From Solirubrobacteraceae bacterium (GTDB lineage Bacteria > Actinomycetota > Thermoleophilia > Solirubrobacterales > Solirubrobacteraceae): a stretch of DNA of 64,000 bases. The stretch covers positions 31,259 through 95,258 of the forward strand of contig JBMFHK010000001.1 of NCBI GenBank assembly GCA_049976865.1. The letters are read 5' to 3'. A model generated the notes under the pieces. That model was not told where the DNA came from, did not search any database, and saw only the letters and a program-made list of their open reading frames with translations. How positions within the stretch are numbered: the first letter of the stretch is position 1; every line of letters starts with the position of its first letter. Position numbers and translations under genes: made by a program. This document shows, piece after piece, positions 1-64,000 of this stretch.

Positions 1-1127
1 TCTCGCAGGTTGGCAACAGTGGGCGCCACCATCAGGTGCTGGCAGGGCTGCTTGCTGACGGCCATGCCTATCACTCAAACGCCACTGCGGAGGATGTCAA
101 GGCTTATAAGCTCAAACATGGCGCCGAGCGCGGTTTCAGGGGCGAGCCGGAAGCTGACGGGGCGGTGCGTCTACGCGTCCCCGACGAGGGGCGCACATCG
201 TTTGTGGATCTGGTTCGCGGCGAGGTCAGTTTCCTGAACGCCAACCTGGACGATCCCGTGATCGCCCGTGCCGATGGATCGGTGCTCTACAACTTCGCCG
301 TTGCGATCGATGATCTGGACGAGCGGATTACGCACGTGGTGCGCGGCGAGGACCACATCTCCAACACGCCCAAGCAGCTTTTGGTGTTCGCCGCGCTGGG
401 CGTGGCACCGCCGCGTTACGCGCATCTGCCGCTGTTGCACGGACCGGACGGCCGGAAGCTCTCAAAACGGCATGGCGCGGCATCCGTCCAGGAACTGCGG
501 GATCGCGGCTACCTGCCGGAAGCTGTGAACAACTACATCGCGTTGCTCGGTACCGGCTTTGCTGCTGATGAGGAGTTTTTCACCATGGATGAGATGGCTG
601 CGCGCTTCCGTCTGGACCGCGTGTCGCGCAGCCCCGCCGTCTTTGACGAACAGAAGCTGCGCCACATCAACGGGTTGCATCTGCGGGCTCTGAGCGTCGA
701 GGAGTTGACTGACCGTCTGGAGCGGTTCACCGGTCGGGCCGGGTTGCGCGTCGCAGTTGAGATCTCACGCGAGAAGATCCAGACGCTTGCCGACTTCTGG
801 CCGCTGGCGGGCTTTTTGTTTGATGGCCCCGCTGATGATCCCAAAGCTTTTGCCAAGGTGATCGGCACCGGTGACGGACAGACCGCGCTGCGCCAAGCAC
901 GTGAGGTGCTCGCCGGAGTTGATCCGTTCACGGTGGCCGAGATCGAGGCGGCACTACGAGGGCTGGTGCAGCAGACCGGTCGTCGGTCCGGACAGGTCTT
1001 TCAGCCTGTGCGGGTGGCTATCGCAGGCACCACCGTGTCACCGGGGATCTTTGAGACCGTCGCACTTTTGGGCAAACAGCGCACGCTCGAACTGATAGAC
1101 GCGGCTCTGGCTCGCTGCGCTGGCTAG
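1..1127 (+). CDS. gltX: glutamyl-tRNA synthetase, C-terminal ~375 aa (5' end lies outside the window)
   Basis: Frame of ORF 36..1127 stays open to the window edge. It has the class-I GluRS core (VVRGEDHISNTPKQ), a KMSKS-type loop (GRKLSKRHG) and an anticodon-binding tail. Confidence 0.9.
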   Translation, partial: SQVGNSGRHHQVLAGLLADGHAYHSNATAEDVKAYKLKHGAERGFRGEPEADGAVRLRVPDEGRTSFVDLVRGEVSFLNANLDDPVIARADGSVLYNFAVAIDDLDERITHVVRGEDHISNTPKQLLVFAALGVAPPRYAHLPLLHGPDGRKLSKRHGAASVQELRDRGYLPEAVNNYIALLGTGFAADEEFFTMDEMAARFRLDRVSRSPAVFDEQKLRHINGLHLRALSVEELTDRLERFTGRAGLRVAVEISREKIQTLADFWPLAGFLFDGPADDPKAFAKVIGTGDGQTALRQAREVLAGVDPFTVAEIEAALRGLVQQTGRRSGQVFQPVRVAIAGTTVSPGIFETVALLGKQRTLELIDAALARCAG

Positions 1128-1237
1128 TTTCGATGCGGCCCTGGTGGGGGTGACTCTGGCTGGCCGCCGAGTCCGTTCCGGCAGGCGTGAGCGTGCGTAT
1201 GAGCAGGCGCCGGCGAGGCTAAACATCCGTCGCAGAG

Positions 1238-2383
1238 TTGCCGATAGGACACAAGCGACCGTGTCTGTCGCATGCCAATCCCAGGTCAAAGGTTCAAGTG
1301 CCGACCACTACTGCCCCCATCAGCCGGCCAACAGACGCTCGCGTCCGCAGGGGCTCTGGGCACAATGAAGGCCAGGGTCGGCGTCTGACCGCGGCGTTTG
1401 AGGCGCTGGACGCGTATCCGGTCCTGGCCCAGGCCCGAGTTCGTGTGGCGTCCCTGTTTGACGATGGGGCGCCGCAGGTGTCAGATCTGGTCAGCGCCGT
1501 GGAGGGGGATGTGTCGCTGACCATCACGGTGCTGCGGCTTGCCAACCAGGTCGACGGCTTGACACGCGGCCATGTGGACAACGTGGTGCGGGCGGTGGGC
1601 ATCCTGACCCCCATGGGTGTCCTGGCGGTCGCCAACCGCGCCCGGACCTACGATTTCTTTGAGCGGACCGAGGGCTGGCAGACGGTTCCGGACCGGTTCC
1701 GCCTGCATGGTGTGGCCACGCAGCGGGCGGCCGCTCGGGTCGCCGCGGAGATCGACTTTGAGGCGCGCGACAGGCTGATGGTCTCAGCGTTGCTTCACGA
1801 TGTCGGCAAGCTGGTGCTGATGCACGCCTACCCCGGTTATCTCCGCGACATCCATGAGGATGCTCGCACACCGGAGGAGCGCCTGCAGCGAGAGCGGCGC
1901 GAGTTGGGCGTGGACCACGCGCTCGTGGGCGGGGTCATCGCGCGACGCTGGGGCCTGCCGGCACAGCTTGCTCACGCGCTTGAGGCACATCACAACAGTG
2001 AAGCGGACGGGGAGGCGGCGATCCTGCGGCTCGCCGACATGCTTGCGCACTACACCGTGGGCGAGCCGGTGTCCCCGCCGGATCTCTCAAGGGCGGCGCG
2101 TGCGGTTCATCTGCAGCCCGCGCAACTGCGCGAGATCATGTATGAGATGCCACAGTCTCCGGCTGTCGGCCGGTCCCGCCAGGTTGATCCCTGTCCGCTC
2201 TCCGCTCGCGAGCTGGACGTGCTCAAACGTCTTGCCAAGGGCATGGTCTACAAGCAGATCGCCTCTGAGCTCGGTCTCTCCACAAGCACTGTGCGCACGC
2301 ATCTTCACAACGTGTACGGGAAGTCGGGTGCGATGGATCGCGCCCAGGCGGTGCTCATCGCGACCCAGCGCGGCTGGATCTGA
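1238..2383 (+). CDS. HDOD-domain protein fused to a C-terminal LuxR-type HTH (transcriptional regulator)
   Basis: The HD-related output domain pattern is present (LLHDVGKLVLMHAYP, DHALVGGVIARRWGLP). The C-terminus LSARELDVLKRLAKGMVYKQIASELGLSTSTVRTHLHNVYGK is a canonical LuxR/GerE HTH. The true start is uncertain; the first ~40 aa of the longest ORF look non-native. Confidence 0.7.
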   Translation: MPIGHKRPCLSHANPRSKVQVPTTTAPISRPTDARVRRGSGHNEGQGRRLTAAFEALDAYPVLAQARVRVASLFDDGAPQVSDLVSAVEGDVSLTITVLRLANQVDGLTRGHVDNVVRAVGILTPMGVLAVANRARTYDFFERTEGWQTVPDRFRLHGVATQRAAARVAAEIDFEARDRLMVSALLHDVGKLVLMHAYPGYLRDIHEDARTPEERLQRERRELGVDHALVGGVIARRWGLPAQLAHALEAHHNSEADGEAAILRLADMLAHYTVGEPVSPPDLSRAARAVHLQPAQLREIMYEMPQSPAVGRSRQVDPCPLSARELDVLKRLAKGMVYKQIASELGLSTSTVRTHLHNVYGKSGAMDRAQAVLIATQRGWI

Positions 2384-2507
2384 GCGGCGCCAGCAGAAAC
2401 CCTTGGACTCCCGACCGCCCGCAAATCTCTCTTGGTGTCAGGCGCGTGTGGCAGGGCTCTGCAACCTTGCGGTGGAGAGCAGTTCCGGCTGGTCGCCAGT
2501 CATCGCT

Positions 2508-3917
2508 TCAGATGCGGAAGATCGAGACGCCGCCGGGAACGGATTCGCCGACCAGTATGATGCCACCGATCAAAGTCATGATCGCCGCAGCCTTCCAAAG
2601 CCTGTGATCCTTTGACAGCGCGACCAGCGGCATCGTCAGCATCATGTACCAGGGCAGGAGTGTCCAGGCAGTTGCCAGCACCGTGAGGCTTGCCCAAGCT
2701 GCCGCCTCAATCCAGTCCAGCCGCTGTGTCCAGACGCGCCACATCAACCACAAGATGATTCCGAGGGTGACCACGTCCAGGCCGTATCTGGCCGCCAGTG
2801 GGGTATAGCCCAAAAAAATCGTGAAGAAAAAGCCGGGGACGCTTTGCCAGGAGCCTTCCGCCTGGGTGATGCTCAGCGTGTTGAACATCTGGAAGGCGCC
2901 GAACCCAAAGAAAACCATACTGGCGACAAGGGAGAGCATGCTGGCGGCTGCGATCCCGGCGATTAAACGCTTGCGGCGTTCCGGTGTCCGGGATCCCAGG
3001 TCTGAGAGAACGGCAAACGGCATGACCACGCCGCCCGTGAGCTTGATCGCCATGCTGGTTGCCATGAGCGCGCCGGCCGGCCGGTCACGTCCGACCAGCA
3101 CCGCGTAGACGCCAGCCACCATGAACCAGAGCATCAGGCTGTCGTTGTGCCCGCCACCGACGCCTGAGATGATCACCAGTGGGTTGAGGCCAACTAGCGC
3201 CAGCGCCCGGGTCTGGCTTACACCTCGCAGTGCGGCGCTTTTCCATACCAGCCAGAGCGTGCCGACGATGCACAACCCTCCGACCAGCTTGAAAGTCAGC
3301 TCACTGATCGGCACCGACAGCCAGGCCATCGGTCCGGTGAGTAACGTGAACAACGGCCCGTAGTCGGTTGGCGTCTGAATCCAGGATGCCCCTATGAACT
3401 GGTACACGGGGTCCAGTGAAATGGCAAACGGCCCGTGTGTGTACGGATTGACGTGATAGATCACGAACATCCGTGCGTAGGCCTCGTAGCTGAACATGTC
3501 CGTGGAGAACAGCGGGGGCGCAAGTGTTGCGGCCACCGTGACTATCGCCACGGACCAGATCAACGTGCGCCTGGAGACTCGATCGCTGTAGCCGACAGCG
3601 ATCAGATACACGACCGGCAGCAGTCCGATGATCGGCAGCACCTCAAAGGTAAGCAGCCGGAAGCTGATCAGGTTGAAGATGCCGCCCATGCCGACGGTGT
3701 TCAGCGGGCGGATTGATTGTGGGACCAGGTCGATCGTCCGTGCGGCTACGACGCACAGCACGAGGGTCAGCAGCGGGACTGTTGCGACCACCGCTGACTG
3801 GCGCCACACGAGCATGCGGGACGCGGTTCTTCTGCCGCGTCGTGGCGAGCCTGACCTGTCAGTGAGTTCCAGCGCACCGCCTTCGGCGCCAGCTCCGACC
3901 GAGGCCTCGACGCTCAC
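2508..3917 (-). CDS. polytopic membrane glycosyltransferase, MptB/DUF2029-like (polyprenol-P-mannose dependent mannosyltransferase candidate)
   Basis: There are more than 10 predicted TM segments. The loop motif STDMFSYEAYARMFVIYHVNPYTHGP is typical of GT-C mannosyltransferases. It lies directly downstream of ppm1 on the same strand. Confidence 0.6.
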   Translation of the reverse strand: MSVEASVGAGAEGGALELTDRSGSPRRGRRTASRMLVWRQSAVVATVPLLTLVLCVVAARTIDLVPQSIRPLNTVGMGGIFNLISFRLLTFEVLPIIGLLPVVYLIAVGYSDRVSRRTLIWSVAIVTVAATLAPPLFSTDMFSYEAYARMFVIYHVNPYTHGPFAISLDPVYQFIGASWIQTPTDYGPLFTLLTGPMAWLSVPISELTFKLVGGLCIVGTLWLVWKSAALRGVSQTRALALVGLNPLVIISGVGGGHNDSLMLWFMVAGVYAVLVGRDRPAGALMATSMAIKLTGGVVMPFAVLSDLGSRTPERRKRLIAGIAAASMLSLVASMVFFGFGAFQMFNTLSITQAEGSWQSVPGFFFTIFLGYTPLAARYGLDVVTLGIILWLMWRVWTQRLDWIEAAAWASLTVLATAWTLLPWYMMLTMPLVALSKDHRLWKAAAIMTLIGGIILVGESVPGGVSIFRI

Positions 3918-3960
3918 CTCTACGAGCCTTTCGTCTCTTTGGCTGGCTTTGCGGGCGCTG

Positions 3961-4701
3961 TCATGAGCGTGCCAGCTGTCGGGCCTTCGTCCGGCGCAAT
4001 CTGAGGACCAGCGCCAGCGCTTCCAGGGCGATCATGAAGGACATTTTGCTTTGGCCGGCGGTGCGGTCAGCAAAGACGATCGGGACCTCCCGGACTTTGA
4101 ATCCGGCCTGCAGAGCGCGGTAGGTCAGCTCGATTTGAAACACGTAGCCGTCCGCGCGGAGAGAGTTAAGATTGATCGTCTCCAGGACGCTGCTGTGGAT
4201 GCACTTGAATCCGCCGGTGAGATCCCGGACTGGGACGCGCAGCACGGTCCTTGCGTAGGTGCTTCCTCCGCGGCTGATAAGCCGTCGCATGAGACCCCAG
4301 TTCTGTACCGCACCACCGCGAACGTAGCGTGATCCGAGCACTAGGTCTGCTTCTTGCGCAGCGGCGACCAGGTCCTTGAGATAGCCTGGGTGATGGGAGA
4401 AGTCCGCATCCATTTGGATGACCATCTCCGCACCGTTGGCGAGTGCTTGCTGGAAACCTGCAATGTAGGCGCGTCCGAGTCCCTGTTTGTCCGGCCGGTT
4501 GAGAATCTCGACGTGCTCATTGGTGGCAGCGAGCTGATTGGCCAGCTTGCGCGTGCCGTCCGTAGAGTTGTCATCGACGATCAGGATCCGGTAGTCGCTG
4601 CCGGTGATCGCGGCCATCTCTGTGCTGACCGCGTCTACGATCGGCTCAATGTTCTCAGCCTCGTTGTAGGTCGGAATAACAACCCAGATCCGTGCGCTCA
4701 T
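3961..4701 (-). CDS. ppm1: polyprenol/dolichol-phosphate mannose synthase (GT2)
   Basis: The N-terminus VVIPTYNEAENIEPIV, followed by ILIVDDNSTDGT and QMDADFSHHP, are GT2 DPM1-like signatures. Confidence 0.85.
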   Translation of the reverse strand: MSARIWVVIPTYNEAENIEPIVDAVSTEMAAITGSDYRILIVDDNSTDGTRKLANQLAATNEHVEILNRPDKQGLGRAYIAGFQQALANGAEMVIQMDADFSHHPGYLKDLVAAAQEADLVLGSRYVRGGAVQNWGLMRRLISRGGSTYARTVLRVPVRDLTGGFKCIHSSVLETINLNSLRADGYVFQIELTYRALQAGFKVREVPIVFADRTAGQSKMSFMIALEALALVLRLRRTKARQLARS

Positions 4702-4752
4702 TGGCGACCAGCGTAAACCGAAATGTGAACGGCTGCTTAGCGAAGGACGTGC

Positions 4753-4762
4753 GCCCTAAGCA
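4753..4762. repeat. target-site duplication, left copy (GCCCTAAGCA)
   Basis: An identical 10-mer occurs at 6229..6238, immediately outside the right inverted repeat. Confidence 0.8.
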
Positions 4763-6228
4763 CAATACTGATAACTTAGTGTCCGAGGCTTGGGTTATGG
4801 TTGTCGCGTGCCTCGGTCTGGTTGGGTCAAGCCGGTCAGTGATCAGCGTTTGTCGGATCACATCTCGATTGGTGTTCTGACACGGGTGTTCCCGTCGGAG
4901 CTGGTCGACGCGGTGATCTTGGAGGCGGGGCGTGTTGAGCGCCGGTCGCGGTTGTTGCCGGCGCGGGTGGTCGTGTACTACGTGTTGGCGATGGCGTTGT
5001 TCGCGGACTCGTCGTATGAGGAGGTGATGCGTCAGCTGGTGGAGGGGCTCTCGTGGACGTCTGATTGGCAGCGGACGTGGGAGGTGCCGAGCCGGGTAGC
5101 GATCGCGAAGGCACGTCAGCGGCTGGGACGCGAGCCGCTTGAGCTGCTGTTCGCGGCGGTCGCCTCACCGCTGGCGGGGCAGGCCACGCGCGGGGCGTTC
5201 TACCGCGGGCTGAGGCTGATGAGCGTCGACGGGACGTGCCTGGATTTGGCTGACACACCGGAGAACGATGCGGAGTTCGGGAGGCCGGGCTCGTCGCGTC
5301 GTGTGGGTGGCGGCGCGTTCCCACAGTTGCGTATAGTCGCGCTGTCAGAGACCGGGACGCACGCGATCACGGACGCGGCGCTCGGGCCGTACCGCAGTTC
5401 GGAGAACGCGCTCGCTGATGAGCTTCTCGGGGCGCTGAAAGACGGCATGTTGTGTCTGGCCGACCGTGGCTTCTACAGCTTTGAACGGTTCGAGAACGCC
5501 CGTCGCACCGGGGCGCAGCTGCTGTGGCGGGTGAAATCGAACATGCTCCTGCCGCGCGAGCAGCAGCTCCAGGACGGGTCGTACCTGACACGCATCTACA
5601 GCTCTCAGGACGATCGGGGCGCTAAGCGCGATGGTGTCGTGATGAGGGTCGTGGAGTACGGGATCGATGATCCCGGCGTGCCTCAGGCCGAGCAGCGCTA
5701 CCGGCTGCTGACAACGGTCCTTGACCCGGACGCCGCGCCCGGCTCTGAGCTCGCGAACCTCTACTCCGAGCGCTGGGAGCTTGAGGGCACGCTCGACGAG
5801 CTCAAAACCCATCAGCGTGGCCCGCGCGCGGTGCTGCGCTCAAAACACCCCGACGGTGTCTACCAGGAAGCGTACGGGTACCTGTGCACGCACTACGCGA
5901 TCCGCCGGCTGATGCACGACGCTGCGCTCACCGCAGATCTCGACCCTGACCGATTGTCGTTCACCAGAAGCCTCCGCGCCGCACGCCGCTCAACCCGCTC
6001 GCACCCGGGATTTTTTCCCCCACAGCATCGCCACAGCCCACCAGCAAGCGGTCGCTGAAATCCTCGCCCAGCCACTCCCCGAACGCCGGCAACGCGCCCA
6101 GCCAAGGGTCATCAAACGCAAGATGAGCAAATGGCCGGTCAAGCGCCCCGAACACCGCGACTGGCCCCAGCCAACCAAACCGCCCGACAAAACGATCACC
6201 ATCCTAGCCGCCTAAGTTATCAGTCTTG
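4763..6228 (+). mobile_element. IS4-family insertion sequence (1466 bp) with 17-bp terminal inverted repeats
   Basis: IRL 4763..4779 is CAATACTGATAACTTAG. The reverse complement of IRR 6212..6228 is CAAGACTGATAACTTAG (16/17 match). The element is flanked by a 10-bp direct repeat and contains one transposase gene. Confidence 0.85.
4790..6215 (+). pseudogene. IS4-family DDE transposase with N-terminal IS4 domain; reading frame broken at a T6C5 homopolymer
   Basis: ORF 4790..6058 carries the IS4 N-terminal signature (ISIGVLTRVFPSELVDAVI...RRSRLLPARVVVYYVLAMALF). The expected C-terminus (HSIATAHQQAVAEILAQPLPERRQRAQPRVIKRKMSKWPVKRP...) continues in another frame from ~6021. It ends at TAA 6213..6215, inside IRR. 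The frames switch at GGATTTTTTCCCCC (6008..6021). Confidence 0.75.
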
Positions 6229-6238
6229 GCCCTAAGCA
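6229..6238. repeat. target-site duplication, right copy (GCCCTAAGCA)
   Basis: Identical to 4753..4762. Confidence 0.8.
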
Positions 6239-6259
6239 GGGGTTAAATGCTGGCAGCCG

Positions 6260-6718
6260 TCACCGCCGGATATACGCGACTCTGCCCCAGCTGGGTTCCG
6301 GTGCGAGTTCAATCGGCTCGCCGCCGCGTGTCGGCTGGATGTAGATGAAGGTGGCAGTCTTGTCGTCGAAGGTGACATTGAGTTCGCCTTCCTTGACGCG
6401 CTGGTCCAGCCAGGCGCTGCGGAAGATCAACCGACGGAGCCAATGCACCAGCGAGCGATCCGACGATCCGACCAGCTCGGTCCAGCATTCATTGACGTGT
6501 TCACCTAGGGCAGAGGCCGGATCGGTCACTTCACCGTTGACAACCAGGTTGATCAGGTCCTCGGCCTCGTCGTCGGTGACGGTGCTGTCGATGAAGCCCA
6601 CGCGGCGGGCGGCCTGCTCGCAGCGCTCTTGAAAGTCACGCTCATTGAACGTGAAGCGGAGATCCCCGTACTCCAGAACGAAGTCCTCGCCCGACGCGTA
6701 GTTGTCCCGCCGATACAT
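6260..6718 (-). CDS. hypothetical acidic cytoplasmic protein (152 aa), no recognisable domain
   Basis: The ORF is clean with protein-like composition and no TM segment or signal peptide. G+C looks somewhat lower than in the neighbours. It is divergent from the response-regulator gene. Confidence 0.55.
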   Translation of the reverse strand: MYRRDNYASGEDFVLEYGDLRFTFNERDFQERCEQAARRVGFIDSTVTDDEAEDLINLVVNGEVTDPASALGEHVNECWTELVGSSDRSLVHWLRRLIFRSAWLDQRVKEGELNVTFDDKTATFIYIQPTRGGEPIELAPEPSWGRVAYIRR

Positions 6719-6872
6719 ACCGTCGGGATCTTATGGCTGAGTCCTTTACTGGCGCAGCCTCTGAACGTGATTTTGCAGAGAACACCGGTATTTGCGGTTT
6801 TTGTCGCAAGTAGCGACCAGAACGCGAGGTGAGGGGGGGTGGTTTTGCGTCGCCCAGGCCTCTATTGCGCAG

Positions 6873-7631
6873 ATGTCTGACCTGGCCAGCACCATTCTCC
6901 TTGTTGACGGTAACCGCGTCGCTCGGGGCAGCCTCGCCGAGCAGCTGTGTGCAGACGGGTACAACGTGCTCGAGGCAGGCGCCGGCGGCAGCGCCCTCAA
7001 GCTCTTGGAGAGCCAGTTTGTCGATGCGGCCGTGATTGACCGTGCGCTTGCCGACGGTGATGGCCTTGGACTTCTGACCGCTATCCGTGGAGCCGGCACG
7101 GTGGCCGCACGGCTCGACGTGGATTTGCCGATCATCATGACGTCGGCCGGTGCATCCTGGCTTGACCGTGTCCGAGGTCTGGAGCGCGGCTGTGATGACT
7201 ATCTAGCCAGCCCGTTTCCATACCCTGAGCTGCACGCGCGTCTGGTCGCGCTACTGAGGCGGCGGGTGCGGATGGCTGTCGGTGCGAGGCTTCGGGTCGG
7301 GCCGCTTGAGGTGAACGCCCTGGCGCGCCAGGCATGGGTGGACGGTCGTGCACTGGCGCTTTCCGGCAAGGAATTCAGTTTGCTGCAGACGCTCGCTCGT
7401 GAGCCCACCAGGGTCTTCAGCCGGGAGGAGTTGATGGTGGCCGTCTGGGGTTGGGCGGGCTCAGGCCGAGCGGGCTATCGGACGCGCACGCTTGACCAGC
7501 ATGCGTCACGACTGCGGCGCAAACTCGCCGTGCACGGGGTCAGCTTTGTGGTCAACGTCTGGGGGGTTGGCTACCGCTTGCTGGACATGACGCAGACGGG
7601 TGCGGTCGGAACGCTGGCGCAGGTCAGCTGA
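6873..7631 (+). CDS. OmpR/PhoB-family response regulator, atypical receiver, no cognate kinase in the window
   Basis: The receiver domain (ILLVDGN, VIDRALADGDG, IIMTSAG) is followed by a winged helix (LSGKEFSLLQTLAREPTRVFSREELM...VWGVGYRLL). I placed the start at ATG 6873 (MSDLASTILLVDG); the longest ORF begins at 6792. Confidence 0.8.
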   Translation: MSDLASTILLVDGNRVARGSLAEQLCADGYNVLEAGAGGSALKLLESQFVDAAVIDRALADGDGLGLLTAIRGAGTVAARLDVDLPIIMTSAGASWLDRVRGLERGCDDYLASPFPYPELHARLVALLRRRVRMAVGARLRVGPLEVNALARQAWVDGRALALSGKEFSLLQTLAREPTRVFSREELMVAVWGWAGSGRAGYRTRTLDQHASRLRRKLAVHGVSFVVNVWGVGYRLLDMTQTGAVGTLAQVS

Positions 7632-7699
7632 GTCCGGGTTCGGCGCGTTTGCACTCCCAGCGGTGTGCGGAGACCTGCGGTGAGCGCGGGCGAGGTTCA

Positions 7700-7786
7700 G
7701 ATAGCCGCGTTGGCGTGGGCTTGCGTGGCAGCCGCCAAAAACCGCCTCGTGCTGGCGCCGGATAGCCGCGTTGGCGTGGGCTTGCG
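7700..7786. repeat. 26-bp perfect direct repeat (GATAGCCGCGTTGGCGTGGGCTTGCG), two copies 61 bp apart
   Basis: The copies lie at 7700..7725 and 7761..7786, in the 436-nt gap between the response regulator and mraZ. Confidence 0.9.
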
Positions 7787-7957
7787 GCAAGTGATGGCTG
7801 CCTAAAGTCAACTGAGGTTTTGCAGGCCGGCAGGGAGTGCTGCGCTGGCGTCTGCATCTTGCGGTCTGCCGGGCACCCCTGGGTCTGTCTTCGCTGCTGT
7901 GCGGCGCCCAGCGCCGGAGCAAATCTGGCACCGGTGGGAGGATGGCTCACGAGCGCG

Positions 7958-7990
7958 TTGCAAAGTGGGAAGGAATGGGTTAATGTGGGG
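7958..7990 (+). promoter_or_regulatory. candidate dcw (Pmra-like) promoter with three (G/A)TGGG direct repeats (candidate MraZ operator)
   Basis: TTGCAA (7958..7963), a 17-nt spacer, then TAATGT (7981..7986). The boxes are GTGGGA at 7965, ATGGGT at 7975 and GTGGGG at 7985, exactly 10 bp apart. The site is about 80 nt upstream of the mraZ ATG. Confidence 0.55.
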
Positions 7991-8001
7991 CATGCATGCA
8001 G

Positions 8002-8044
8002 GGACCCGGGTGGCAGGGCTCCTCCCACCCGGCCACCCGGGTCC
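8002..8044 (+). promoter_or_regulatory. perfect 12-bp inverted repeat / hairpin in the presumed mraZ 5' UTR
   Basis: GGACCCGGGTGG (8002..8013) pairs with CCACCCGGGTCC (8033..8044) around a 19-nt loop. The loop plus the 3' arm contain tandem CCACCCGG CCACCCGG. Confidence 0.6.
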
Positions 8045-8067
8045 TCCAGCTTCAGTCAGGCAGATGA

Positions 8068-8526
8068 ATGTCCCCCACCTTTCGCGGCACCTTCGAACAC
8101 ACACTCGATGTGAAGAACCGGCTCACCGTTCCGGCGAAGTACCGCGATGCGCTGGCCGGGAAGGTCATCCTGGCCCTGACGCCGGTGTTCATCGAGGACG
8201 GCTCGCGGTCCCTGTCGATCTGGACGGCGTCCGGCTACGAGGAGTTTGTGGAAGCGGCGCTCAAAGACATGAATCCGCTCTCCCCGATCGCGCAGGACCT
8301 GAGCGAGTGGCTAAACGCCAACGCTTGGGATACGGAGATGGACTCCGCAAACCGGTTGATGATCCCCGGTTTCGCCAAGCAGTTTGCTGGTCTGGAGAAG
8401 GATGTTGTGGTGACTGGCGCTGGTTCCTGTCTGCGGATTTGGGACCGTGCCGCTTACACCAGTCACAGTGCACGTGTGCTGGCCCGTTTCCCGGCGATCG
8501 GCAACCGCTTTGACCACGCTGATTGA
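8068..8526 (+). CDS. mraZ: transcriptional regulator MraZ
   Basis: Starts MSPTFRGTFEHTLDVKNRLTVPAKYR and has a second SpoVT-AbrB repeat (DSANRLMIPGFAK). It is the first gene of the dcw cluster. Confidence 0.95.
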   Translation: MSPTFRGTFEHTLDVKNRLTVPAKYRDALAGKVILALTPVFIEDGSRSLSIWTASGYEEFVEAALKDMNPLSPIAQDLSEWLNANAWDTEMDSANRLMIPGFAKQFAGLEKDVVVTGAGSCLRIWDRAAYTSHSARVLARFPAIGNRFDHAD

Positions 8527-8527
8527 C

Positions 8528-9463
8528 ATGACGACCCCACACGTCCCCGTGCTGGCGGGTGAGCTGATCGAGTTGCTCGACCCTGCGCCGGGATCGGTCG
8601 CGGTCGACTGTACGGTTGGAGGCGCTGGCCACGCGCGTCTGATCGCTGGTCGTATCGGCGGGCAGGGGACGATGATCGGCATCGACCGCGACTCTCTTGC
8701 GCGGGAGCGTTTCGCCGATCTCGCACAGGATGGTGTCTGCCATACGCGATTTGTTGCAGCGGACTTTGTCACCGGCCTAAAGCAACTTCGCAGCGAAGGC
8801 GTCCGTGCCGACCTGGTCTACATGGATCTCGGCGTGTCGTCGATGCAGATCGATACCTGGGAGCGCGGCTTTTCCTACGCCTACGACGCGCCGCTGGACA
8901 TGCGCATGGACGTGGCACAGGATCTCACCGCTGCTGAGATCGTTAATTCCTGGGACGAACGGCGCTTGGCGAGCGTATTGCGCGACTACGGAGAGGAACG
9001 CTACGCCCGTCAAATCGCCCATGCGATCGTCCGTGCCAGGAGCCGTGAGCCGCTGGACTCGACCCAGCAACTTGTTGAAGTCATCAAATCAGCGGTGCCG
9101 GTTCCGGCCCGGTTCGCTTCTGGACACCCGGCCAAGCGGAGCTTCCAGGCTCTGCGGATCGCCGTCAACGATGAGCTCGGGCAGATCCAGCAGGCGCTCC
9201 CGGTTGCATGGGAGATCCTTGTCAAAGGCGGGCGTCTTGGTGTGATCTCCTTCCATTCCCTGGAGGACCGTCTTGTCAAGCGCTTCCTGGCGGAGCGAGC
9301 GCGCGGCTGTGTGTGCCCGCCAGGACTGCCGATCTGTGTGTGCGGCCATGAGGCTGATGCCGAGCTTCTCACCAAGCGGGTTGTGACTCCCACGGCTGGC
9401 GAGATCGCCGCCAACCCTCGCTGCAAGTCGGGTCGCCTCAGGGTCGCTCGGAAGGTGCTGTGA
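8528..9463 (+). CDS. rsmH: 16S rRNA (cytosine1402-N4)-methyltransferase RsmH/MraW
   Basis: Motifs HVPVLAGE, DCTVGGAGHA and SFHSLEDR. The start ATG at 8528 lies 1 nt after the mraZ stop. Confidence 0.95.
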   Translation: MTTPHVPVLAGELIELLDPAPGSVAVDCTVGGAGHARLIAGRIGGQGTMIGIDRDSLARERFADLAQDGVCHTRFVAADFVTGLKQLRSEGVRADLVYMDLGVSSMQIDTWERGFSYAYDAPLDMRMDVAQDLTAAEIVNSWDERRLASVLRDYGEERYARQIAHAIVRARSREPLDSTQQLVEVIKSAVPVPARFASGHPAKRSFQALRIAVNDELGQIQQALPVAWEILVKGGRLGVISFHSLEDRLVKRFLAERARGCVCPPGLPICVCGHEADAELLTKRVVTPTAGEIAANPRCKSGRLRVARKVL

Positions 9464-9467
9464 GAGC

Positions 9468-10739
9468 ATGCCTCCCGCTGCCGCAACAGCCGCCGCCCGC
9501 GCCCGCCGAGCCCCCGCCGCACCTCCGAAGCCACGTCCTATGGCCCGTACGGCGGCGTCTGCATCCGCGCCTGCGAGGCCACGTCCCATGGCCCGTACGA
9601 CCCCAGCTGTCCTAGCTCGCCCGTCTCGCCAGGTCGGTTCGGCCGCGGTTGCCTTTGAGGCGATGCCGGTGCCCATGCCGTCACCGGTTGCTTACCCGCG
9701 TGGGTCGGTTCTCGCTGGCGTGCCCGCATTTCCCATTGGGCCTGCGGCGCCGGGACGTCCGGTTCCTCGGCGACCGTTTCGTCCCGACCCTCGACATCCG
9801 CACCGTCCTGACGCTCCAGGCGGCGGCGAGCATGTCCGATTGCCGCGTCACCGCCGGTCAGCCGACACGCTGCCCAGAGTTGACAGGCCGGCCGGTCGCA
9901 GGGCCACACTGCTGGACCGCTTTGTACGCGGCCGGGCTTGGATACCCCTATTTGGCGCGATGCTGGTAGCGGTGGTAGGCATGCGCGTGGAGATTCTGAA
10001 GCTGTCCTCACGCACTGGTCTACAGGTGCAGCAAGCAGCCGCCCTGGAGAGCAGCAACGCGATTCTGCGCTCCACTGTCACCCAACTGTCCGGCAACCAG
10101 CGGATCGAACTGCTTGCGCAGCGGCTCGGCATGGTGATGCCAGGCCCGATGGACGTTCACTTCGTGTCGGCAACCAGCGGTAACCATGTTCTGGCCGCCA
10201 TCAAGAACATCCGGTCGCCTGCCCCGAGCACGTTTCTGCGTGGTCTGGCAAGCGAGCGTGCCGCGGACGGCTTGAGTGTCATAGCCGCCGTGGGCCACAG
10301 TGCGGTTGGCATCCTGGCGACCAGCACGGTCAGCACCGGCCCGGTTGGTTCACAAACCTCTGCCGCTGCCGGCACAACCGCAGCCTCTCCTGCCTCCAGC
10401 CCCAGCGCCACCGCGGCCAGCGGCGCATCCACTGCGCCCGTCAGTCCCTCAGCAAGTGCTGGGTCTGTTAGCGCTGCCTCCGGCAGCCAGGTTGGGGGCG
10501 CCAGCTCGTCCGGCGCGGTTCAAGGGTCTGGCGCTGCGACCAGTTCTGGGTCCAGTGTGAATGGCGCCGGCTCCGTGCAGGCTGCGGCAGGCACAACGGC
10601 AGCTGCGAGCGCCTCAGGCCCGGGTCCCGGGAACCAGACCACCAGCGCCCCTGTGAACGCCTCGCCGTCGGGTGTGGCCGGGAGCAGCGCAGCCCAGGTG
10701 GCAGGATCCACGACGGGTGGCACGTCGCTGGGCGGGTGA
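9468..10739 (+). CDS. ftsL: FtsL-like septation protein with long low-complexity extensions (423 aa)
   Basis: It sits in the positional slot between rsmH and ftsI. It has a single TM (WIPLFGAMLVAVVGMRV) followed by a coiled-coil-like segment (EILKLSSRTGLQVQQAAALESSNAILRSTVTQL). The N-terminus is Pro/Arg/Ala-rich (~165 aa) and the C-terminal tail is Ser/Ala/Gly/Thr-rich (~200 aa). Confidence 0.65.
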   Translation: MPPAAATAAARARRAPAAPPKPRPMARTAASASAPARPRPMARTTPAVLARPSRQVGSAAVAFEAMPVPMPSPVAYPRGSVLAGVPAFPIGPAAPGRPVPRRPFRPDPRHPHRPDAPGGGEHVRLPRHRRSADTLPRVDRPAGRRATLLDRFVRGRAWIPLFGAMLVAVVGMRVEILKLSSRTGLQVQQAAALESSNAILRSTVTQLSGNQRIELLAQRLGMVMPGPMDVHFVSATSGNHVLAAIKNIRSPAPSTFLRGLASERAADGLSVIAAVGHSAVGILATSTVSTGPVGSQTSAAAGTTAASPASSPSATAASGASTAPVSPSASAGSVSAASGSQVGGASSSGAVQGSGAATSSGSSVNGAGSVQAAAGTTAAASASGPGPGNQTTSAPVNASPSGVAGSSAAQVAGSTTGGTSLGG

Positions 10740-12508
10740 GTATGGCTGCTAGCGCCCCACGCAGGACAATCGATGTGATTGACCGCCGGATCGGTTTGCT
10801 GTTCGGCCTGTTCGTCCTGCTGTTGCTGGCTGGGATCCTGCGTGCCGGCTACCTGGGCCTGCTGCGGGGCAGCGCCTTGCGCGCCGCCGCTGTCAGCGAA
10901 CAGGTCCAGACCACCGTTATACCCGCACAGCGCGGCGAGATCACCGATCGGAGCGGAACTCCGCTCGCGCTCAGCGAGCCTACTGATCTGGTCACCGTCG
11001 ACCCCTACCTGATCAGGTCGACCTACAAAAACCCGCAAAAGATCGCCGCCGCGCTGGCGCCACTGATTGGCATGCCGCCGACTGCGACGCTGGCAGCGAT
11101 CACCAAACCGCGTACCGGGTACGTCAAGCTGGGTGAGTATGTGCCGGCGGCGTCAGCGGCCAAGATCATGGCGCTGGGCATCAACGGCATCAACGACTAC
11201 CCGACCGAGCGTCGGCTTTACCCGGGAGGGACCGAGGCAGCTCAGGTGGTCGGCTGGGCAGGTGATCACGACAACGGTCTGACAGGTATCGAGGGTCTCT
11301 TCAACCCACAGCTAGCCGGCGTCAGCGGTATTCGCCGCACCGTGCTGGACGGGCAGGGCAAGCCCATATCGGTGACGAGCACCAAGCCGATGATTCCCGG
11401 GGAAAACATCCAACTGACGCTCTCCGGCCCGCTGCAGGCTGAGGTCGAACAGGTGATCGACGCTGTTGGCAACAAGTATCACGCCCAGGGTGTCACAGCG
11501 ATCGTTTCCGACCCGCAGACCGACCAGCTTTTGGCGGTGGCCAACTGGCCGCAGGTGAACGCCAGCGATCCGGCAGCAACCGCGTTCCAGTCGGTCAACG
11601 GCCATGTTCCCGCCGCTGAAGACCAGGCCGTGGACATGTCCTACGAACCCGGATCAACGTTCAAGGTGGTGACCGTCGGCGGCGCGCTGCAGGAGGGGCT
11701 GGTCACACCCAGTTCGCCTTTCACGATCCCACCGTACCTGTCGGCGTACGGGAAACAGATCTACGACGCGGAGATGCACGGTACCGAGACGCTCACCGTC
11801 GCCCAGATCCTGAAAGTGTCCAGCAACATCGGTGCGGATCTGATCGCTCGCCGCCTCGGACCGGTGAGTTTCGCCAGGTGGGTCAAGAGGTTTGGTTTTG
11901 GCCGGGCGACCGGCGTGGATCTCCCCGGTGAGCAGATCGGCATCGTTTTGCCAGAGAGCAAGTACAACGGCCTGTCGATGTACAACATGCCGTTTGGTCA
12001 GGGCGTGTCAGTGACGCCCATGCAAATGGTCCAGGCCTATGACGCGGTCGCTGACGGCGGCATCCTGCGCACACCGCAGATCATCGAATCGATCGGCGGC
12101 CGGCGGGTGCGAGCGCCTCACGGCAGAAGGATCGTCTCCGCACGCGTGGCCCGGCAGCTGCGTGGGATGTTGCGAGGCGTGCTCACCGATGGTGGGACCG
12201 CCTCCGGTGCCGCAATTCCCGGTTATGACATGGCCGGCAAGACCGGTACGGCACAGGTCGCCGTCGACGGCAAGTACTCAGCCACCGAGTTCATCGCCTC
12301 CTTCATCGGCATGGTTCCGGCCAGCGATCCGAAACTTGTCGTGGCGGTGGTGGTCAACGATCCTCAGGGGGTCATTTACGGCGGCTCGGTCGCAGCCCCA
12401 GCGTTTCAGCAGATAGTTGGCTGGGCCGTCCCGCACTTCGGGATCGACCCGTGTCCGGCGCCGTGCCCCGCGTCCGCCTTTTCATCTGCCGCGCCCAACA
12501 GCCTGTAG
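10736..12508 (+). CDS. ftsI: class B penicillin-binding protein / peptidoglycan D,D-transpeptidase FtsI
   Basis: N-terminal TM segment, then the motifs STFKVV (SxxK), SSN and KTGT. Confidence 0.9.
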   Translation: MSMAASAPRRTIDVIDRRIGLLFGLFVLLLLAGILRAGYLGLLRGSALRAAAVSEQVQTTVIPAQRGEITDRSGTPLALSEPTDLVTVDPYLIRSTYKNPQKIAAALAPLIGMPPTATLAAITKPRTGYVKLGEYVPAASAAKIMALGINGINDYPTERRLYPGGTEAAQVVGWAGDHDNGLTGIEGLFNPQLAGVSGIRRTVLDGQGKPISVTSTKPMIPGENIQLTLSGPLQAEVEQVIDAVGNKYHAQGVTAIVSDPQTDQLLAVANWPQVNASDPAATAFQSVNGHVPAAEDQAVDMSYEPGSTFKVVTVGGALQEGLVTPSSPFTIPPYLSAYGKQIYDAEMHGTETLTVAQILKVSSNIGADLIARRLGPVSFARWVKRFGFGRATGVDLPGEQIGIVLPESKYNGLSMYNMPFGQGVSVTPMQMVQAYDAVADGGILRTPQIIESIGGRRVRAPHGRRIVSARVARQLRGMLRGVLTDGGTASGAAIPGYDMAGKTGTAQVAVDGKYSATEFIASFIGMVPASDPKLVVAVVVNDPQGVIYGGSVAAPAFQQIVGWAVPHFGIDPCPAPCPASAFSSAAPNSL

Positions 12509-12651
12509 GTGCAGAGCACAGCGATGCACTCGCCGCACCTTGCCGCTCACGACACCGAAGCGTCTGTATGTGTTGGACCTGAAGGGTGGCGTGGGCAAAG
12601 CCGGGGGCGCGAGCCCCGTGGCCGGGCTGCTGCAGCTACGCTCTGGCGCCG

Positions 12652-14079
12652 ATGGAACTGAATGCTCTGTTCCCGGGCGCGCCACCCGGTGTCACTGTTA
12701 CCGGCCTGGCCTACGACAACCGCTCGGTACGAGCCGGGGACCTGTTCTTCTGTGTGCCCGGTTTCACGCGTGACGGCCATGACTTTGCAGCGGCGGCGGT
12801 GGCGGCTGGCGCCGTTGCCCTAGTTGCCGACCATCCACTCAAGATCGATGTGCCGCAGGTTGTGGTGGCTGATGTGCGGCGTTCCATGGGGCCGGCTGCT
12901 GCCGCGTTCTTTGGGGATCCGACGGCGTTGCTGCAGCTTGCCGGGGTGACCGGCACCAACGGCAAGACCACCACTGCCTACCTGATCCGGGCGATGTTGG
13001 AGGCAGCCGGACGTCAGACCGGCATGCTCGGTACGGTCAAGAGCGTGATAGCCCGAGTCGAGTCTGACGTGCAGCGGACCACGCCGGAGGGGATCGATCT
13101 GCAGAGGTCGTTGCGGGCGATGGTGGACGGCGGCGACCGTGCGTGTGTGATGGAGGTCTCATCTCATGCGCTCGCTCTGGGTCGGGTCGAGGGGTGCCAC
13201 TTCGATGTCGGCATCTTTACGAACCTGACCCAGGACCACCTTGATTTCCACCCCACCATGGAGGACTACTTCCTTGCCAAGCGCCGGCTTTTTCTAGACG
13301 GCGCAAGCTCCGTTACGTTGGCCAATGTCGACGATCCTTACGGCGCGAGACTTGCCGCCGATCCGGCGATCAGCAACGTCATCCGGTTTGGGCTTGGGCG
13401 TCATGCAGCTGACTACAGTGCAAGCAACCTGCGCGCCTCGCGTCATGGGACCGACTTCACGCTCGCCACGCCCGAAGGCACGGTGGATGTTCACTCACCG
13501 TTGCGCGGCCGGTTCAACGTTTATAACGCGCTTGGCGCGATCGGCGCGGCCCGAGCGCTCGGTGTGACGCTGGCCGAAGCGGTCAAGGCGCTGGCAGATG
13601 CCGGGCAGGTCCCGGGACGCTTTCAGACGGTTGATGAGGGTCAGCCCTTTGCTGTGGTGGTTGACTACGCTCATACTCCGGATTCGCTTGAGAACGTGCT
13701 GCGCGCCGCCCGGAACCTGGACGCTGGACGGGTGATTGTCGTGTTTGGCTGCGGCGGCGACCGGGACCGCGGCAAACGGCCGTTGATGGGAGAGATCGCC
13801 AGTCGTCTGGCTGACGAGGTGATCATCACCTCCGACAACCCGCGATCAGAGGATCCGCAGGCAATCATCGCTGAGATTCTCGCCGGTGCCAGCAGAAAAG
13901 TTGACCACCAGGTGGACCGTCAGAAGGCGATCACCGCGGCGATCGGCCGGGCACGCAAAGGCGACGTGGTGGTGATTGCCGGCAAGGGGCATGAGCGGGG
14001 CCAAGAGTTTGAGGCCGGCCGGAAAGTTCCCTTTGACGACGTTGTGGTGGCACGTCAAGCGCTGCGGATGCAGCGCTGA
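12652..14079 (+). CDS. murE: UDP-MurNAc-L-Ala-D-Glu:meso-diaminopimelate ligase
   Basis: Motifs GVTGTNGKTTT and DNPR (TSDNPRSEDP). I placed the start at ATG 12652 (MELNALFPG); the longest ORF begins at 12586. Confidence 0.9.
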   Translation: MELNALFPGAPPGVTVTGLAYDNRSVRAGDLFFCVPGFTRDGHDFAAAAVAAGAVALVADHPLKIDVPQVVVADVRRSMGPAAAAFFGDPTALLQLAGVTGTNGKTTTAYLIRAMLEAAGRQTGMLGTVKSVIARVESDVQRTTPEGIDLQRSLRAMVDGGDRACVMEVSSHALALGRVEGCHFDVGIFTNLTQDHLDFHPTMEDYFLAKRRLFLDGASSVTLANVDDPYGARLAADPAISNVIRFGLGRHAADYSASNLRASRHGTDFTLATPEGTVDVHSPLRGRFNVYNALGAIGAARALGVTLAEAVKALADAGQVPGRFQTVDEGQPFAVVVDYAHTPDSLENVLRAARNLDAGRVIVVFGCGGDRDRGKRPLMGEIASRLADEVIITSDNPRSEDPQAIIAEILAGASRKVDHQVDRQKAITAAIGRARKGDVVVIAGKGHERGQEFEAGRKVPFDDVVVARQALRMQR

Positions 14080-14087
14080 GTGAGAGC

Positions 14088-15215
14088 GTGAAGTTGATGC
14101 TGCAAGCGGTTCTCAGCCACGGTTTCAGCGACCAGTCTGAGGCCGGACGGGTGCTGATCTCAAGCTCCACCGCGTTGCTGATGTGCCTGTTTTTGAGCCC
14201 GCGCTTCATCCGTTTCCTGAGGGAACGGCGCATGGGGCAGAACATCCGCGAGGAAGGGCCGGAAGGCCACAAGGTCAAAGCCGGGACACCAACGATGGGC
14301 GGCATCATCATCGTCATCGCGTTTGGTGTGCCGTACCTGCTTCTGTCCACTCGCGACTGGGCGTCGCTTGGTGTGTTCGGCGCCACGGTCGCCTCGGCGC
14401 TGCTGGGGTTCGCCGACGATTACATCAAGATCGTCAAACGCAGATCGCTGGGGCTGCGCGGCCGCACCAAGATGATCGCTCTGGCGCTGATCTCCATCGG
14501 GCTGTGGTGGATTGCAAGGTACAAGGCTGGTGTGTCGGACTCCATCTCGCTGCATCCGATTGGCTCAAGCGTCGATCTGGGACCGTTCTTCGTGCCGTTC
14601 ATCTGGCTGGTGTTTGCCGGCACGACCAATGCGGTGAACCTGACTGACGGCGTTGATGGCTTGGCGGCCGGCAGCGGTGCAATCGCTCTGCTTGTCTATG
14701 TCGGGATCGCGTTTGTCAGCGGCCCGCGCGCCCACGACCTGGAGCTGGCGGCCGGCTGCATGTCGGGGGCGGCGGTGGGCTTTCTTTGGTTTAACAGTTT
14801 TCCGGCAAGCGTGTTCATGGGGGACACCGGTTCGCTGGCGATCGGGGGAGCGATCGCCGCTCTGGCGGTGATGACCGACACAGAGCTGCTGCTGGTGGTG
14901 ATCGGCGGCATCTTCGTGATCGAGGCACTGTCTGTGCTGATCCAGGTGTTCTCGTTCCGGGTCTGGCACAAGCGGGTCTTTAAAATGGCGCCGATCCACC
15001 ATCACTTCGAGCTGGAAGCCTGGTCGGAAACCAAGATCACACTGCGATTCTGGATTGTGGCCGCCGCCTGTGGTGCGGTTGGCTTCACGCTCTTCCAGAT
15101 CTCTGGCGAGAAGCCGTTGACTCGGCCCGCTGGCCGAGTCACACCGGCTGCCCACGTGGTCCACGGACACGGCACGCCAAGCTCAAAAGGCATTCCCGAG
15201 CGCACGTCGAACTAA
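14088..15215 (+). CDS. mraY: phospho-N-acetylmuramoyl-pentapeptide transferase
   Basis: Motifs GQNIREEGPEGHKVKAGTPTMGG, NAVNLTDGVDGLA and APIHHHFE. Confidence 0.95.
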   Translation: MKLMLQAVLSHGFSDQSEAGRVLISSSTALLMCLFLSPRFIRFLRERRMGQNIREEGPEGHKVKAGTPTMGGIIIVIAFGVPYLLLSTRDWASLGVFGATVASALLGFADDYIKIVKRRSLGLRGRTKMIALALISIGLWWIARYKAGVSDSISLHPIGSSVDLGPFFVPFIWLVFAGTTNAVNLTDGVDGLAAGSGAIALLVYVGIAFVSGPRAHDLELAAGCMSGAAVGFLWFNSFPASVFMGDTGSLAIGGAIAALAVMTDTELLLVVIGGIFVIEALSVLIQVFSFRVWHKRVFKMAPIHHHFELEAWSETKITLRFWIVAAACGAVGFTLFQISGEKPLTRPAGRVTPAAHVVHGHGTPSSKGIPERTSN

Positions 15216-15221
15216 TCAGCG

Positions 15222-16502
15222 ATGCAGGCACGCTCAGCTCGCCGCCGAACCACCAGAAGGGTGGCGCCGCCGCTGGAGCACCGCATCCTGCTGACCGCCA
15301 CGCTGTGTCTGATCGCCTTTGGGGCTGTGATGGTCTACAGCGCCTCCTCACCAGACGGGGTGATCAACGGTGGCGGCTATGGAATCACGGACTTCGTCCA
15401 CTACCTGGTGGCGGCGGTGCTCGGCTTGACCGCGATGCGTCTCTTTGAGCAGTACGGCCTGAGCTGGTTTAACGAGACCAACGTGCGGCTGCTGCTGTAC
15501 GTCACCTTTGGTCTCATGCTGGCAGTACTGGTGCCTGGCATCGGCCGGGATGTCAACGGCGCGCGCCGCTGGTTTGCGTTCGGGCCTCTGGAGTTTCAGC
15601 CGTCCGAACTGATGAAACTGTCACTGGTGCTCTACGTGTCACGCTACCTTGCGGACCATCCAAAACGCTTGAACCTGCCTTTCCGTGCGGCGCTTGCGCC
15701 CATCGCGGTGGTCCTAGCACCGGCGTGCGGGCTGATGGTGCTGGAGCCGGACCTTGGCACCACCCTGCTGGTGGTTTTCACGATCGTTTCACTGCTGGTA
15801 GCGGCGGGGATCCCGTTCGGTCACCTCGCCCGGATCGTGCTGGTGGTAATCGGGCTGGTAGCTGTCATGGCGGTGCTGCGCCCCTATCAGCTCGGTCGTC
15901 TGACATCGTTTTTGCACCCGTTCTCAGTGGCGTCCAGCTCCGGGTGGCAGGCGGTACAGGGGCAGATGGCGGTCGGCTCCGGGGGGTTATCCGGTGTCGG
16001 GCTGGGTCAGTCGGTGGCCAAGGTTCAGTGGCTTCCGGAGGCGCAAACCGATTTCATCCTGGCGGTTGTCGGCGAGGAGCTGGGACTCATCGGCATCCTG
16101 GCCGTGGTCACCTTGTATGGGATGATCGCCTACGCTGGGCTGAGAACCGCAAGGCGTGCGGCGACACGCTACACCAAGCTGCTCGCAGCCGGTCTGACCT
16201 CACTGATTCTGTGCCAGGGCATTCTGAACATCTTCGTTGTATTGGGGATCGCGCCGCTGACCGGCGTGCCCCTACCGTTTATCTCCTATGCGCCCACGAG
16301 CCTGATCGTGATGTTGATGTGCGTGGGGCTGCTGCTGGCAATCGCCAAGCCGGCCGCGCGCGAGTTGCGACTGGTCGATACGGGCGATATCCGCGTGAGC
16401 AGGGCGGTGGCTTATGACAGTGCCGAGGATCCTGATCGCCACCGGCGGTACGGCGGGGCACATCGTTCCGGCGTTGGCAGTCGCCGGGCGTTTGAGAGAT
16501 AG
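15222..16502 (+). CDS. ftsW: SEDS-family peptidoglycan glycosyltransferase FtsW
   Basis: About 10 TM segments, with motifs FQPSELMKL and PEAQTDFILAVVGEELG. It lies between mraY and murG. Confidence 0.9.
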   Translation: MQARSARRRTTRRVAPPLEHRILLTATLCLIAFGAVMVYSASSPDGVINGGGYGITDFVHYLVAAVLGLTAMRLFEQYGLSWFNETNVRLLLYVTFGLMLAVLVPGIGRDVNGARRWFAFGPLEFQPSELMKLSLVLYVSRYLADHPKRLNLPFRAALAPIAVVLAPACGLMVLEPDLGTTLLVVFTIVSLLVAAGIPFGHLARIVLVVIGLVAVMAVLRPYQLGRLTSFLHPFSVASSSGWQAVQGQMAVGSGGLSGVGLGQSVAKVQWLPEAQTDFILAVVGEELGLIGILAVVTLYGMIAYAGLRTARRAATRYTKLLAAGLTSLILCQGILNIFVVLGIAPLTGVPLPFISYAPTSLIVMLMCVGLLLAIAKPAARELRLVDTGDIRVSRAVAYDSAEDPDRHRRYGGAHRSGVGSRRAFER

Positions 16503-17538
16503 CGGCGCCGAGGTGATCTTCGCCGGCGGCGGCCGGGCGGAGGCGCAGATGGTGCCGGAGGCCGGCTACGAGTTCCACCAGCTGCGAGTGGCATCGCTGT
16601 CACGCCGGTCACCGTTGCGCGCTACGAGCGCCGTTGTGGTCGACGCGCTGGCGGTCGCGGCGGCCGCCAGGCTTCTCACACGCGTCCGTCCACGCGCTGT
16701 CTTTGGTGGTGGCGGCTACGCCTCGGGACCGGTTGGGGTTGCCGCTGCGATGTTGCGTGTGCCGTTGGTGATCGCCGAGCTGGACGGCCATCTCGGACTC
16801 ACCAACCGGATGCTTGCGCCGTTGTCCCGGCGTGTGTGTACAGCGCTGCCGCTCGGCGTCGAGAGCCCCCGTTTTGTGATCACTGGACGGCCGATCCCGC
16901 CGATGCCCGCCGATCGAGGTGCCGCACGGGCACGGTTTGGGGTTTCTGCGGGGGAGACGCTGGTGCTGATCTTTGGTGGCTCATTGGGCGCACGCTCGAT
17001 CAACAATGCCGCTCTGGAGGCTTTTGCCGACAGTGACTTTCGCGTGTTGCATGCGGCTGGTGAGCGTGACCTTGCGGCGCTGCGCTCGCCACGCGCAGGG
17101 TACGACTTGAGAGGCTACGTGTCGGGTTTCATGGACGCTATCGTCGCCGCTGATCTGGTGGTGGCTCGCTCGGGCGGTTCGATCTGGGAGATCGCTGCTG
17201 CTGGTCGGCCTTCGATCCTGATCCCGTATCCGCATGCCACGGCAGATCACCAGACAGTCAATGCGGAGTATTTGGCCAACGCTGGAGCTAGCGTGATCAT
17301 CCGGGACGCTGAGTTGGATGCGCGGCGGCTGCGGTTTGAAGTTGATGGCCTACTTGCCGACCGTGAACGTCTTGCGTCGATGCAGCGCGCAGCGCTTGGG
17401 TTGGCGCGGCCGCATGCGGCCGCTGTGGTGGCATCCGAGATTCTGACCGCCGCAGGTCTTGGCTCGCTGGTCGCGCCCGGCGAGCACGTTGCTGAGCTTG
17501 AGCAGGGTGTCGCGGCAAGGGGTCGAGATGGGAGCTGA
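16414..17538 (+). CDS. murG: UDP-GlcNAc:lipid I N-acetylglucosaminyltransferase
   Basis: The N-terminus ILIATGGTAGHIVPALAVA is characteristic, with HQTVNAEYL near the C-terminus. The ATG at 16414 overlaps the ftsW 3' end by 89 nt in another frame. Confidence 0.9.
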   Translation: MTVPRILIATGGTAGHIVPALAVAGRLRDSGAEVIFAGGGRAEAQMVPEAGYEFHQLRVASLSRRSPLRATSAVVVDALAVAAAARLLTRVRPRAVFGGGGYASGPVGVAAAMLRVPLVIAELDGHLGLTNRMLAPLSRRVCTALPLGVESPRFVITGRPIPPMPADRGAARARFGVSAGETLVLIFGGSLGARSINNAALEAFADSDFRVLHAAGERDLAALRSPRAGYDLRGYVSGFMDAIVAADLVVARSGGSIWEIAAAGRPSILIPYPHATADHQTVNAEYLANAGASVIIRDAELDARRLRFEVDGLLADRERLASMQRAALGLARPHAAAVVASEILTAAGLGSLVAPGEHVAELEQGVAARGRDGS

Positions 17539-18874
17539 GAGAGGGCGGGGACCGTGGGCTGGCAGGCGGCTTCACTTCGTCGGTGTTGGCGGGGCAGGGA
17601 TGAGCGGTCTGGCGCTGATCGCTGTTGCCCTGGGCGCATCCGTCAGCGGCTCTGATCGCAGCGACTCGCCCTACCTGCAGCCGCTCAGAGATGCCGGTGT
17701 GGTGCCGGCGCTCGGCCATGCGGCCGCGAACGTGCCGCCTGGAGCCCAGGTCGTGTACTCAACGGCGATCGATCCGGCTAACCCAGAACGGACCGCGGGT
17801 CTGCCGGAGCATGGCGGCGGCGGCGTTCTGCATCGCTCTGAACTGCTGGCCGAGATTGCAGGGCGCAAACGCTGTCTGGCGGTCAGCGGCGCTGCTGGTA
17901 AGACCACCACTTCAGCGATGATCGTCCACATCCTGCAAAGCTGCGGTATGGATCCGGCCTATGTGGTGGGCGGCGAGCTGGTCGACACCGGACGTAACGC
18001 TGGCTGGGGGACTGGGGACTGGATTGTCGTTGAGGCGGATGAGTCGGATCGTTCACTGCTCAACTATGTACCGGAGATCGCTGTGCTGACCAACAGTGAG
18101 CTTGATCATCACAGCACCTATCGCTCACGACTGGACTTGGAAGCGACATTCGCGACCTTTTTGGCGCGGGCTAAGGTGGCGGTCGTCTGGGACCGTCCCG
18201 GCCTGCTGGAACTTGCGCGGGGGGCAGCCGAAGCGACTGCCTATGACATCCAGCAGCCGCGCCTTGACCGCACGGGTGCGAGCTTCCAGTGGCACGGCAT
18301 TGACGTGTGGGTGCCGATGCCTGGACACCACAATGCGCTCAACGCCGCTGGCGCACTGACCGCCAGCGTGGCGGCCGGTGCGGAGCCGGCCGCGGCCGCT
18401 GCGGCACTGGCTGATTTCCACGGGGTCAAGCGGCGGATGCAGTTGCTTGGCCGTCACGCCAGCGGCGCTCAGATCTACGATGACTACGCCCACCATCCCA
18501 TGAAGGTTCAGGCTGCGCTGGCGGCGGCTCGGACGTTGCAGCCAGCACGGCTGGTGGTCGTCTTTCAACCACATCTTTTCTCGCGCACCAAGGCGCTTGC
18601 CTCTGAGTTCGGCCGGGCGTTGGCGCCAGCAGACCTGTGCTGTGTTACAGACGTGTACCCCGCACGCGAGAACCATGCTGATTTTCCAGGCGTTGACGGG
18701 CGGCTGGTCGCCGCGGCTGCCGCTGACGCAGGCGGCGCTGTGGCCTGGATGCCACGGCTGGATGACGCTGCGCGTTGGCTGGATGGCACGCTGCGTGAAG
18801 GCGACCTTTGTGTGGTTATGGGCGCCGGCAATATCGACTCGCTCGGACGCGCGCTCGTGGGAGCGCAAAGCTGA
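17528..18874 (+). CDS. murC: UDP-N-acetylmuramate:L-alanine ligase
   Basis: Motifs LHFVGVGGAGMSGLA and SGAAGKTTTSAM. The start ATG at 17528 overlaps the murG end. Confidence 0.9.
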   Translation: MGAERGRGPWAGRRLHFVGVGGAGMSGLALIAVALGASVSGSDRSDSPYLQPLRDAGVVPALGHAAANVPPGAQVVYSTAIDPANPERTAGLPEHGGGGVLHRSELLAEIAGRKRCLAVSGAAGKTTTSAMIVHILQSCGMDPAYVVGGELVDTGRNAGWGTGDWIVVEADESDRSLLNYVPEIAVLTNSELDHHSTYRSRLDLEATFATFLARAKVAVVWDRPGLLELARGAAEATAYDIQQPRLDRTGASFQWHGIDVWVPMPGHHNALNAAGALTASVAAGAEPAAAAAALADFHGVKRRMQLLGRHASGAQIYDDYAHHPMKVQAALAAARTLQPARLVVVFQPHLFSRTKALASEFGRALAPADLCCVTDVYPARENHADFPGVDGRLVAAAAADAGGAVAWMPRLDDAARWLDGTLREGDLCVVMGAGNIDSLGRALVGAQS

Positions 18875-19842
18875 TGCGGGCCGTGACCGGGCCCAGCGTC
18901 CGGACTGCACGCTCGCTGTCGTGGCTGCCTGCCGGTGTCCAGCGTGACTTTCCCCTGAGGCGTCTGACGACGATCCGCACCGGCGGTGTCGCTGAGTTCT
19001 TCGCACGCCCAGGGAGCGCCGAGCAGCTGGAGGAGCTGCTCGCCTGGGCAAAATCCGTGGCTGTGGAGGTAGGGGTCGTTGGCTCGGGGTCGAATCTGCT
19101 GGTAGCGGACGCGGGTGTACCGGGTCTGGTGATCAAATTGGACGGAGCATTCACAGAGATCGATACCAGTCCTGGAGACGAAGGACGTCTGCGCTGCGGG
19201 GCTGGCGCTAGGCTGCCGGCGGTTGCCGCGGCAGCGGCAACCGCCGGGCTGAGCGGTATCGAGTTTGGTATCAGCATCCCCGGGACGGTTGGTGGAGCGG
19301 TCCGCATGAACGCCAACGCTTATGGGGGTTCGCTGGCGGCCGTGCTTGAGTGGGTGGACGTAACCTCCGGTGTCGGCACGCAGCGCCGGAGACCCACTGA
19401 ACTAGGGTTTGCTTACCGACGCTCGAACCTGGCGGACGGTGAGATCGTCGTCAGCGCGGGGTTTAGTCTCAGCCGGGCCGAGCCGGAGCTGGTCAAGGTG
19501 ACGCTTGCGCAGTTGCGCCGTCGCCGCCGTGCGGCGCAACCCGCTGGCATCAGAACGTTTGGATCGACATTTCGCAACCCCAGTGATCCGCGAGCCGAGG
19601 GCCGTACCGCTGGACAGTTGCTGGACGCCGCCGGCTGTCGCGGATTGCGGATCGGAAACGCGGGTTTCAGCGAGAAACACGCCAACTTCATCCAGAACTT
19701 CGGGGACGCAACGACTGCTGAGGTGGTTGCGGTGATGTCTGAAGGACACCGCCGTGTGCGCGAGCTATTCGGCGTGAGCCTGCAGCCGGAGGTACAGACG
19801 CTGGGCCAGGTCGGATTTCCGGACGACTGGTGGTCGCTGTGA
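18874..19842 (+). CDS. murB: UDP-N-acetylenolpyruvoylglucosamine reductase
   Basis: FAD-binding region (RTGGVAEFF, GSGSNLLV) and C-terminal GSTFRNP. The start forms a TGATG overlap with the murC stop. Confidence 0.9.
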   Translation: MRAVTGPSVRTARSLSWLPAGVQRDFPLRRLTTIRTGGVAEFFARPGSAEQLEELLAWAKSVAVEVGVVGSGSNLLVADAGVPGLVIKLDGAFTEIDTSPGDEGRLRCGAGARLPAVAAAAATAGLSGIEFGISIPGTVGGAVRMNANAYGGSLAAVLEWVDVTSGVGTQRRRPTELGFAYRRSNLADGEIVVSAGFSLSRAEPELVKVTLAQLRRRRRAAQPAGIRTFGSTFRNPSDPRAEGRTAGQLLDAAGCRGLRIGNAGFSEKHANFIQNFGDATTAEVVAVMSEGHRRVRELFGVSLQPEVQTLGQVGFPDDWWSL

Positions 19843-20678
19843 GTACCGGCAGCGGGCCGGCGCGGCGCTGGTGGCTCAGGCGGCGCGTGTCAAGCGTCGA
19901 GTTTCATGTTCCAAACCGCCATCGGCGCGCCACCAGGGTCTTGATCGCTGTGGTCAGTGCGGGCCTGCTCGGTTGGTTGGGCTGGCTTTGGTTTCAGAAC
20001 TCCGCCTTTGTGCGCGTCAGGCACGTGACCGTTGTCGGGTTGAGCGGACCGGACGTTGTACGCATTCGCTCCCAACTGACCAGCGCGGCGCTTGCGATGA
20101 CAACTCTGAACATGAGCGCAGCACGTTTGAAGGCCGCGGTGGCGGCATATCCTGTCGTGCAAGCCGTTTCGCTGCAGGCGCACGGCGCCCACAGTCTGAC
20201 CATCAGGGTCGTTGAGCAGGTGCCGGTAGCGCAGATCGAGGAGGGCGGGAAAACCGAGTTGGTTGATGCCAGCGAGCAGGTTCTGGCACGCAGTCCGCTT
20301 GCCCACAGCTCGCTGCCACGGCTTCTGCTGCGGGCGGCTCCACCAGCCTCGGTCATCAGCGCGCCAGGTGCGCGTGCCGCGGTGGCTGTGCTGGCGGCGG
20401 CTCCCTACCGTCTGCTGGCGCACATTCAGAGTGCGACCTGGTCTGCTTTACATGGGGTGATCCTGCAGTTGCGCGGCGGCCCTCAGATCTACTTTGGCGA
20501 GACCGCCGAGCTCGCTCTCAAGTGGAATGCTGCCGTCGCTGTGCTCCAGAACGCCACCTCGCAGGGTGCCGCTTACATCGATGTCTCCGATCCGCGTCGC
20601 CCGGCGGCCGGGGTCGGCGTCTCCAACCAGCAGGCCGCGGCCTTGGGTCTGGTAAGCCAGCTCAACACCACTGGTTAG
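19830..20678 (+). CDS. ftsQ: cell division protein FtsQ (POTRA domain)
   Basis: N-terminal TM (VLIAVVSAGLLGWLGWLWF), then a POTRA-like segment (VRVRHVTVVGLSGPDVVRIRSQL). It occupies the expected position after murB. Confidence 0.8.
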   Translation: MVAVSTGSGPARRWWLRRRVSSVEFHVPNRHRRATRVLIAVVSAGLLGWLGWLWFQNSAFVRVRHVTVVGLSGPDVVRIRSQLTSAALAMTTLNMSAARLKAAVAAYPVVQAVSLQAHGAHSLTIRVVEQVPVAQIEEGGKTELVDASEQVLARSPLAHSSLPRLLLRAAPPASVISAPGARAAVAVLAAAPYRLLAHIQSATWSALHGVILQLRGGPQIYFGETAELALKWNAAVAVLQNATSQGAAYIDVSDPRRPAAGVGVSNQQAAALGLVSQLNTTG

Positions 20679-20781
20679 CCGGCCGCTGGCCAGGGCGGAT
20701 AGATCGCGGCGCAGCCCGGCGGGCGTGTAGCGGGCGTGTTGTGCCGGCGGTGAGCTCAGAGGCGGCGTGAGAGGGAGTCAG

Positions 20782-20880
20782 GATGCACAAACTGCGCGCC
20801 TGAAAGGCGATTTGTGCATCTGATGCCGAAAACCGGCGGGTTTTTGCGCAAACTGGCTTTGCGCAGCGCAGCTTGTGCAT
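20782..20880. repeat. cluster of five TTTGYGCA octamers with nested hairpins
   Basis: Octamers lie at 20784 (inverted), 20811, 20843, 20858 and 20872 (this last one reads CTTGTGCA). GATGCACAAA (20782..20791) pairs with TTTGTGCATC (20811..20820), with an inner CGCC/GGCG stem. There is also a hairpin AAAACC-GGCG-GGTTTT (20829..20844). Confidence 0.7.
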
Positions 20881-20886
20881 TTCATG

Positions 20887-21008
20887 GCGCTTCGCCACGC
20901 GCGCGACGGTTTGCCGTCCGCCAGTGCTCTGACCTCTTCGGATTCGAGCGCTTCACCGCGCGCGCGACGGTCTGCCTGCCGCGATCGACCTCAAACCCGG
21001 TCGCTGAC
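20887..21008. repeat. degenerate 61-nt tandem duplication (29-nt cores match 26/29)
   Basis: GCGCTTCGCCACGCGCGCGACGGTTTGCC at 20887..20915 matches GCGCTTCACCGCGCGCGCGACGGTCTGCC at 20948..20976. Confidence 0.7.
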
Positions 21009-21181
21009 ACGGCCAGTGAAACCAAACCAGCTGTAAAGCGCCGCCGAGTCAGGTTGGCTCTTCGCTGGTTTTCGTGGTTGGCGTGCGCTGAGGTCTGGTT
21101 TGCTGGGCGGCTTGTGATCCTCGATGAGGGGAGCCCGGTACGCAGGACCAGGACCTGCTGCTCTTTCAGGCCGCGCTGGGG

Positions 21182-21718
21182 TTGACAGCCCCGCGGCAAG
21201 TCACGTCGGGTGTGTTTGACCGTGACACCCGGCGGTGGATCCGCGGGCTGCGCAACCTCCCGTTTCGCGAGTTCGCCAAAAACCAGGTGTGGCCACCGCG
21301 CGTGATGCTCGCCCAGGACCTCATCGCCATAACCCAGCAGCTTTGCCTCAAAGACCAGGCACGTCGCCGGGAGCTCAAACGGCTTGAGCCACCGGCTGGC
21401 GCACCAGTCAGGCCGCATCAGCGCCCGCACACCCGCCGGACCGTGCTGAGACTCTCCGGCTCCTGGCCGTGGGCCGGGCTGCTCGCGGCTGGCAAGACGG
21501 GACTGCTCTCGCTCCGCGCCTACGGATTCCGCTCCCCCGACGCCCTGATCTACCTCTGCTGCGGCGGCATCCAGATCGCGCTCCCGCACCGCCAAGTCAC
21601 CCCCAAACCGAGAGGAGAGCCCTATTTCCCACTGGCACCCCTGGCGTTGACAAAGGGCCCGGGGGAGATACGCTGCACCGTAGAGGATCAGGCTCGGTTG
21701 GGGCCGGCAGGGTCGTGA
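21182..21718 (+). pseudogene. C-terminal remnant of an IS1380-family-like transposase
   Basis: GLRNLPFREFAKNQVW...ELKRL...RRTVLRLSGSWPWAGLL resembles, from memory, the conserved IS1380 C-terminal block (GLRNLP..F..NQ.W...EPKRLR...RL.L....WPW). No intact N-terminal catalytic part lies upstream. Confidence 0.5.
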
Positions 21719-21797
21719 AGCGTCGGCGATACGTCGGGTCGGCCTGCGAACGGGGTGCCTCTGGGTAAGGCATGAAGTGGTCGAGATTGGGGCGGTA

Positions 21798-22937
21798 ATG
21801 ATGCGCGGGACTTCGGGGAAGGGCGTCAAGCGAGCCGTCGCCGTGCTTGTGGCAGGTCTCGTCGTAGCATCGGTGGCGCAGGCAAGTCCTGCGGTTGCAA
21901 GCGTTGTCTCCGTCGGCGTGCAGCTCGGGAATGTGACCGGCCCGGGCACGATCACTGTTGCGGTCGCACAGTACAGCAACTACGACAACGCAGGCGTGCC
22001 GCAAACGATCACCGAGGTGCCGCTTGAGACCGTGGCGGTCCCGAGTGGCGGCAGTCAGACGATCGAAGTCCCGGCCTCTGCGCTTGCGCAGTACACGGCA
22101 CAAGCTGGTGTTGTCAACCTTCAGCTCACGGCGACGTTCGGTAGCGAGGTGTCGGTTGCCGCGACACCGCTGAGCGTTTCTCCCGCTGCCGCGGGCTTGG
22201 CGACGGCGGCCCGTGACCTGCCGGGCCATCTCCGCGTGCGGTTTACGCGCTTTCACAGGCTGCCGCATCTTGTGGCGGGTGGAGGGCATGCCGCCGCCGG
22301 GGGCGGCTGTGTATGGCAGGCGAGCGGATCTGAGACCGAACACTCCGCTCGGATCGGCGAGCTGCACGTGGCCAACGCGTCTGGCGCTTCGGCAACATAC
22401 CATTACAGTCAGCAGGCGGACAGCACCTTCGGCGTGGAGTACTCGGACTCGGGCCCGACAAGCGGCTATTCAGAGTCCGGGACCGCCTCTGTGGGGAACT
22501 CTTGGGGCACGAACGCGAGCTTGTACGGTGGCCAGGGTTACCTGTGGTACATCGACAGCCACTTCTACTCAGAGACCTACCGCAGCAACTACAGCACCAC
22601 CGGTACCTGGGCCTGCGGAAGTGAATACATGACCCAGGTGGTTTCAGCCGTTGGCGACGTGTACCAGGGCACGAACCAGCCTCGGGCCAACCCGTATGGA
22701 ACCTGCACCAACGACCCGTATGGTTACGCGACGGTTAACCCCCATGGTTCGTGGGGCACCGATCGCGGCCGGGCGCAGTCCTATAGCGTGTCGCTGTCGA
22801 TCTTCGGCGTCGGCCTTTACGGCGATACAGGATTCAACAGCAACATCAACATCACGTATCGCAACGCGAGCAGCAGTGACCAGTATGTTTGCGGCACCAC
22901 ATACATGTCCGACGTGCCGGTCCTCTATGAGAGCTGA
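21798..22937 (+). CDS. secreted protein of unknown function, with a Tyr/Ser/Gly/Thr/Asn-rich C-terminal domain
   Basis: Signal peptide (KRAVAVLVAGLVVASVAQA|SP), then a beta-strand-like N-terminal domain. The last ~180 aa contain 21 Tyr and three Cys (WACGSEY, YGTCTND, YVCGTTY). Codon structure is clean. Confidence 0.7.
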   Translation: MMRGTSGKGVKRAVAVLVAGLVVASVAQASPAVASVVSVGVQLGNVTGPGTITVAVAQYSNYDNAGVPQTITEVPLETVAVPSGGSQTIEVPASALAQYTAQAGVVNLQLTATFGSEVSVAATPLSVSPAAAGLATAARDLPGHLRVRFTRFHRLPHLVAGGGHAAAGGGCVWQASGSETEHSARIGELHVANASGASATYHYSQQADSTFGVEYSDSGPTSGYSESGTASVGNSWGTNASLYGGQGYLWYIDSHFYSETYRSNYSTTGTWACGSEYMTQVVSAVGDVYQGTNQPRANPYGTCTNDPYGYATVNPHGSWGTDRGRAQSYSVSLSIFGVGLYGDTGFNSNINITYRNASSSDQYVCGTTYMSDVPVLYES

Positions 22938-22948
22938 CGTTGTAAGCG

Positions 22949-23569
22949 ATGGCAGCTGCCCGCACAAGGACGATCGGCAGGTCAAAGCTCAGCCGGGCAC
23001 GCTTGGTGGTGTTCGCCTGTAGCACGGTAATTGCCGCGGCAGGATGCGACTCGACGATAGCCGGCCTGAACGGGAACGCTGGCGCCGGGATTGCAGGAGC
23101 AGTCCAGGTTTTGCCTGGGCAAGCTGGGACCACCACCGTGTGGATCGTCAATCACTCGGGGAGCAGAGTTATTTTCCGTAGCGCCCGCCTGATGAGGCTG
23201 CCGGGCTACCGGCTGCCGCGCTTTGCGGGCGTGTGGCTGGAACCGACCCCGAGGATAGTTGGCGTCGGGAGCGGCACGCCACCCCGATCGACCAGCGAGG
23301 GGCGTGTGGTGCAGTATCAGGGGATACCTGTTACGCGGTTAGCCGGGTTTGTGCTTGAACCGGGTCAGACCGCCCGGGTTCTCTATGGCATGGTCGATGA
23401 GCACCTGGGCCACTACGCCGCGCGTGGCATTGTCGTCACGGTCAGCGCAGCACGGGGCCAGACAGCCACGGTTGACGCGCTCGGCGCAGGCGCTATCTGC
23501 GTGGTCAAGAGCCTGAAGGGCGTGTGCGACCCGTTCAGCCCCGCGTTTCGCCCGCCCGGTTCCGGATAG
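22949..23569 (+). CDS. putative lipoprotein of unknown function (206 aa)
   Basis: A basic N-terminus and hydrophobic stretch end in a lipobox-like IAAAGC|DS. The gene starts 11 nt after the preceding gene, suggesting co-transcription. Confidence 0.65.
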   Translation: MAAARTRTIGRSKLSRARLVVFACSTVIAAAGCDSTIAGLNGNAGAGIAGAVQVLPGQAGTTTVWIVNHSGSRVIFRSARLMRLPGYRLPRFAGVWLEPTPRIVGVGSGTPPRSTSEGRVVQYQGIPVTRLAGFVLEPGQTARVLYGMVDEHLGHYAARGIVVTVSAARGQTATVDALGAGAICVVKSLKGVCDPFSPAFRPPGSG

Positions 23570-23799
23570 GGCGCGATACGCGCAGCGGCTGGTGATCTGA
23601 CGCCAGCTCTAATCCTGCTTGTGGCCCACGGCCGCAGGGGCCGCACGCCACCTACGTGACGCTCAAGCGCACCGCCGCCTTGCTGCGGAAAGGCGGGTCC
23701 TCGACGCTAACCTGGGTCGCAGATGCCAGGCGGAGCCGTGAACGCGACCTACTCCGCGCCGGCGCGTTTCGTGGTTCGCGACGGCCGTTTGGTGGTCGC

Positions 23800-24361
23800 C
23801 TTCTGGCTGCTGGTGGCGGTGGCGACCGGGGCGCTGCCACGTCCGCTCTCACCTCGCAAAGGCGGTCGACGAGGTCCGCCGTGGATAGGTCAAGCACAAC
23901 CGGGAGCTGCTGGCGAATGCGCGGTACATGTAGCTCAAACGGCCAGCGAACCTCACTGAGAAGCAGCGGGATCTGCTGGATGAGCTGCTCGCCCAGCCGC
24001 TTGAGACGGTGCGTGCCTACACCCTCGCACAACAGTTCGACAGCTTCTATGAGATCCCAGGCCCCGATACCGCGCAGGAGTATCTGCGCCGCTGGATCAC
24101 CGAGGTCGACGCAAGCGGGCTTGAGCCAGTCAAACGGTTCGCAAGGATGCTCGAGGATCACTGGTCCGAGGTGATCCGCTGGCATCACAGCCAGATCAGC
24201 AACGGGCTGCTCGAAGGCTTCAACTCACTCATCCAGGCAGCGAAACGCCGTGCCCGCGGATACCGCACGAACCGCAACTCCATCGCGATGATCTACCTCA
24301 TCGCAGGCAAACTCAACGCCGGCCCCGTCATCGCGTAACCCACCCGAATCAGCGAGGAGCC
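23800..24361 (+). mobile_element. 3' remnant of an ISL3-family element (transposase pseudogene with in-frame stops, plus terminal inverted repeat)
   Basis: One frame reads ...HVRSHLAKAVDEVRRG*VKHNRELLANARYM*LKRPANLTEKQRDLLDELLAQPLETVRAYTLAQQFDSFY...HWSEVIRWHHSQISNGLLEGFNSLIQAAKRRARGYRTNRNSIAMIYLIAGKL. That is the ISL3 DDE C-terminal signature, interrupted by TAG stops at 23886 and 23931. The reverse complement of 24339..24361 is GGCTCCTCGCTGATTCGGGTGGG, a GGCTCTTCG-type ISL3 end. The left boundary is approximate. Confidence 0.75.
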
Positions 24362-24565
24362 GTCCGGTTGCGGGCAGGGGCGATCAACACCATTCCCCCG
24401 CAACTGGATCCCTGAAACTTCTATAGCGCTCCGGCCCAGATCGCCACGAGATCACAGCCCAAACCAAGCCGCCGACATCTGAATAGTCGCGGCCAGACGG
24501 ACGTTTTCGGGTTAGGGCGACCGGGCTTTTTGCGTGCAACGTTCGTTGCGGACTCACGGCGATCG

Positions 24566-24595
24566 TTGACGCGGCCGAAGACGAACACGTAACGT
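24566..24595 (+). promoter_or_regulatory. candidate ftsZ promoter
   Basis: TTGACG (24566..24571), an 18-nt spacer, then TAACGT (24590..24595), about 70 nt upstream of the ftsZ ATG. This is sequence-pattern evidence only. Confidence 0.35.
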
Positions 24596-24665
24596 GCGAA
24601 ACTCCGCGATAAGCGGAGCCAGTGGCAAACCTTCATCTTTAACCAAGGGCCGGACGAGAATCACC

Positions 24666-25763
24666 ATGGAAAGCGGCAGCTATCTCGCAGTTATCAAGGT
24701 CGTAGGTGTCGGCGGGGGTGGTACCAACGCCGTCAATCGCATGGTCGATGCCGGTCTGCGTGGCGTAGAGTTCATTGCGGCCAACACGGACGCCCAGGCG
24801 CTGCAGATGTGCGATGCCGACATCAAGCTCAACATCGGGACGCAGTTGACCAAGGGTCTTGGCGCGGGCGCCAACCCGGAGGTTGGTCAGGGCGCCGCCG
24901 CGGAGTCACGTGACGACATCAAGGAGGCCCTGAAAGGCGCCGACATGGTGTTTGTCACCGCTGGTGAAGGAGGCGGCACAGGTACCGGTGCCGCGCCTGT
25001 GATCGCAGAGATTGCCAAGAATGAGATCGGCGCGCTCACGGTTGGGGTTGTGACGCGTCCGTTCGGATTTGAGGGCGCCCAGCGAGCCAGACAGGCGCAG
25101 GAGGGCATCGAGAGGCTGCGTGAATGTGTCGATACGCTGGTGGTGATTCCCAACGAAAAGCTGCTGGCGGTTGTCGAACGGCGCGCATCATTGACCGATG
25201 CGCTGCGTGAGGCGGACAACGTGCTGCGCCAGGGGGTTCAGGGGATCACCGACCTGATTACGATCCCCGGTCTCATCAACCTTGATTTTGCTGACGTGCG
25301 CACAATCATGCACGGCGCCGGTTCGGCGCTGATGGGGATCGGCGCCTCAAGCGGTGAGAACCGTGCGGCGGAGGCCGCCAAGCAGGCAATTTCATCGCCG
25401 CTGCTTGAGGAGTCGGTTGAAGGCGCCAGCGGGATTCTGCTCAATATCACTGGCGGCCGCGACCTTGGACTGTTTGAAGTGAACGAGGCTGCAGAGATCG
25501 TGCAGAGCGCCGCCGACGCCAACGCCAACATCATCTTCGGTGCCGTGATCGACGATTCGATGTCAGACGAGGTAAGGGTCACCGTGATCGCTACGGGATT
25601 TGATCAGCGGAGCAAGCCCGTGACGGGTAGGTCAACGCGCACTACGCCTCCGGCGCGGCCGCGTCCGGTTGGCCGGGATGTCACACTCGACTCGCGTCAA
25701 CGCTCCTCTTTGGAGATTCGCGACGACGAGATTGATATTCCGGCGTTCCTGAAGGATCGCTGA
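24666..25763 (+). CDS. ftsZ: cell division GTPase FtsZ
   Basis: Motifs [17 protein letters not shown] and [13 protein letters not shown], with a C-terminal peptide [10 protein letters not shown] placed the start at ATG 24666. Confidence 0.95.
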
Positions 25764-25810
25764 GCCGACATTTCTGTGACGCTTCGCGCGCAGGGTCTAT
25801 ACGCTGCGTA

Positions 25811-26902
25811 GTGATGTCACCCACACAACCCACCGAACTGCGGCATACGCCGCTACACGACGCGCATCTAGCTGCGGGCGCCAAGCTCGTCCCATTCGCC
25901 GGATGGGAGATGCCGATCGACTATGGAAGCCTGCGTCAGGAGCACCTTGCGGTGCGCTCGGCGGCGGGCATATTTGATGTCTCGCACATGGGGCAGGTCG
26001 AGGTTTCAGGCCCTGGTGCCGCACAGTGCGTGCAACACCTGGTTTCCAACGACATCAGGCACATTCAGGAGGGAGGGGCTCAGTACTCGCTGCTTTGTAA
26101 TGAGCACGGAGGCGTGCTTGACGACCTGTTCATCTACCGGCTGGCCGAGCAGACGTTCCTGATCATCACCAATGCCGCCAACCATGCTCGCGACCTTGAC
26201 TGGATGCGCTCTCACGCCGACGGTTGTGACGCCGACTTCACCGATCGCATCGATGAGTTCGCGATGCTGGCGGTGCAAGGACCAACGGCCCGTCGTCTTC
26301 TGACACACCTGGCGGACGGCGCCCTGCCACCACGGTTCCACTGCGCCCAGCGTTCTGTGGCCGGCGTGCCGGCTCTGGTCTGTGGCACGGGTTACACCGG
26401 TGAGGACGGAGTGGAGCTGCTGGTCGCGCCAGGCCATGCGGTCTCGCTGTGGGACGCCATTGTGGCGGCTGGCGCAAGGCCCATCGGTCTTGGTGCCCGC
26501 GACACCTTGCGTCTTGAAGCGTGCTTCCACCTGTACGGCAACGATCTCAGTGAAGATCGTGATCCCATCGGGGCGGGCCTCGGCTGGGCCTGCGCTGAGG
26601 GTACGGGCTTCATTGGCTCTGAACCCATTGCGGCGATCCGTGCGGCCGGACCGGCACAGAAGCTGGTCCCGTTTGTGATCGACGGTCCTGGCATCGCGCG
26701 GCAGGGCAATCCGGTGGTGGGTGGCGGTGTCGTCACCAGCGGATCTTTCTCCCCAAGCCTTGAGCAGGGCATCGGTTTGGCGTATGTGCCAGCCAGTGCT
26801 GCCGCCGTTGGCACCAGTTTTCAGATTGACGTTCGCGGCACCATCCGCAACGCCACCGTTCACGCAAAGCCTCTCTTTTCGAAAGGACCGATTGATGGCT
26901 GA
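25811..26902 (+). CDS. gcvT: glycine cleavage system aminomethyltransferase (T protein)
   Basis: The N-terminus TPLHDAHLAAGAKLVPFAGWEMPIDYGS is typical of GcvT. It is followed by gcvH and gcvP. Confidence 0.9.
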   Translation: MMSPTQPTELRHTPLHDAHLAAGAKLVPFAGWEMPIDYGSLRQEHLAVRSAAGIFDVSHMGQVEVSGPGAAQCVQHLVSNDIRHIQEGGAQYSLLCNEHGGVLDDLFIYRLAEQTFLIITNAANHARDLDWMRSHADGCDADFTDRIDEFAMLAVQGPTARRLLTHLADGALPPRFHCAQRSVAGVPALVCGTGYTGEDGVELLVAPGHAVSLWDAIVAAGARPIGLGARDTLRLEACFHLYGNDLSEDRDPIGAGLGWACAEGTGFIGSEPIAAIRAAGPAQKLVPFVIDGPGIARQGNPVVGGGVVTSGSFSPSLEQGIGLAYVPASAAAVGTSFQIDVRGTIRNATVHAKPLFSKGPIDG

Positions 26903-27277
26903 ACCAACCTACCCGGACGATCTGCATTACCACGCAGAGCATGACTGGGCCCGCATCGAGGGTGATGAGGCGACCTTTGGAATCACCTGGTATGCGCAGG
27001 ACTCGCTTGGTGAGATCGTCTTCTTCACCCCTCCCGCGATCGGCACGACCTTAACAGCCGGCGAGTACTACACGGAGGTGGAATCGGTGAAGGCCGTCTC
27101 TGACGTGCTCGCGCCGCTGTCAGGCGAGGTGATCGCCGTCAACGAGGATCTGGCCAATAATCCGCAGCTGGTCAACGAAGACCCGTATGGCACCGGTTGG
27201 CTTGTGCGAGTGAAGCTCTCCGATCCGTCAGAGGCGCAGGCGCTGATGGACTCAGCAACCTACGTGGCGTCACTGTC

Positions 27278-27281
<4 letters not shown>
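26895..27281 (+). CDS. gcvH: glycine cleavage system H protein
   Basis: Lipoyl-lysine motif VESVKAVSDV. The start ATG at 26895 overlaps the gcvT end by 8 nt. Confidence 0.9.
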
Positions 27282-28590
<1,309 letters not shown>

Positions 28591-28594
<4 letters not shown>

Positions 28595-30117
28595 GCAACG
28601 CAGTCACAGACCGGCACCTGTCAAACATTCAGGCCGCCGACGACGAGCTGACGATCTTTCAGCGGTCCAAGCCGGGGCGCCGGGCGTTCATGCCACCGCC
28701 GCTGGACGTCCCAGACCGTCAACTGTCCGATCTCATCCCGGCAGATCTCCTGCGTGAGACGCCCGCCGCCCTGCCGGAGGTCTCTGAGCCTGAGATCGTC
28801 CGCCATTACAACCGCCTGTCGAAGCGCAACTTCGATCTGGACACCGGGTTCTATCCGCTCGGGTCATGCACGATGAAGCACAACCCGAAGCTCAACGAGC
28901 GCGTGGCCGGCCTTCCCGGCAACCATCGTCTGCATCCGCTCCAGCGGCCCGAGGCGGCTCAGGGGGCGCTTGAGCTGATGTGGAACCTGCAGCAGGCGCT
29001 GGCGGAGATTGCGGGGCTGCCTTACGTGTCGCTGCAGCCCAGCGCCGGTTCTCATGGCGAGCTGACCGGTGTGCTGGTGTCTCGCGCTTACCACGAGGAC
29101 CGTGGTCAGCTGCGCACGCAGGTGCTGACGCCGGACACCGCACATGGAACCAACCCGGCGACTGTGGCCATGGCGGGTTTTGAGCCGATCAAAATCGCCA
29201 CCGACGCCAATGGCAACGTGGACCTTGACGACCTGCGCGCCAAAGCCACGCCGGACGTCGCGTGTCTGATGCTGACCAATCCGTCCACGCTGGGACTGTT
29301 TGAGTCACACATCGTTGAGATCGCTGAGATCGTGCACGGTGTGGGCGCCACCCTTTACTACGACGGGGCGAACCTCAACGCGGTCATGGGGCTCTCCCGG
29401 CCCGGTGACATGGGGTTTGACATCGTGCACTTCAACCTGCACAAATCGTTCTCACAGCCCCACGGGGGTGGCGGGCCTGGCTCCGGCCCGATCGCGGTCG
29501 CACCTCACATTGAGCCGTTCCTGCCCAGACCGCAGGTGGTCAAAAAGCAGGACGGCACCTTTGACCTTGACTTCGACCGGCCCAAGTCGATCGGCCGCAT
29601 GCGCGGTTTCCAGGGTAACTACGGTGTGTTTGTCCGCAGCTACGCGTACATCAGGTCGCTGGGTGCCAGCGGGCTTCGTGAGGCCTCAGAGGTGGCCGTG
29701 CTCAACGCGAACTACCTGCTTGCCAAGTTGCGGGCCGAGGGCGTGTTTGAACAGCTGCCCGTCGCCTATGACCGGATCTGCAAACACGAGTTCGTGCTCA
29801 GCGGAGAGCCCATGAAACGCAACCTGGGTATCAGGACGCTTGACCTGGCCAAGCGCCTGCTGGACCACGGGGTTCACCCGCCAACCGTCTACTTCCCGCT
29901 GATCGTTGAGGAGGCTTTGATGGTCGAGCCGACCGAGACAGAGACGCGTGAGACGCTCGACCGTTTCGCAGCCACCGTGGCTGAGGTTCTGCGCGAAGCC
30001 GCCCAGGACCCGGACGTGGCTCGCGGGGCGCCCTACACCACTCCGGTCAGGCGTCTGGACGAGGCTGCCGCGGCACGTAACCCGGTTCTGCGCCAACCGC
30101 TACCACAGGCTGGGTGA
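28591..30117 (+). CDS. gcvPB: glycine dehydrogenase (decarboxylating) subunit 2
   Basis: PLP-lysine region FNLHKSFSQPHGGGGPG. The start forms an ATGA overlap with gcvPA. Confidence 0.9.
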
Positions 30118-30163
30118 GGTCCGGCGCAGGCCGTCGGCCTGGTGTCAGCGCAGGGAGTTCAGA

Positions 30164-31291
30164 TTGCACATAGATATCGCAGAGAGCCAGGTCAGCCGCG
30201 TGGTGGACGAGACGCGTCAGCTCGTCGCACTGTCCACACCGTCAGGCGAGCAGGCCCAGACTGAGGCTGCCATGGCTCTCTGCGCTGGTTTTCTGCCCGG
30301 CGGGGCGTCCGTACAGCGCGTCGCCAGCGCAACTGACGGCTGCGTCGCGGATCTGATTGCCAAGATGGCCGGTCACGGCCGTGCCCGGCTGCTGCTGTTG
30401 GGACATCTTGACACCGTGTTCAGCCATGCGGAGCATCGGCCGCCCCATGTGGACGGGCAGCGGCTCTACGGCTCCGGCGTGATCGACATGAAGGGTGGCG
30501 TGGCGTTTGCGCTGGCGCTGGCCCGGCTGCTTGACCCCGTCGGCTATGCGGAGATGTCGCTGCTGCTGGTCACCGACGAGGAATGGCGGACCGCGCCGTT
30601 TGCCCACAGCGACCGGTTCGGCGGATACGACGCCTGTCTGTGCTTTGAGGCTGGTGAAGCAGACGCGCATGGCATAAACGGTGTGGTGGTGCAGCGCAAG
30701 GGTGCAGGCACGCTGCGCGTGCTTGCCAGCGGCCGGGCGGCCCATTCCGGCGTGGCGCCTGAGAGTGGACGCAACGCGCTGCTGGCGCTTGCAGACGTTG
30801 CAATCCGCGGCGCCGCTCTGTCGGAGCCCAACGGTGATGATTTGCTGACCGTGGTGCCGACCGTGCTCAACGCCGGCGGCGCCTCCAACGTCGTTCCCGC
30901 CGGCGGCGAGCTTGTGTTTGATATCCGTGCCGCTCACACCGAGGCGTTCGCCCGTGTTCGTGACTCGGTGCCCCAGGAGCTTGACGGGGTCAGGCTGCAG
31001 GCGGTGCTTGACCGAGTCTGGCCTGCCATGAACTCTCGGCACGCCGCCGAACCGGTGCTCGCCCGCGCCGCGGCGCAACTGGGGCGCCCGGTCGTTGGCC
31101 GTTCACGTGGCGGCGCCAGCGACGCCAGCCATTTCGCCGGGCAGATCCCGATCACGATCGACGGGCTTGGTCCGCGCGGCGCTGGTGCTCACACGCCTGA
31201 GGAACACCTGGATCTGGGTTCGCTGCAGGACAGGCTGGCTGTGGCACTGGCGGTTGCCGAGGCTGTCATCCTTGGTGTTGATCATGGCTGA
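30164..31291 (+). CDS. M20-family metallopeptidase (carboxypeptidase G2-like)
   Basis: Motifs LLLLGHLDTV, GVIDMKGG and VTDEEW. I placed the start at TTG 30164, preceded by GGAG; the longest ORF begins at 29948, inside gcvPB. Confidence 0.75.
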   Translation: MHIDIAESQVSRVVDETRQLVALSTPSGEQAQTEAAMALCAGFLPGGASVQRVASATDGCVADLIAKMAGHGRARLLLLGHLDTVFSHAEHRPPHVDGQRLYGSGVIDMKGGVAFALALARLLDPVGYAEMSLLLVTDEEWRTAPFAHSDRFGGYDACLCFEAGEADAHGINGVVVQRKGAGTLRVLASGRAAHSGVAPESGRNALLALADVAIRGAALSEPNGDDLLTVVPTVLNAGGASNVVPAGGELVFDIRAAHTEAFARVRDSVPQELDGVRLQAVLDRVWPAMNSRHAAEPVLARAAAQLGRPVVGRSRGGASDASHFAGQIPITIDGLGPRGAGAHTPEEHLDLGSLQDRLAVALAVAEAVILGVDHG

Positions 31292-31931
31292 CAGCGATCA
31301 GGACAAAAGCTTGGCGGGCTGGCGGCGGCGTCTCGGTGGAAACGGCAGCGACCCGGCCGGTGGGGTGCTGCTGCTGTTTGCGATCGTCGCTGTGATGTGG
31401 CTGGTGGAGGTGGTCAACGCCTTAGACGCAAACCGGCTGGACTCAGACGGGCTCTACGCGCGCAACCTCAGCCGCATCTGGGGCATTCTGACGTCGCCGT
31501 TCATTCACGCAAGCTTTGCGCACCTGGCGGACAATTCCGTGCCTCTGCTGTTGCTGGGCCTGATCATCGCGGCCCATGGAGCGCGGCGGCTGGCGGTCGT
31601 AACCGGCTTGATCATCGTGATCGGCGGGCTCGGCACGTGGCTGATCTCGCCCGGCGGCGTGTCAACGATCGGCGCTAGCGGCGTGGTCTTTGGCTACGCG
31701 ACCTACCTGATGGCACGTGGCTTCTTTGACCGCAAGATCTGGGAGCTCGGGGTGGGTCTGGTGGTCGGCGTCATTTGGGGCTGGGCGTTGCTCTCAAGCT
31801 TGATCCCGCACGCCGGCATCTCCTGGCAGGGCCATGTGTGCGGCGCGATCGCGGGCGTGCTGGTCGCCTGGCGCTTCGCGGCCGCCGACCGGCAAAGCCG
31901 GGCGGCGGCCGTGCCTGGCAGCGTCGCCTGA
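31284..31931 (+). CDS. rhomboid-family intramembrane serine protease
   Basis: Motifs FIHASFAHLADN and catalytic IGASGVVFGY, with a downstream His (WQGHVCGAIAG). There are 6 TM-like segments. Confidence 0.8.
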   Translation: MADSDQDKSLAGWRRRLGGNGSDPAGGVLLLFAIVAVMWLVEVVNALDANRLDSDGLYARNLSRIWGILTSPFIHASFAHLADNSVPLLLLGLIIAAHGARRLAVVTGLIIVIGGLGTWLISPGGVSTIGASGVVFGYATYLMARGFFDRKIWELGVGLVVGVIWGWALLSSLIPHAGISWQGHVCGAIAGVLVAWRFAAADRQSRAAAVPGSVA

Positions 31932-32062
31932 CGACGAGCCTCCTCAGCGGCTGATTGTGTTTGAAGCCGTCGCCTGGCGCCCGGCGGCCGCAGACTGGGC
32001 AGGCGCGAGTTCTGGGCTGCGCTGCGCGCCTGAGAGCCCAGCCGGGTAGCCTTGTTTTGCAG

Positions 32063-33064
32063 ATGCGCATCTTCTCTGGAATTCAGCCCACTGGCCGTAA
32101 ACACCTGGGCAACTACATCGGCGCGATCCGGCAGTACGTCGCCGGACAAGACCGCGGTGAGAGCATCTACTGCATCGTCGATTTGCACGCCACCACGGTC
32201 GCCTATAACCCCGTGGCGCTGCGCAGCGGCCTCTATGATCTGGCTGCACTGCTGCTGGCTGCGGGGCTTGACCCGCAGCGCTGCGTGTTCTTCCGTCAAA
32301 GCGATGTGCCAGAGCATGCCGAGTTGCAGTGGCTTCTGATGAGCGTCACCGCTTACGGTGAGCTGAGCCGCATGACGCAGTTCAAAGACAAGTCCGCGCA
32401 GCAGGAGTTCATCTCCGCCGGGATCTTCAGCTATCCGGTGCTGATGGCGGCAGACATCTTGCTCTATGACACAGATCAAGTGCCGGTCGGCGACGATCAG
32501 CGCCAGCATGTCGAACTGGCGCGTGACGTGGCTGCACGGTTCAACGCACGTTTTGGCGAAACGTTCGTGATACCCAGGGGTGTTTTTCCCGAGGTTGGAG
32601 CGAGGATCATGGATCTGCAGGCTCCTGAACGGAAGATGTCGACCACGGGCGGCACCCCGCAGGGAACGGTTTATGTGCTTGACGAACCGGCGGTGGTCCT
32701 CAAGAAGTTTCGCTCGGCGGTCACCGATTCCGGACGTGAGATCCGGCGTGGCGGTCCGGAGAAGGCCGGTGTGACCAACCTCCTTGAGATTCTCGCGGCC
32801 ATCGGCGGTACCTCGCTTGACGACCTGGAGGCTCACTTCGACGGGGTCGGCTACGGCGATCTGAAGAAGGCTGTCGCTGACGCGGTGGTTGAGACACTGG
32901 CCCCTGTCCGGGAGCGATACGGGCAGCTGCGTGCTGACGAGGACACGTTGGAGGAGATCCTGCGGCTTGGGTCCGTAAAGGCTCAACAGCTTGCCGCGGC
33001 GAAAATGCTCGCGGTCCGCGAGGCCATGGGTGTCGGCCCGAGACACGCCGTGTCGCGCGTCTAG
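32063..33064 (+). CDS. trpS: tryptophanyl-tRNA synthetase
   Basis: Starts MRIFSGIQPTGRKHLGNYIGA (HIGH-type motif) and has a KMSKS-type RKMSTTGG. Confidence 0.9.
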   Translation: MRIFSGIQPTGRKHLGNYIGAIRQYVAGQDRGESIYCIVDLHATTVAYNPVALRSGLYDLAALLLAAGLDPQRCVFFRQSDVPEHAELQWLLMSVTAYGELSRMTQFKDKSAQQEFISAGIFSYPVLMAADILLYDTDQVPVGDDQRQHVELARDVAARFNARFGETFVIPRGVFPEVGARIMDLQAPERKMSTTGGTPQGTVYVLDEPAVVLKKFRSAVTDSGREIRRGGPEKAGVTNLLEILAAIGGTSLDDLEAHFDGVGYGDLKKAVADAVVETLAPVRERYGQLRADEDTLEEILRLGSVKAQQLAAAKMLAVREAMGVGPRHAVSRV

Positions 33065-33131
33065 CGTCGAAATCCTCGCTGGCAGCAAAGCTTCGCCGGA
33101 GGTGCCGCTTTGAACGCAAGCGGGCCCAGCC

Positions 33132-33156
33132 CCGGTGCGCAATCGGTGCGCACCGG
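33132..33156 (+). terminator. GC-rich hairpin downstream of trpS (possible terminator, no clear U-tract)
   Basis: CCGGTGCGC (33132..33140) pairs with GCGCACCGG (33148..33156) around a 7-nt loop. Confidence 0.35.
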
Positions 33157-33215
33157 TCTGGGCGGGCGGCGCAGTGGTTTCGGCACGGTCCGGCACCGTC
33201 GCTAATCTCGCGTCG

Positions 33216-34055
33216 ATGATGTTTGGCGCTCCCAACGCAGTTGCGATCCCCGCCAGGCGGCGCCGGCCGCTGCGGCTGGTTGACTTGGAGCTTGACCTTG
33301 AGGTGTTCGCCGGCCCGTTTGACCTGCTGCTGACGCTCATCCTGCGCGAGGAGGTGGACTTACTTGAGGTCGACCTCGCGGATGTTGTGATCTCCTATGT
33401 TGACCACCTGGAGTCTTGCGGTGAGCTTGATCTTGAGGCCGCCACCGAGTTTCTGATCCTCATCACCGCGCTGCTGGAGCTGAAGTCACGTCTGATGTTG
33501 CCTGGAGAGCAGCTCCAGGAGCTTGAGATCGACCCTGCCGAGGCGGAGTCAGAGTTGATCCAGCGACTGCTTGACGCTCACCGCTACCGCGCCGCCGCTG
33601 AGCATCTGCGGTCTCTGCTGAGCGCCCAGGAGGGGTACCGGTTCCGCTGCGCACCGCTGCCGGCGCAGCTGCGCAAAGCGTCGCTGCCGGGCGCCGAAGC
33701 TGTCTATGCGCCGCACCGTCTCGCCCGCGCGATCAGTGAGCTGCTGATGGCGCCGGCCGAGCTTGATCTGCGCCACATCGTTGCACCCAGGGTGACCGTT
33801 GCCGAGCGCCTGGACGCCTTGCGCAAGCTGCTTGCGCAAGGCTCGTTCAACTTCGATGCAGCTGTGACCGGTGTCGACCGGATGACGGTCGCGGTGACGC
33901 TCTACGCGGTCCTGGAACTCTACAAGCAGGGTGATCTCGTCTGGATCCAGGATGAACCGTTTGGTGAGATCCGGATTGAGGCGACCCGCCAGCCCGACGC
34001 ACGGGCGCTGGGTGTCAGCGAGGCGCAGCGTCCTGCGCTTAGGCGGATCGCGTGA
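33216..34055 (+). CDS. scpA: segregation and condensation protein A
   Basis: Contains FAGPFDLLLTLILREEVDLLEVDLADVVISYVDHL. The start is uncertain; ATG 33216 is my choice. Confidence 0.85.
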   Translation: MMFGAPNAVAIPARRRRPLRLVDLELDLEVFAGPFDLLLTLILREEVDLLEVDLADVVISYVDHLESCGELDLEAATEFLILITALLELKSRLMLPGEQLQELEIDPAEAESELIQRLLDAHRYRAAAEHLRSLLSAQEGYRFRCAPLPAQLRKASLPGAEAVYAPHRLARAISELLMAPAELDLRHIVAPRVTVAERLDALRKLLAQGSFNFDAAVTGVDRMTVAVTLYAVLELYKQGDLVWIQDEPFGEIRIEATRQPDARALGVSEAQRPALRRIA

Positions 34056-34627
34056 ACCTTGGGCTGGCGGGCACGCTGGAGGCGCTGCTGTTTCTCTCGG
34101 CGGATCCGGTGACGCTCGACGCGTTGGCGCAGGCGGTGGAGCGCGAGCCGCAAGACGTTGCCCTGGCGCTTGCGCAGCTGGCCCGGCGCTACGAGGCGCA
34201 GGGTCGCGGTCTGCTGTTGCGCGAGCTGGCGGGCGGTTGGGTGCTTTCCTCTCACCCTGACGCGGAGGATGCTGCGCGGCGGCTGTTGGCGCGGCCAAGG
34301 ACAGCCGCGTTGACTCCAGCGCAGGCTGAGACGCTGGCGATCATCGCCTACCTGCAGCCGGTCTCACGGCCGGAAATCGCGCGGATCCGAGGCGTCAACG
34401 CCGAGTCGGCAGCCGCCACCCTGCTTGAGCGTGGGCTTATCGAAGAGGCGGGCCGGTCACAGTTCGGCGCGGTGCTGTACAGCACCACGGAACTGTTTTT
34501 GCGCCAGTTCGGACTAAAGGGCCTGGAGCAGCTGCCACCAATCAGCGCCTTTGATCCATCCCCGGAGCTCGAGCAGGAGCTGCGTGAACGGTTGCTGCGC
34601 GCCGGAGAGGCGCGGGTCCGTGAGTGA
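34052..34627 (+). CDS. scpB: segregation and condensation protein B
   Basis: Contains LEALLFLSADPVTLDALA, LSPAQAETLAIIAYLQPVSRPEIARIRGV. The start overlaps the scpA stop. Confidence 0.9.
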   Translation: MNLGLAGTLEALLFLSADPVTLDALAQAVEREPQDVALALAQLARRYEAQGRGLLLRELAGGWVLSSHPDAEDAARRLLARPRTAALTPAQAETLAIIAYLQPVSRPEIARIRGVNAESAAATLLERGLIEEAGRSQFGAVLYSTTELFLRQFGLKGLEQLPPISAFDPSPELEQELRERLLRAGEARVRE

Positions 34628-34628
34628 G

Positions 34629-35654
34629 TCACACCTGCTGTTCAGAGCTGACGGCGGTTGCGTGCTCGTGACTGAGACGGCCTGCGGCCAGCTGGCCGCA
34701 GGCCGCTGCGATCTCGCGACCTCGCGTGAGCCTCACGGTGGCTCCCAAACCGTGGCGCTCAAGCTCCTCGCGGAAGGCGGCTATGACGGCTGGTGTTGAG
34801 CCCTGCATGTCGGCTGCCGTGGGGTTGTAGGGGATCAGGTTGATCTTGAAGATCTTCGGGTCAAGCAGCGCCGCCAGCTGACGTGCCTGGGCGCGTGAAT
34901 CGTTGATCGCGGCGAGCATCACGTACTCCACAAAGACCATCCGCCTCTTCTGCGCGTAGAAGCTCTGGCAGGCGTCGATCACGTCGGTCAGCGGGTAACG
35001 GTCGTTGACAGGCATCAGCTGCGATCGCAGCTCGGGGTCGGCGGCGTGCAGTGACAGCGCCAGGCGCAGCGGCATGGGGTCCTGGGCAAGTCTCGTGATG
35101 CCCGGGATCCAGCCGACCGTCGAGAGTGCGGTGCGACGGTTGCCGATGCCGACCTCCGGTAACAGCCGGCAGGCCGCCAGCACGTTATCCAGGTTCATCA
35201 TCGGTTCGCCCATCCCCATGAACACGCAGTGGTCAACCTCGGTCATGCGCCGGAAGTGCAGTGCCTGATCGAGGATCTCCCAGGTGTTGAGGTTGCGCCC
35301 GAAACTCATCTGACCGGTTGCGCAGAAGCTGCAGGTGAGCGGGCATCCGGACTGGGAGGAGATGCACAGTGATCGCCGGCCGTCCCGGTAGCGCATCAAC
35401 ACCGCCTCGACGGGCCGCCCGTCAGCGGTTTGCATGAGCGCTTTGACGGTCCCGTCCGCAGCGGTCTGCTCCTGCAGGACGGTGAGTGTGGACAGCGGCA
35501 CACGCTGGCTGAGCGTGTCGCGCAGCTTGGCCGGCAGGTTGGTCATCTCGGCGTAGGAACGGGCGCCGCCCGCCAGCCATTTCCAGATCTGCGCGCCACG
35601 GTAGCGGGGCTCGCCGAGCTCCTGGAGCGTTGTTGAAAGCAGGTTCAAATCCAC
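34629..35654 (-). CDS. rlmN: 23S rRNA/tRNA (adenine-C2)-methyltransferase, radical SAM
   Basis: Contains YRGAQIWKWL, the radical-SAM cluster CISSQSGCPLTCSFCATG, and a C-terminal AACGQL. Confidence 0.9.
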   Translation of the reverse strand: MDLNLLSTTLQELGEPRYRGAQIWKWLAGGARSYAEMTNLPAKLRDTLSQRVPLSTLTVLQEQTAADGTVKALMQTADGRPVEAVLMRYRDGRRSLCISSQSGCPLTCSFCATGQMSFGRNLNTWEILDQALHFRRMTEVDHCVFMGMGEPMMNLDNVLAACRLLPEVGIGNRRTALSTVGWIPGITRLAQDPMPLRLALSLHAADPELRSQLMPVNDRYPLTDVIDACQSFYAQKRRMVFVEYVMLAAINDSRAQARQLAALLDPKIFKINLIPYNPTAADMQGSTPAVIAAFREELERHGLGATVRLTRGREIAAACGQLAAGRLSHEHATAVSSEQQV

Positions 35655-35678
35655 AGCAGGCCCTATGGTGGCAGGTAC

Positions 35679-36434
35679 ATGCGTCTAGCCAAGTTCATCG
35701 CCACCGCTGGGCTGGCCTCGCGCCGGGCAGCGGAGCAGATCATCCGCAGTGGCCGTGTGAGCGTCGGCTCCGAGACAGTCACCGACCCCGCTCGTCAGGT
35801 GGATGCGGACAGTGCCGTCAAACTCGACGGCGTGCCGGTCAGCCTCGCGGCTCAGCAACCTGTCGTGTATGCGGTCAACAAGCCGGCAGGGGTGGTTTCC
35901 ACGGCGCATGACCCGCATCACCGTCGGACCGTGGTGTCGCTGGTTGAGACCCCGATGCGGCTGTACCCGGTGGGACGGCTTGACATTGATGTCACCGGCC
36001 TGATCCTGTTGACCAATGACGGGGATCTCGCCTATCGGCTTACGCACCCGAGTTTCGAGGTTGAGAAGACCTATCGGGTGGTGGTGGGCGGCGGTCCGGT
36101 GCTGGCGGGTGCGCTGCGCAGGTTGCGGGGCGGTGTGATGCTTGACGATGGGATGACGGCGCCGGCACGTGTCAGGCGCCTTGCCCCTGACACCATTGAG
36201 ATCATCCTGCATGAGGGTCGCAAGCGGCAGGTGAAACGCATGTGTGAGACGGTCGGCCACCCCGTGCGCCAGCTGGTGCGGGTGAGGTTCGGGCCGCTTG
36301 CGCTGGGCGATCTTGCCGTTGGCGCCAGCCGGCGCCTGAGCGACGCCGAGATGGCGCTGTTGCGCGCCGCCGGTGGTGCGGGTGGCGCGCGCAGTGCTGG
36401 CGGCGCGCGCAGTGCTGGCGGCGCGCGCACGTAA
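35679..36434 (+). CDS. rluB: RsuA/RluB-family pseudouridine synthase
   Basis: S4 domain (MRLAKFIATAGLASRRAAEQIIRSGRVSV) and catalytic GRLDIDVTGLILLTNDG. Confidence 0.85.
   Translation: MRLAKFIATAGLASRRAAEQIIRSGRVSVGSETVTDPARQVDADSAVKLDGVPVSLAAQQPVVYAVNKPAGVVSTAHDPHHRRTVVSLVETPMRLYPVGRLDIDVTGLILLTNDGDLAYRLTHPSFEVEKTYRVVVGGGPVLAGALRRLRGGVMLDDGMTAPARVRRLAPDTIEIILHEGRKRQVKRMCETVGHPVRQLVRVRFGPLALGDLAVGASRRLSDAEMALLRAAGGAGGARSAGGARSAGGART
36384..36431 (+). repeat. 18-nt tandem repeat (about 2.6 copies) at the 3' end of rluB
   Basis: GGCGCGCGCAGTGCTGGC occurs at 36384..36401 and 36402..36419, with a partial third copy. It encodes (GARSAG)n. Confidence 0.9.
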
Positions 36435-36439
36435 GCCGT

Positions 36440-38560
36440 TTAGCCACCGCCAAAACGGAGCACAAGTGTTCCCGACGGCTCGGCCACATGGTCAGATGAC
36501 CGGCTCGACAGTGGCGTCGCCGTGAAATCCACCGCGGTGCCGGTGCCGTGACTGGCTGTGACGGTGAACGTTGCCACGCCAGCACGGTTGGTCGGGGATA
36601 CGGCCCGCGACCCGGGTGCGTGCCCGTTCACAGAGGCGGCATCGGCTGGCCTAACGCCGGTTTGTTTGAGGCTGACGCGCACTCCCGCCACCCTGATCGG
36701 CTGGTTCCATTCGTTGAGCAAATCTGCGTGGATCACCACGGATCTGCCGACCGCCAGGAGGTTGTCAAACGCTTCCGGGTCAAAGCCGATGTGCCAGGTG
36801 GGCGGTGCGAAACGGTTGCTCACGCTCACCGAGGCTGGATCAGTGAGGTACGCAAGGACGGTGACGCCGGTTGTGATCGCCGGCTGTGACGCGGCGTCAG
36901 GCGACAGCAGCGTGTAGCGCGCGCTGGCATGTGCGGCCAGCGTCTTTGGCCCGCTGTGGACATGCCAGAAGCTCGTCACCCCTGAGGCGGTTTCCAGTGT
37001 GAAGGTCGGTGACACCGCGCGAGCTGTGTGGTTGACAGCGGTCAGTGAGATCTCCTGCACACCGCCCTGGGCGCGGGCGGTCAGGGCCCGTGTGACACGC
37101 AGGCTCAGCGGCGCTGGCTTTGCCAGTGCGTAACCGGCGTCCACCACCACAGCACCCAACGCGACCATGATCGTTATCAGCCAGCCTCGCGATCTGGTCA
37201 GGCGTCGGCCGGTGGGCCATCTGCCGGCGTCCTGCGAGCCGCTGCTGAGCGCGGCGATCAGCCCGGGCGGGACCAGCGCCACCAGGTAGACAGCGTAGGA
37301 GCGCTCGGCAAAGAAGTACGCGACTGCAGGCAGTGCGAAGGCCAGGGTCCGAAGCAAAGGGTAGGTGCCCACGAACGCCACCATGATCAGGATGAGCACC
37401 AGGCCCGCCAGCAGCGAGAAGGCGGTCAGCGAACCGCCGCCGATGTGTACGAACAGGGTCAATCCGATGGCGCCCTGTCCGGCCGGGACCAGCTGGGCCA
37501 CCAAAGGGGTGAAAGTGCCTTTCACCCAGGCGCCTGGCGATGCGATCAGGTAGGGAAGGTTCGGGATCAGAAAGGCCGCCAGCGCCATGGCACCGTAGGC
37601 GGCTGGACGGGTCAGTGCGGCCGCAAAACGCTGTGCTGGATGTGTATAAAGGGCTTGCGGGTCGGTCTGCCGCGAGGTGGGGTTGCCAGGCTGCCGGGGC
37701 TGCGGTTGTGCTGTCCGCTCCATGGTCAGGGCAAGCAGCACGAACGGCAAAATCGGCCAGCAGGTCTGCTTGCTGGCCATTGCCAGGCCAAGCGCCAGCG
37801 GCCTCGTGTAGGTGCGCCAGTGGTGATGGTCAAAGCGGTCCCAGCGGTAGGCGGCAACTACCAAAAGCGGCATGAAGGTGAAGTCCGTCAGGCCGATGAT
37901 CGCCAGGCTCACATACACGCCGAGGCTCCCGAGGATCAGCGCGAGCGGGCGCACGTTGCGCGGCAGCCAGGCGAACATGAGCAACACCGTCAACGCCCAG
38001 CCGAGCACATCCAGGCCGGGTCCGAGCTGCGTCGACCAGCCCAGCGCCAAAAACGGCACGTACACCAGAAATGACAGCGCCGGGTAGGAGAGACGTGTCA
38101 CCCGGCTGCCGGCCAGCGTGTAGGTGTATCCGCCGGCAGAAACCCGGAACATCGGAAACGCGCCGGCCAACGTGTGGGTGTAGGGGTTGAGACCCTGTCG
38201 CGCAAGCTCTCCCGCATACTGGTTGAAGGCAAGCTCATCAGTGCCGTAGTTGGGGTTGGCGTGCATCATCGTCACCGCCCACACCGCGAACAAGCCAACC
38301 GTGATCAGCGCCGTGGCCCACGCCAGCAGCCGGCGCTGGGCGCCGGCTCGCCCGATCACGTCGGTCGGCAACCAGCTGGCGAGCACCGTGCCAAGCCCCC
38401 AGAGGCCGCTGAGCAAGGCTGCCAAGCCTGCCCAGCGGTAAAGGTTGGCGCTCTTCTCGATCTCAAACGCCCAGCTGAGCAGCGCCGCGCCTGCCAGCGT
38501 CCACCACAGCCGCGACGACCATTCACGGCCGTCTGTCTCAGATCTTAAATTGCCGTTCAC
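36440..38560 (-). CDS. large polytopic membrane protein, GT-C/DUF2029-like glycosyltransferase candidate with a C-terminal extracytoplasmic domain
   Basis: About 14 TM segments and the loop motif TDELAFNQYAGELARQGLNPYTH. The last ~250 aa are non-membrane and beta-strand-like. Confidence 0.55.
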   Translation of the reverse strand: MNGNLRSETDGREWSSRLWWTLAGAALLSWAFEIEKSANLYRWAGLAALLSGLWGLGTVLASWLPTDVIGRAGAQRRLLAWATALITVGLFAVWAVTMMHANPNYGTDELAFNQYAGELARQGLNPYTHTLAGAFPMFRVSAGGYTYTLAGSRVTRLSYPALSFLVYVPFLALGWSTQLGPGLDVLGWALTVLLMFAWLPRNVRPLALILGSLGVYVSLAIIGLTDFTFMPLLVVAAYRWDRFDHHHWRTYTRPLALGLAMASKQTCWPILPFVLLALTMERTAQPQPRQPGNPTSRQTDPQALYTHPAQRFAAALTRPAAYGAMALAAFLIPNLPYLIASPGAWVKGTFTPLVAQLVPAGQGAIGLTLFVHIGGGSLTAFSLLAGLVLILIMVAFVGTYPLLRTLAFALPAVAYFFAERSYAVYLVALVPPGLIAALSSGSQDAGRWPTGRRLTRSRGWLITIMVALGAVVVDAGYALAKPAPLSLRVTRALTARAQGGVQEISLTAVNHTARAVSPTFTLETASGVTSFWHVHSGPKTLAAHASARYTLLSPDAASQPAITTGVTVLAYLTDPASVSVSNRFAPPTWHIGFDPEAFDNLLAVGRSVVIHADLLNEWNQPIRVAGVRVSLKQTGVRPADAASVNGHAPGSRAVSPTNRAGVATFTVTASHGTGTAVDFTATPLSSRSSDHVAEPSGTLVLRFGGG

Positions 38561-38599
38561 CGTTTTGGGTGTGGTTGCGTCGGTGTTGGAATCGGTGGG

Positions 38600-40105
38600 T
38601 CAGCCCAACTGGATGAAATACTGTGCGCCAGGCTTGGTGGCGTTGGTGCTGGTGTTGTGAGACCTCACATGCCTGCGCGGAAGTTCTGAGACTCTCACCG
38701 TGACAGGGTGTCTGGCACGCAACACCATCACCCGGAACTGTTCGACGCGCATCAGGCGTGAGAGTCTGAAACCGCGCAGCCGGTAATGACGGTCCAGCTT
38801 GGACGGGACCAGATTGCAGGCCGAGCCCCACCAGCAGAAACCGCCGAGACCCGGTTTGCGCGCAACCGCGATCACGTCCACTTCTTTAACATCGCTGACC
38901 TGCGCAGTTGTTATGTAGTTCAAGCGAGGCAGATACAGCTTCAGAGGAAGGATGCCGGCGCCGCGCTGCACAACGACGATCCTGGCTGCGTCGTGTTGTG
39001 CCGGTGACTGGGGCCATCTCCCCAGCTTGTTGGCAAGAACCTGCCAGTTCGGTCGCTCCAGCCAGTAGTCGGTGTCGACGCTAATGGTCGCAAACACGCC
39101 GATTGCACACAGCACCAGCGTGGCTGTGACCGGGATGAAACCGGCTGTCCTGGCACCCAGCCCGGCGGCCAAAAGGATCGCCAGAGGGACCAGGATCGGC
39201 AAAAGGTTTCTGGTCAGGAAGGTCTGCTCACCGATCGTGATGGCGATCAGAAAGCCGGCGGCGGCGATCAGGCCAGGCACGAGGGCGGCACGCTGCTGGT
39301 CGCGGTCCGCCAGCCAGATGAAAGCCCCGATTCCGGTCAGCGCCGCCGCGTAGGCAAGATATTTGACCAGCGTCCTGAGATGGGTTTCAGGGCCGATCAA
39401 AAACAGTGGAATCACCTGGGCAAGACGGGTGAGGATGGATGTGGTCGCGATCCAGCTGTCGTTGCCGGTCCCGGACTGTGCGATCAAAAGCGGCAGCAGC
39501 GCCAGGCCGACGGCGACCACGGCACCGATCGCGATCTGTACGGCTCGAACCCGGCGATGGGCGTAGATCAGCCAGGCTGCCTGCGGTGCCACGGCGAGGA
39601 TCGCGTAGTAATGGGTTGCCAGCGCAACCGCGCTGGCAACCGCCCAGGCGGTGAGTGCGGGGCGGCTGGGCCGTTCTCGCGCGTAAACGAAGGCAAGCAG
39701 CGTCAGCGCACAGGCGAGCACCATCATCTCGTAGGCGCGGGCCTCCTGCGAATACCAGATCAAAAGCGGGTTGAAAGCCACCAGGGCGGCGGCGATGATC
39801 GCTGCTCGCCGGTTGGCGAGCAACTTGCGGGCCGTAAGGTAGGTGACCGGGATCGTGAGCGTCCCCGCCAGCGCCGAAAGTGATCTCAGGCCCGCCGGAT
39901 CGTCACCAAAGACCCTCGTCCAAACCCAGGCGATGCAGTAATACAGAGGCGGCGTGGACTCGGTAATGGACACCAGTCGCAGCATCTGGCCGGGGTCAAA
40001 GCGCACCAGGTAGGCGGTGTAGGACTCGTCAAACCAGAAGCCCTGATGTCCAATCAGAACAAACCGCGCCAGCGCTCCGAGCAGCGTGATCACAACAATC
40101 GGCAC
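38600..40105 (-). CDS. GT39/ArnT-like (PMT_2) membrane glycosyltransferase
   Basis: Contains GFWFDESYTAYLV...ESTPPLYYCIAWVW and multiple TM segments. The ORF is open up to 40225, but that would overlap the divergent aroH 5' end, so I chose the internal GTG at 40105. The start is uncertain. Confidence 0.65.
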   Translation of the reverse strand: MPIVVITLLGALARFVLIGHQGFWFDESYTAYLVRFDPGQMLRLVSITESTPPLYYCIAWVWTRVFGDDPAGLRSLSALAGTLTIPVTYLTARKLLANRRAAIIAAALVAFNPLLIWYSQEARAYEMMVLACALTLLAFVYARERPSRPALTAWAVASAVALATHYYAILAVAPQAAWLIYAHRRVRAVQIAIGAVVAVGLALLPLLIAQSGTGNDSWIATTSILTRLAQVIPLFLIGPETHLRTLVKYLAYAAALTGIGAFIWLADRDQQRAALVPGLIAAAGFLIAITIGEQTFLTRNLLPILVPLAILLAAGLGARTAGFIPVTATLVLCAIGVFATISVDTDYWLERPNWQVLANKLGRWPQSPAQHDAARIVVVQRGAGILPLKLYLPRLNYITTAQVSDVKEVDVIAVARKPGLGGFCWWGSACNLVPSKLDRHYRLRGFRLSRLMRVEQFRVMVLRARHPVTVRVSELPRRHVRSHNTSTNATKPGAQYFIQLG

Positions 40106-40152
40106 GGCGCCAGCATGCCAGGTCCGGCCGGCAGATGGCAGAATCAGCGTCC

Positions 40153-40521
40153 ATGCAGCGAATCTTCGCGCTCCGGGGAGCAAATAGCGTTGAGCGCAAC
40201 GAGGCGGATTCCATCCTGTCCGCAACCGACCAGCTGATGCGCGAGATGATCGCTCGCAACGGCCTGCGGCCGGAACAGATGATCAGCTGCATATTCACGC
40301 TCACCGAGGATCTCAACGCTGAGTTTCCAGCCGTTGCGGCCAGGCGGCTGGGGCTCAACCAGGTGCCGTTGCTGTGTGCCCGCGAGGTGCCGGTACCGGG
40401 AGCCTTGCCGCGGGTGGTCAGAGCGCTGCTGCACTACTACGCTGACGACGGTCACACGCCGGCACACGTTTATCTCGGGCAGGCGCGCGTGTTGCGCACC
40501 GACCTTGACTCCGCACAGTGA
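40153..40521 (+). CDS. aroH: monofunctional chorismate mutase, AroH type
   Basis: IFALRGANSVERNEADSILSATDQLMREMIARNGL...VYLGQARVLRTDL aligns by eye to Bacillus subtilis AroH. An alternative start is ATG 40135. Confidence 0.85.
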   Translation: MQRIFALRGANSVERNEADSILSATDQLMREMIARNGLRPEQMISCIFTLTEDLNAEFPAVAARRLGLNQVPLLCAREVPVPGALPRVVRALLHYYADDGHTPAHVYLGQARVLRTDLDSAQ

Positions 40522-40531
40522 GCCGGTCGGC

Positions 40532-41611
40532 ATGGCGATCGAGTTCTCTGCAAAAACACGGAGGATCCCGGTTTATCCGGTGGCGGCGGGATATGACCTC
40601 GGCGCCGAGGTCACCATGCTGGCCGCCAATGAGACCGCGTTTGGGCCCATGGAGGCGGCGATTGAAGCGCTGCGCCTGGCGAGCCTGGGGGCGAACCGCT
40701 ACCCGGACCCCTCCTACATGGATCTGCGCCGCGCGCTTTCGCGCCGTTACGATCAGCCGCTTGACCGGATCGCGGTCGGGGCGGGCTCATCTGACCTGCT
40801 GCTCGCCGCCGGCGAGGCGCTGCTTGAGCCGCAGGCGGAACTGGTCTACGCATGGCCGTCGTTCAGCATGTATCCGCATCTGGCCGCCGCCTCTGGCGCC
40901 CGTGAGATCCGGGTGCCGTTGCGCCCGGACGCCAGCCACGACCTGGAAGCGATGGCCGCGGAGATCACGGTTGCCACCCGTCTGGTCCTGGTTTGCAACC
41001 CCAACAACCCCACCGGGACGGTCCTGGCGCTGGAGCAGATCGAAGCGTTTCTGGAGCGGGTGCCGCCGTACGTGGCGGTGCTTCTGGACGAGGCTTACGT
41101 CGAGTTTTCGCTGACGATCGGCGATCCGTACGCGTCACTGCCGCTGCTAAGACGGTTCCCCAACCTGGTGATCCTGCGAACCTTCTCGAAGGTTTACGGG
41201 CTGGCGGGCCTGAGGGTCGGCTACGCGCTCTGTGGCAGCGACGCCTTCCGGACGGCGGTTGAGCAGGTGCGTCAGCCGTTTTACCTCACCAGCGCCGCCC
41301 AGGCGGCCGCGACCGAGGCGTTGGCTCACCAGGACGAGGTTGAACGCCGGGTCGTTGCCACCGTGGCTGAACGCATGCGTGTCACCGACGAGCTGCGCAA
41401 GCTGGGATACACGGTGGCAGAGAGCGACGCTAACTTCCTCTGGGTGCAGGTTGCCAAGGACGGTCAGGACGGCCCGGTGGTGGAGGCGCTTGCCAAGAAG
41501 GGGGTGCTGGTGCGTGGCGGTACGCAGCTTGGCGGCCCGGGTCACGTCCGGGTGACGCTGGGGCTGCGTTCTGAGAACGACCGGTTCCTGGGCGTGCTGG
41601 CCAGCATTTGA
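40532..41611 (+). CDS. hisC: histidinol-phosphate/aromatic aminotransferase (class II PLP)
   Basis: Contains NPNNPTG and the PLP lysine region RTFSKVYGLAGLRVGY. It is embedded in the aromatic biosynthesis block. Confidence 0.8.
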   Translation: MAIEFSAKTRRIPVYPVAAGYDLGAEVTMLAANETAFGPMEAAIEALRLASLGANRYPDPSYMDLRRALSRRYDQPLDRIAVGAGSSDLLLAAGEALLEPQAELVYAWPSFSMYPHLAAASGAREIRVPLRPDASHDLEAMAAEITVATRLVLVCNPNNPTGTVLALEQIEAFLERVPPYVAVLLDEAYVEFSLTIGDPYASLPLLRRFPNLVILRTFSKVYGLAGLRVGYALCGSDAFRTAVEQVRQPFYLTSAAQAAATEALAHQDEVERRVVATVAERMRVTDELRKLGYTVAESDANFLWVQVAKDGQDGPVVEALAKKGVLVRGGTQLGGPGHVRVTLGLRSENDRFLGVLASI

Positions 41612-41696
41612 AACGCCGTCTCATCCTTGACCGCCGCCGCCGCGGCCGCCGCCGACCGTGCCGGCGCTGGCGGTTCGTGCTAGCGTCCACGGTCCG

Positions 41697-41774
41697 ATGC
41701 GCATCAGCGACCGCGACCAAAACGCCTGCAGCCGGCCGCTCTACGTGCGCTACTACGCCTGGCGATTTAGCTAG
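41697..41774 (+). CDS. candidate leader peptide (25 aa) rich in aromatic codons
   Basis: The ATG...TAG ORF encodes MRISDRDQNACSRPLYVRYYAWRFS. It has 3 Tyr, 1 Trp and 1 Phe within its last 10 codons. It lies in the 343-nt gap upstream of the DAHP synthase gene. Confidence 0.5.
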   Translation: MRISDRDQNACSRPLYVRYYAWRFS

Positions 41775-41841
41775 GCGCTCAGCCGCAATCCCCCACGGTC
41801 CGTCTCGGTGCGCGGACGGTACCCAGCGGGAGCTGAGCGCC
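41774..41841 (+). promoter_or_regulatory. long stem-loop abutting the leader ORF stop codon (candidate attenuator element)
   Basis: GGCGCTCAGC (41774..41783) pairs perfectly with GCTGAGCGCC (41832..41841). Additional TCCC/GGGA and GTCCG/CGGAC pairings lie inside. Confidence 0.5.
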
Positions 41842-41954
41842 GCAGGGCTAGCGCGCCAGGCTGGGCCGCCCCAGAGGACGGGGCCACAATTGCGTAGAGT
41901 TTTCACAGAGCAGCGAGGGCTAACAGATATGCAAGGCAAAACAAGGGCGCGGCG

Positions 41955-43034
41955 ATGATGAGTGCCAGTCGCCTCATCCGCCCCGACGCGGTCAGGGACC
42001 AGCGCATCGAGCGAGTGGTGCCGCTGATCACGCCCCAGGAGCTCTTCAACGAGCTGCCGCTGGGGGATCTTCACGCCGACACGCTGCTACGCGGGCGTCT
42101 TGCCGCACACGATGTGCTGGACGAGGCCGACGACCGGCTGCTGGTCGTGGTGGGTCCCTGCAGTGTCCACGACCCGGTCGCCGCTCTTGAATACGCGGAG
42201 CGTCTGGCTGTGCAGTCAAAGCGTCACAAGAACGACCTTGTTGTGCTGATGCGCGTCTACTTTGAGAAGCCCCGTACCACGGTTGGCTGGAAGGGGCTGA
42301 TCAACGACCCTCACATAGACGGCAGCGGGGACGTGAACACCGGGCTGCGTGTTGCGCGCCAGCTCATGCTCGCGATCCTGGAGGCCGGGGTGCCGATCGG
42401 CCTTGAGTTCCTGGATCCGATCTCACCGCAGTACATCTCCGACCTGGTCTCCTGGGGGGCGATCGGCGCTCGCACAACCGAGAGCCAGGTTCATCGTCAG
42501 CTCGGCTCCGGTCTGTCGATGCCGGTCGGCTTCAAGAATCGCACCGATGGCAACATCCAGGTCGCGGTGGACGCTGTCCGCGCCGCCGCCGCCAGGCACG
42601 CCTTTGCCGGGATCGACGCTGACGGTCGCGCCGCGATCCTGCACACCCGCGGCAACGCTGACGGCCACATCATCCTGCGCGGCGGCAGTTTGGCCACCAA
42701 CTACGATGCGCCGTCTGTGGCCAACGCCAAAAAACTGCTGCGTGCCGCCGGTCTGTCTGAACGCCTGGTGATCGACGTTTCTCATGGCAACAGCCGCAAA
42801 CAACCGGACCGTCAGCCAGAGATCGCCCGTGACGTGGCTGCGCAGGTGGCCGCCGGTGAGGCTGCGATCAAAGGTGTGATGATCGAATCCTTTCTGGTCG
42901 GCGGCAACCAGGCGCCGGGTCCGCTGGACACGCTCACCTACGGCCAGTCGATCACCGACGGCTGTATCGCCTGGGAGCCGACGGTCGACGTGCTGGAGGA
43001 ACTGGCAGCCGCGGTGCGGACGCGCCGCGGCTGA
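41955..43034 (+). CDS. aroG: 3-deoxy-7-phosphoheptulonate (DAHP) synthase, class I
   Basis: LLVVVGPCSVHDPVAALEYAERL, VYFEKPRTTVGWKGLINDP and WGAIGARTTESQVHR closely parallel E. coli AroG. Confidence 0.95.
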   Translation: MMSASRLIRPDAVRDQRIERVVPLITPQELFNELPLGDLHADTLLRGRLAAHDVLDEADDRLLVVVGPCSVHDPVAALEYAERLAVQSKRHKNDLVVLMRVYFEKPRTTVGWKGLINDPHIDGSGDVNTGLRVARQLMLAILEAGVPIGLEFLDPISPQYISDLVSWGAIGARTTESQVHRQLGSGLSMPVGFKNRTDGNIQVAVDAVRAAAARHAFAGIDADGRAAILHTRGNADGHIILRGGSLATNYDAPSVANAKKLLRAAGLSERLVIDVSHGNSRKQPDRQPEIARDVAAQVAAGEAAIKGVMIESFLVGGNQAPGPLDTLTYGQSITDGCIAWEPTVDVLEELAAAVRTRRG

Positions 43035-43046
43035 GGGAAGTTCGCC

Positions 43047-43892
43047 GTGAGAGTTGCGGTAGTAGGCCTGGGTCTGATCGGCGGTTCGGTGGCCCTGGCG
43101 GCGCGGGAACGGCTCGGCGCCGAGGTGACCGGCTGGGACCACAATCCAGACGTGCTGCAGCGCGCCAAGAGCCGGGGAGCGATCGTCTCCGGTGCCGGTT
43201 CGCTGGCCGGCGCCGTCGCCGGGGCTGACACGGTCGTGGTCGCTGTCCCGGTTCGTTTCCTGCACCAGATTGTGACGGAGGTTCTGCGCAGTGTCGGGAC
43301 TGACTGCGCGGTTACCGACGTGGGCTCGGTCAAAGGCAGGCTCGCCGCCGCCGTGGATGATCGGCGTTTCGTTGGCGGGCATCCGCTGGCGGGCGTTGAG
43401 ACGCCAGGCATTGACAACGCCAGCGCAGCGCTGTTCGCCGGCTGCAGCTGGTATCTGACGCCGTCGGCGGTCAGCGACCCGTTGCTTACCGAGCAGGTGG
43501 CGCGGTTCATCACCGGCCTTGGCGCCGATCCGGTTCGCATCGACGCAAACCTGCACGACCGGATGATGGCGGTGGTCTCGGCGCTGCCGCACCTGTTTGC
43601 CAACACGCTTGCGCTTGCCGCGCAGAGCGATGAGTTCAGCGGGCTGCTGCAACCGGGACCGAGCTTTCGCAGCGCCACCCGGGTCGCCGGATCGAGCCCC
43701 ACCCTGTGGGCTGACGTTTACGCAGCTAACGGCCGCGTGCTGGCCGACACTCTGGGGGCTGCGATCACGCAGCTTGAACACATCCGCGGGCTGCTGGCGG
43801 CCGGTGATGTCAACGCGCTGCGTGCCTGGCATGAATCGGCAGCCGCAGCCCGTGGCTCACTGTACGCGCAGCGGCTGGAGGAGGTCCGGTGA
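43047..43892 (+). CDS. tyrA: prephenate dehydrogenase
   Basis: Rossmann motif MRVAVVGLGLIGGS, plus GGHPLAG. Confidence 0.85.
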   Translation: MRVAVVGLGLIGGSVALAARERLGAEVTGWDHNPDVLQRAKSRGAIVSGAGSLAGAVAGADTVVVAVPVRFLHQIVTEVLRSVGTDCAVTDVGSVKGRLAAAVDDRRFVGGHPLAGVETPGIDNASAALFAGCSWYLTPSAVSDPLLTEQVARFITGLGADPVRIDANLHDRMMAVVSALPHLFANTLALAAQSDEFSGLLQPGPSFRSATRVAGSSPTLWADVYAANGRVLADTLGAAITQLEHIRGLLAAGDVNALRAWHESAAAARGSLYAQRLEEVR

Positions 43893-45178
43893 GCGCTTAC
43901 GTGCGGGTCAGTCCGGGCGCGGTGCCACCCAGCTGGACGGTGCGGGTGCCTGGCTCAAAGAGCATCACCAACCGCGTGCTGCTGCTGGCAGGCATGGCGG
44001 CCGGCCGCTCCCAGATACGCGCGCCACTGCTGGCTGACGACACGCTGGCGATGATGCGGGCGTTGCGCGCGCTCGGGGTCCAGATAGCCAGCCAGCCAGA
44101 CGGCGGCTGGCTGGTGGACGGCCTGGGCGGCGCACCGCGTGGCCCCGCCGAGCTTTACTGCGGGATGGGTGCGACGGTCGGTCGCTTTCTGGTGCCGATG
44201 CTTGCGGCGGGCCACGGCCAGTTCGATGTTGACGCCCACCCGCAGCTGCGCCGTCGGCCGCTGGGCCCGGTGCTTGACGCGCTGCGCGCACAGGGGGCAC
44301 AGATCACGGGTGAGAAGTTCCCGCTGACGGTCCACGCCTCCGGCCTGAACGGAGGCGAGATCACGGTTGACGGCGCGGTTTCCAGCCAGTTCTTGTCCGG
44401 GCTGCTGATGGCTGCGCCGTTTGCTCGTACCCCGACGAAGCTGCGATTCGGCAGCGTGGTGTCCCGGCCCTACCTGGACCTCACCTTCGATGCGATGCGT
44501 GCCTTTGGCGTCAGAGCGCAACTGGGTGACGGTGTGGCCACCGTTCCTGTCAGTGCCTACACCGCCGCCGGCGTGACGGTTGAGCCGGACGTCTCCACCG
44601 CATCATATTTTCTTGCCAGCGCGGCGATCACCTCTAGCAGCGTGTCACTGGCGGGAGTTGACCGGAGAGTCACCCGGCAGGGCGACATTGAGCTCGTGAG
44701 CGTTCTGGAACAGATGGGCTGTCGGGTCAAGGATGGGGACGCGCTCACGCTGAGCGGACCGGACCGTCTGCGCGGCGTCACCGTGGCTATGGGCAACAGT
44801 TCCGACGTGTTCATGACGCTCGCCTGCGCCGCCGTGTTTGCCGATGGTCCCACCACCATCGCGGGGATCGGCCATGCGCGCGCCAAGGAGTCTGACCGGA
44901 TCGCTGCGTGTGCTGAGAACCTTCAGCGGCTCGGCATAGCCGTTGAGCAGGGACCGGATCATTTGCGCGTAGTTCCCGGCGTCCCACGCCCAAACGTGGT
45001 TTTGCCAACCTACGAGGACCATCGTGTCGCGATGGCTTTCTCGCTGATCGGCGCACGGGTGCCGGTCATTCTGGAGCAACCCTCGGTGGTCGGCAAAACC
45101 TTCCCGGAGTTTTTCAATGTCTGGCCGGTCACCGGGGCGCACGTCGAGCTGCTTGACAGGACACCGGACCGATGGTGA
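43889..45178 (+). CDS. aroA: 3-phosphoshikimate 1-carboxyvinyltransferase (EPSP synthase)
   Basis: Contains VPGSKSITNRVLLLA and KESDRI. Confidence 0.9.
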   Translation: MSAYVRVSPGAVPPSWTVRVPGSKSITNRVLLLAGMAAGRSQIRAPLLADDTLAMMRALRALGVQIASQPDGGWLVDGLGGAPRGPAELYCGMGATVGRFLVPMLAAGHGQFDVDAHPQLRRRPLGPVLDALRAQGAQITGEKFPLTVHASGLNGGEITVDGAVSSQFLSGLLMAAPFARTPTKLRFGSVVSRPYLDLTFDAMRAFGVRAQLGDGVATVPVSAYTAAGVTVEPDVSTASYFLASAAITSSSVSLAGVDRRVTRQGDIELVSVLEQMGCRVKDGDALTLSGPDRLRGVTVAMGNSSDVFMTLACAAVFADGPTTIAGIGHARAKESDRIAACAENLQRLGIAVEQGPDHLRVVPGVPRPNVVLPTYEDHRVAMAFSLIGARVPVILEQPSVVGKTFPEFFNVWPVTGAHVELLDRTPDRW

Positions 45179-45807
45179 TCGCTATCGATGGACCGGCCGG
45201 GGCTGGAAAGTCAACCGTCGCGCGAGCCGTGGCGGACAGGCTCGGCTTCACATATCTGGACACCGGTGCGATGTACCGGTGTGTGGCCCTGGCGGCGCTG
45301 CGAGGCGGTGGCGACCCGGCCGCGCTGGCGTCTACTGTGACGATCACCGTTGGTGACCGGGTGACGCTTGACGGGGAGGATGTCAGCGAGGCGATCCGCG
45401 CGCCAGAGGTCGCCCAAGCTGCCTCCAAGGTAGCGGTGATCGCGACCGTGCGGCGCGCGATGGTCGACCTGCAAAGGCAGACGCTCAGCAGCGGTGACTG
45501 GGTTATAGAGGGCCGTGACACCGGCTCGGTCGTTGCGCCCGGTGCGGAGCTGAAGGTGTTCCTGACGGCCGATGCGCACGAGCGAGCACGCCGCCGCGCC
45601 GCACAGCACGGTCTTGAAGTGAACGCTGTGATGGCCGAGCAGGAGCGGCGGGACAGACGCGACCGGACCAGGACCGCCTCGCCGTTGACGGTTGCGCCAG
45701 ACGCGCTGACGCTTGACACCACCGGCCTGTCACTGGAACAGGTTGTCACGCGTTTGGTGGAACTCGCCAACCAGCGGCGAGACCGAGCAGGCTCAGAAGG
45801 CGCCTGA
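45172..45807 (+). CDS. cmk: cytidylate kinase
   Basis: Contains IAIDGPAGAGKSTVARAVADRLGFTYLDTGAMYR. Confidence 0.9.
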   Translation: MVIAIDGPAGAGKSTVARAVADRLGFTYLDTGAMYRCVALAALRGGGDPAALASTVTITVGDRVTLDGEDVSEAIRAPEVAQAASKVAVIATVRRAMVDLQRQTLSSGDWVIEGRDTGSVVAPGAELKVFLTADAHERARRRAAQHGLEVNAVMAEQERRDRRDRTRTASPLTVAPDALTLDTTGLSLEQVVTRLVELANQRRDRAGSEGA

Positions 45808-45934
45808 CCCACTCGCGCAGAGCGCAACGACCCGTCATGCAGAGAGACCGAACCCTTTTATCTGACTGCTTTTATGGCTTCTGGGCTGGCGGCTATCCAG
45901 CACCGTTGCGCGGACCCTCTAGTCTCAGCTGCTC

Positions 45935-47278
45935 ATGAAGGTCGCGATTGTCGGATATCCGAACGTTGGCAAATCCTCGCTGGTCAACCGGCTGACGCAG
46001 ACGCGGGAGGCGGTCGTGCACGAGCTCTCCGGCGTCACCCGCGACCGCAAAGAGGTCAGCACCGACTGGAACGGGCGGCGGTTGACGTTCATAGACACGG
46101 GTGGTGTCGATCTCATCGACAGTGACGATCTGGCCAGACAGATCCAACAGCAGTCAAAGGCGGCGCTGGCCGAGGCAGAAGTCGCGGTGCTGGTGGTGGA
46201 CGCGAAAGCCGGCCTACGTGCAGGCGACCATGACATCGCCGATCTGCTGAGGCGTGTTGCCGTTCCGGTGCTGGTGGCGGCCAACAAAATTGACACCGTG
46301 CAAGACCTGACGCTCGCCCACGAGTTCTACCGGCTCGGGCTGGGTGAGCCGATCGCCGTCTCAGCGGCCCAAGGCCTGGGAACTGGCGATCTGCTCGACC
46401 GGATCGTAGAAGTCGGTCCGCGCGTTGACGCGCAGCCAGCTGACGAAGATCAGATCCGGCTCGCGGTGATCGGGCGCCCGAACGTCGGTAAATCGTCGTT
46501 GGTCAACCGCTTTTTGGGATCGGAGCGGGTGATCGTCTCTCCGGTGGCCGGCACCACCCGGGATGCGATCGATTTGCCCATGACCTTTGAGGGCCGCGGC
46601 ATCATCCTCATTGACACCGCTGGGATGCGGCGCCAAGCCAAGGTTGATGAGTCGCTTGAGTACTACACCACGCTGCGTTCGCAGCGCGCCGCAGACCGCG
46701 CAGACGTGGCGCTGGTGATCTGCGACGCGACCGCCGGCGTGACCTCACAGGACCTCAGGGTGGCGAAGCTGGCGATGACGTCAGGGTGTGCGACCGCTCT
46801 GGTGCTAAACAAGTGGGACGTACAGGCCCAGGGCGCTGCTGCGGTGGGCCCCGACCAGCTTGAAGAGGCGCGCCTTTGGGTGGGGCGCAAGCTGCGGCTG
46901 CGCCCGCGAATCCTGACCGCCAGCGCGAAAACCGGCCGCCACGTGGAGCGCATCCTGGTTGAGGCGGTTGGTCTGGCTGACCGCAGTCAACAGCGCATCC
47001 CGACCTCCCAGCTGAACCGCTTCATAGCCGAGGTTGTCTCGCAGCGTCAGCCTCCGGCCGCCAGGGGCCGCCGCCACGGCAACCAGCGCCTGAAGCTGAT
47101 CTACATGACCCAGACCGGCGAGCGCCCACCGCGGTTCTCCATACAGGTCAACTCGCACGGGCTGGTCACCAGCGATTACGCCTACTACATCGAGAACCGG
47201 ATGCGAGAGCGCTACCGCATGGAGGGCATTCCCCTGGTGATCGACTTTGTCGAGAGAAGCGAGCGGCGCGGACGGTAA
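45935..47278 (+). CDS. der: ribosome-associated GTPase Der/EngA
   Basis: Two G domains ([14 protein letters not shown] and [14 protein letters not shown]) plus a KH-like C-terminus. Confidence 0.95.
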
Positions 47279-47288
47279 GCTGGTCAGC

Positions 47289-48500
47289 ATGCCTGAAAGC
47301 GAATTCCTCTTCACCTCGGAGTCGGTTACCGAGGGACATCCGGACAAGGTTGCCGATCAGATCTCGGACGGCGTGCTTGACGCGGTCATGCGCGACGACC
47401 CGGATGGTCGCGTGGCCTGTGAGACGCTGGTCAACACCGGGCTGGTGCTGGTGTCCGGTGAGATCACCACCTCCACCTACGTTGACATCCAGGAGATCGC
47501 ACGCGACACGGTCCGCCGGATCGGCTACACCGACGCGGGATTCGGTTTCGACTACAAGACCTGTGCGGTCATCAGCACGATCGACCAGCAGTCCGCGGAC
47601 ATCGCCGCCGGTGTGGACACCGCTTACGAGGCGCGGCTCGGCGACATGGATGAGCTTGACCTTGCGGGAGCCGGCGACCAGGGCATGATGTTCGGCTACG
47701 CCAGCAACGAGACCCCCGAGCTGATGCCGCTGCCGATCTCTCTGGCACACCGTCTAAGCCGCAGACTCGCCGAGGTCCGTAAAAACGGCACGCTCCCGTA
47801 CCTGCGTCCCGACGGCAAGACCCAGGTGACCGTCCGTTACCGCGGCGGCCGTCCGGTTGAGATCGAGAAGGTGCTGATCTCAAGCCAGCACGCTGAGGGG
47901 TTCGAGTCGCAGATCAGGGCGGATCTCTGGGAACAGGTGGTGCGGCCAACGCTCCCTGACCTGTATGACCCCGTCAAGCTCGAGGCGGGTTTTCTGGTCA
48001 ATCCCACCGGCCGGTTCGTGATCGGCGGGCCAATGGGTGACTGTGGGCTGACCGGCCGCAAGATCATCGTCGACACCTATGGCGGGTTTGCCAGGCACGG
48101 CGGCGGCGCCTTCTCCGGCAAGGACCCGTCCAAGGTGGATCGTTCCGCTGCCTACGCAGCGCGTTACGTGGCCAAGAACGTGGTGGCAGCGGGCCTGGCG
48201 GATCGTGCTGAAATCCAGGTTGCCTACGCGATCGGTGTTGCGCACCCCGTCTCCCTGATGGTGGAAACCTTCGGCACTGAGAAGATCGACACGGCACGCA
48301 TCCTTGAACTGGTGCGGGAGCACTTTGATCTGCGGCCCGCAGCGTTGCGGCGTTACCTTGACCTGCACCGCCCGATCTACCAGCAGACGGCCGCATACGG
48401 GCACTTCGGCCGCGAGGAGCCGGACTTCACGTGGGAGCGGACCGACCGGGCACCGGCGCTGCGTGAGGCTGCTGGCCTGACGGCGCCGGTACTGGCGTAG
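47289..48500 (+). CDS. metK: S-adenosylmethionine synthetase
   Basis: Contains [20 protein letters not shown] and [13 protein letters not shown] placed the start at ATG 47289. Confidence 0.95.
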
Positions 48501-48518
48501 ACGGCAACCCTGACCAAC

Positions 48519-50738
48519 TTGATCGCGCGCGTCATTCCGCTCACGCAGGCGCGGGCGATCAAGGGACTGTTCGATTACACGGTGCCACCGGAGCTCGCTC
48601 CGGTGGCCGTTGGGGATCTCCTCCGCGTACCGTTCGCTGGACGCGAGCTGGTCGCGGTGGTGGCGGAGACGGCGGGACGATCCGAGCTTCCGCCGGAGCG
48701 TCTGGCTTCAGTTTTGACGAGCCTGCCTGCGAGCCTGCCGCCGGAGCTCGTCTGGCTGGCCGACTGGCTTGCCAGCGAATACTGCTCGACCCCCGCCCGT
48801 GCGCTTGGGGTGCTGCTGCCGCCCGGTGCGAGTAAGGGTCTGGCGGAACAGCGCGTGCTGACCGCCACGCTCACCGACGCCGGACGCGCAGCGTTGCAGA
48901 CAGGGCCGTCCGATCGACCACTGACGCCCGGGCAGCTTGCCGCGCTGCACCAGCTTGCGCAACACGAAGCCCTGCCCGCGGCGGAGATCGGCACGCCGTT
49001 GCTGCGCCGGCTCGAGGCTCGCGGACTGGTCGCCATCTCCTCTGAGCGCAGCGTCCGTCGTGTCGTTACTCGCTCGGTTTCATCAACTTCGGCGTCAGCG
49101 CCGCCGCTCACCGGCGAGCAAGCTGGCGCTTTGGGTCCGGTGATGGCGGCGCTTGCCCAAAGAGACGCTCATACCGAAAGCGCCGGCCCGGTGGACAGCG
49201 AAGTGTTCCTGCTGCATGGTGTCACCGGCTCAGGCAAGACCGAGATATACCTGCAGGCCGCGCAGGCAACGCTTGCGCAGGGCCGTAGCGTGATCATCCT
49301 GGTGCCGGAGATCGGTCTCACACCACAGGCGCTGAGTCGCTTCCAGTCGCGGCTGGGAGATGTTGTCGCCGTCCAGCACTCAGGCATGAGCGATCGCCTG
49401 CGCTATCAGGAGTGGCTGCGGCTCCTGCGGGGTCAGGCGCGCGTCTGTGTGGGGGCGCGATCAGCGGTGTTCGCGCCGCTTGACAACATCGGGCTGATCG
49501 TCATCGACGAGGAGCATGAGAGCTCCTACAAGCATGAGGGCGACCCACGTTATGATGCGCGCGCCGTCGCGCGTCACCGTGCGGCCACGCACGGGGCCGT
49601 GCTGCTATCAGGTAGCGCCACCCCGCGGCCGGAGAGTTTTTTCGGTATGCAGCGCCTGCGTCTGAGCCGCCGGGTCGACGGGCGAAAGCTGCCGGAGGTT
49701 CAGATTCTGGACATGCGCGGCCTGCACAACCCGCTACACCCACAGGCGCGCCTGGCGTTGGCTGACTGCCGGCGTGAAGGCGGCAAGGCGATCGTGTTGC
49801 TGAACCGCCGAGGCTGGTCGAACTTTCTGTCCTGCGGTTCATGCGGACATGTGTGGGGCTGTCCCAACTGTGATGTGTCACTGGTACTGCACCGCGCGCA
49901 GGGGCTGATCGCCTGTCATCACTGTGGCCACCGGGAGAGACTGCCCACAAGCTGCCCGGAGTGCGGTTCGGTGTCCGTCTCCCGTCACGGGGCCGGCACT
50001 GAACGCCTGGAGCATGAGCTACGTGACGCGCTGGCCGGCCCGGACTTTCCGGTCATGCGCCTGGATGCGGACACGTCCGGGGCGGATGCCCGGGCGAGCG
50101 TGCTTGAACGCTTTCACAAGGCGAACGCCGGCGTGCTGGTGGGCACACAGATGATCGCCAAAGGGCATGACTTTGCCGACGTCGCGCTCGGCGTGGTGCT
50201 TGACGCCGACCAAACGCTGCGTTTCCCGGACTTCAGGTCCGAGGAACGCACGTTTGCGTTGCTCACACAGCTTGCCGGCCGTACGGGACGTGGTGGCGGC
50301 GCCTCGCGTACCGCAAGCGTGCTGGTTCAGACCTGGACCCCGCAGGCCAGGCCCATCGTGCTGGCCGCCCGGCACGACTCCGAGACGTTTCTGCGCGGTG
50401 AGTTACGGCGCCGTAAGGCGCTGGGGTATCCGCCGTTCACAACGATGATCAGGGTCGTCTGCTCGGCGGCGGTGCCCGAGCACGCGGCTGCGGCCGCCGC
50501 GGCACTGAAGCTGGCGATCCAACCCTCCAACCAGGTTGCGGGCAGCCAGGGCGCCGGTTTCACGGTACTGGGCCCCGCCTCGCTGTTTATGCTGCGCGGT
50601 CGCGCGCGGGCGCAACTGGTGGTCAAGGCGGTGGACCGTGCGGCGGCCATTGGCGTGGTAGGACGGGCAGTTGATGATTTCAGCGGCCAGCGGGCCGGTC
50701 GTGGTGTGACGCTTGCTGTTGACGTCGATCCGCAGTGA
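48519..50738 (+). CDS. priA: primosomal protein N' (replication restart helicase)
   Basis: Walker A motif GVTGSGKTEIYL, DEEH, and Cys-rich zinc motifs (CGSCGHVWGCPNC...CHHCGH...CPECGS). Confidence 0.9.
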   Translation: MIARVIPLTQARAIKGLFDYTVPPELAPVAVGDLLRVPFAGRELVAVVAETAGRSELPPERLASVLTSLPASLPPELVWLADWLASEYCSTPARALGVLLPPGASKGLAEQRVLTATLTDAGRAALQTGPSDRPLTPGQLAALHQLAQHEALPAAEIGTPLLRRLEARGLVAISSERSVRRVVTRSVSSTSASAPPLTGEQAGALGPVMAALAQRDAHTESAGPVDSEVFLLHGVTGSGKTEIYLQAAQATLAQGRSVIILVPEIGLTPQALSRFQSRLGDVVAVQHSGMSDRLRYQEWLRLLRGQARVCVGARSAVFAPLDNIGLIVIDEEHESSYKHEGDPRYDARAVARHRAATHGAVLLSGSATPRPESFFGMQRLRLSRRVDGRKLPEVQILDMRGLHNPLHPQARLALADCRREGGKAIVLLNRRGWSNFLSCGSCGHVWGCPNCDVSLVLHRAQGLIACHHCGHRERLPTSCPECGSVSVSRHGAGTERLEHELRDALAGPDFPVMRLDADTSGADARASVLERFHKANAGVLVGTQMIAKGHDFADVALGVVLDADQTLRFPDFRSEERTFALLTQLAGRTGRGGGASRTASVLVQTWTPQARPIVLAARHDSETFLRGELRRRKALGYPPFTTMIRVVCSAAVPEHAAAAAAALKLAIQPSNQVAGSQGAGFTVLGPASLFMLRGRARAQLVVKAVDRAAAIGVVGRAVDDFSGQRAGRGVTLAVDVDPQ

Positions 50739-50772
50739 GGCGTGTGTCCGGCTGTCAAGCCGTTAACTAAAC

Positions 50773-51408
50773 TTGTTCGGGATGGCCCAGGGACTGAATC
50801 AGCGCAACGAATCAGATACCGTCGTGGCGCCGGATATCGCTCTCGACACGGCCCAGACGGAGCCTGAGCTCGACCCTGAAATTGCGGCGCGGCGTGACGC
50901 GGCGCTCGCCCACGTGCGCAAGTTCGGCGATCCGGTGCTGAAGGCTAAAGCGCGCCCGGTCGAGCGCTTCGACGCTGCGTTGGGCGAGGAGATCCGTTGG
51001 ATGGCCGCGATTATGGGCGATGGGTTTGGGATCGGCTTGGCTGCCAACCAGGTTGGGACTCTCCATCGTCTGCTTGTCTACCGGGTGCTGGGGGACGCTC
51101 CGCTGGCGGCGCTCATAAACCCGGTGATCGTCTGGTCGTCAAAGGAGTCGGAGTTTTTTGAGGAGGGTTGTCTGAGCCTCCCGCTGGTGCACGTTGATGT
51201 GGAGCGGCCGGTCGACGTTGCCGTCACCGCTCAGGATGAATACGGTTCGCCCATCACCGTTGAGGCGTCGGGGTTGGAGGCGCGGGTGATCCAACATGAG
51301 ATGGACCACCTCAACGGGATTCTGATACTTGACCGAACCACGCGCGACCAGCGTCGGGATGCCATGAAGGTTCTGCGCGAGTGGCAGGACCGGCAGCGTC
51401 CAGCGTGA
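50773..51408 (+). CDS. def: peptide deformylase (with ~45-aa N-terminal extension if the longest ORF is used)
   Basis: Contains GIGLAANQVG, EGCLSLP and QHEMDHLNG. Confidence 0.9.
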   Translation: MFGMAQGLNQRNESDTVVAPDIALDTAQTEPELDPEIAARRDAALAHVRKFGDPVLKAKARPVERFDAALGEEIRWMAAIMGDGFGIGLAANQVGTLHRLLVYRVLGDAPLAALINPVIVWSSKESEFFEEGCLSLPLVHVDVERPVDVAVTAQDEYGSPITVEASGLEARVIQHEMDHLNGILILDRTTRDQRRDAMKVLREWQDRQRPA

Positions 51409-52322
51409 GGACCGTCTTCATCGGGACCTCTGACTTCGCCGCCGCGGTGTTGCTGCGGCTGGGCAGCTCGGCGTACCGTCCCGTCCTGGTCGTGACCCGT
51501 CCGGATCGGCCACAGGGACGCGGACGCAGACTGCAGCCACCGCCGGTGCTGGCGGCAGCTGTGGCGCTCGGTCTGCAAGCCCTGCAGCCCAGTAGCGTCA
51601 ACGACCCGGACGTGTTCAGTGAGATTCGCTCACGCCGTCCACAGGCGCTGGTTGTGTGCGCATTTGGGGAAATCATCAGGGAGCCGCTGCTGTCGCTGGT
51701 GCCGGTGCTGAACGTTCACCCGTCGCTGTTGCCTCGCTGGCGGGGTGCGGCACCGATCGAACGGGCGTTACTGGCCGGTGATGAGCTGACCGGGGTTTCG
51801 ATCATGCGTCTGACAGGCGGGCTTGACAGTGGACCCGTGTGCCTGGTCGAGGCTGTTGCGATCACCGCGGAGGATGACTACGGCAGTCTCGCGGCGCGGC
51901 TTGAGCAGGTCGGGGCGGCTCTTCTGGTCCGTGCGTTGGAAGAGCAGCCGCCGTGCACCGAACAGCCCGAGCAGGGCATCAGCTACGCGGCGAAGCTCGC
52001 CGCGGCGGAGCGCCGCATCGATCCCGCTACGCCCGCTGAACAGATTGCGCGGCAGGTGCGAGCGCTCAGCCCGCACATCGGCGCCTGGGTCGAGCTGGAT
52101 GAAGTGGGGCGCATGACTCTCTGGCGTGTACGGCCGCTGGCCGGCGGTGTGGCGGCGTCGCAGAAGCCCGGCACCGTGGTGAGCGAGGGGCGGCGGCCTG
52201 TGCTGGTCTGCGGATCTGGGGCGCTTGAGCTGCTTGAGGTCCAGCCGGCTGGCAGGCGCAGGATGGACGGCTCCTCCTGGCTGTACGGGCGAGCAAAAGC
52301 TGACTCCGCCGGCGCCAGATGA
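51405..52322 (+). CDS. fmt: methionyl-tRNA formyltransferase
   Basis: Contains VFIGTSDFAA, VVTRPDRPQGRGRRLQ and HPSLLPRWRGAAPIE. The GTG start overlaps the def stop. Confidence 0.9.
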   Translation: MRTVFIGTSDFAAAVLLRLGSSAYRPVLVVTRPDRPQGRGRRLQPPPVLAAAVALGLQALQPSSVNDPDVFSEIRSRRPQALVVCAFGEIIREPLLSLVPVLNVHPSLLPRWRGAAPIERALLAGDELTGVSIMRLTGGLDSGPVCLVEAVAITAEDDYGSLAARLEQVGAALLVRALEEQPPCTEQPEQGISYAAKLAAAERRIDPATPAEQIARQVRALSPHIGAWVELDEVGRMTLWRVRPLAGGVAASQKPGTVVSEGRRPVLVCGSGALELLEVQPAGRRRMDGSSWLYGRAKADSAGAR

Positions 52323-53623
52323 GTGTCGCGCCAGCCCGAGATGTCGCTTTTGTGGTGTTGCGGCGCGTCTTTGAACAGGGCGCTTACGCTGACTTGGCGT
52401 TGCACGGAGCGGCCTCGCAACTTGGACCGCGTGACCGTGCTCTGGCGATGACGCTGGTTTACGGAACGGTGCAGCGCAGACGCACTCTGGATCATCTGGT
52501 CGCCGGTTACAGCTCAAGAGCGCCGGAGAAGCTTGAGCCGGCGGTGTTGGCGGCGCTTCGGTTGGGGGCGTTTCAGCTGCTCTTTTTGGATGGCATCAGC
52601 GACTATGCCGCCGTCAACGAGAGCGTTGAACTGGCCAAGCGGTCAAGCCGCGGCGGTGCGCAGCTGGTCAATGCGGTGCTGCGCCGGGTGGCTGGCGAGG
52701 GCGTCTCGGTGCTCAACAAGCTGGATGACCGTACGCCCGCCGACATGGCGCTCAAGCACTCGGTGCCCGACTGGCTGGCTGAGATGTGGTGGCGTGAGCT
52801 GGGTGAAGATGAGGCTCGGGCATTGCTTGCGTGCGTCAACCGTCCCGCCGAGTCGGCGGTGCGGGTAAACGACCTGCTCACCACGCTTGCGCGTGTGCAG
52901 GCCGCGCTGCCAGCGGGCAGCGCGGCACGCCCGCCCGGGCCGTGGCAGAACCAGCCCGGCCTTCCGGAGCTTGACGAAGCACTGGTGTTGAAGGGAGCGT
53001 TTGACGCGTTTGGCTCGCCGCTTTTCAAGGATGGCTGGCTGATGCCACAGTCGCGCGCATCGGCTGTGGTTGCCAAGGTGCTCGACCCGCAGCCCGGTGA
53101 ACGAGTACTTGATCTGTGTGCTGCGCCGGGCGGCAAGACAACCCACATTGCGGCGCTGACAGGCGGGCGTGGTGAGGTGGTCGCCGTGGAGGTGAACCCG
53201 GGCAGAGCCCGTCGATTGAGGCGTACCGCGGTGCAGATGGGCGCCAGCCGGGTCAAAGTCGTCGAGGCTGATGCACGTGAGTTCACGGATCGTGATGGAT
53301 TTGACCGAGTGCTGGTCGACCCGCCGTGCAGCGGCCTTGGGACCCTGCAGGCGCGGCCTGACTTGCGTTGGCAGCCGCAGCGCGGAGAGATCGGCGAGCT
53401 GGCCACCAGGCAGGTTGAGTTGCTGCGTGTTGGGGCGGGCCAGGTCCGGGCCGGCGGGACGCTTGTCTACTCGGTCTGCACGATCAGCCGTCGCGAGGGT
53501 GACGGGGTGATCGATGAGCTTCTCGCCGAGGGGGCTTTCGAGTGTGAAAGCCGCTGGCAGCTCACGCCGTCGGCGGACGGTACGGACGGCTTTTACATCG
53601 CGAAACTGCGACGGCTGCGATGA
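52319..53623 (+). CDS. rsmB: 16S rRNA (cytosine967-C5)-methyltransferase RsmB/Sun
   Basis: NusB-like N-terminus, then DLCAAPGGKTTHIA, DPPCSGLGT and LVYSVCT. Confidence 0.9.
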   Translation: MSVAPARDVAFVVLRRVFEQGAYADLALHGAASQLGPRDRALAMTLVYGTVQRRRTLDHLVAGYSSRAPEKLEPAVLAALRLGAFQLLFLDGISDYAAVNESVELAKRSSRGGAQLVNAVLRRVAGEGVSVLNKLDDRTPADMALKHSVPDWLAEMWWRELGEDEARALLACVNRPAESAVRVNDLLTTLARVQAALPAGSAARPPGPWQNQPGLPELDEALVLKGAFDAFGSPLFKDGWLMPQSRASAVVAKVLDPQPGERVLDLCAAPGGKTTHIAALTGGRGEVVAVEVNPGRARRLRRTAVQMGASRVKVVEADAREFTDRDGFDRVLVDPPCSGLGTLQARPDLRWQPQRGEIGELATRQVELLRVGAGQVRAGGTLVYSVCTISRREGDGVIDELLAEGAFECESRWQLTPSADGTDGFYIAKLRRLR

Positions 53624-53641
53624 CCGTTAGAGTTTCAAGCT

Positions 53642-53869
53642 GTGAACGAGGCGCGCACAATCCTCGGCCCGGACTGCCCCAGCTGCGGCGAGCCTTGGTT
53701 GCGTCCGAGCGCGACTCCGGGTCGTTACCACTGCCTGTTCTGCATGAGTCGCTTCGAGCTTTTGTCAGTGTGCCCCAACTGTGGGGAGCACTCGACCATT
53801 GCGCGCATGTCAACGACTGCGATCGTGCAGTGCAACCACTGTCGCGCGAGCATGCTGAGGGCGTTGTGA
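53642..53869 (+). CDS. small double zinc-ribbon protein (75 aa), unknown function
   Basis: Four CxxC pairs: CPSC, CLFC, CPNC and CNHC. Confidence 0.6.
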   Translation: MNEARTILGPDCPSCGEPWLRPSATPGRYHCLFCMSRFELLSVCPNCGEHSTIARMSTTAIVQCNHCRASMLRAL

Positions 53870-53917
53870 AGAGCGTGCCGTCATACCGCACGAACTTGAG
53901 CGCGGGAGGTGATCCAC

Positions 53918-54610
53918 GTGGGCGCTGAGCTTTCAGGAAGGCACGTGGCGCCGTCGATCCTGGCGGCTGACTTTGCACGGCTTGGCTCGCAGGTGCAGGA
54001 CGTGCTGGACGCAGGAGCCCGGATCATCCACGTTGATGTGATGGACGGGCACTTTGTGCCGCCCATCACGTTCGGCCCCAATGTCGTGGCGGCGTTGGCT
54101 GAGCGCATCCACGGCTCCGGTGCGCTGATTGACGTCCACCTGATGATCGAGCGTCCGGAACGGCAGCTGGCGACGTTCATCAGCGCTGGCGCCGACAGCA
54201 TCACGATTCATGTTGAGGCCACGCCACACGTTCATTACGCGCTGCAGGCGGTGCGGGAGGGCGGATGCAGCGCTGGCGTGGCGCTCTCTCCGGCCACGCC
54301 GGGCTCGGTGCTGGCGGACGTGGCGGCCGACGGCATGCTCGATCTGGCACTGTGTATGAGCGTCAATCCTGGCTGGGGCAACCAGACGCTGATCGGCAAC
54401 TCCTATGCCAAACTTGCGGCCATGCGTGCTGCACTGCCGGCGCTGGTCGCGCTCGAGGTTGACGGCGGAATCAACCTCGAAACCGCGAGGCGTGTGGCGC
54501 GGGCGGGTGCCAACCTGCTGGTCGCCGGCTCAGCGGTGTTCGGGGCGGCCGAGCCAGGCGCAGCCTGGCAGGAGCTCACCCGCTCCGCGTGGCCAGCGGC
54601 GCAGTCATGA
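53918..54610 (+). CDS. rpe: ribulose-phosphate 3-epimerase
   Basis: Contains VAPSILAADFARLG and HVDVMDGHFVP. The GTG at 53918 is preceded by GGGAGG; the longest ORF starts at 53909. Confidence 0.9.
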   Translation: MGAELSGRHVAPSILAADFARLGSQVQDVLDAGARIIHVDVMDGHFVPPITFGPNVVAALAERIHGSGALIDVHLMIERPERQLATFISAGADSITIHVEATPHVHYALQAVREGGCSAGVALSPATPGSVLADVAADGMLDLALCMSVNPGWGNQTLIGNSYAKLAAMRAALPALVALEVDGGINLETARRVARAGANLLVAGSAVFGAAEPGAAWQELTRSAWPAAQS

Positions 54611-54653
54611 CGGTGGGCACTGCGGTTACAGCGGCCATATCCTTCTAACCACT

Positions 54654-55793
54654 GTGCCTGTGCAAACGGAACCGGACGTTACCTTTCTGCGACGCGCCAT
54701 TGAGCTGGCCGCGCGGGGCGGCACCGCTGTGCGACCCAACCCGCAGGTGGGTGCGGTGATTGTGCGTGACGGCGAGGTGCTCGGGGAGGGGTTCCATCAC
54801 AGGGCCGGGGCGGCACACGCCGAGGTCGAGGCCATCAGGGCGGCTGGCGGGCGGGATCTGAATGGTTCGACGATGTATGTGTCGCTTGAGCCGTGCAGCC
54901 ATCATGGCCGAACACCGCCGTGCACCGACGCGATCCGTCAGGCCGGTATCAGCCGCGTTGTGGTCGCGGTGGAGGATCCGTCAGACCACGCCTCGGGTCG
55001 CGGCTTGGGGATCCTTCGCGACGATGGCATAGAGGTGGTTGTTGATGATGGTGAGCTGGCCCAGCTGGCACGGTTGCAGAACCAGCCGTTTCGTAAGCGC
55101 GCGCGCACCGGACTGCCCTGGGTGTTGTTCAAATCGGCGATGTCACTTGACGGCAAGGTGGCCACACGCAGCGGCGATTCGCGCTGGATCTCCGGCTCGC
55201 AGAGCCGGGCGCTGGTCCATCAGTGGCGTGCCACAAGCGATGCGATTGTCGTGGGGATCGGCACGGCGTTGTCCGACGACCCGCTTCTGACAGCCCGCGC
55301 CGGGGGCTCCGAGTCAGAGCAGCTGGCCGAACACCAGCCCCGCCGAGTGGTCTTTGACTCGCTGGCGAGGCTGCCGCCCACAGCAAAACTGCTTGACAGT
55401 GTTGCGCAGGCTCCGCTGACAGTGATCGTCTCGCGTGCGGCGCCACGTACGGCGACCGACGCGCTTGAAGCTCGCGGCGCGGAGGTCATCTGGGCGACCG
55501 GTGAGAACGAGCCGGCGCGTGTGCGCTCAGCGCTCAGTCAGCTTGGCTGCGCAGGCGTCAGCGCGCTGCTGCTGGAGGGCGGTCCGCACCTCGCCGGCGC
55601 GTTTCTGGAGGCTGACCAGATAGATGAGATCAGGCTGTTCATGGCGCCGATCGTGTTGGGGGGCCGGGGATCACGCGACCCACTTGAGAGCGAGGGTGTG
55701 GAGAACATCGAAAGTGCTACAAGGGCGCTCCAGTTCAGCCATACCCAGATCGGTGAGGACATTCTGCTGATTGCCCGCATGAAGGAGTGGTGA
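54654..55793 (+). CDS. ribD: bifunctional diaminohydroxyphosphoribosylaminopyrimidine deaminase / 5-amino-6-(5-phosphoribosylamino)uracil reductase
   Basis: Contains HAEVEAI and the YVSLEPCSHHGRTPPC deaminase zinc site, plus a reductase C-terminal domain. The start is approximate (GTG 54654). Confidence 0.9.
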   Translation: MPVQTEPDVTFLRRAIELAARGGTAVRPNPQVGAVIVRDGEVLGEGFHHRAGAAHAEVEAIRAAGGRDLNGSTMYVSLEPCSHHGRTPPCTDAIRQAGISRVVVAVEDPSDHASGRGLGILRDDGIEVVVDDGELAQLARLQNQPFRKRARTGLPWVLFKSAMSLDGKVATRSGDSRWISGSQSRALVHQWRATSDAIVVGIGTALSDDPLLTARAGGSESEQLAEHQPRRVVFDSLARLPPTAKLLDSVAQAPLTVIVSRAAPRTATDALEARGAEVIWATGENEPARVRSALSQLGCAGVSALLLEGGPHLAGAFLEADQIDEIRLFMAPIVLGGRGSRDPLESEGVENIESATRALQFSHTQIGEDILLIARMKEW

Positions 55794-55798
55794 GCAGC

Positions 55799-56398
55799 GT
55801 GTTCACGGGTCTGGTGGCCGATCTGGGGTCGGTGCTGGAGCTGCAGCCAAGCGCCGACGGTGTGCGTATCCGCGTGGCAAGCTCGCTGGCAGAGAGCATC
55901 ACAGTCGGCGACTCGGTCGCGGTCAACGGCGTCTGTCTGACGGCAACGGCCATCCAGGGTGACGGTTTTACAGCCGACGTCATGAATGAGACGCTGCGCC
56001 GCAGCTCACTGGCAGAAGTGAGGCCCGGAACGGCTGTCAACCTGGAGCTCGCAATGCGGTTGTCCGATCGGCTGGGCGGGCACATGGTCCAGGGGCATGT
56101 TGACGGCGTTGGCGTCGTGACCGAGGTTGTTCAGGACGGGTTCTCGCGCCGCCTGACGATCGTTCCCCGTGCGCCGGGGCTGCTGCGGTATATGGTTGAG
56201 AAGGGATCAATCACGGTAGACGGGATATCACTTACGGTTGCGGGGCTGGGCGAGGGCTCCTTTGCCGTGTCGCTGATCCCTGAAACGCTCGCGCGGACCA
56301 GTCTGGGGCGCGCGCAACCGGGAGTGACCGTCAACTTGGAGGTTGATGTGCTGGCCAAATATGTTGAGCGACTGATGTCAGAGAGGAGTGCCCGATGA
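55799..56398 (+). CDS. ribE: riboflavin synthase (alpha chain)
   Basis: [10 protein letters not shown] at the N-terminus and an internal duplicated barrel ([10 protein letters not shown]). Confidence 0.9.
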
Positions 56399-57705
56399 GC
56401 ACTGTGACCAGCCCATTTGCCACCATCGAAGCGGCGGTTGAGGATCTCCGTCAGGGCAAGATGGTTGTGGTCTGTGATGACGAGAACCGTGAGAACGAGG
56501 GTGATCTTACGATGGCCGCCCAGTTCGTCACCCCGGAGGCGATCAATTTCATGGCCAAGGAGGGGCGCGGCTTGATCTGTCTTGCGCTCACGCCGGAGCG
56601 CTGCGATGAGCTTGGTCTGAACCTCATGGCAGCCAAGAACGAGTCATCGTTCCAGACCTCGTTCACCGTATCAATCGAGGCGCGCACGGGCGTGAGCACC
56701 GGCATCTCCGCTGCCGACCGGGCGCGCACCATCCAGGTCGCCATCGACCCGGCCAGCGGACCGCGCGAGCTGGTTCAGCCCGGCCACGTCTTTCCGCTGA
56801 AGGCCAAGCCCGGCGGCACGCTGGAGCGGGTCGGCCAGACCGAGGCGGCGGTTGATCTGGCGCGCATCGCGGGTCTGGTCCCAGCCGGGGTGATCTGCGA
56901 GATCATGAACGATGACGGCAGCATGGCGCGCGTGCCGGATCTCACCAAGTACTGCGCCAAACATGGCCTGAAGATGATCACGGTGGCTGACATCGTCGCC
57001 TACCGGCGGCGCACCGAGAAGCTCGTCGAGCGGGTCGTCGCGACCAACCTGCCAACCGCTTTTGGAGACTTCGTCGCCGTTGGCTACCTCTCGCTGGTGG
57101 ACGGCAAACACCACTTGGCGCTGGTTAAGGGTGAGGTGCAGGGCGCCAAGAATGTGCTTGTCAGGGTGCACTCGGAATGTTTGACCGGCGACGTGTTTCA
57201 CTCACTGCGATGTGATTGCGGCGACCAGCTGGAAGCGGCGCTGCGAATGATCGAGGCGGAGGGGACCGGTGTGCTGCTGTACCTCAACCAGGAGGGTCGT
57301 GGAATCGGCTTGCTCAACAAGTTGCGCGCCTACAAACTGCAGGAGGAGGGATTGGACACCGTTGAAGCCAACCTTCGCCTTGGACTGCCGGCGGATCTGC
57401 GTGACTACGGGATCGGTGCCCAGATCCTGGTTGATCTGGGACTCACCTCCATCCGGCTTCTCACCAACAACCCGAAGAAAATCTCCGGGCTTGCCGGTCA
57501 CGGCCTGTCAGTCACCGACCAGCTTCCGATCATCCTCCCGGCAAACCCCTACAACCAGGAATATCTGAACACCAAGCGCGACAAGATGGGGCACATGTTG
57601 CCGGGGCACCATCATGAGCTGGCGCTCGAGGAGGAACTGTTCCACGACGGTGCCAGGTCGACACGCTCCCAAGCCCAGCGTGAGGATGATCGCGGTGAGC
57701 GGTGA
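56395..57705 (+). CDS. ribBA: bifunctional 3,4-dihydroxy-2-butanone-4-phosphate synthase / GTP cyclohydrolase II
   Basis: Contains [11 protein letters not shown] and [24 protein letters not shown]. Confidence 0.95.
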
Positions 57706-58162
57706 GGAGCGCCTGGCAATCTGTGTTGCGCGGTTCTATGAAGAGCTTGCCGATTTGCTTGAACAGAGCGCACGTGAGGCTCTTGAGCAGGCCGGTGTCA
57801 GCGCCGTTGACCGGTTTGCGGTGCCCGGCGCCTTTGAGCTGCCGCTGATCTGCCGCTATGCCGCTGAGAGCGGCCGCTATCAAGCGATAGTCGCGCTGGG
57901 CGCCGTTATCAGAGGCGAGACGGATCACTATGACTACGTGTGCGGCCAGACAGCCGCCGGCATCCAGCAGGTGCAGCTGCGAAGTGGTGTGCCGATCGGT
58001 TTCGGTGTTCTCACGGTCGACACGATGGAGCAGGCGCGGGCCAGGGTGAGGGGGGGCGCAAAGCGGGACACTGCCGTACACGCCGCGCACGCGGCGCTGG
58101 CGTCACTGGCGGTCAGACGGGAGCTCGCGCAACGGCCGCGACCAGCCGGCTTTGCGACATGA
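57686..58162 (+). CDS. ribH: 6,7-dimethyl-8-ribityllumazine synthase
   Basis: Contains VPGAFELP and [13 protein letters not shown]. The start ATG at 57686 overlaps the ribBA end by 20 nt. Confidence 0.9.
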
Positions 58163-58590
58163 ACGCCAACGCGCCTGACGACTTTGATCGCGCTGCAATA
58201 CCGGCTGTGCCCGCGGTTGAGGAGCTCGTCCAGATCGGGGCGGCGGCGGGCGCGCTGGGCGTCAGTGTCGACACGCTCAGGCGCTGGGAGCGGGCTGGTC
58301 GGGTGTTATTTGAGCGCCGCGGGAACCGCCGTTACATCTCCGCTGCGCAGCTTGCCAGGCTTCTGCATGATCGAGGTGCTCACAGCAGCTCAAGCGCCCG
58401 CAACCATCTTGCAGGCGTTGTTGTGGCCGTCAAGCGTGACGGCGTGATGGCTCAGATCGATATGGTCTGTGGGCCGTTCAGGGTGGTGTCCTTGATGTCC
58501 CGTGAAGCCGCCGACGATCTGGGGCTGGAGGTAGGTGTCAGCGCCACGGCGGTCATCAAGTCAACCAACGTGGTGGTTGAGCGTTTCTGA
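58159..58590 (+). CDS. MerR/excisionase-type HTH fused to a TOBE (Mop, molybdate/tungstate-binding) domain
   Basis: The HTH reads LVQIGAAAGALGVSVDTLRRWERAGRV. The C-terminal SARNHLAGVVVAVKRDGVMAQIDMVCGPFRVVSLMSREAADDLGLEVGVSATAVIKSTNVVV is a typical Mop/TOBE fold sequence. The start forms an ATGA overlap with ribH. Confidence 0.75.
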   Translation: MNANAPDDFDRAAIPAVPAVEELVQIGAAAGALGVSVDTLRRWERAGRVLFERRGNRRYISAAQLARLLHDRGAHSSSSARNHLAGVVVAVKRDGVMAQIDMVCGPFRVVSLMSREAADDLGLEVGVSATAVIKSTNVVVERF

Positions 58591-58648
58591 GCGGCTGACC
58601 TAGCCGCAAACCCTGCGTGGCGCACAACGTCCTATACTGCTGCGCTGT

Positions 58649-58840
58649 ATGTCAAAGGTCTGCCACGTATGCGCCAAGGGTCCATCTTTTGGCCACAGCC
58701 GCAGCCACTCGATGGTTGCCACCAAGCGCCGCTTTGATCCCAACCTCCAGAGGGTTCGGATCGACGAGGGCGGCACTCCGCGCCGTGTCTATGTTTGCAC
58801 GCGCTGCCTGAAGGCCGGCAAGGTCACCAAGGCTCGCTGA
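58649..58840 (+). CDS. rpmB: 50S ribosomal protein L28
   Basis: Starts [36 protein letters not shown]. It carries both CxxC pairs (zinc-binding form). Confidence 0.95.
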
Positions 58841-58862
58841 GCCAGTTCGTCGCGCCTTTCCG

Positions 58863-60497
58863 GTGAGCGATCCAGCGATCCTTCGCTTCCGCGCTTTAGT
58901 GGAGGCGGGCCTTGTTGGGCTTGAGGCCCGCAGGCAGGAGGTCAACAACCTCAACGTTTTCCCGGTCGCTGACGGAGACACCGGCGACAACATGGTTCTG
59001 ACGCTGCGTGCCGTGCTTGATGAACTTGACCAGCTTCTGGAGAGTTCCGAGCATCACACGATCGACGAGATCGGTCGCGAGCAGATCGTCGAGTCGGTGG
59101 CCCGGGCCGCGCTGCTTGGTGCACGCGGTAACTCAGGGGTGATCCTCTCACAGCTGATCAGGGGTGCGGCCGAGGAGCTGGTCAGCCGGCCCGGGGAGCT
59201 GGTCGACCCCGTGTTGATCGGTGCGGCACTGGCGCGTGCCGCCGACCAGGCCTACGGATCGGTCCGGGAGCCCGCTGAGGGCACCATCCTCACCGTTGCG
59301 CGCGAGATGGCTACACGTGCGGCGTCTGAGATCGCGCACATGCCGCAGGCGCGTTTGCGGCCGGGGGCCACTCATGAGCAGCAGGATGCGGCTGCCGCCG
59401 AGATCATCGAGCGTGCGCTGCAAGCCGGCCAAGAGTCGGTTGCACGTGGCCCGGATCTGCTACCCGTGCTGCGGGAGGCCGGGGTTGTTGATGCCGGTGG
59501 TTACGGGCTGACGGTGCTGCTGGCAGGGATGGTCGGCTCGCTGCGCGGCGGCGAGCCTGTCCAGATCGAACGTCACGCTGCGGCTCGGATCACCCATCCT
59601 CAACACGTTTCTGCGACCTTTCGCTACTGCACGAACTTTGCGGTCACTGGCACACAGCTTGATCAGCGTGCCGCCGTCGAGGCGCTGGAGCGGCTGGGTG
59701 ACTCGGTGCTGGTGGTGGGCGACACCTCGACGCTGAAAGTGCACGTCCACACCGACGACCCTGATGCTGCTGTGGCCTGCTTCGGCGGGCGCGGCGCGAC
59801 GGTGTCAAGGATTGACATCGCCGATATGAACGTGCAGGTCAGGCAGCGCGACGCACGGCTGCTCAAGCGACGCTGTGCTGGGCTCGCGGTGGTCACCGGT
59901 GACGGGTTCCGTGAACTGTTTGAGGGGCTTGGCGTGTCTGTGATCGAGGGTGGCCCAACGCTCAACCCTTCCACTTATGACCTTTTGGCTGCGATCCATG
60001 CGGTCGGCTCCGAAGAGGTCGTGGTTTTGCCCAACAACAAGAACGTGTTCATGGCTGCCGAACGCGCAGCGCAGCTGGCCGACCAGGACGTGCACGTCGT
60101 TTACTCGTCATCTCTGCAGGCCGGGCTGGCGGCGGCGGTTGCCTTCAAACCCGATCATGGTGCCGATGTGAACGCTGCCGAGATGGCCCGGGTGGCCGAT
60201 GCGGTGCGCACCGGCGCTGTGGCTCAGGCGGCACGAGACGACGCTCAGGGTCGCTTCAGCGCCGGCGAAGCAGTGGGGTTTCTAGACGGCGAGATCGTCG
60301 CCTGGGGCTCGCCCCAGGCGACGTTGGCGGCGGTGATCAAACAGCTGGGCGCTGGCGCGGAACTGGTGAGCGCTCTGCGCGGGGTGCACGCGCCGCTGGA
60401 CGATGAATCGGTGCGGGCGCTGGCTGGGCACGAGGTAGACCTTGAGATCGGTTACGGCGGCCAGGCGGGTTACTGGTGGCTGTTGTCGGCTGAGTAG
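58863..60497 (+). CDS. DAK2-domain fusion protein, YloV family
   Basis: The N-terminal DhaL/DAK2 pattern (VFPVADGDTGDNM, GARGNSGVILSQ) is followed by a DegV-like C-terminal half. It sits in the conserved rpmB-yloV-recG neighbourhood. Confidence 0.8.
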   Translation: MSDPAILRFRALVEAGLVGLEARRQEVNNLNVFPVADGDTGDNMVLTLRAVLDELDQLLESSEHHTIDEIGREQIVESVARAALLGARGNSGVILSQLIRGAAEELVSRPGELVDPVLIGAALARAADQAYGSVREPAEGTILTVAREMATRAASEIAHMPQARLRPGATHEQQDAAAAEIIERALQAGQESVARGPDLLPVLREAGVVDAGGYGLTVLLAGMVGSLRGGEPVQIERHAAARITHPQHVSATFRYCTNFAVTGTQLDQRAAVEALERLGDSVLVVGDTSTLKVHVHTDDPDAAVACFGGRGATVSRIDIADMNVQVRQRDARLLKRRCAGLAVVTGDGFRELFEGLGVSVIEGGPTLNPSTYDLLAAIHAVGSEEVVVLPNNKNVFMAAERAAQLADQDVHVVYSSSLQAGLAAAVAFKPDHGADVNAAEMARVADAVRTGAVAQAARDDAQGRFSAGEAVGFLDGEIVAWGSPQATLAAVIKQLGAGAELVSALRGVHAPLDDESVRALAGHEVDLEIGYGGQAGYWWLLSAE

Positions 60498-60503
60498 CCT
60501 AGA

Positions 60504-61790
60504 ATGACCGGCAACGATCAGCTGATGACCGCCAACACTGCGAATCTTTCGTCGCTCGCGGGTAGCGCGTTGGTCGACTCCAACGGCGAGAAGCTTGGAC
60601 GGGTCCAAGATGTCATTGCGCGCCTTGATGCGGGCGACTCGTTGCCGCCGGTGGTGGGTCTGAAGTCGCGGATCGGCGGACGTGAGATGTTCGTGCCGAT
60701 CACGCACGTTTCCCAGCTGGGGCCGGCGGCCGTCAAGACGGCGACCACGAAGCTGAATCTGGCGCAGTTTGAGCCGCGACCCGGCGAGGTTCAGCTGCGC
60801 CGCGATCTGCTGGACCGACGGGTTATTGATGTCGCCTCAGCGCGGCTGGTTGCAGCCCACGAGGTTCTTCTGGCGCAGCAGGATGGTGTCTGGCGTGTGA
60901 CGGCGATCTACCCCAGTCTTAAGCCGCGCTTGTGGCGTCTGCTGCCCAGGCGGCTGCGAAGCGGCGACCTGGACCCGGCAAACTTCGTACCGTGGCACGA
61001 GATTGAGCCCTTTGTTGGGCATGTGGCAGGCTCGCGTCTGAAGTTGACCTCGCGTCGTCTTGCGCGGTTGCACCCAGCTCAGATCGCCGACCTTGTGGAG
61101 GCCGCCTCTCACGAAGAAGGTGAAGAGATCATGGCGGCGGTCGGCCAGGACAAGGAGCTGGAAGCGGACGTCTTTGAGGAGCTCAACGACGAGCATCAGG
61201 TCGAGTTTTTGCGCGAGCGCTCTGATGATGAGGTGGCGGGCGTGCTGGCTCGCATGGCGTCTGACGACGCCGCGGACCTGTTGCTGGAGATCGAGCAGGG
61301 CCGCAGGCTGAGCGTCCTGAACCTGTTGCCGGCGGGCAAGCAGGTGAAGATCCGCAGTTTGCTGGGACACAACCCGGCGACGGCAGGCGGCATGATGAAC
61401 CCTGATTTTGTGGCGGTTGATGCCGACGACACGGTCGCCAGCGCGCTGCGCAAGGTGCGCGCCAGTGAGATCGGCGTCCAGCTTTTATCGACGGTCTGTT
61501 TGGTGGATGGCGCCGGTGTACTGCTGGGCACCGTCGGGCTGGATCAGCTTATTCGTGCCGCTCCTGAAGCGAGCCTGTCCAGTCTGCTCGTTGACGAGGC
61601 GCAGACGCCGAGCGTCTCACCGGAGGAGGATCTCCCCGAGCTCGCACGTCTGATGAGCGACTACAACCTGATTGCGATGCCGGTCGCCGACGCTGACGGC
61701 AAGCCGGTCGGGATGATCGCTGTTGACGACGTGCTTGAGCTTCTGATCCCCGATGAGTGGCGCCGCCGTACATCGGGCGCTCGCCAGTGA
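60504..61790 (+). CDS. soluble PRC-barrel + MgtE-N + CBS-pair protein (MgtE cytosolic module without a membrane domain)
   Basis: Two PRC-barrel-like segments come first. The MgtE_N pattern follows (HPAQIADLVEAAS...MASDDAADLLLEIE...LLGHNPATAGGMM), then two CBS motifs. The protein ends at ...VLELLIPDEWRRRTSGARQ with no TM helices. Confidence 0.75.
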   Translation: MTGNDQLMTANTANLSSLAGSALVDSNGEKLGRVQDVIARLDAGDSLPPVVGLKSRIGGREMFVPITHVSQLGPAAVKTATTKLNLAQFEPRPGEVQLRRDLLDRRVIDVASARLVAAHEVLLAQQDGVWRVTAIYPSLKPRLWRLLPRRLRSGDLDPANFVPWHEIEPFVGHVAGSRLKLTSRRLARLHPAQIADLVEAASHEEGEEIMAAVGQDKELEADVFEELNDEHQVEFLRERSDDEVAGVLARMASDDAADLLLEIEQGRRLSVLNLLPAGKQVKIRSLLGHNPATAGGMMNPDFVAVDADDTVASALRKVRASEIGVQLLSTVCLVDGAGVLLGTVGLDQLIRAAPEASLSSLLVDEAQTPSVSPEEDLPELARLMSDYNLIAMPVADADGKPVGMIAVDDVLELLIPDEWRRRTSGARQ

Positions 61791-61996
61791 GTTGCCGGCG
61801 TCGGTGTGCCACTCGCCCTGCCGGGTTAGAATCGCACCTGATGGGTGATCAGATCCCACTCCAAGACTGTGATCCGCCGCGAAGTCGTCGCGCGACGGTG
61901 GTGGCGACGGTCGCTGCGGTTACTGCCTGCTAGGGCAGGTCTGGCACGGCCTCCTGCCCTCGCCGCTTGGCGCCAGCAAGAAAGGAGGTCGAGCAC

Positions 61997-63649
61997 GTGA
62001 TGACGACGAAACGTGACGAGCAGCTGACGGTCCACCCAACCAGGCAGCGCGCGGTGCTCGACCCAGCCCACGTCGGTGACATCCGTGGTGCGTTTGGAAC
62101 GATCCACCAGCATGAGGGCGCGGCTCACAGCGTCCGCGGGCGTGCGCTGGCGCTGCTTGCGATTGTCGGCCCCGGATTGATCGTCATGGTCGGCGACAAC
62201 GATGCAGGGGGCGTCGCCACCTACTCACAGGCTGGTCAGAACTACGGGCTGAGCCTTCTGTGGGTGCTGATCCTGCTGGTGCCTGTGCTGATTGTCAACC
62301 AGGAAATGGTTGTTCGGCTGGGGGCCGTCACCGGGGTTGGTCACGCGAAGCTGATCAACGAGCGGTTCGGCCGATTCTGGGGCTGGTTCTCCGTGGGAGA
62401 TCTTTTTCTTCTGAACTTTCTGACGATCGTCACAGAGTTCATCGGCGTCAGCCTGTCTCTCGGGTACTTTGGAATCTCCAGGTACGTTGCTGTACCTGTA
62501 GCGGCCGCGGCTCTGGTGGCGATTACGGCGAGCGGCAGCTTTCGAGTTTGGGAACGCTCCATGTTCGTGTTCGTGTTTGCAAACCTGCTGGTCATCCCGC
62601 TGTTCTTCATCGCCCATCCGCACTACTCGACGATCGCGCGAGATCTGGTGATACCAGGTATCCAGGGTGGGGCCAACTCTACGTCGGTGTTGCTCATCAT
62701 CGGCATGGTGGGAACCACCGTCGCACCTTGGCAGCTGTTCTTCCAGCAGTCCAACATCATCGACAAGCGCATCACTCCACGCTGGATCAACTACGAGCGG
62801 CTCGACACCTACGTGGGTGCGCTGGTTGTGGTGATCGGGGCTGCCGCGATCATCTCGGTTTCGGCGTCCGCCTTCCAACACACCGCCTACTTCGGTCAGT
62901 TCACCAATGCGGGCGCAACCGCATCCGCATTGGCCCACATCCTGGGATCCATCCCAGCAGCGCTGTTCGCGGTGGTGCTGCTCAACGCGTCGCTGATCGG
63001 CGCCGGCGCGCTGACCTTGTCGACCAGCTATGCGTTTGGTGACGTGTTTGGCACAAAGAGCTCATTGCACCGCAGCTTCGCCGACGCCAAGCTGTTCTAC
63101 GGGATTTTCAGCGGTCTGATCGTTGGCGCCGCACTGATCGTGCTGATTCCCGGCGCGCCCCTGGGCGTGATCACGCTGGCCGTGCAGGCGCTTGCCGGGG
63201 TCCTTTTGCCCAGCGCGAGCGTCTTTCTGCTGCTGCTGTGCAACGACCGGGAGGTCCTTGGTCCCTGGCGCAACCCGTTCTGGCTCAACGTGGTCGCAGG
63301 CGTGATCATCGCCATCCTGATCCTGTTGTCACTGATCCTGATGGGCACCACGTTGTTCCCGAGCGTGAACGTCACGGCGCTGGCACTGGCCGGCGGTGGC
63401 GCCTTGCTGGCAGGTCTGATCGCGTTCAGCTTGGTGGCGTTGCGGGGCCGACGTCATCTGGCTGCGGTTACGGGCAGCGAGCCGGCCTCTGCGATTGCAA
63501 AAGAGGACTGGACGATGCCCTCGCTGGCGCTGCTCGGCCGGCCGGAATGGTCGACCGGACGCAAGCTCGCGATGCTGACCCTGCGGGGTTATCTGCTGAT
63601 CTCCGTCGCGCTGCTGGTGCTCAAGGCGGTGCGGCTCGGTGGTGGGTAG
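61997..63649 (+). CDS. NRAMP/SLC11-family transporter with NRMT-type (Mg2+-type) binding-site substitutions
   Basis: About 11-12 TM segments. The TM1 motif is GDNDAGGV (canonical DPGN becomes DAGG). The TM6 motif is GTTVAPW (canonical GATVMPH, so Ala becomes Thr, Met becomes Ala and His becomes Trp). A strong SD (AGGAGG, 61983..61988) precedes GTG 61997 / ATG 62000. Confidence 0.8.
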   Translation: MMTTKRDEQLTVHPTRQRAVLDPAHVGDIRGAFGTIHQHEGAAHSVRGRALALLAIVGPGLIVMVGDNDAGGVATYSQAGQNYGLSLLWVLILLVPVLIVNQEMVVRLGAVTGVGHAKLINERFGRFWGWFSVGDLFLLNFLTIVTEFIGVSLSLGYFGISRYVAVPVAAAALVAITASGSFRVWERSMFVFVFANLLVIPLFFIAHPHYSTIARDLVIPGIQGGANSTSVLLIIGMVGTTVAPWQLFFQQSNIIDKRITPRWINYERLDTYVGALVVVIGAAAIISVSASAFQHTAYFGQFTNAGATASALAHILGSIPAALFAVVLLNASLIGAGALTLSTSYAFGDVFGTKSSLHRSFADAKLFYGIFSGLIVGAALIVLIPGAPLGVITLAVQALAGVLLPSASVFLLLLCNDREVLGPWRNPFWLNVVAGVIIAILILLSLILMGTTLFPSVNVTALALAGGGALLAGLIAFSLVALRGRRHLAAVTGSEPASAIAKEDWTMPSLALLGRPEWSTGRKLAMLTLRGYLLISVALLVLKAVRLGGG

Positions 63650-63705
63650 GCTCACTGCCTGCGGTCTGCTGTGGATAGGTCCGGCCATGGGTTCACAGTT
63701 TGGGT

Positions 63706-64000
63706 ATGGCGCGAGCGTTTGCGCAGTCCACAGAACTGACCGCTGAGCAGCTGCGCCTGGCGCCCGTGCGTCTGCCGCGCCCCGCGGTCTTGGATGCGGC
63801 GCTACAGCTAAAGGGTTCAAAGGCGGCCACAGCGGCGCAGGTGCTGGGCCTGAGTACGGTCGGCGATCTGCTTGAGCACCTGCCGCGTGACCGGCGTGAC
63901 GCCTGTGTGATTGCCGAACTGCAGATAGGCCAGACGGCGACGCTTGTCGTGCAGGTAAAACGGATAGCCGCACGTCCTGTACGCCGCCGCGGCATGCGTC
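63706..64000 (+). CDS. recG: ATP-dependent DNA helicase RecG, N-terminal fragment (3' end outside the window)
   Basis: The frame is open from ATG 63706 to the window end. AAQVLGLSTVGDLLEHLPRDRRD and then IAELQIGQTATLVVQV match the RecG N-terminal wedge-domain pattern. It is absent from the ORF track because no stop codon falls inside the window. Confidence 0.7.
   Translation, partial: MARAFAQSTELTAEQLRLAPVRLPRPAVLDAALQLKGSKAATAAQVLGLSTVGDLLEHLPRDRRDACVIAELQIGQTATLVVQVKRIAARPVRRRGMR

Follow-up and report, generated by a model that had tools for sequence, protein, structure and literature searches.

The 4 kb that separate ftsQ from ftsZ in this genome are most readily explained as one non-autonomous unit bounded by ISL3-type ends (positions 21056-24361, 3306 bp) that landed in an already stretched ftsQ-ftsZ spacer, an explanation that we regard as likely. 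It is an ordinary type of mobile element in an unusual location. The DNA analysed, here called the window, is a 64,000-nt stretch of contig JBMFHK010000001.1 from a Solirubrobacteraceae bacterium, a soil actinobacterium of the order Solirubrobacterales.

Gene calls and Pfam and NCBIfam domains put the borders of the gap where the preliminary description had placed them. The ftsQ gene (plus strand, 19830-20678; Pfam FtsQ_DivIB_C and POTRA_1, NCBIfam FtsQ) ends with a TAG at 20676-20678, and ftsZ (plus strand, 24666-25763; Tubulin and FtsZ_C) begins with the ATG at 24666, a start that was aligned with ATGGAAAGCGGCAG in all relatives. The in-frame codons past the ftsQ stop read PAAGQGG, followed by another stop at 20700-20702; because they match the C-terminal tail in the relative L016 (...SPAAGSSGG*), ftsQ looks, from this alignment, as if it had recently been shortened by eight codons at the present stop. 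On the 3' side of ftsZ lie gcvT, gcvH and gcvP, in the same order as in nearly all relatives. The spacer was conserved at 195-202 bp in all 11 related Solirubrobacterales loci retrieved, and none of these 11 spacers held the content of the 4 kb gap. The synteny comparison suggested earlier was carried out: the two cargo genes stood between ftsQ and ftsZ in none of the 11 loci, and the 4 kb are thus an insertion specific to this lineage. No relative with FtsQ identity above 62% was found in the searches. More than one insertion has entered the spacer; besides the ISL3 unit, about 470 bp of extra non-coding DNA are present.

The unit starts with a left terminal inverted repeat at 21056-21079 (plus strand; GGCTCTTCGCTGGTTTTCGTGGTT) and finishes with a right repeat at 24338-24361 (minus strand; GGCTCCTCGCTGATTCGGGTGGGT when read inward), the latter agreeing with the end at 24361 proposed before. 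Both are of the GGCTCTT type and share the tip motif of the ISAtc1 ends. Directly outside them are the two copies of a putative 8-bp target-site duplication, GTCAGGTT at 21048-21055, adjoining the left repeat, and GTCCGGTT at 24362-24369, which are identical at seven of eight positions with one mismatch. A duplication of 8 bp has been reported for an ISL3-family element (PMC12554700). The exact 12-mer GGCTCYTCGCTG occurs in the 64 kb only at 21056 (plus strand) and 24361 (minus strand). A tip pattern built from both ISAtc1 ends and the window's own right repeat (GGCTCYTCG-N4-TT-N3-GTGGKT) was matched in the 64 kb by the two unit ends only, with 0.05 matches expected by chance. In an ungapped alignment 18 of 26 positions agree between the left and right repeats, a score that some shuffles of the 64 kb also reach, so the case for ISL3 ends rests on the shared tip motif and the target duplication.

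Between these ends, the transposase similarities seen in the first reading persisted in profile and tblastn searches. The C-terminal part of an ISL3-family DDE transposase (23850-24338, plus strand) matched PF01610 (E 3.5e-24) and NF033550 (E 9e-35). Of the 370 profile positions only 216-369 are left, which keeps the scores under the NCBIfam cut-off for full-length proteins. The two in-frame TAG codons reported in it are present, at 23886 and 23931, and its own stop is a TAA at 24336-24338. Near the left end, the segment 21161-21235 (plus strand; LFQAALGLTAPRQVTSGVFDRDTRR) aligned to ISAtc1 residues 5-30 and may be a weak trace of the transposase N-terminus: its alignment score of 37, the best of six frames, was reached by 4 of 5000 shuffles, and neither HMM nor BLAST searches detected it. 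From about residue 30 to about profile position 216 the ISL3 transposase is missing or unrecognisable, and no intact gene is left. A third remnant belongs to a different family. The segment 21281-21550 (plus strand) corresponds to amino acids 366-454 of an IS1380 transposase of 459 aa from Kitasatospora (pairwise E 1e-14; NCBIfam NF033539, E 7.5e-5), and among the tblastn matches listed nearly all lay under genes annotated as IS1380 transposase. The IS1380-like similarity claimed for 21182-21718 is therefore real, but it is confined to about 21280-21550, and the open reading frame 21182-21718 is a chimeric reading frame and no gene. The outer end of the IS1380 remnant was placed between 21550 and 21635.

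The unit resembles members of the ISL3 family (ISAtc1, ISAeme19) and the transporter IS (tIS) in several respects: the repeats begin with GGCTCTTCG and have an inner GTGGGT block at equal distance, the transposase stop codon lies within the right repeat, the target duplication is 8 bp long, and passenger genes are enclosed by the IS ends. In contrast to these elements, the transposase gene is destroyed, being mostly missing and carrying two stop codons in the rest, and the interior is mosaic, with a piece of a second IS family among its parts. It is thus not a tIS, for although passenger genes lie within the ends, the transposase is a pseudogene, and any mobility of the unit would be possible in trans only.

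The order of parts, from a left ISL3 end and its stub through the cargo to an ISL3 3' half with a right end, is equally compatible with a true compound transposon, in which two ISL3 copies around the IS1380 fragment and the cassette were moved by their outer ends and both decayed later. In that case no single ISL3 would ever have been split by a module that IS1380 had carried in. As in compound transposons, cargo lies between IS-derived ends and a single target duplication surrounds the whole; unlike in them, two copies of one IS are not recognisable, the left 'copy' amounting to about 180 bp and the right one to a 3' half. A second, weaker ISL3-like right end at 21599-21621 could represent the inner end of the left copy, but its agreement with the pattern, 12 of 17 specified positions, is close to what chance would give, and it may instead be the right end of the IS1380 element. 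This history also needs two deletions instead of one. We consider it possible but rather unlikely.

In the preliminary description the cargo stood between two unrelated remnants, an IS1380 to its left and an ISL3 to its right; on such a view they would stem from independent insertions or from a composite element of hybrid nature, and the repeat at 21056 would be a chance match. Both remnants are real, and the weak statistics of the N-terminal trace and the shuffles equalling the 18/26 repeat score are in favour of this arrangement. However, the IS1380 fragment is itself enclosed by the ISL3 repeats of the unit, with their ends at 21056 and 24361. The canonical tip at the left end is in the correct inverted orientation and unique in the 64 kb, the 8-mer preceding it matches that following the right end at seven of eight positions, for which the chance with fixed ends is roughly 4e-4, and two different IS families would be unable to form a working composite transposon. 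These observations make the bracketing by two families improbable. An assembly artefact, in which a metagenome-assembled contig had been joined chimerically, is very improbable: the contig has no near-identical public counterpart and misassembly is common at IS sequences, but the expected dcw neighbours are present on both flanks within one contig, the ends of the unit match each other and are flanked by a target duplication, the G+C content of the unit equals that of the window (65.0% in both), cargo and host genes are similar in third-position G+C, and no intact or other copy of this ISL3 or this IS1380 that could cause a collapse was found within the window.

The cargo of the ISL3-bounded unit is a two-gene cassette (21636-23640, plus strand), delimited as the stretch common to other contigs (L007 from 21636, L011 and L012 to 23640); its junction with the ISL3 remnant was placed within 23641-23850. 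A candidate promoter, TTGACA-16-TACGCT, is located at 21647-21674 (plus strand), and its TTGACA is kept in L007. The first gene (21798-22937, plus strand) codes for a secreted protein of an uncharacterised family with a signal-peptide-like N-terminus and four invariant cysteines, for which no Pfam and no PDB match was found. It is followed by a gene for a lipoprotein-like partner (22949-23569, plus strand) with a hydrophobic N-terminus (...IAAAGC), and the same succession was seen in the homologous loci that are long enough (L007, L008, L021-L023). As first thought, both genes are intact (dN/dS 0.17-0.55 relative to homologues) and IS-borne, the ISL3 repeats enclosing the cassette on both sides. 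L007 has 89% nucleotide identity over the cassette and carries its copy between IS66 and ISAzo13-type transposase genes; there the cassette meets the IS66 end at the position of the IS1380 boundary seen here. The cassette was also found between clpB and add in L008, as a truncated copy between vapBC and leuB in L011, and in a plain chromosomal setting in L021. Judged from these sequences, it is a separable module, which occurs at ordinary chromosomal sites as well as beside other IS families.

In IS1380 capture units a left repeat and a surrogate right repeat surround the IS and its cargo, with a duplication of 4-5 bp. The present arrangement is similar to the ISEcp1-blaCTX-M transposition units and the ISPme1 transposable modules (TMos) in that cargo of the same orientation directly follows the 3' end of an IS1380 transposase: the last position of the fragment is 21635 or lower, the cassette begins at 21636 on the same strand, and the 3' end of the transposase tail points at this cassette and its candidate promoter. 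IS1380-family elements mobilise the DNA beside their 3' end, and it is on that side that ISEcp1 and ISPme1 mobilise adjacent DNA (PMC9330008). The differences are that only the last ~90 transposase codons survive here, the 5' part of the IS being deleted, and that the cargo has a candidate promoter of its own. From the sequences compared, the boundary at 21636 could also belong to the cassette and not to IS1380.

The non-coding DNA to the left of the unit (20703-21047), which has no counterpart in the spacer of the relatives, is older than the ISL3 insertion and takes the place of their FtsR-like inverted repeat. It contains a twin-hairpin repeat element (20745-20915, plus strand; GCACAAA..TTTGTGC) with two hairpins of 33 nt at 20785-20817 and 20846-20878, 61 bp apart, and a small hairpin with a T-run at 20824-20848. 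The segment 20782-20880, described before as AT-richer and hairpin-bearing, indeed has 55.6% G+C, compared with 65.0% for the window. Related copies were found in two loci: in L008 the copy lies between the lipoprotein gene and add, and in L019, with the same 61-bp spacing, it separates murC from murB. REP- and MITE-like repeats are dispersed through a genome in many copies, MITEs with terminal repeats and a target duplication; the present element was seen once in the 64 kb and once in each of these two loci. Two direct repeats of 35 nt (20887-20921 and 20948-20982, plus strand) are 86% identical, with 61 bp from start to start. On the other side of the unit, the non-coding DNA at 24370-24533 would have been contiguous with 20703-21047 before the ISL3 insertion, and the tens of bases at its 3' end may derive from ancestral spacer that has diverged. 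Altogether, about 470 bp of further non-coding DNA, the twin-hairpin repeat included, were already in the spacer when the ISL3 unit arrived.

The ancestral regulatory region of ftsZ follows at 24534-24665 (plus strand), with a palindrome (GCAACGTTCGTTGC, 24536-24549), the promoter, and a hairpin in the 5'-UTR (24602-24618). The promoter consists of a -35 box TTGACG (24566-24571), an 18-bp spacer and a -10 box TAACGT (24590-24595). It had been regarded as a replacement for lost upstream transcription, but the same boxes and 18-bp spacer stand at equal distance from the ATG in seven aligned relatives and in three further spacers, a conservation that marks it as the ancestral ftsZ promoter. The dedicated ftsZ promoter in the spacer is shared with other Actinobacteria (C. 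glutamicum, M. tuberculosis). The insertion was probably tolerated because ftsZ retains its ancestral promoter, together with the upstream palindrome and the leader, 205 bp downstream of the unit. Transcription of ftsZ is probably driven by this core promoter, with or without read-through, which would be compatible with the layout because all elements in the gap are co-directional with the dcw genes.

A regulatory change was visible at the ftsQ stop codon. When scored against the experimentally defined 25-bp site of the MerR-type FtsR of C. glutamicum (AACCCTAAAGTAAAGGTTGAGGGTA), most relatives have there an inverted repeat matching 16-20 of the 25 bases. In the gap of the window the best match was 14/25, which is chance level, random 240-bp segments reaching up to 15, and the FtsR-like inverted repeat was absent from the whole 64 kb. 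The change apparent from this comparison would thus be the loss of a putative operator common to most relatives.

These findings can be arranged in a sequence of events. Earlier insertions would have lengthened the spacer, originally of about 200 bp, to about 670 bp, and the FtsR-like operator at the ftsQ stop would have gone from this lineage. The cassette would have been inside the ISL3 element before its arrival, either because an IS1380 element had captured the DNA beside its own 3' end, in the manner of ISEcp1 and ISPme1, or because the unit had originally been a compound transposon with two ISL3 copies. An ISL3 transposase, acting in cis before its decay or in trans, would then have carried the entire unit into the spacer by a single event, and one or more later deletions would have removed the 5' part of IS1380 and the central stretch of the gene for the ISL3 transposase.

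There is a small chance that the unit can still be mobilised in trans and spreads the gene pair among Solirubrobacterales, and that, together with the earlier twin-hairpin insertion, it removed the FtsR-type operator and rewired the control of ftsZ in this lineage. If this were true, the genome would be a natural experiment showing that the core promoter of ftsZ suffices on its own.

The 4 kb gap between ftsQ (stop codon TAG at 20676-20678) and ftsZ (ATG at 24666) lies in a window of 65% G+C, whose + strand carries, in this order, murG, murC, murB, ftsQ, the gap, ftsZ, gcvT, gcvH and gcvP. FtsQ searches placed the window in the Solirubrobacterales (Thermoleophilia), where the closest FtsQ sequences (37-62% identity) belong to metagenome-assembled genomes of Solirubrobacteraceae type; for FtsZ the top match reached 91%. 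Neither a relative with FtsQ identity above 62% nor a genome near-identical to the window was found in the collections searched, and exact-sequence queries with FtsZ and with the lipoprotein gene call of the window gave no match. Few gene linkages are as well conserved across bacteria as that of ftsQ to ftsZ, and in all members of the comparison set, which consisted of 11 related loci (L001-L006, L010, L016-L019), the ftsQ to ftsZ spacing was 195-202 bp. The two cargo genes of the gap were found between ftsQ and ftsZ in none of these loci, in agreement with the preliminary description, which had interpreted the 4 kb as an insertion and had named the presence of the same two genes in relatives as evidence to the contrary. 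Because the cargo genes are missing at this position in the relatives, the 4 kb is, on this sequence comparison, lineage-specific. The genes gcvT, gcvH and gcvP directly follow ftsZ in all related loci but L002, where approximately 4.6 kb with glycosyltransferase genes (L002:12100-16700) separates ftsZ from gcvT, these two being adjacent in all other relatives. The L002 case indicates that, within this order, DNA was inserted into the neighbourhood of ftsZ on more than one occasion.

The remnant of an ISL3 C-terminus, with TAG codons at 23886 and 23931, and the right terminal inverted repeat with its tip at 24361 were found as previously described. A tip pattern common to the window and to the ends of the ISL3-family reference element ISAtc1 (GGCTCYTCG-N4-TT-N3-GTGGKT) has only two matches in the window, at 24361 (- strand) and 21056 (+ strand), versus 0.05 expected, and the exact 12-mer GGCTCYTCGCTG occurs in the window at 21056 and 24361 only. 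The boundaries proposed earlier (IS1380 left, ISL3 right) must thus be replaced by ISL3 on both sides. The 8 bp outside the tips are GTCAGGTT (21048-21055) and GTCCGGTT (24362-24369), and an 8-bp target duplication has been documented for an ISL3-family element (PMC12554700). Some 105 bp inward of the left tip, LFQAALGLTAPRQVTSGVF is encoded in one frame. In alignment to ISAtc1 transposase residues 5-30 it outscores 4996 of 5000 shuffles as well as the remaining five frames. NCBIfam, BLASTP and tblastn did not detect an ISL3 N-terminus after the left repeat, which leaves the shuffle test as its sole support. We conclude that 21056-24361 (3306 bp) is one ISL3-bounded unit that probably arrived in a single insertion event. 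If so, the empty-site allele would read ...GAGTCMGGTTGCGGGC... without 21056-24361. An alternative right end at 21599-21621 is a poorer match and has no duplication.

Inside the unit, IS1380 similarity is limited to the last ~90 transposase residues (aa 366-454 of 459). In related Streptomycetaceae IS1380 elements the IS end lies ~180 bp past the transposase stop codon; the IS1380 tip could not be located in the window. In the adjoining cassette, which carries the genes for a secreted protein (21798-22937, + strand) and a lipoprotein-like partner (22949-23569, + strand), the segment 21636 to 23548 is 89% identical to the JGI metagenome contig L007, and the identity with L011/L012 runs on to 23640. 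The shared core comprises the two genes and a candidate promoter (TTGACA-16-TACGCT, 21647-21674), whose -35 is also present in L007. In the window an IS1380 end (21636) and in L007 an IS66 end (L007:811) meet the cassette at the identical nucleotide, ~10 bp upstream of the -35, and this boundary is either a preferred insertion point or a discrete natural edge of the cassette.

The cassette was also found on other contigs: between IS66-family and ISAzo13-type transposase genes in L007, between clpB and add in L008 and, truncated, between vapBC and leuB in L011/L012, while a 43%-identical gene pair resides in a plain chromosomal neighbourhood without IS in L021. The two cargo proteins had no match in Pfam, NCBIfam or PADLOC, and their AlphaFold2 models were unusable (mean pLDDT 30.9 and 30.8). 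A word-index search returned 3 and 4 homologues, respectively, whereas an exhaustive profile search with the secreted protein yielded 238 clusters at 50% identity, most of them with a 40-60 residue N-terminal extension. The family of the secreted protein has four invariant cysteines, shows no Pfam match except that a single long member has an fn3 domain, and gave only chance-level matches in the PDB (E 0.044 and 0.28). Taking together the occurrences across loci, the 238 clusters and the four cysteines, this is a real, uncharacterised two-gene family, and the cargo is a member of it that is sometimes picked up by IS elements. A family without a Pfam model is now linked to IS-mediated movement. 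Both cargo genes are under purifying but relaxed selection (dN/dS 0.17-0.55; the values for ftsZ and gcvT between the window and L010 are 0.04 and 0.13). The G+C content (65.0%) and the third-position G+C of the cargo genes are like those of the host, pointing to a compositionally similar donor. The gene for the secreted protein is intact in the window and in L021; in three other copies (L007:943-1080, L008:600-700 and L009:380-500) the stretches encoding the signal peptide and the mature protein are in different frames, the shift in L008 occurring at 7 consecutive G. The promoter spacer of L007 has a 10-G run versus 5 G in the window. The L007, L008 and L009 copies could be pseudogenes or contain slippage-prone tracts.

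The IS1380 fragment of the window resembles ISEcp1 and ISPme1 in pointing its 3' end at the cargo, the geometry with which those elements capture adjacent DNA (PMC9330008). The mosaic could have originated by insertion of an IS1380 element with captured cargo into an ISL3 transposase gene, followed by a deletion that would have taken the 5' part of IS1380 along with the central portion of that gene. Alternatively, the unit may once have been a two-copy ISL3 compound transposon that decayed later; the current sequence fits this history and the IS1380-mediated capture equally and does not discriminate between them.

When the unit and one copy of the duplication are subtracted from the gap, a spacer of 673 bp remains, as compared to 195-202 bp in the relatives, which implies that at least one earlier event added ~470 bp (20703-21047 and 24370 to ~24533). 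The octamer-rich segment noted in the preliminary description is part of this addition and contains two 33-nt hairpins (GCACAAA...TTTGTGC, 20785-20878), 61 bp apart, and has an unusually strong tendency to fold (z-scores of -4.5 for the - strand and -2.7 for the + strand). Related copies were found downstream of the cassette of L008 (L008:2480-2640) and, with the same 61-bp spacing, in the murC-murB spacer of L019 (L019:4751-4844); in the consensus fold of the three sequences both hairpins are kept, with some compensatory changes. The three intergenic sites are unrelated, and two of them (after ftsQ in the window, murC-murB in L019) are within dcw clusters. We read the segment, of which the window has one copy, as a putative REP- or MITE-like palindromic repeat. 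Searches of 20500-24800 in Rfam gave no match at E up to 1, plasmid BLAST of 20740-21180 and 21040-21250 no informative match, and tblastx only high-G+C noise. Two 35-nt direct repeats (20887-20921 and 20948-20982; 86% identical) are likewise 61 bp apart, the period of the adjacent twin hairpins. An integron attC or CRISPR-like interpretation of this periodicity was dismissed, since each repeat occurs in two copies only, the repeat types are unrelated, and the part of the window examined (17000-27500) showed no integrase or cas genes. An octamer cluster at 33819 is in coding sequence and unrelated.

Sequence unlike that of the relatives starts directly downstream of the probable ancestral ftsQ stop (20700-20702). 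Past the present TAG the frame continues as PAAGQGG* with the stop at 20700, similar to the C-terminal tail of the L016 protein, thus the current stop looks like a recent truncation by 8 codons. In most relatives a 25-bp inverted repeat spans the ftsQ stop codon (at L003:10830-10854 and correspondingly in L001-L006, L010 and L016-L018), an example being AACTCTCCAGTAGAGCTTGAGGGTA; the site is also written AACYCTCAAGTAGAGCTTGAGGGTA. This example matches AACCCTAAAGTAAAGGTTGAGGGTA, the FtsR operator that was defined by experiment in Corynebacterium glutamicum (PMC6683498), at 20 of 25 bases, and nine relatives have 16-20 matches at the ftsQ stop. The L001 copy at this position (AACTCTCTAGTAGAGCTTAAGTCTC) has 16 matches as counted by eye, the best scored match of L001 (17/25) being close to the ftsZ start, and L019 reaches 15/25 at most. 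These similarities suggest that FtsR-type control of ftsZ may extend to Thermoleophilia. In the gap of the window the best match was 14/25, where random 240-bp segments of the window reach up to 15, and a position-weight matrix found nothing over the shuffle level in the 64 kb. The only regulatory loss that appears likely in the window is that of the FtsR-like operator.

The final ~130 bp upstream of ftsZ (24534-24665) can be aligned with the spacer of the relatives. Conserved in the alignment are a palindrome, GCAACGTTCGTTGC (GCAACG-NN-CGTTGC, 24536-24549), the -35 hexamer TTGACG (24566-24571), the -10 hexamer TAACGT (24590-24595) at a spacing of 18 bp, a leader hairpin (24602-24618) and the ATG of ftsZ. 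This conservation indicates that the TTGACG-18-TAACGT sequence, earlier proposed to be a replacement promoter, is the ancestral ftsZ promoter. It was called by conservation, not by the E. coli consensus: a scan for E. coli-type promoters found none in the region because TAACGT shares no more than 3 of its 6 bases with TATAAT. The palindrome, just upstream of the -35, is a candidate operator on sequence grounds; it is largely kept in the aligned relatives, with GCAAAG or GCAATC in some. The unit ends 205 bp upstream of the -35 and leaves the proximal promoter region untouched, thus the insertion was probably tolerated since the proximal ftsZ promoter is self-contained. All elements of the gap have the same orientation as the dcw genes, which makes read-through from ftsQ possible. 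Near ftsQ the + strand has a single terminator-like site, a weak hairpin with a T-run (20824-20848); such sites are no more numerous than expected by chance.

In sum, the view of the gap as IS-borne cargo that entered the dcw cluster by insertion held, but two points had to be revised: both boundaries are of ISL3 type, and the promoter is ancestral. The element is a mosaic, decayed IS-derived transposon of a familiar kind, which mechanistically adds nothing new, in an unusual and informative location: within an actinobacterial order that is uncultured and little studied, 4 kb of mobile DNA splits a conserved gene linkage. The locus is useful for asking how far ftsZ expression relies on upstream dcw transcription and on an FtsR-type operator.

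Follow-up and report, generated by a model that had tools for sequence, protein, structure and literature searches.

[quoted passage not shown] 2014, PLoS Genet, PMC4072509). In the sole published co-expression test, the Acidobacterium capsulatum partner left Mg2+ rescue unchanged; the A. capsulatum transporter, with its adjacent MgtE fragment, rescued a Mn2+-transport mutant, and a Mg2+ mutant only at millimolar Mg2+. No follow-up on the MgtE-like partner after 2014 was found in the literature. EleNRMT (PDB 7qia) carries Mg2+ and Mn2+, not Ca2+, as an uncoupled uniporter without H+ coupling, proton path or cytosolic domain, and its residue T224 is critical for Mg2+ and far less so for Mn2+ (Ramanadane et al. 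2022, eLife, PMC8806188). Both CabNRMT and EleNRMT function without a partner in heterologous hosts and liposomes, and the NRMT site signature is by itself not sufficient for Mg2+ transport, since EcoDMT mutated to it still fails to carry the ion.

The locus described here lies in a window of 64,000 nucleotides from an uncultured soil actinobacterium of the Solirubrobacterales. It shares with EleNRMT and the NrmT operons the transporter clade and metal-site residues, and with the latter the adjacent soluble gene for an MgtE N-domain and CBS pair and its proposed feedback role. The pairing itself is not new, having first been reported in 2014; the earlier note on this DNA knew of no characterised arrangement of this kind, and its implied novelty is overtaken by Shin et al. 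(PMC4072509), where both the pairing and the idea of trans feedback already appear. Differences from the published operons are several: the locus lacks an M-box, its clade featuring instead a leader with a small open reading frame (ORF) and a hairpin predicted to pair with the ribosome-binding site; the transporter adds a conserved N-terminal motif and a C-terminal extension; and the partner, described in 2014 as a 'small protein' with no PRC-barrel region mentioned, has a PRC barrel and, in the window's clade, has lost the ATP-contact residues.

Transporter and soluble partner

The transporter gene (61997..63649, plus strand) encodes an NRMT-clade SLC11 protein of 550 residues by Pfam, PDB sequence matches and alignment, starting at GTG 61997 (or ATG 62000), the GTG standing at the position of the relatives' ATG, 8 nt past a GGAGG. 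The Pfam Nramp profile matches with an E-value of 1e-79, and the closest similarity is to a characterised NRMT, not to MntH/DMT, with EleNRMT as top PDB match (1.3e-60) and an ordinary NRAMP as runner-up (2.5e-21, others weaker); identity to EleNRMT is ~45% over the aligned core by hand count and 33% over the full length by MAFFT. TM1 (N68-D69-A70-G71-G72; motif D69–G72 at 62201..62212, plus strand) matches the EleNRMT sequence NDAGG column for column, as does TM6 (G239-T240-T241-V242-A243-P244-W245; 62711..62731, plus strand) with GTTIAPW, and the site residues D69, G72, T240, A243 and Q397 correspond to EleNRMT D55, G58, T224, A227 and Q379, five matches in five. The DAGG and TxxA assignment, from which an NRAMP/SLC11 transporter with an NRMT-type site had originally been proposed, is therefore no misalignment, and the proposal is borne out. 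The helix-based NRMT signature is complete, with Asp kept in helix 1, Asn replaced by Gly, Ala by Thr and Met by Ala in helix 6, and Gln in helix 10; of the proton path one residue was mapped, Trp245, which occupies the position of the first helix-6b His of the H+-coupling path of ordinary NRAMPs (MPH to APW). Judged by its sequence, the protein is an NRMT-clade SLC11 transporter bearing those residues to which EleNRMT owes its enlarged Mg2+/Mn2+ site of hard ligands only, and the E-values for both predicted ORF identities are far beyond chance. The low G+C content of the gene (0.58–0.61 against ~0.65 nearby) was considered as a sign of foreign origin and discarded as uninformative, the gene showing a strong T excess of the kind typical for membrane proteins.

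Two features of the actinobacterial transporters are new. The cytoplasmic N-terminal motif VLDPAHVGDIRGAFGTI (aa 20–36; 62054..62104, plus strand) is conserved throughout the actinobacterial 550-residue subfamily and missing from other NRMT clades, and a C-terminal extension of ~100 aa (63350..63646, plus strand), recognised by alignment and hydropathy and lacking in EleNRMT, adds two hydrophobic helices (aa 462–480 and 524–542) and a conserved basic loop, KEDWTMPSLALLGRPEWSTGRK, which would face the cytoplasm. Co-variation of this extension with the PRC barrel of the partner was considered and rejected, as Eggerthella-type partners have the PRC region while their transporters are without the extension.

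The partner gene (60504..61790, plus strand) encodes 428 residues from ATG 60504 or 421 from ATG 60525, the latter, shared by the database entry and relatives, being the more likely start. Its product was resolved by Pfam, NCBIfam, PDB, AlphaFold2 (AF2) and Foldseek into a PRC barrel (aa 15–71; 60546..60716, plus strand; PF05239, E 1.6e-8, with AF2 strands), a second beta-rich domain just after it (~aa 92–137 in the AF2 model), a helical MgtE_N domain (aa 189–290; 61068..61373, plus strand; Pfam E 7e-17) and a pair of CBS domains (aa about 297–414; 61392..61745, plus strand; Pfam E 1.6e-16). The absence of a membrane domain, claimed from the letters alone, stood up on several counts: the mgtE profile TIGR00400 reaches 98.8 bits where 232.75 are required, and aligns solely over positions 26–252 of 450, no match to the MgtE membrane domain PF01769 was found with the Pfam and NCBIfam profiles, the chain ends 13 residues past CBS2, and the peak 19-residue hydropathy, 1.84, falls inside a CBS strand. 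Homology to the N domain and CBS pair of Thermus thermophilus MgtE (PDB 2yvx, 2yvy, 5x9g) is evident from PDB sequence matches to MgtE cytosolic domains (E about 1e-22) and from the AF2 model (pLDDT 81.8), for which these domains are the top Foldseek matches (E 1e-18). Lacking the five-helix C-terminal pore domain, the partner is not an MgtE channel; it is a soluble protein, homologous to the N domain and CBS pair that make up the cytosolic sensor of MgtE, that has gained an N-terminal PRC barrel and a second beta domain. PRC barrels are protein–protein adaptor domains, as in RimM and the photosynthetic reaction-centre H subunit. Almost every NRMT-associated partner, whatever its clade, covers the PRC region, and this near-constant presence is a new observation.

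Alignment to T. thermophilus MgtE (TtMgtE), combined with the published list of sites, allowed residues to be mapped, and conservation was counted over 113 partners. In the MgtE_N domain, D222 corresponds to E59 (site Mg7), D254 to D91 (Mg4) and D258 to D95 (Mg6); in the CBS pair, D409 corresponds to D247 (Mg4) and E412 to D250 (Mg5), while N388 replaces D226, so that five of the six equivalents of the inter-domain Mg2+-site ligands are acidic. The D226N change is part of a loss-of-function double mutant of TtMgtE. The equivalent of D247 is acidic in 113/113 partners and that of E59 in 111/113, and those of D91 and D95 show no variation within either the actinobacterial or the Eggerthella-type group. 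By this mapping, sites Mg4, Mg6 and Mg7 appear to keep their acidic ligands in the partner and Mg5 half of its own, which had not been described before. The plug helix, which in MgtE contributes to sites Mg2 and Mg3, is shortened to about 13 residues, and these two sites are consequently absent. The TtMgtE ATP-contact residues Y170, R187, D188, N203 and F227 are replaced by T330, D347, Q348, V363 and L389, whereas Eggerthella-type partners retain the Tyr and Arg of this set; the loss of the ATP-binding residues in the clade of the window partner is likewise new, and ATP sensing is probably not involved there.

A conserved leader before the transporter gene

Leaders that act in cis upstream of Mg2+ transporter genes are exemplified by that of Salmonella mgtA, which contains the short ORF mgtL with Pro and Arg codons. 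The 206-nt spacer between partner and transporter holds a comparable element, conserved at about 22 Solirubrobacterales loci, hitherto undescribed and without an Rfam family; the closest relative with the same gene context (L001) lacks it, and the earlier note had not mentioned the leader or its small ORF. The likeness to the mgtA leader and to the M-box (RF00380) lies in a cis-acting RNA structure that would control downstream access, and the small ORF, like mgtL, holds Pro and Arg; in contrast, there is no sequence or Rfam similarity. Searches with the Rfam 15 families returned nothing at gathering score in the leader, the one match being DUF1874 RNA (21.3 bits against 42), and the M-box gave no match in 54000–64000 (E-values up to 1) or, with E-values up to 5 admitted, in the spacer. 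The DUF1874 match, and one to V_AS9 (56502–56613, E 0.035), fall below threshold and were taken as chance.

The small ORF (61841..61933, plus strand; 30 codons, MGDQIPLQDCDPPRSRRATVVATVAAVTAC) recurs in 19 related leaders with the consensus M..(Y)QDSELPRSS..., in which codons for Leu, Pro and Gln vary by synonymous change, the CGA-AGU pair never varies and third positions have the highest entropy; its profile matches exclusively upstream of NRMT genes. A -10-like hexamer, TAGAAT (61827..61832, plus strand), was read from the sequence 8 nt upstream of the ATG, and relatives feature TAnnnT boxes at the leader 5' end; a generic sigma-70 scan did not call it as a promoter, although it could mark an internal promoter yielding a leaderless transcript. 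A hairpin, GCCUGC-UAGG-GCAGGU (61925..61940, plus strand), holds the small ORF stop codon (61931–61933) in its loop; equivalent hairpins occur in 18 of the 22 leaders, with 13 different stem sequences and U-G-A-rich loops, the stop codon lying within the loop in 12 of the 18. Further downstream, window minimum free energy (MFE) and centroid folds predict a helix masking the ribosome-binding site (61950..61988, plus strand), in which CCUCC (61950–61954) pairs with the transporter GGAGG (61984–61988) around an enclosed G+C-rich hairpin. This pairing is found in the MFE fold of 17/22 leaders, and CCUCC stands at a fixed spacing of 29–38 nt in 20/22; in L019 a single A-U pair has changed to G-C in a compensatory manner.

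It is conservation that argues for the leader and not folding energy: compared with shuffles, the window leader shows no significant gain in stability in its G+C-rich context (z = -0.64). Since the variable hairpins are hard to align, RNAalifold on a MAFFT alignment of 14 leaders found scant covariation and a weak structure (-3.8 kcal/mol), and structure was judged instead from per-sequence folds and a tabulation of hairpins. An erm- or mgtL-like switch found no support in the form modelled: when the 22 leaders were refolded with pairing forbidden in the small ORF as far as 13 nt beyond the CGA codon, or in the surroundings of the stop, the mean unpaired probability of the Shine–Dalgarno sequence rose inconsistently and no further than from 0.08 to 0.10 and 0.18. 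Weighing against a regulatory leader are the shuffling result, simulated ribosomes that free the Shine–Dalgarno sequence inconsistently, and L001, which has no such leader. Pairing of the hairpin with the transporter Shine–Dalgarno sequence would make translation of the transporter conditional, possibly on that of the small ORF, and in the Solirubrobacterales clade the leader probably adds a second regulatory layer to transporter expression.

Pairing of the genes and gating in trans

The pair is flanked by yloV (DAK2/FakA-like; 58863..60497, plus strand; TIGR03599 above its curated cut-off) and by the N-terminus of recG, which starts near 63706 and ends at the window edge (63706..64000, plus strand). 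The reading of the pair as an insertion between these genes agrees with its distribution, since this placement is confined to the window, L001, L006 and L007, and other loci house the pair in different contexts, for example inside a purine operon. Co-occurrence, a check set beforehand, was equally clear: of the informative loci, 72/75 actinobacterial and 59/65 diverse NRMT ones have the partner next to the transporter gene and on its strand, two independent collections that together place the pair at 131/140. Whether the partner precedes or follows the transporter varies with the clade, but the strand they share does not. Adjacency as chance or annotation artefact has nothing in its favour against these counts and is of negligible probability. 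An adjacent partner is missing in three actinobacterial loci and one NRMT subclade, and other genes separate the two in six loci. Divergence of partner and transporter is correlated (r = 0.74, n = 65), and the two genes have been inherited together across phyla.

Mg2+-dependent gating of the transporter in trans by the partner would be the most likely mechanism. EleNRMT being uncoupled and without a cytosolic domain, uptake powered by membrane potential would call for some means of shutting it off, which the soluble partner would supply: as cytoplasmic Mg2+ rises, the ion would bridge the partner N and CBS domains through the Mg4, Mg6 and Mg7 ligands, as in MgtE, and the compacted protein would dock on the cytoplasmic face of the transporter and block transport, candidate docking sites in this subfamily being the N-terminal VLDxAHxGDIxGAFGTI motif and the TM12–TM13 loop. 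Speaking for this mechanism are the pairing, the correlated divergence, the retained Mg2+-site ligands, the M-box riboswitch upstream of the NRMT–partner operons in L117 and L136, and the publication of the same hypothesis in 2014; against it stand the activity of CabNRMT and EleNRMT alone, the A. capsulatum co-expression without effect, the Asn at an Mg5 ligand position, the short plug helix and the loci without an adjacent partner. Taken as a whole, the best explanation of the locus, a module of two genes for Mg2+ uptake, set as an insertion between yloV and recG, with the partner as shut-off and the leader as a further layer, has in our estimation an even chance of being right.

Two alternatives are unlikely, and about equally so. 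The partner might be a positive or accessory factor, either a Mg2+ or Mn2+ metallochaperone at the inner vestibule or a protein on which activity or stability depends when metal is scarce, a role that its many conserved acidic residues would suit through ion hand-off and its PRC barrel, as an adaptor, through contact, and that matches the chaperone alternative of Shin et al. (PMC4072509); however, NRMTs are active without it in heterologous hosts and liposomes, millimolar Mg2+ needs no chaperone, and the homologous module in MgtE closes the channel. Alternatively, the pair might handle and sense Mn2+ or another divalent cation in place of Mg2+, as the A. capsulatum rescues, Mn2+ transport by EleNRMT and the lack of an M-box at the window locus would allow, although T240, equivalent to the T224 that matters far more for Mg2+ than for Mn2+, is kept, the transporter core is close to that of EleNRMT, M-box riboswitches precede related operons, and the ligands kept in the partner are those of MgtE Mg2+ sites. 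Still less probable is a partner that never contacts the transporter and, as a sensor of the CBS type responding to Mg2+, nucleotides or ionic strength, acts on another target while being merely co-regulated. A partner paralogue paired with the small membrane protein DUF1003 in L005, L014 and L021 indicates that the module is not exclusive to NRMTs, and the six interrupted loci point the same way, but same-strand adjacency outlasts changes of gene order and context across phyla, and the pairing with DUF1003 is just as compatible with a sensor family whose members each act on the membrane protein encoded next to them.

A broader extension of trans gating is offered more tentatively, and may well prove wrong: a free-standing MgtE-type sensor docked via PRC barrels could be a portable Mg2+-dependent gate for unrelated folds (SLC11 uniporters and, for the paralogue, DUF1003), joined in Solirubrobacterales by a leader in which translation of the conserved rare-codon ORF (..DSELPRSS..) might set ribosome-binding-site accessibility; this would be an Mg2+ sensor working through translation, similar in function to Salmonella mgtL but of separate origin.

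NRMTs form a fourth class of bacterial Mg2+ importers, and the uncoupled transport of EleNRMT without a regulatory domain raises the question of how cells avert Mg2+ overload, for which the almost universal soluble MgtE-like partner is an obvious candidate for the missing valve. If gating in trans is true, the sensor domain of a channel would be working as a subunit in its own right, on a transporter whose fold is different, and the survey narrows the targets to specific acidic residues and clade-specific cytoplasmic segments of the transporter. The leader, for its part, represents a defined, compact candidate for a new element regulating the expression of Mg2+ transporters in high-G+C Actinomycetota.

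Transporter and partner proteins

The transporter is a 550-residue protein of the SLC11/NRAMP family (Pfam Nramp, E 1e-79) encoded on the + strand from a GTG at 61997 (the next ATG lies at 62000) to 63649, and among solved structures it is far closer to EleNRMT, the Mg2+ transporter of Eggerthella lenta (PDB 7qia; E 1.3e-60), than to the second-ranked entry, an ordinary NRAMP (E 2.5e-21). In a residue-by-residue alignment, N68-D69-A70-G71-G72 falls on the NDAGG of EleNRMT and G239-T240-T241-V242-A243-P244-W245 on its GTTIAPW; the DAGG/TxxA signature proposed in the earlier note is therefore correct and misalignment is excluded. The site equivalents, with EleNRMT numbered as in its description (PMC8806188), are D69 = D55, G72 = G58, T240 = T224, A243 = A227 and Q397 = Q379. 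All five were examined in that paper: mutation of D55 or Q379 strongly compromises EleNRMT transport, and the importance of T224 is greatest for Mg2+ (PMC8806188). Across 62000..63250 the G+C content of the transporter gene falls to 0.58–0.61 and T is markedly over-represented (AT skew as low as −0.31), which we attribute to membrane-protein composition and not to foreign origin. At one related locus, L005 (10150-11930, long-read contig), the NRMT gene is broken by frameshifts into several ORFs, whether through misassembly or because it is a pseudogene.

The partner (60504..61790, + strand) comprises a PRC-barrel, an MgtE_N domain and two CBS domains, terminates 13 residues past the second CBS domain, and contains no hydrophobic helix; TIGR00400 (mgtE) covers it only at profile positions 26-252 of 450, with a score well under the cut-off. 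Its database homologues, of 417-426 residues, start at the equivalent of an ATG at 60525. An AF2 model (mean pLDDT 81.8) features two beta-rich domains, the helical MgtE_N domain and the CBS pair, with MgtE cytosolic domains as top structural matches (E 1e-18 to 1e-15). These domain and structure matches confirm the two ORFs as an SLC11 transporter and a soluble PRC/MgtE_N/CBS protein, as first read, and we consider both gene identities very nearly certain.

Conservation of the Mg2+ sites was followed by numbering Thermus thermophilus MgtE (TtMgtE) in its alignment to the partner (428-residue form), the TtMgtE numbering being verified with I28, I84, E59, D91, D95, Y170, R187, D188, N203, F227, D226, D247 and D250 from two papers. 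TtMgtE E59 (Mg7) corresponds to partner D222, D91 and D247 (both Mg4) to D254 and D409, D95 (Mg6) to D258, and D250 and D226 (both Mg5) to E412 and N388, respectively. Among NRMT-associated partners, the D247 equivalent is acidic in 113/113 and the E59 equivalent in 111/113; in the actinobacterial and Eggerthella-type groups, Asp is invariant at the positions matching D91 and D95. It is these inter-domain Mg2+ sites that enable the cytoplasmic region of MgtE to serve as a Mg2+ sensor. Of the MgtE plug helix, which carries Mg2 and Mg3, the window's partner keeps just a short helix at its C-terminus. At the ATP contacts Y170, R187, D188, N203 and F227 it has T, D, Q, V and L, positions not conserved across the actinobacterial partner group, and the Tyr and Arg are retained in Eggerthella-type and many other partners. 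With most acidic Mg2+-site residues kept and ATP contacts replaced, the partner of the actinobacterial clade would be expected to sense Mg2+ without MgtE-style ATP modulation.

Two segments distinguish the actinobacterial 550-residue NRMT subfamily, both absent from EleNRMT and other NRMT clades: a conserved N-terminal motif, VLDxAHxGDIxGAFGTI (62054..62104, + strand), and a C-terminal extension of ~100 residues with two extra hydrophobic helices and a conserved basic loop, KE.WTMP.LALL.RP (63350..63646, + strand). The motif and the basic loop are predicted to face the cytoplasm, from the usual topology of NRAMPs together with the positive-inside rule, and the motif and the extension are candidate docking sites for the partner. 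The PRC barrel is independent of these segments, because Eggerthella-type pairs feature the barrel in the absence of the transporter extension.

Association of partner and transporter across genomes

Co-occurrence was surveyed in two scans, the first using an NRMT alignment to search a single genome of each species and retaining the best 80 loci (Solirubrobacterales, Acidimicrobiales, Mycobacterium, Nocardia, Streptomyces, Streptosporangiaceae, Chloroflexota and others), all of the 550-residue subfamily. Five lacked upstream sequence, and the partner is present upstream on the same strand in 72 of the 75 informative loci, matching the window's protein from approximately residue 8-14 through its end. 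An unrelated gene separates partner and transporter in 6/72 (L018, L019, L020, L050, L058 and L081); these intervening genes, of 1.1–2.1 kb and some on the opposite strand, are presumably hydrolases or peptidases, judging from their sequences.

The second scan ranked metagenome contigs by similarity to EleNRMT, giving a far more diverse set (33–97% identity), in which an adjacent same-strand partner was identified in 59/65 informative loci. The phylogenetic co-occurrence on which the earlier note's pairing depended is thus borne out in both scans, and the association of partner and NRMT is strong. Gene order varies, with the partner upstream in the actinobacterial type and in 20/20 Eggerthella-like loci, and downstream of the NRMT in a large third group of the second scan. 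Partners are soluble in all loci, extending at most 56 residues past the W419-equivalent column just after CBS2, almost all include the PRC region, and their identities to the window's protein correlate with those of their transporters (r = 0.74, n = 65). No adjacent partner was found at L109, L110, L150, L158, L163 and L164, each flanked by 1.5 kb or more in both directions, nor at L123, L134, L155 and L161, whose contigs are too short for certainty on absence; most of these ten loci share FLMVFGPGLIV in TM1, marking an NRMT subclade in which the adjacent partner is absent.

A PRC-MgtE_N-CBS paralogue near the NRMT pair is followed directly by a small DUF1003 membrane protein in three loci (L005:11977-14190, − strand; L021:7675-9389, − strand; L014:7578-9271, + strand), with identity of ~28–33% in L014 and L021 (tblastn). 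This pairing suggests that the soluble sensor family is not tied to a single kind of membrane protein.

The nearest relatives belong to uncultured Solirubrobacterales. Upstream of the pair lie the riboflavin operon, a MerR/TOBE regulator, rpmB and yloV, and downstream the RecG N-terminus begins near 63706. Among 83 related loci, the pair is found next to yloV and/or recG only in the window, L001, L006 and L007 (in L006, without upstream sequence, the recG side alone is visible); at the remaining loci it has other surroundings, in L004 for instance lying between purE and other purine genes. The pair stays together across these contexts, as would a unit that had been relocated, in support of the proposed insertion between yloV and recG. 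The regulator, a MerR-type HTH and TOBE protein (57940..58590) between ribH and rpmB and directly 3′ of the ribD-ribE-ribBA-ribH operon, is shorter in relatives (137 residues in L001).

A conserved leader between the genes

In most Solirubrobacterales and Acidimicrobiales loci, 115–430 nt outside either ORF separate partner and transporter. The window's leader (61791..61996) is conserved within its clade (alignment A2), and a profile search of ~1.6 Mb of collected locus sequence gave 22 strong and two weak matches, every one immediately 5′ of an NRMT gene, even with a gene between partner and transporter. The leader is present in about 22 Solirubrobacterales loci, and at those with an intervening gene it remains with the transporter (L018, L019, L020 and L058). 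In L001, the closest relative in the same context, it is absent altogether.

Within the leader lies a small ORF of ~30 codons (61841..61933, + strand; MGDQIPLQDCDPPRSRRATVVATVAAVTAC), with the consensus M..(Y)QDSELPRSS.. in relatives. Synonymous codons are used for Leu (CUU/CUA/CUG/UUA/UUG), Pro (CCG/CCC/CCU) and Gln (CAA/CAG), and entropy in the core is highest at the third position (6.1 vs 4.0 and 3.4), the pattern expected of coding sequence. CGA-AGU is invariant; CGA, AGU, CUA, UUA, UAU and CAA would count as rare codons under high-G+C codon usage. Nucleotides 3′ of PRSS are conserved, yet the reading frame differs between genomes; peptide-level constraint is limited to the first half of the ORF.

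A hairpin at 61925-61940 holds the small-ORF stop codon in its loop; across 18 leaders this hairpin has 13 different stem sequences and a U-G-A-rich loop, with the stop codon in the loop in 12/18. Further 3′, a CCUCC (61950-61954) precedes the transporter's GGAGG Shine–Dalgarno (SD) sequence (61984-61988) at a fixed 29-38 nt in 20/22 leaders, the two enclosing a G+C-rich hairpin. Minimum-free-energy folds pair the SD with CCUCC in 17/22 leaders including the window's, and one compensatory A-U to G-C change is observed in the helix (L019). Leader folds with simulated ribosome positions gave no consistent opening of the SD helix, and the window's leader fold is no more stable than shuffled sequences. 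A TAGAAT box (61827..61832) 8 nt 5′ of the small ORF's ATG makes a leaderless internal transcript possible. An identical −10-like hexamer at 60500..60505 overlaps the ATG at 60504, 19 nt ahead of that at 60525, so that one precedes each of the two units, and both may be promoters for short-leader or leaderless transcripts.

No Rfam 15 family matches the leader. Whereas the window's clade features the small-ORF leader, other clades have M-box Mg2+ riboswitches (L117:3793-3969, 130 bits; L136:4267-4442, 120 bits) 5′ of operons ordered NRMT then partner. In L117, a 120-residue ORF (4423-4782), whose sequence suggests a heavy-metal-associated-type domain, lies between riboswitch and transporter. 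On comparative sequence grounds we take the leader to be a genuine element under conservation, one that probably controls translation of the transporter.

Earlier description and a proposed shut-off role

The NrmT group was named by Shin et al. [quoted passage not shown] The one pair tested there came from Acidobacterium capsulatum, whose transporter rescued an Mn2+ defect, and a Mg2+ defect only at millimolar Mg2+, with no difference on co-expression of the partner (PMC4072509). Clostridium acetobutylicum NrmTs (PMC4072509) and EleNRMT (PMC8806188) are functional without a partner. The PRC barrel is unmentioned in the 2014 report (PMC4072509), and full-text literature searches turned up no subsequent study of the partner. 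Both the pairing and the trans-regulation hypothesis are thus already published (PMC4072509), and the novelty implied for the arrangement in the earlier note is not supported.

EleNRMT is not H+-coupled (PMC8806188), and a membrane-potential-driven, uncoupled divalent-cation uniporter would need a means of shut-off. In MgtE, shut-off is performed by a cytoplasmic Mg2+-binding domain. The same applies to CorA. As NRMTs are without such a domain, a separate one would be a reasonable solution, and the partner may provide it. That the two proteins work together in some way is likely; Mg2+-dependent regulation of the transporter in trans is the best available interpretation, and an evenly balanced one.

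The locus represents a further case of the arrangement published in 2014, to which the survey adds that the PRC barrel and Mg2+-site ligands are general among partners, that gene order is permuted, and that the transporter has clade-specific motifs on its predicted cytoplasmic side, with the undescribed leader and its small ORF the most novel item of the interval.
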